Shown: piece after piece, positions 1 through 13,596 of the stretch
Position numbering within the stretch: position 1 is the first letter of the stretch
How the letters are laid out: each line of letters starts with the position of its first letter
Source: Fidelibacterota bacterium
GTDB lineage: Bacteria; Fidelibacterota; Marinisomatia; Marinisomatales; S15-B10
Length of the DNA: 13,596 bases
NCBI GenBank assembly: GCA_046861655.1
Contig: JBHIAI010000044.1
Coordinates: forward strand, 1-13,596
Direction of reading: 5' to 3'
The notes under the pieces: model-generated
The model's input: only the letters and a program-made list of their open reading frames with translations
What the model was told of the DNA's origin: nothing
Database searches by the model: none
Translations under genes and position numbers: made by a program

Positions 1-30
1 GGAAGGACCTGTCTGGGGGTGTTGTGTCAT
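1..30 (-). CDS. Possible start of the next downstream gene (MTQHPQTGPS...)
   Basis: Seen: ATG at 30-28 with AGAGG about 9 nt upstream, open to the window edge. Only 10 codons, so it cannot be identified. Confidence 0.3.
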   Translation of the reverse strand, partial: MTQHPQTGPS

Positions 31-62
31 CGGTGCGGCCTCTGGGTTAGGGGAACGGGGGA

Positions 63-782
63 TTATCTCTTGAAGGTGAAATCTACCCTCCTGGTTTCAT
101 CCTTTTCGATGGTCACGGTGGCGGTCCGGGATCCCAGCTTTTCGTGCCAGGCCTCCACCGTGTAGGTTCCTGGCTCCAGATCTGAGATGGTGTAGACGCC
201 GTCCTTTTCTGTCACATCGAAAAATGGATGATCCGTCACAGCGATGAATCCCCCCATCCATGGGTGAACGTCGCACTTGATGGGAAACACGTCTTCCGCA
301 AACTCAAAGGAACGGGTAGTCTCCTTGAGAAACTTTGGCATGGTGACGTTGAACTCGTCGTTGACGTTGGGAAGAGCGTGGAGGTTGTGAAGGACACCGT
401 CGGAATTCAGGAACTTTAGAGGCTGACCCACCATCAGACCGAGAACGTGGGGTTCGTACCTGCAGCCGTCCTGATTAAGAACGACGGGCTCTTCAGGAAC
501 CTCCCATTCCTTATCCGGTAATCCTCTGGAGATCTGTACAAAGATGTTGGCCATGGTGCTCCCCTCCCCCAACACCAGAGCTTCTGAGCGGGCGGGATAG
601 GCCTCAGGATCCTGTTCGTGCTTCATGACACAGACCGGTTCAATGGCCATGTCAAACGATCTCAGTTTGGGTATTTTCCCTTCATAGCGGACGGTTCCGC
701 TCACTGCCCCGCCTGCGGTCAGGCACGTGAGGTATCCAAACAAAAGGGTCGCCCCTATGCCGGCTGACAAAGATCGATTCAT
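63..782 (-). CDS. Exported cupredoxin-like protein with C-terminal carboxypeptidase-regulatory-like beta-sandwich (paralog 2)
   Basis: Seen: 239-aa ORF, AGGAG RBS, N-terminal signal peptide, and HNLH...CDVHPWM, matching the H...C-x2-H-x2-M type-1 copper ligand pattern. C-terminal 'DGVYTISDLEPGTYTVEAWHE' is typical of carboxypeptidase-regulatory-like domains. Clear paralog of 4425..5159. Copper binding is inferred. Confidence 0.8.
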   Translation of the reverse strand: MNRSLSAGIGATLLFGYLTCLTAGGAVSGTVRYEGKIPKLRSFDMAIEPVCVMKHEQDPEAYPARSEALVLGEGSTMANIFVQISRGLPDKEWEVPEEPVVLNQDGCRYEPHVLGLMVGQPLKFLNSDGVLHNLHALPNVNDEFNVTMPKFLKETTRSFEFAEDVFPIKCDVHPWMGGFIAVTDHPFFDVTEKDGVYTISDLEPGTYTVEAWHEKLGSRTATVTIEKDETRRVDFTFKR

Positions 783-826
783 GTTTTCTCCTGCTTTATG
801 AAGGAACGGAAGTCCCCCGGTTCTGG

Positions 827-1336
827 CTACATACCTCCCATGGCCATCATGGTTTCCAGTTCCACATCTCCGCTCTGGGTAATGGCGACGCCAGTTGCGG
901 TTGCCGCGTCCATGGTGATCATATTGTCATCGTTCTCATCGTAATAACCGATCAGGTGGGCATCACTGGCGTCATAGGCCATCTGACTGGTCTCGAAAAC
1001 TCCCACGTAGTACGTTCCCTTCGGAAGGTCTCCCAGATGGACTTCTTCCGTCCCGCTGAGAGTGTCCGGGGCGTTGGGATTCAGGGTTTTCCCCATGAAC
1101 ATCCCGTCTGCCGCGTTGCTGGCCGGGCTCCCCGAAGGACCACTGCTCCAGTTGGACGAGTCCCAGGCGTAGGCCATGACCATGGTGGCGTCTTCTTTCA
1201 TACTGGTGTAATTCATGAACATGACGGACACATGGACTTCTCCCATGATTTCCTCTTCCTCTTCCTCCTGGGCACAGGCGGTGAATCCTGCGGCTACCAT
1301 GATCAGGATGCTCCATACGACGGCTTTCTTATTCAT
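827..1336 (-). CDS. Met-rich acidic lipoprotein of unknown function
   Basis: Seen: 169 aa, AGGAGG RBS, MNKK + hydrophobic stretch + FTA-C lipobox-like site (Cys21), poly-Glu linker, 17 Met. No family recognised. Confidence 0.75.
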   Translation of the reverse strand: MNKKAVVWSILIMVAAGFTACAQEEEEEEIMGEVHVSVMFMNYTSMKEDATMVMAYAWDSSNWSSGPSGSPASNAADGMFMGKTLNPNAPDTLSGTEEVHLGDLPKGTYYVGVFETSQMAYDASDAHLIGYYDENDDNMITMDAATATGVAITQSGDVELETMMAMGGM

Positions 1337-1376
1337 TACCCTTTGCCTCCTCGTTGCGGTTAGTTTCTTAAGTTAT

Positions 1377-2120
1377 TTAGCGGGGTGCATTCTTCCCGGG
1401 GTTGATGAATTCATGAAGCAAGAAATTCACCAGGTCCCAGATCTGATCTTCCGTGAGGGTCCCTTCCACCGCCGGCATGGCACTTCCGGTCAGACCGGTG
1501 GACAGGGTTCGGTAGATATCTTGCGGTTCGGACCCGCCGATGAAAAGCCACGGCCTCGAAAGGTCAGGGGGAACGATCTTTTCTCCCCAGGTATCCTTGA
1601 GGGAGGGGGTGCTGGGTCCGTCTGCGTGGCCGCCTACTCCATGACACTTCCAGCATTCCATGGCCATGTACCATTCCCGCCCCGCGGCGACACTTTCGGG
1701 GGTGGGAGCTTTCCGGGGAGGCAGGGGTAAAACCCTGGCCCTTTTCTGGCGGGCGAACTTTGTGGGAGCGAAGGTTTTGATGTACTGGATAACCGCCTTT
1801 TTGTGATCGGTGGGCAGATTGGACCAGGCCGGCATGGCGTTGTCCTGTCCCATTCCCCGGCCCAGGGTCCTGTGAAGGTCACTGTCCAGAGGGACCTGAC
1901 CCGAGGACGTCGACCGTACCTTGAACTTGCCGTCGGTGAAATTCCGGGGTTTCACAGACAGGTTACCGGCCACGGGACCGTCTCCCTTTCCTGAGACACC
2001 GTGACACACGGCACAACTCTCCACATAGATCTTCCGCCCCTTTTTGAGGACGTCCTCATCCTGACTGCCAGCAAAAGAGGCCGCAACTCCCAGCAGGAGA
2101 ACGACAAAACGTTTGCCCAC
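1377..2120 (-). CDS. Periplasmic diheme class I cytochrome c
   Basis: Seen: CAVCH and CWKCH, each followed by G-x-x-G-x-x-DGP and a distal AMP motif (His/Met ligation inferred). Start moved from the ORF-track 2213 to GTG at 2120: GGAGGT RBS just upstream, signal peptide follows, and the overlap with the upstream gene disappears (247 aa). Confidence 0.88.
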   Translation of the reverse strand: MGKRFVVLLLGVAASFAGSQDEDVLKKGRKIYVESCAVCHGVSGKGDGPVAGNLSVKPRNFTDGKFKVRSTSSGQVPLDSDLHRTLGRGMGQDNAMPAWSNLPTDHKKAVIQYIKTFAPTKFARQKRARVLPLPPRKAPTPESVAAGREWYMAMECWKCHGVGGHADGPSTPSLKDTWGEKIVPPDLSRPWLFIGGSEPQDIYRTLSTGLTGSAMPAVEGTLTEDQIWDLVNFLLHEFINPGKNAPR

Positions 2121-2137
2121 CCCGTTACCTCCGCTCG

Positions 2138-3781
2138 TTAGAATGCGAACATCACCATGAACATGAACCAGCTGGAATCGATACTGACCACCCTGCCCAT
2201 TCCGGCCACCCATTCTGGATTGTACATATTGGGAGGCGGCTCAGGGAAACCAAACAGATTGTCCTGATTCCCGTACTCCACCACAACCGTCACCGGTTGA
2301 TAGTTGAGATGCCACCTAAAACCCACCACATACCGGGAGTAACCGTTTTCGGGTCCCGAATCCACATTCCCCGTCATCATCCGGGGCATGGGATCACCGA
2401 AGAAGTATTCGTTCCCGTCGTATTCCCACGAGGCGGAACCGGCTTCCCTGATGAATTGACCCTCTACAGGATCGCCCCACTGGTTATTCACGGTAACCCA
2501 ATCGTAGCGGGTGATGAAATAGAGTTTGGTGGGAACGACGACTACATCCGCACCGATGAAGCCCCCCGAATAGTCGAAGGGCCTGTCCAGCCACTCATCT
2601 ACACTGGCGGTCCTGGCCAGGCCATGGCCGTGATCGCCTTCTTCCTTCCCTCCCCCCGCCAGATACGGAAGATTGAGGTTGGTCATATCGATATCCTCGT
2701 CATGACCTACCACGTACTGGCCGTAGAGGTTAATGGGGTACCCCAGATACAGGGGACCCAGGGTGAAGTCGGGCAGCTTCAGGTCTACAGAAGCGTCCAC
2801 CCCCCAGCGATAGAAGGTGGAATTCTCTTTGTCGATGTGAACGTTGATATCGAATTCGTTTTTCCAGTAATCGATCATGCCATCGGTGGGATAGGGATTC
2901 CCCGAAAGATCCCTCAAGTTCTGGCGCCCATAGTACACCAGGCCTCCCACCCTGGCTGTTTTGATCAACCCGTCAAACATCCTTCCCACGGCCAGACGGC
3001 CGTACACATCAAACTCCACGTTGGTATCGAACTGGGCGTTGGTCCCGTTCACCAGAGCCAGTTCGTACCGGAGCCAGTTCAGGCCCAGGTGGGAAAGTCC
3101 GTTGAAGGCCACCCCGACCTGGGGGGACGACAGCCGAAAGGACCCCTTGACCCCACGGATATCGTATACCTCATACGGTGAAAGGGCGGAGCTCAACCTT
3201 CTTATGGATGAAAAAGGAAGTTCCAGTTCAAAAGACCCGAATTTCAGATTGGCCACGCCTGTGCGGGAATTGAAGATGTTATTCAGCTGGAAAAAGGCAA
3301 AATCCCAGTGGGCATGGGAGGGGGAGCCGAAGCGGCCCGCTTCCACCTCCAGTTCCTGCTCAATGCCCAGGGAAGTCATGAAGGAAAGGTGTTTGCCCAG
3401 GGTGCCACCGAACCAGACATGGCCCCCCATGTCCCTGAACGACCGGACGCTGTAGGTCTTGCCCGGCGGCAGGCCCGGAGGCGGGGTGGCACCGTCCATC
3501 CGGTTGTGAATCTTCCTGTCAACAAACATCTCGTGAAGCATGGCAGCCACCGGCACCTTGTGAAGGGTCCAGGCCGGGGTATCCTCAACCGTACCGGGAA
3601 GTTGATACCCGTTCGCCCGGAACCATTCCCCGAATTGATTGAGCTTCGGTTCAGAAACGTGGCAGGTCTGACACGGCTTTCCGTATTTCCTGGCAAACGA
3701 GGGAATCCCGGATGCCATTCCGGGAATCAGAGCAAACAATAACATGACCACAACGGTCGTCCGGAGGGTGAATCCATTCAT
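2138..3781 (-). CDS. Cyc2-like fused monoheme cytochrome c / outer-membrane beta-barrel porin
   Basis: Seen: signal peptide, then IPSFARKYGKPCQTCHVSEPKLNQFGEWFRANGY, matching the Cyc2-family N-terminal signature PxFAR[QK][TY]GxxCxxCH-x3-PxL...GY. The rest has alternating amphipathic beta-strands and ends in Phe (MFAF, BAM signal). GGAGGAGG RBS. Confidence 0.82.
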   Translation of the reverse strand: MNGFTLRTTVVVMLLFALIPGMASGIPSFARKYGKPCQTCHVSEPKLNQFGEWFRANGYQLPGTVEDTPAWTLHKVPVAAMLHEMFVDRKIHNRMDGATPPPGLPPGKTYSVRSFRDMGGHVWFGGTLGKHLSFMTSLGIEQELEVEAGRFGSPSHAHWDFAFFQLNNIFNSRTGVANLKFGSFELELPFSSIRRLSSALSPYEVYDIRGVKGSFRLSSPQVGVAFNGLSHLGLNWLRYELALVNGTNAQFDTNVEFDVYGRLAVGRMFDGLIKTARVGGLVYYGRQNLRDLSGNPYPTDGMIDYWKNEFDINVHIDKENSTFYRWGVDASVDLKLPDFTLGPLYLGYPINLYGQYVVGHDEDIDMTNLNLPYLAGGGKEEGDHGHGLARTASVDEWLDRPFDYSGGFIGADVVVVPTKLYFITRYDWVTVNNQWGDPVEGQFIREAGSASWEYDGNEYFFGDPMPRMMTGNVDSGPENGYSRYVVGFRWHLNYQPVTVVVEYGNQDNLFGFPEPPPNMYNPEWVAGMGRVVSIDSSWFMFMVMFAF

Positions 3782-3813
3782 GGTGACCAGTATCCTCCTC
3801 CCATCCCCCGCGG

Positions 3814-4260
3814 TTATCCCGTGGAAACTGTACCCCTCTCAACAGGATGTATGGAAATGCCTTCGAAATGCTGACGGTCAAGGATGGTCTGGATCTCAGA
3901 CTGGATCCGTCCCATGGTCTTGATGATGGGACCGCAAAGACTCAAGCGACCGCAATTTTCGAAGTCTTCGGAGAGGCACTCCACCATTCGAAGGGGACCG
4001 TCGATGGCCTCGATGACATCCCGGAAGGTGGTTTCTCGTGGCGGTTTCCTCAAGGAATACCCACCCTTGACCCCCCGCTCTGAGACCAGAATACCGGCCC
4101 GGGTCATTTTCTGGAGGATCTGAGAAAGGAATTCTCTTGGAAGGTTCAGGTCTTTGGCCATCTGGGATTTGCTTCTCATGTTTCGGTGTCCCGCCGGGCT
4201 TTGAGAAGCGAGATAAGCCACGGTCAGGATAGCATAGTCTGCCGCTTTACTGAGGTACAA
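3814..4260 (-). CDS. Rrf2-family transcriptional regulator (Fe-S binding, NsrR/IscR-related)
   Basis: Seen: TTG start with AAGGGGGG RBS, N-terminal LSKAADYAI, HTH 'PREFLSQILQKM', wing 'SERGVKGGY', 'DVIEAIDG', and Cys95-x7-Cys103-x5-Cys109. Confidence 0.93.
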   Translation of the reverse strand: MYLSKAADYAILTVAYLASQSPAGHRNMRSKSQMAKDLNLPREFLSQILQKMTRAGILVSERGVKGGYSLRKPPRETTFRDVIEAIDGPLRMVECLSEDFENCGRLSLCGPIIKTMGRIQSEIQTILDRQHFEGISIHPVERGTVSTG

Positions 4261-4288
4261 GGCTAAACCCCCCTTGGCATCGGAGGCT

Positions 4289-4317
4289 AAGTTAACGGCT
4301 CAGAAAAGCTGAGTCAA
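4289..4317 (-). promoter_or_regulatory. Putative sigma70 promoter for the rrf2-cyc2-like unit
   Basis: Seen on minus strand: TTGACT (4317-4312), 17-bp spacer, TAACTT (4294-4289), ending 28 nt before the TTG start. Confidence 0.65.
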
Positions 4318-4321
4318 GGAA

Positions 4322-4346
4322 AAAGTGGACTAAAATGGTACACTTT
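4322..4346. promoter_or_regulatory. Putative Rrf2 operator (25-bp imperfect palindrome)
   Basis: Seen: AAAGTGGAC-taaaatg-GTACACTTT, 9-bp arms with one mismatch, AT-rich within GC-rich DNA, 4 bp upstream of the -35 box. By hand it matches 19/25 positions of the E. coli IscR type-1 consensus ATASYYGACTRWWWYAGTCRRSTAT, recalled from memory. Confidence 0.65.
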
Positions 4347-4424
4347 AGAATCCTCTTATCAGGTTGGGCAGAGTGGGTGAAGTCCTAGAAGGAGATCGCG
4401 GCCCTTCGGGCCCGTCGCCGCCTA

Positions 4425-5159
4425 CTACTTTTTCTTCTTCGGTCTTTCCGGCCGCTTGAGGGTAAAATCGACGGACACCGTTTCCCCTTCCTTGATGGTT
4501 ACGGTGGCAGTCTGAGGGGGCAGCTTTTCATGCCAGGTCTTCAGGGTATAGGTTCCCGGGGAGAGGTTGGGAATTTCGAAGGAACCGTCCGCGGAGGTGA
4601 CGGCAAAAAACGGGTGATTGACCACACCCACGAAGGCGCCCATCCAGGGGTGGACATCGCACTTGATCCTCACCATGATTTCGGGGACTTCAAATACCTT
4701 GGTAATCTTCTTTCTCGCCGCCGGCATGGCCTCATTGAATCTGTCATTCCCCGGTTCCTTGGGGAGGGCGTGAACGTTGTGAAGGGTGCCGTCGCTGTTC
4801 AGGATGTCGATGGGTTGTCCGGCCTGAACCCCCAGGACATGAGGACGGTACACACACCCCTCTTGATTGATCGTAGCGGGCTCCTCCGGGATGGGAAATG
4901 AAGTATCGACCAGACCCGAATCCACAAAGACGAAGACATTCTTGAGTTCTCCGTTTTCTCCGGCAAGGAGCCATTCCGTACGGACGGGCTCCTCCTGTTT
5001 CATTTCGCAGACGGGATCGGACCCCATCCGTATGGGTTTCATCCGGGGAACAGGTCCGTCATACACCACCGTGCCCGTTACTTTCCCTGTTGCGTACAGG
5101 AAGCTTCCGGTCAACACAAGAACGAGACATGTGGCCGCTGCCGAATGATTAGTCGTCAT
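4425..5159 (-). CDS. Exported cupredoxin-like protein with carboxypeptidase-regulatory-like domain (paralog 1)
   Basis: Seen: 244 aa, AAGGAGG RBS, signal peptide, HNVH...CDVHPWM, 'DGSFEIPNLSPGTYTLKTWHE', basic tail, tandem TAG TAG stops. Confidence 0.8.
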   Translation of the reverse strand: MTTNHSAAATCLVLVLTGSFLYATGKVTGTVVYDGPVPRMKPIRMGSDPVCEMKQEEPVRTEWLLAGENGELKNVFVFVDSGLVDTSFPIPEEPATINQEGCVYRPHVLGVQAGQPIDILNSDGTLHNVHALPKEPGNDRFNEAMPAARKKITKVFEVPEIMVRIKCDVHPWMGAFVGVVNHPFFAVTSADGSFEIPNLSPGTYTLKTWHEKLPPQTATVTIKEGETVSVDFTLKRPERPKKKK

Positions 5160-5198
5160 GGTATTCCTCCTTCATGATAGAAACCAGCGGGATTCTCA

Positions 5199-8100
5199 CT
5201 ATTCCTCCCAGTCCTCCCACTCTTCCCATTCTTCCTCTTCCACCTTGAAGAACTGGTATCCGTGTTCGTCAAAATAATCGGTTACCTCTTTGGTGATATC
5301 CGTTTTGCCCGGAAGGGAAAACACGTAGTCGGCCAGCCCCCAAAGCATGGCTTCTGGATTTCCCTTCAGGCTCAGAACGGCTCTTCCAAAAATCTCCGAT
5401 GCATCGGAAGCCTCCAGGTCCCGATCTGTGGGGACATAGGGTTTGGGCATCCTGGTGTCGGGCATGATGGCCTGGGGATCGCGGAGGAAGTCCACCACCC
5501 ATTCCGGGCGAAGCCTGTTCCTGGTCATGGCCAGGTTGGGGCCCCAGCTCTCGGGTTTTCCCAGAGGAAACGTGCTGCCGTAGAAATGGCAGTTGCTGCA
5601 AGCACCCATTTCATGGAGTTTCTCTCCGGCATGGTACCGGATCGACTGTACGTCCACGGTGTGGGGCGATTCGTAGGCATTCACTTCATCCTCAAGGAAC
5701 TGGAAATACTTGATGATGGAGTTCCATTCGTCATCGGACAGATGAAACGTGGGCATCCTTACCCGAAGGCTGGGCCGGATGATGGTCGGATGCTTGAAAA
5801 AGTCGAACAACCAGCCGGGCTGGGTCCTGGCTCCCTGGGTATGGAGGTTTGGGGGACTGAAATCGACGGACACCTCTTCCGCCTCCGCCGGATCCATGTC
5901 GTTCGTCTCCACCAGCCACTCTGTTATGGTGGGACGAACGGCCCCTCCGTCACCTTCTATGATATGGCATCCCTGACAATTGTACTCCCGCACCAGCCAC
6001 TGGCCCTGATGGACGTCGGGATTCTGCGACCGTATGGGTTTTACGCCGTAGGATGTCTTCACAAATCCCAGGAGGGCCGTCACAATGGCGTCGGCTTCTG
6101 TGTCGGTAAACTCAAAGTTGGGCATTCTGAGTTTCTCGTAGGGCCGTTTTACCTTGTTCCTGTCGAAGCTCCGGGGATGCTTCAACTTATGTTTGAACCA
6201 GGACTGCCGGGTATGGTCAATGTCGAGCAGCCCGAAGTCCAGCTTCTCTACGGCCTTGCTTCCCTCCTCAGTCAATTCGGTCCCGATGGGCTTTTCTTCT
6301 TCAAACCCGGGGATGTTGTGGCAGCCGTAGCATCCGTAGAAACGGAGCAGCTTTTCCCCCGCATAGTCGAGTTTTTCCTCAAGATTCATGCCGGAAAGCC
6401 TCTGCCGGGAGTCGTAATCGCTGAACATGTTCGAAAGGAAATTCAACACCACTTCGTCGATCACATCTTCTCTCAGTTCGGGGATTTCCTGCTGGAGGAA
6501 TTCCTCCCGGGGGGGCAACGACATGAGATAGGCCGTAATGTCAGCGGTCTCTCGGTCGGTCAGCCTTAGATTGGGCATTTTCGTCCGGGGAAAATACCGC
6601 TCCGGTTCTTTCAACCAGTTATACACCCACCGGGCGTTGGACTTGCTGGCGAGGCCGATTAGATTGGGACCGTGGTCCCGCCGCAGGGACTGGAGGGAGG
6701 TCTTCTCGCTGGTGGGCTCCGCTTCAATCCTGTGACACCCCATACATCCCAGGGAATGGGTAAGGTCCCGGCCTCGCTGGATATCTCCTTTCACCGGTAT
6801 GGGTTCCAGAGGAAAGTCCCCGCTGTTGTCGAACAGATAATGGACGATGGCATGGATCTCGTTATTGGTTCGAGTCACAGAGGCCGAGTCGCTGGTGTTC
6901 GCCAGACCGAAAAACCGGGGCATCCAGGTATTGTGCCGGAACAGTTTGGGATTCCTGATCCACAGGTAGGCCCAGTCCCTGGAAACCTTCGAAGCGATCT
7001 TGTTCAGATCCGGACCTATGCGGCGTTTGTCCTTGTACCGCTCGATGGTGTGGCACCCGAAACATCCCGCCCGCTCGATAAGGTTCGTTCCCAGATTCAG
7101 CCTATCCGCCCCCCGGACGAAGATCTCCTCGGAGTGGCACTTGAAACAGCCGGCTTCCGCATACTTCACAGGGAACATGGGATCGTCCCAGTGGTGCATC
7201 TCGTGCCACTCATACCGGACGGACCATTCTTCCTCTTCTTCCGGTGAATCGGGCGTATGGGCCGAGGTGATGAAGTCCGTGCCCCTTCCCCTGCCTCCGT
7301 GGCAGCTGGTACATCCGAATTGCTGGACCGGATGGGGCGAACCGGTGGCCAGGAACAGTTCAAGATCGGGATGGGTGGTGAACGGTTGGGGTGCGTCCTC
7401 GAACCCGGGCTTGGCGATGCCCAGATGACAGGTGGTGCACCGGTCCACCTTGGGAACCTGGGCAAAATTCAGATCCTGGGTGATGTCATTCAGGATGATC
7501 TGGTCAATCTTGTAGTAGGGATTCAGGAAATCGAGTACGGGCAGGTCCCGCACCAGGCTCGCGATTCGATTCGCGAAGGTCATGGAGGAGGGGTCGATGG
7601 TTTTCAGTTTCCGGATCAGCAGGTCAACGTCCCGGTTCAGCCGGGAAAAGGAATCCCTGGCGGTATGGACCTCCCGTCGCATGGACCGAATGCTTTGAAG
7701 TTTTTCGTCCAGTTTCCGTTTTGCCTCCTCCATAGCCAGACGCCGTTCGTGGGTTTCGGTTTCCAGCCGCTGCAGGTTTTCCCTGGCCTCAAGAGTATCC
7801 ACGTGGGCCCCTGCCACGGCCTCCTCATAGGCATATTTGGCGGCGTCGTACTTGGCCTTGGTGAAACTGTGTTCCTGTTGAGCCTTGTAATGCCGGGCTT
7901 CCAGCTTCGACGCCTCTTTCTCCAGGGTTTTCAAATCCCCTTCTCTCTCTTCCAGGTCTTTCCTGGCGGCGGACAACCTTTTTTTCACCTGCTGGTAATC
8001 CTCCCGGGCCGACAGGCGTTGGATCTCCCCGTTGAGCTCCCCCGCTGTATGGGCAATTTCCAGCTGGCGGAATTGACGCTGGTAGCTCTTCCACGGCCGG

Positions 8101-8210
8101 GCGTAGTCATCGGCAAAGGTCCACACCAAGAGAAGAAGGAACACCAGGCTGGAAACGGCAAACAGGCGGTTAAGCCGGAAAATGTTGTAATGGCGTTCGT
8201 GTTTCTCCAC
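5199..8210 (-). CDS. Membrane-anchored octaheme cytochrome c, probable cytochrome c subunit of the Rieske/cyt b complex
   Basis: Seen: 1003 aa, GTG start 8 nt after the previous stop, N-terminal TM helix, long coiled coil, and eight CxxCH motifs (CTTCH, CTSCH, CFKCH, CFGCH, CMGCH, CYGCH, CQGCH, CSNCH). Confidence 0.9.
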   Translation of the reverse strand: MEKHERHYNIFRLNRLFAVSSLVFLLLLVWTFADDYARPWKSYQRQFRQLEIAHTAGELNGEIQRLSAREDYQQVKKRLSAARKDLEEREGDLKTLEKEASKLEARHYKAQQEHSFTKAKYDAAKYAYEEAVAGAHVDTLEARENLQRLETETHERRLAMEEAKRKLDEKLQSIRSMRREVHTARDSFSRLNRDVDLLIRKLKTIDPSSMTFANRIASLVRDLPVLDFLNPYYKIDQIILNDITQDLNFAQVPKVDRCTTCHLGIAKPGFEDAPQPFTTHPDLELFLATGSPHPVQQFGCTSCHGGRGRGTDFITSAHTPDSPEEEEEWSVRYEWHEMHHWDDPMFPVKYAEAGCFKCHSEEIFVRGADRLNLGTNLIERAGCFGCHTIERYKDKRRIGPDLNKIASKVSRDWAYLWIRNPKLFRHNTWMPRFFGLANTSDSASVTRTNNEIHAIVHYLFDNSGDFPLEPIPVKGDIQRGRDLTHSLGCMGCHRIEAEPTSEKTSLQSLRRDHGPNLIGLASKSNARWVYNWLKEPERYFPRTKMPNLRLTDRETADITAYLMSLPPREEFLQQEIPELREDVIDEVVLNFLSNMFSDYDSRQRLSGMNLEEKLDYAGEKLLRFYGCYGCHNIPGFEEEKPIGTELTEEGSKAVEKLDFGLLDIDHTRQSWFKHKLKHPRSFDRNKVKRPYEKLRMPNFEFTDTEADAIVTALLGFVKTSYGVKPIRSQNPDVHQGQWLVREYNCQGCHIIEGDGGAVRPTITEWLVETNDMDPAEAEEVSVDFSPPNLHTQGARTQPGWLFDFFKHPTIIRPSLRVRMPTFHLSDDEWNSIIKYFQFLEDEVNAYESPHTVDVQSIRYHAGEKLHEMGACSNCHFYGSTFPLGKPESWGPNLAMTRNRLRPEWVVDFLRDPQAIMPDTRMPKPYVPTDRDLEASDASEIFGRAVLSLKGNPEAMLWGLADYVFSLPGKTDITKEVTDYFDEHGYQFFKVEEEEWEEWEDWEE

Positions 8211-8218
8211 GGTAGACT

Positions 8219-9334
8219 CTAGATGTTAAAAAAGAACTCTGGAATGGCGATGATGTATTTCAGATTGAACAGCCATCTCAGATACATCTTGAAGGGAAGA
8301 GCCAGCATGCAGAGAAGCAGGAAGATGAAGATACCGAATTTCACGTTTCCCATATCCTGGTGAAGTTTTCTGAATACGGTTCTGGCCAGAAGGGGGGGAA
8401 CGGCAAGAAAATAGACGAGCACAGTCGCAAAGCCGAAAAATTCCCGGAGAAAGATATTGCCGGGCACCCCCGTATTCAGGAGTTTAATGTAGATCAACTC
8501 AGAGAGATTGATGTTGGTCATGGGCACCAGCTTGTGTACATCCCAGAATTCGAAGGGGCCGAAGAAATTCCAGTTGGGTCCTCTCAGGAACGTTCCCACC
8601 ATGATGAGCATGATCCAAAGGACCAGCCATCCGAAAAGAAAGATAGGGATGGCCAGGCTCCTTTTCTTGAAGCTGTAGAATCCGGACCCCTCCCGGTTGA
8701 TGTCAATGTAGGGAATGGCCATGAGTCCCAGAATGATCAAGGTGGGAAAGACCACCCCGGCCAGCCACGGATCAAAATAGACCAGCATCTCCTGAAGTCC
8801 CAGGAAGTACCAGGGGGCTTTGGAGGGATTCGGGGAATCGGTGGGGTTGGCGGGACCTTCCAGGGGGGCCTTGAGGGCGATGGACCAGACAAGAAGAAGG
8901 GACATCACCAGGATCAGGGCAATGAACTCAATGTACACCAGGTCGGGCCACACAAGGACTTTGTCCTCGGGATCGTGGAATTCCCCGGGCTTATCCCCTT
9001 CCTCCAGTCTTCTGTCATTCTGGAGGGCCTGATTCATGGCGATCCAGAGGAAGATGAAGACCAGAAACACCAGTCCCACGATGGGCACGTTATCGGGCTT
9101 GAGTACAATGAGCCGGAAATTCTCGTCCGTAATCCCGAAGGCGAAAAACGCCAGCAGGATGGCCAGCACCGCCAGGAACCCTTTCGGCGTCCAGATGGCG
9201 TTCAGGTGAAGCCTCCTGTTCCACTTCTCGAACCACTTGCTGGGAGGGAAAAGGAAAAGGAACGTGAGCATGGCCACCGGGAGCATCACCGTGGGTCGGA
9301 TCACCAGGTTGGTTATGGCTTTGAACGTTTCCAT
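8219..9334 (-). CDS. Cytochrome b C-terminal part (subunit IV/PetD-like) with N-terminal membrane extension
   Basis: Seen: polytopic 371-aa protein. 'WPDL' and 'GPANPTDSPNPSKAPWYF' align with the subunit IV WP... and PA[DN]P..TP...PEWYF motifs, followed by 'AIPYID'. Lies directly after the b6-like gene. Confidence 0.85.
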   Translation of the reverse strand: METFKAITNLVIRPTVMLPVAMLTFLFLFPPSKWFEKWNRRLHLNAIWTPKGFLAVLAILLAFFAFGITDENFRLIVLKPDNVPIVGLVFLVFIFLWIAMNQALQNDRRLEEGDKPGEFHDPEDKVLVWPDLVYIEFIALILVMSLLLVWSIALKAPLEGPANPTDSPNPSKAPWYFLGLQEMLVYFDPWLAGVVFPTLIILGLMAIPYIDINREGSGFYSFKKRSLAIPIFLFGWLVLWIMLIMVGTFLRGPNWNFFGPFEFWDVHKLVPMTNINLSELIYIKLLNTGVPGNIFLREFFGFATVLVYFLAVPPLLARTVFRKLHQDMGNVKFGIFIFLLLCMLALPFKMYLRWLFNLKYIIAIPEFFFNI

Positions 9335-9364
9335 CTGCCGGTATCGAGTTCAGAAGGGCCGGGA

Positions 9365-10168
9365 TCAGGTGGGCCCGGAAATGCCTCCGTCTTTTCGGAT
9401 TCGCCAGAAATGAACCCCCATGAATATGAGGATAATAAAGGGGAGCCCGATGCAGTGAAGGACGTAGAACCGGAGGAGGGCTCCCTCCCCCACGAATCTT
9501 CCCCCCAGGAGCGCAAACCGGGCATCGCTCGTCGACTGGATAAAGTTGATGTCCCCTATGCTCAACAGGGAGGCACCGGGGCCTTCATGCCCCAGGAACG
9601 GGGTCGCCCGGGCCATATTGGAACCGACGGTGATGGCCCAGATGGCCAGCTGATCCCACGGGAGCAGATATCCTGTAAAACTCAGGAGCAGGGTGAGAGT
9701 GAGAAGAAGCACTCCCACCACCCAGTTGAATTCCCGGGGGGGCTTGTAGGAGCCGGTCATGAACACTCTGAACATGTGAAGCCACACGGTGATCACCATG
9801 GCGTGGGCACCCCACCGATGGATTTCCCTCATGATACCCAGGGGTACCTGCTCCCTCAAATCCATGATGTCGGTGTAGGCGTATTCCACTGTGGGGCGGT
9901 AGTAGAACATGAGGAGGATTCCTGATATGGTGAGTACCAGAAACAGGAAGAAAGACAGCCCTCCCATGCACCAGGTGAATTTGAGCTTCACCGCATGCCG
10001 GGGAAGCCTTACCGGGTGCAGGTGAAGGAACACGCTGTTCAGGATGGACATCATCCGCTGGCGGCGGGTCACAGGAACGCCGGTCCGGAAAATGGACTTC
10101 CACAGTTGGCTGCCGCCGATTCTTTCGGGAAGGGGGCGCTTCTTTTTCTCTTCAGGATTGGGCGACAT
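9365..10168 (-). CDS. petB: Cytochrome b N-terminal part (cytochrome b6/QcrB-like)
   Basis: Seen: WCMGG, '[12 protein letters not shown]', HRWGAH...LHMFRV, 'PREFNWVVG', 'TGYLLPWDQ', 'RFYVLH...[15 protein letters not shown]'. All four heme-b His ligands present. Confidence 0.93.
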
Positions 10169-10190
10169 GGGGTGGGATTCCTTTCATTGC

Positions 10191-10748
10191 CTAGACAACC
10201 AGAAACGATTCCGGATCGTTCCATTCTCCTTTTTCGTACTGATATTTCTTGGTCTTGTCCACCTGGATCTGACCGTCATCGGCGAGGACGATCCTGAACC
10301 GTTCCAGAGGACGGGGGGCCGGACCTTCAAAGTTGATCCCTGATTTTCTGAACCCGCTTCCGTGGCAGGGACACTTGAATTTCTGTTCGTTCTCCAGCCA
10401 GTTGGGTGTACACCCCAGATGGGTGCACACCGTTGAAAGGGCGTAGATGTATTCGGGTGTTCTTACCACCCAAATGGCGTGGCGCTTTTTCCACCTGATA
10501 TCCACCTCTCCCACTTTGTACTCATCGGAGAACCCGATCTTGAATGTCTGGGGAGGTTCGAAAAGAACGTTGGGGAACATGAATCTCACGATCATGGTGA
10601 GAAAGGCCCCGGTGGCAGCGGCGAACGCCACCCAGGCCACGGTGAGCCATGAGAAGAAAGACCGGCGGGTCATGCTCTCCGTGATGCTTCCCTTTCCCAC
10701 GGAGGCCCGGGTCCTGGGTGGTAGTTTCTTTTCCTTCAGGTTTTCCAT
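10191..10748 (-). CDS. petC: Rieske [2Fe-2S] subunit of quinol:cytochrome c oxidoreductase
   Basis: Seen: Tat motif TRRSFF plus TM helix, box I CTHLGC, box II CPCHGS, and GPAPRPL. Confidence 0.95.
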   Translation of the reverse strand: MENLKEKKLPPRTRASVGKGSITESMTRRSFFSWLTVAWVAFAAATGAFLTMIVRFMFPNVLFEPPQTFKIGFSDEYKVGEVDIRWKKRHAIWVVRTPEYIYALSTVCTHLGCTPNWLENEQKFKCPCHGSGFRKSGINFEGPAPRPLERFRIVLADDGQIQVDKTKKYQYEKGEWNDPESFLVV

Positions 10749-10760
10749 ATTCTCACGAGG

Positions 10761-11621
10761 TTACAGTTTCGAGGCGTTGAGGGCCGCGTTCCGGATTCTC
10801 ATATTCACGTCGGCCCCCGCCAGGTTGCGGATGGCGGCATCCAGAGATGAATCGTTCAGCTGGGACGCCGCATCGATGGCCACCACCACGGCCTCGGTCC
10901 GTTCGTAGCTGTCTACCTCCCTGAACTGGTCGAAATAGTTCATGTCCAGGAGATTCAGAAGAACTCGTTTGCCGGAATGGTCGCCCAGCCTGGCCAGGGC
11001 CACCGCGGAATTCCACACCACATTGGGCTCGGGATCCTTCAGAAGGGATTGAAGGGGTGGGATGCCCTGTGGAAACCCCATGTTTCCCAGGGCGATGGCC
11101 GCCCGGTTTCGAACCAGAGGAGAACGGTGATCCGTCATGGCGATGACCCGGTCCAGATCCGTTTCACTTCCGATGATTCCCAGGGCGAAAACGGCATCGG
11201 CAACCACCTCCTCGGAGTCATCCCGGAGACACCCGGAGACCGTTTCAGAGAATGTCGCCATCCGGGTCTGGCCCATGGCGCGGATCAGGTACTGCTTTAC
11301 CCTGGGGTCCCGGTCGTCTTCGGCATAGTCAAAGGCCGACAACATCTGGGCCACGAACCGGTCGGAGTCGGGTATCCGGTCGGGATCGGACAGAATCTTC
11401 GATAGTTCAAAGGCCGACTGCCACCTCTTGGAGGCACTCCCGATCTTGACGTCTTGAAGGTAGTCCTCCACCGTCTTGGGTTCGTGAGTCAGAATGAGCC
11501 AGATCCAGTAGAAAATCAGAACGCTGACCGCGGTGATTACGAACGGCAGGATAAAGAAGGAATGTATGTTGACCCGTATGGGGGATTCTTTTTTCGTAGA
11601 CTCAGTCACACGATTCTGCAT
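10761..11621 (-). CDS. Membrane-anchored HEAT-repeat (PBS-lyase-like) protein
   Basis: Seen: one N-terminal TM helix and repeats such as 'DPRVKQYLIRAMG', 'SEEVVADAVFALG', 'SPLVRNRAAIALG', 'DPEPNVVWNSAVALARLG'. Ends 12 nt upstream of the Rieske gene. Confidence 0.85.
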   Translation of the reverse strand: MQNRVTESTKKESPIRVNIHSFFILPFVITAVSVLIFYWIWLILTHEPKTVEDYLQDVKIGSASKRWQSAFELSKILSDPDRIPDSDRFVAQMLSAFDYAEDDRDPRVKQYLIRAMGQTRMATFSETVSGCLRDDSEEVVADAVFALGIIGSETDLDRVIAMTDHRSPLVRNRAAIALGNMGFPQGIPPLQSLLKDPEPNVVWNSAVALARLGDHSGKRVLLNLLDMNYFDQFREVDSYERTEAVVVAIDAASQLNDSSLDAAIRNLAGADVNMRIRNAALNASKL

Positions 11622-11654
11622 CAGTAAGGATTCACCTGCCCGGCCAAAGGTGCG

Positions 11655-11684
11655 AATTTACAATACGGGCCTCCTCACGGGCAA
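11655..11684 (-). promoter_or_regulatory. Possible sigma70 promoter of the Rieske/cyt b operon
   Basis: Seen on minus strand: TTGCCC-N18-TAAATT upstream of the HEAT gene. Weak match. Confidence 0.3.
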
Positions 11685-11749
11685 AGGTAAATCGTCCCAA
11701 TTGAGGCACGGGGCAAGATTCATTCGGGCAAGTCTGAGTCTGGCAGGGT

Positions 11750-11838
11750 TGGTACCGGGGAAGGGATTCGAACCCTCATCCCGCAAAGGCGAGACCAGAT
11801 CCTAAGTCTGGCGCGTCTACCCGTTCCGCCACCCCGGC
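11750..11838 (-). tRNA. tRNA-Leu (anticodon TAG)
   Basis: Seen on minus strand: acceptor stem GCCGGGG/CCCCGGT, D-arm TGGCGGAACGGGTAGACGC, anticodon arm CCAGA-CTTAGGA-TCTGG, long variable arm CTCGC-CTTT-GCGGG, T-loop TTCGAAT, discriminator A and encoded CCA. Confidence 0.96.
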
Positions 11839-11842
11839 ATAC

Positions 11843-11878
11843 AGGGAGTTGAGGATTCGATTGAATCCTGCACTCCCT
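11843..11878. repeat. Inverted repeat / RNA hairpin between secA and tRNA-Leu
   Basis: Seen: AGGGAGT-tg-AGGATTC-gatt-GAATCCT-gc-ACTCCCT, two perfect 7-bp stems. No U-tract after it on the minus strand. Confidence 0.7.
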
Positions 11879-11881
11879 TCG

Positions 11882-13596
11882 TCAGGCGCCGTGACATTTC
11901 TTGTATTTCTTTCCGCTCCCACAGGGGCAGGGCTCATTCCGTCCGATTTTCTTGCCGACCCGTACAGGCTGGGGCCGGCCCTGGGTCACGGAAGCCTGCT
12001 GCTGCGGGGGTTGTCCCCCTTGAGATGGAGAAGCGGAAAAGCCCATTCCCATAGTCTCGTCATGCCGGGCTCTCACCCCTCTGGCCGGGGTCCTCCCCCT
12101 CAGAGAAGGAGCCCGTTCCATTCCCTGAAGCTGGGTGCGGTACAGCCTTCGCACCGTCTCCCGGTTAACTTCCTGAAGGAATTCAAGAAACATATGAAAT
12201 CCTTCGGACTTGTACTCCAAGAGGGGGTCTTTCTGACCGTACGCCCTGAGGTTAATCCCTTCCCGGAGTTGATCCATGGCATACAGGTGATCCTTCCACT
12301 TCTCATCGATGGTCCGAAGAACCACATACCGTTCAAATGCCCGCATGATTTCCGAGGGTACCAGGCTCTCCCTTGCGCCGTAGACTGCCTCGGCCCGTTC
12401 CAGGATGGCCTCGCGAAGGCGATCCTGGGTGATATGATCCTCGGACATCCCGTCCATTTCAATGGTCAGGGTAGAGGACAATTCTTTTCCCATTTCCTCC
12501 CAATTCCAGAGGGTTGGATCGTCCCCCGAATCGGCATGCTGCTCCAGCAATTCTGACACGTAGTCCTGCAGAATCGCTTCGATTTCTTCCCGGATGTCTT
12601 CCTGCTGGAGTGCCTCGTTCCTCCGGCTGTACACCACTTCCCTTTGCTGGTTCATCACATCATCGTATTCCAGGAGCCGTTTTCGAATGGCGAAATTCCT
12701 GGCCTCCACCTTTTTCTGAGCTCTCTCGATGGATCTTGTGACCATGGAATGAGTGATGACCTCTCCCTCCTCAACTCCCAGTCTGTCCATGATGCGCGCA
12801 ATTCGTTCACTGCCAAACAACCGCATCAGGTCGTCCTCAAGGCTCAAGTAAAACCGGGAAGAGCCGGGATCGCCCTGGCGGCCCGAGCGTCCCCGAAGCT
12901 GAAGGTCGATCCTCCGGGCTTCGTGCCGCTCAGTCCCGATGATGTGGAGACCCCCCTTGTCCGTGACCCCCTCGCCCAACTTGATATCCGTCCCCCGTCC
13001 CGCCATATTGGTGGCGATGGTCACCGCCCCGGGATGTCCCGCCCGGGCCACAATCTCGGCTTCGCTCTGATGGTGTTTGGCGTTCAGGACATTGTGAGGA
13101 ATCCCCTTGCGTTTTAACATCCGGGACAGAGTTTCCGAAACCTCCACGCTGATGGTTCCCACCAGGACCGGTTGACCGCGCTGGTGACAGTCGGCGATCT
13201 CATCCAGAACGGCCTTGTATTTTTCCCGCTTGGTCTTGTATACCTGGTCCTCGTGATCAATCCGTATGACGGGTTCATTGGTAGGGATCACGGTCACATC
13301 GAGCCCGTAGATGGAATGAAGTTCCTCCGACTCGGTCTCCGCCGTTCCCGTCATGCCGGACAGTTTCTCATAGAGACGGAAATAATTTTGGATGGTGATG
13401 GTGGCCAGGGTTTGAGTCTCCCTCTCGATGGTCACGTTTTCTTTGGCCTCCAGGGCCTGATGGAGACCCTCGCTGTACCTCCGCCCGGGGAGAATGCGCC
13501 CGGTAAATTCATCCACGATGAGGACTTTCCCCTCCTGAACCACGTACTCCACGTCCTTCTCATACAATGAGTAGGCCCTGAGCAGCTGGGAGATGT
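11882..13596 (-). CDS. secA: Preprotein translocase ATPase SecA (5'-truncated by the window edge)
   Basis: Seen: [73 protein letters not shown] and the SEC-C motif [19 protein letters not shown]. The frame stays open past 13567 ([14 protein letters not shown]) to the edge. Confidence 0.98.

Follow-up and report, generated by a model that had tools for sequence, protein, structure and literature searches.

A 13,596-nt stretch of DNA from a Marinisomatota (Fidelibacterota; SAR406 group) genome, here called the window, encodes a Cyc2-family cytochrome-porin, P0001, at the head of a gene cassette that would tie it to a terminal oxidase of its own. We read P0001, with a probability of about 55%, as an inward electron wire in which a reduced metal, most likely dissolved Fe(II), delivers electrons through a diheme cytochrome and a cupredoxin to the cassette oxidase and O2. 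Fe(II) is the likeliest single donor, and the donor metal is the weakest step of this reading. The Cyc2 family itself is known; what is new is a Met/His-lined variant with a rus-like cassette and a dedicated oxidase in Marinisomatota. Cyc2 is used as a marker for iron oxidation, and SAR406 is an abundant marine phylum regarded as heterotrophic, so that a rus-like cassette with its own oxidase, if confirmed, would add metal-fuelled energy gain to the group. To our knowledge, no donor has been established for most divergent Cyc2 homologues, nor has the sixth heme ligand been identified. In the literature found, mostly non-subscription, there was no paper on cyc2 in Marinisomatota; as for Marinimicrobia, the accessible parts of PMC8114936 and PMC8276468 do not place it there, and that of PMC9342728 does not report Cyc2 in Kryptonia. 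No title describing a Met-lined Cyc2 or a rus-like cassette in Marinisomatota was found either, and published figshare trees and MAG tables may hold such sequences. Genes in the window are ordered Rrf2, cyc2, diheme, lipoprotein and cupredoxin, followed by an ATG at the contig end (Table 1); the cassette around cyc2 had gone unmentioned in the initial annotation.

Table 1. Features of the window (positions in nt; residue numbers refer to the encoded protein)
Feature	Position	Strand	Basis
Probable start of cassette oxidase subunit I (ten codons), truncated at contig end	1..30	-	ATG 32 nt after cupredoxin stop
Cassette cupredoxin fused to carboxypeptidase-regulatory-like domain	63..782	-	Invariant His132, Cys170, His173, Met176
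Met-rich lipoprotein, no known family, 17 Met in 169 aa	827..1336	-	Pfam/NCBIfam and composition
Diheme cytochrome c, two CXXCH, two invariant Met; predicted Cyc2 partner	1377..2120	-	Likely GTG start at 2120
Cyc2-family fused monoheme cytochrome-porin P0001, 547 aa	2138..3781	-	Motif, fold, profile
Closing strand 16, WFMFMVMFAF, residues 538-547; inward Met540, Met542, Met544; terminal Phe547	2141..2170	-	Model, conservation
His/acidic segment GGGKEEGDHGHG, residues 376-387, variable low-confidence loop L6 (probably extracellular)	2621..2656	-	Sequence, model
His121, strand 2, probable neighbour of His83	3419..3421	-	Sequence comparison
Pro-rich segment TPPPGLPPG, residues 99-107, loop L1 (probably extracellular)	3461..3487	-	Sequence, model
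Strand 1, inward Met81, His83, Met85	3527..3541	-	29/29 close orthologues; 81 covaries with 544
Cyc2 motif, residues 26-47; CXXCH 37-41 at 3659-3673	3641..3706	-	Sequence
Sec signal peptide, residues 1-25; probable cleavage before Ile26	3707..3781	-	Sequence and homologues
Rrf2 regulator, three Cys, 32 nt upstream of cyc2	3814..4260	-	Pfam/NCBIfam; position seen only in this genus
Housekeeping cupredoxin paralogue	4425..5159	-	Alignment, tree
Housekeeping bc-type complex: octaheme cytochrome c, split cytochrome b, Rieske protein, HEAT protein	5199..11621	-	Families, tree

Cyc2 proteins are defined by PxFAR[Q/K][T/Y] before CXXCH, PxL after it, and a length of more than 365 residues (Keffer et al., bioRxiv 10.1101/228056; this and the other published sources are cited from the parts of their text that were available). 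In P0001, PxFAR[Q/K][T/Y] is found 5 residues before CXXCH and PxL 4 after it. Residues 26-47 read PxFARKY, three residues, CXXCH and PxL, spaced as in published Cyc2, and the complete N-terminal motif described in the initial annotation was therefore borne out. The leading consensus position is Gly in P0001 and Ala in most orthologues. The strict motif occurs twice in a six-frame translation of the genome (4.1 million residues) and in none of 20 shuffles. The single CXXCH lies near the N-terminus, holds the only Cys residues of the protein, and follows a signal peptide judged from sequence and homologues, with a small residue at the -1 position of the probable cleavage site in 160 of 164 homologues; the mature N-terminus of Leptospirillum Cyt572 begins at the same motif position as Ile26 (PMC13741234). 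Pfam and NCBIfam searches of P0001 matched no family and no Cyc2 model, and an NCBIfam search of 65 homologues left 62 without a match and gave the other 3 weak porin matches.

When mature P0001 was modelled with AlphaFold2 from 133 sequences, a small helical heme domain and 16 strands were predicted (pLDDT 84.8, pTM 0.88; a first model, from an alignment of 28 sequences, reached pLDDT 67), in agreement with the beta-barrel-like body and terminal Phe proposed earlier. Fold searches returned 16-strand porins (OprO, E 1.9e-10), with Omp32 (Z 24.2, rmsd 3.0, 296 residues aligned) and OprP (Z 23.9, rmsd 3.0, 313 aligned) tied as best matches, and the best sequence-profile match of the family was OprO (E 3e-7). 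Nothing above noise came from a phmmer search of the PDB with P0001, and the listed fold and profile matches included no solved Cyc2 structure. OprO/P templates have likewise been reported for Cyc2 (Keffer et al., bioRxiv 10.1101/228056; PMC13741234). P0001 is accordingly a Cyc2-family cytochrome-porin for which the model predicts a 16-strand OprO/P-like barrel and a periplasmic heme domain, a domain that the phosphate porins OprO and OprP, similar in profile and fold, do not have. Characterised members of the family (A. ferrooxidans, Mariprofundus and Ghiorsea Cyc2, Leptospirillum Cyt572), compared by description, share with P0001 the signal peptide, PxFAR[QK][TY], single CXXCH, PxL, the 16-strand OprO/P-like barrel, and a diheme gene immediately downstream. 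P0001 differs from them in its long acidic extracellular loops, in a Met/His patch on strands 1, 2 and 16, and in its probable heterotrophic Marinisomatota host, and lies far from two proteobacterial Cyc2-like proteins (patristic distance 4.4-4.7).

Because the long loops follow odd-numbered strands, the Pro-rich and His/acidic segments are probably extracellular (L1 and L6). The initial annotation had called both insert-like, together with the Met-rich WFMFMVMFAF; the first two do lie in long loops, whereas the third is the closing strand 16 and not an insert. Its suggestion that the DHGHG loop might be a metal site fared poorly, since L6 is modelled at pLDDT below 50 and only 9 of its 40 positions are conserved. 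Of 29 orthologues, 17 retain His384 and 14 retain His386, although L6 has at least one His in each of the 28 parsed copies. A loop so variable and of such low confidence makes a poor site, and we rejected it as the primary one; a loose metal-gathering role of its His residues is possible. The long loops of P0001 are acidic (9 acidic and 3 basic residues in L6, 9 and 2 in L7), whereas those of OprO and OprP attract anions. This charge argues against a reading in which P0001 oxidises no metal and instead conducts anions (nitrite or nitrate), acts as a redox sensor, or exports electrons from the bc complex. That the nearest folds are anion-selective porins, and that cyc2 often stands right after the bc complex, speaks for such a role, which we nevertheless hold to be highly improbable, since His/Met dihemes and a dedicated oxidase would fit electron uptake better than export.

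Strands 1, 2 and 16 are predicted, from sequence comparison, to form an invariant inward-facing Met/His patch, where most retrieved relatives carry an Arg-Asp pair; the Met-rich strand had previously been listed as a mere feature, and the invariant lumen patch to which it contributes was missed. Met81, His83, Met85, His121, Met540, Met542 and Met544 are kept in all 29 close orthologues (near-duplicates included). Counting from the C-terminus, 56 of 188 family sequences have Met at both the 6th and the 8th position; all 56 also have Met81 and 52 have His83, while Met81 occurs in 2 of the 132 family members outside this Met-type group. In the 27 other Met-type members, position 121 is Asp or Glu in 26 and His83 is replaced by Arg in 4. 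On a quick tree of 53 rows, the Met state requires two changes. After dereplication at 60%, 116 Met-free sequences show covariation of position 81 with 544 (z 15), with a basic-acidic pair in 57, basic only in 11, acidic only in 6 and neither in 42. Shared ancestry inflates these figures, yet the covariation points to neighbours on the same face of the barrel. The geometry of the patch is thus derived from strand alternation and covariation, not from measured coordinates.

The composition of the patch suggests copper binding or heme ligation, and its seven residues could accordingly serve to bind metal or to ligate heme. The Fe-binding residues reported for A. ferrooxidans Cyc2 are Tyr and Asp (PMC13741234), and set against these, the Met-rich invariant patch would favour Cu(I) and count against Fe(II). 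One reading, which we rate as distinctly unlikely, is a heme-copper oxidase of the outer membrane, with copper bound in the patch beside the heme, and a cassette that drives the dedicated oxidase either by oxidising Cu(I) or with the bound copper as a relay for electrons from metal sulfides; if true, SAR406 and Kryptonia would respire a soft metal, and iron specificity would not extend to the whole Cyc2 family. A very unlikely variant retains the inward wire and makes Cu(I) its substrate, bound by the patch and oxidised by the heme, with the electrons burnt by the cassette oxidase for both detoxification and energy. All of the wiring evidence for the Fe(II) reading applies equally to this variant, which also draws support from the soft-metal nature of the patch and from an orphan lipoprotein copy that lies among heavy-metal genes (see below). 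However, free Cu(I) is scarce as an energy source, and the ligand set is mixed, as the replacements at positions 121 and 83 show. The occurrence of Met81 in the two proteobacterial Cyc2-like proteins, which have no strand-16 Mets, also tells against it, because Met81 may simply be the sixth heme ligand.

A sixth ligand is required by EPR in Ghiorsea Cyc2 (PMC13692758), and published Cyc2 models leave it unassigned (PMC13741234). In P0001 the Cyc2 motif starts at the probable mature N-terminus, Ile26 (3704-3706), 11 residues before CXXCH. The same spacing from cleavage site to CXXCH is present at the first heme of OmhA, to which the N-terminus of P0001 gave a weak PDB match (6QVM, E 0.13). In cytochrome f, the N-terminal amine is a heme ligand, and by analogy the amine of Ile26 is a candidate alternative to Met81. 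The accessible text of the OmhA papers does not state such ligation, and the literature found does not address it for Cyc2.

The patch also resembles the methionine track and HxM site of OprC (PMC8610252), which raises a rather unlikely reading of P0001 as a heme-assisted copper importer. With copper bound by the patch in the pore, electrons sent outward from the diheme to the Cyc2 heme would turn Cu(II) into Cu(I), which the Met-rich lipoprotein would then carry to neighbouring copper enzymes. By prediction, P0001 has in common with OprC/NosA an outer-membrane barrel whose wall carries Met clusters and a His-x-Met type arrangement; a linkage to copper enzymes is also shared (PMC8610252). In contrast, the barrel of OprC has 22 strands, depends on TonB and contains a CxxxM plug but no heme, and P0001, a 16-strand porin with a c-type heme domain, has neither such a barrel nor the CxxxM-HxM site, a difference of fold that weighs against import. 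The lipoprotein itself is likely to bind copper, judging from its composition (10% Met vs 2.7% in the other window proteins, with Met-to-His swaps), and this would suit an importer, as would the copper enzymes and chaperones found as neighbours (oxidases, SCO, heavy-metal ATPase, NosZ). Among 301 genomes of the phylum it has 12 strong matches, 11 of them in Cyc2 carriers, a count that is partly circular because the profile was built from carrier copies. The sole strong orphan copy adjoins DUF2231, zf_CopZ and HMA genes (L104:8265-11833, G174), again in line with copper handling. Nevertheless, a supply role would need no oxidase and cupredoxin paralogues of its own, a Met-free sister clade keeps the same link to a diheme and an oxidase, and divergent NosZ is found in only 3 of the 15 carriers of a true orthologue; an obligate link to NosZ was rejected on this last count.

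We therefore return to the inward wire, for which the diheme cytochrome is the first predicted relay. Its likely GTG start lies 17 nt after the cyc2 stop, and a diheme gene directly follows cyc2 in 14 of 14 assembled orthologue loci (the G292 contig ends inside cyc2 and is outside this count), and likewise in all 4 paralogue loci and all 7 intact Kryptonia-like ones. A complex of Cyc2 and the diheme with three hemes scored 0.86 in three runs, and the best of 3 controls scored 0.00. Of solved pairs, 116 of 157 reached this score, as did 2 of 215 mismatched ones; these counts hold only roughly here since our models used their own alignments and heme ligands, and close cousins of a true partner pass as well. 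The runs agreed in at least 95% of contacts, with partner pLDDT of at least 88, and brought Cyc2 residues 33-66, in the heme domain, and five short turns against the heme 1 region of the diheme. The model supports binding and sidedness, and bears on neither affinity nor direction. The five turns touched are periplasmic, and the diheme would cap the exit, a point against copper import. The best NCBIfam match of the diheme was cytochrome 579, far below the cut-off.

The cassette as a whole resembles the Acidithiobacillus rus operon, cyc2-cyc1-cup-coxBACD-rus, which follows the same logic in grouping genes for Cyc2 in the outer membrane, a diheme, copper proteins and a complete oxidase of the aa3 type (PMC10654088). 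The linkage of Cyc2, diheme and oxidase likewise matches the logic of the Zetaproteobacterial path from Cyc2 through Cyc1 to an oxidase (PMC7029218). In five loci (L007, L010, L011, L015, L053) the cupredoxin is followed by coxA, coxC, coxD and coxB, so that cyc2, diheme, copper protein and aa3 subunits occur together, as in a rus-type cluster. In the genome of the window, the linkage is deduced from matching cox genes on a separate contig, C67, which holds the end of a cassette subunit I followed by coxC, coxD and coxB1; the spacing from cupredoxin to ATG in L007 is the same as in the window. The gene order cyc2-diheme-lipoprotein-cupredoxin-coxA-coxC-coxD-coxB is unlike that of the rus operon, the lipoprotein belongs to no known family, and the type-1 cupredoxin appears, from family matches (amicyanin best in NCBIfam, below cut-off), to be an amicyanin-like fusion rather than rusticyanin. 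A further difference from the rus operon is that the cassette oxidase has a relative in the housekeeping enzyme of the host, with which it shares about 70% identity. The cassette is likely to be an independently assembled analogue of the rus operon. In FastTree trees with rows hand-chosen from the loci at hand rather than sampled, the cassette proteins grouped separately from their housekeeping counterparts in the same genomes, with clade support of 1.000 for the cupredoxin (23 rows), 0.999 for CoxB (23) and 0.945 for CoxA (22). In this genome the cassette sits inserted in the bc-complex cluster, and in G055, G059 and G158 it is located away from the housekeeping cluster. A promoter scan found 1 promoter-like site against 2.5 expected and a terminator scan 10 terminator-like sites against 5.5 +/- 2.5, neither of which was usable. 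In subunit I of the cassette oxidase and of the housekeeping oxidase alike (8064-9929 and 11907-13835 of L007, and 19 more sequences), the D-channel Asp and HPEVY are kept, and Phe or Ile stands at the position that we take to be that of the K-channel Lys of A-family oxidases.

In the path that we favour, a reduced metal outside the cell would give an electron to the Cyc2 heme, from which it would pass to heme 1 of the diheme, the two docking heme domain to heme domain in the predicted complex, then presumably to the cupredoxin or CuA, and finally to the cassette aa3-type oxidase, which would reduce O2. Flow would be inward, and the probably heterotrophic cell would gain extra proton motive force. 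The earlier suggestion of a possible metal oxidase has accordingly become more plausible through the linked diheme, cupredoxin and dedicated oxidase, with the metal itself still only a candidate; the other suggestion made there, redox-coupled metal uptake, is a rival to be taken seriously. The seven inward Met/His residues offer a handle for telling apart the oxidation of Fe(II), that of Cu(I), the uptake of copper and the ligation of heme, and a result in favour of copper would mean that Cyc2 counts overestimate iron oxidation.

The distribution of the genes bears on this path in both directions. Some Cyc2 match was found in 45 of the 301 phylum genomes and a true orthologue (E <1e-120) in 15, patchily spread over 7 families (2 of 46 genomes in family f5, for example). 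In 7 genomes cyc2 heads the cassette of lipoprotein, cupredoxin and coxA/C/D/B. Cupredoxin matches occur in 92 of the 301 genomes, 7 with the cassette type (at least 67% identity), all of them Cyc2 carriers, and 85 with the housekeeping type only. Against the favoured path, 8 of the 15 carriers have no cassette-type cupredoxin. Among these, cyc2 follows the bc complex in G223, G294, G141, G246 and G282, stands alone with diheme and lipoprotein, with no oxidase nearby, in G110 and G274, and otherwise lies on a cut contig. G158 has interrupted copies of both cyc2 and coxA1. Of 20 metagenome loci, 7 were intact in a Kryptonia-like group that includes a protein named from Ca. Kryptobacter; in 6 of these 7, cyc2 is preceded by genes for a shorter type of oxidase (subunits II and I) and by an SCO gene. 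In the Met-free sister group, a diheme is present in 4 of 4 loci with downstream DNA, and in one (L098) the pair is followed by a heavy-metal ATPase and a cbb3 oxidase, while in L050 a Cyc2-diheme pair precedes a CuA/NosZ-like cluster. With aa3-type, shorter and cbb3 oxidases and NosZ-like neighbours, the Cyc2-diheme pair is repeatedly linked to terminal electron sinks.

The host has a 2.06-Mb genome, 93% complete, and its named close relatives are Fidelibacterota/Marinimicrobia; motif, fold and this affiliation together support the earlier view that a Cyc2-like cytochrome-porin is encoded by a probably non-canonical host. At least half of the sequence words occur in three runs with the label hydrothermal vent metagenome, all from one study, and one may be the source; contigs from the vent-labelled runs are at least 99% alike. 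No RNA dataset was listed among those containing the sequence. Neither RuBisCO nor NiFe hydrogenase was found in the 93%-complete genome, and from its gene content the host is probably a heterotroph. It has a NosZ-like gene, several molybdoenzymes, cytochrome c assembly genes, and three more Cyc2-like genes on contigs C83, C64 and C27. The Atlas clusters nearest to P0001 are commonest in Nitrospirota and Acidobacteriota, which, together with the cytochrome 579 match of the diheme, hints at Cluster 3, the Cyc2 cluster described as the least certain in function (Keffer et al., bioRxiv 10.1101/228056). Cyc2 homologues are also reported from nitrite and Mn oxidisers (PMC9040806) and from organisms not known to oxidise iron; these occurrences and the uncertainty over Cluster 3 weigh against the favoured path. 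The taxonomic spread of the Atlas clusters is a point for the anion-channel, sensor or export reading, as is a Nar/Nxr-like enzyme in the host, with the beta subunit in 6 of 15 carriers vs 22 of 301 genomes overall; the other 9 of 15 carriers have no match to that subunit, which counts against this reading. An obligate link to Nar/Nxr was rejected.

Several further arrangements were observed in the loci examined. Alpha and beta subunits of a molybdoenzyme are encoded at L072:1-1736 (-) and L081:74-3457 (+), the beta subunit being the one present in 22 of 301 genomes, and presumably resemble the periplasmic enzyme (nitrite oxidoreductase/nitrate reductase) found in Nitrospira and in anammox bacteria. 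L080:1-5900 (-), L082 and L050:2031-8779 (-) hold a divergent NosZ-like cluster with Rrf2, a heme b protein, CuA proteins and SCO, and the close type of this NosZ-like protein occurs in 4 of 301 genomes. At L065:7026-9415 (-), a second Cyc2 paralogue of the Met type is encoded together with a diheme of its own, in divergent orientation to a Qrc-like pentaheme/molybdopterin cluster, and paralogues of this type are also present in G019, G013 and G159. Met-free Cyc2-like genes lie after a two-component system and before a short cupredoxin in L057-L063, L068, L069 and L107:6175-7515; a Rieske/cytochrome b complex and a Fe-S flavoprotein that binds NAD(P) are often encoded there too, and one of the Cyc2-like genes fills the slot after the octaheme cytochrome in the G158 housekeeping cluster. 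At L087:2004-4007, an SCO-like protein and Cyc2 share one 667-aa frame (P0029), through fusion or a lost stop codon; the two are separate in five related loci. In G273 (L111-L113) there are several cassette copies, with tandem and fused lipoprotein genes. Upstream of the orthologue in L013 (6157-10937) are genes for a heme b protein, a second diheme, a lipoprotein, and a 362-aa monoheme protein without a Pfam family.
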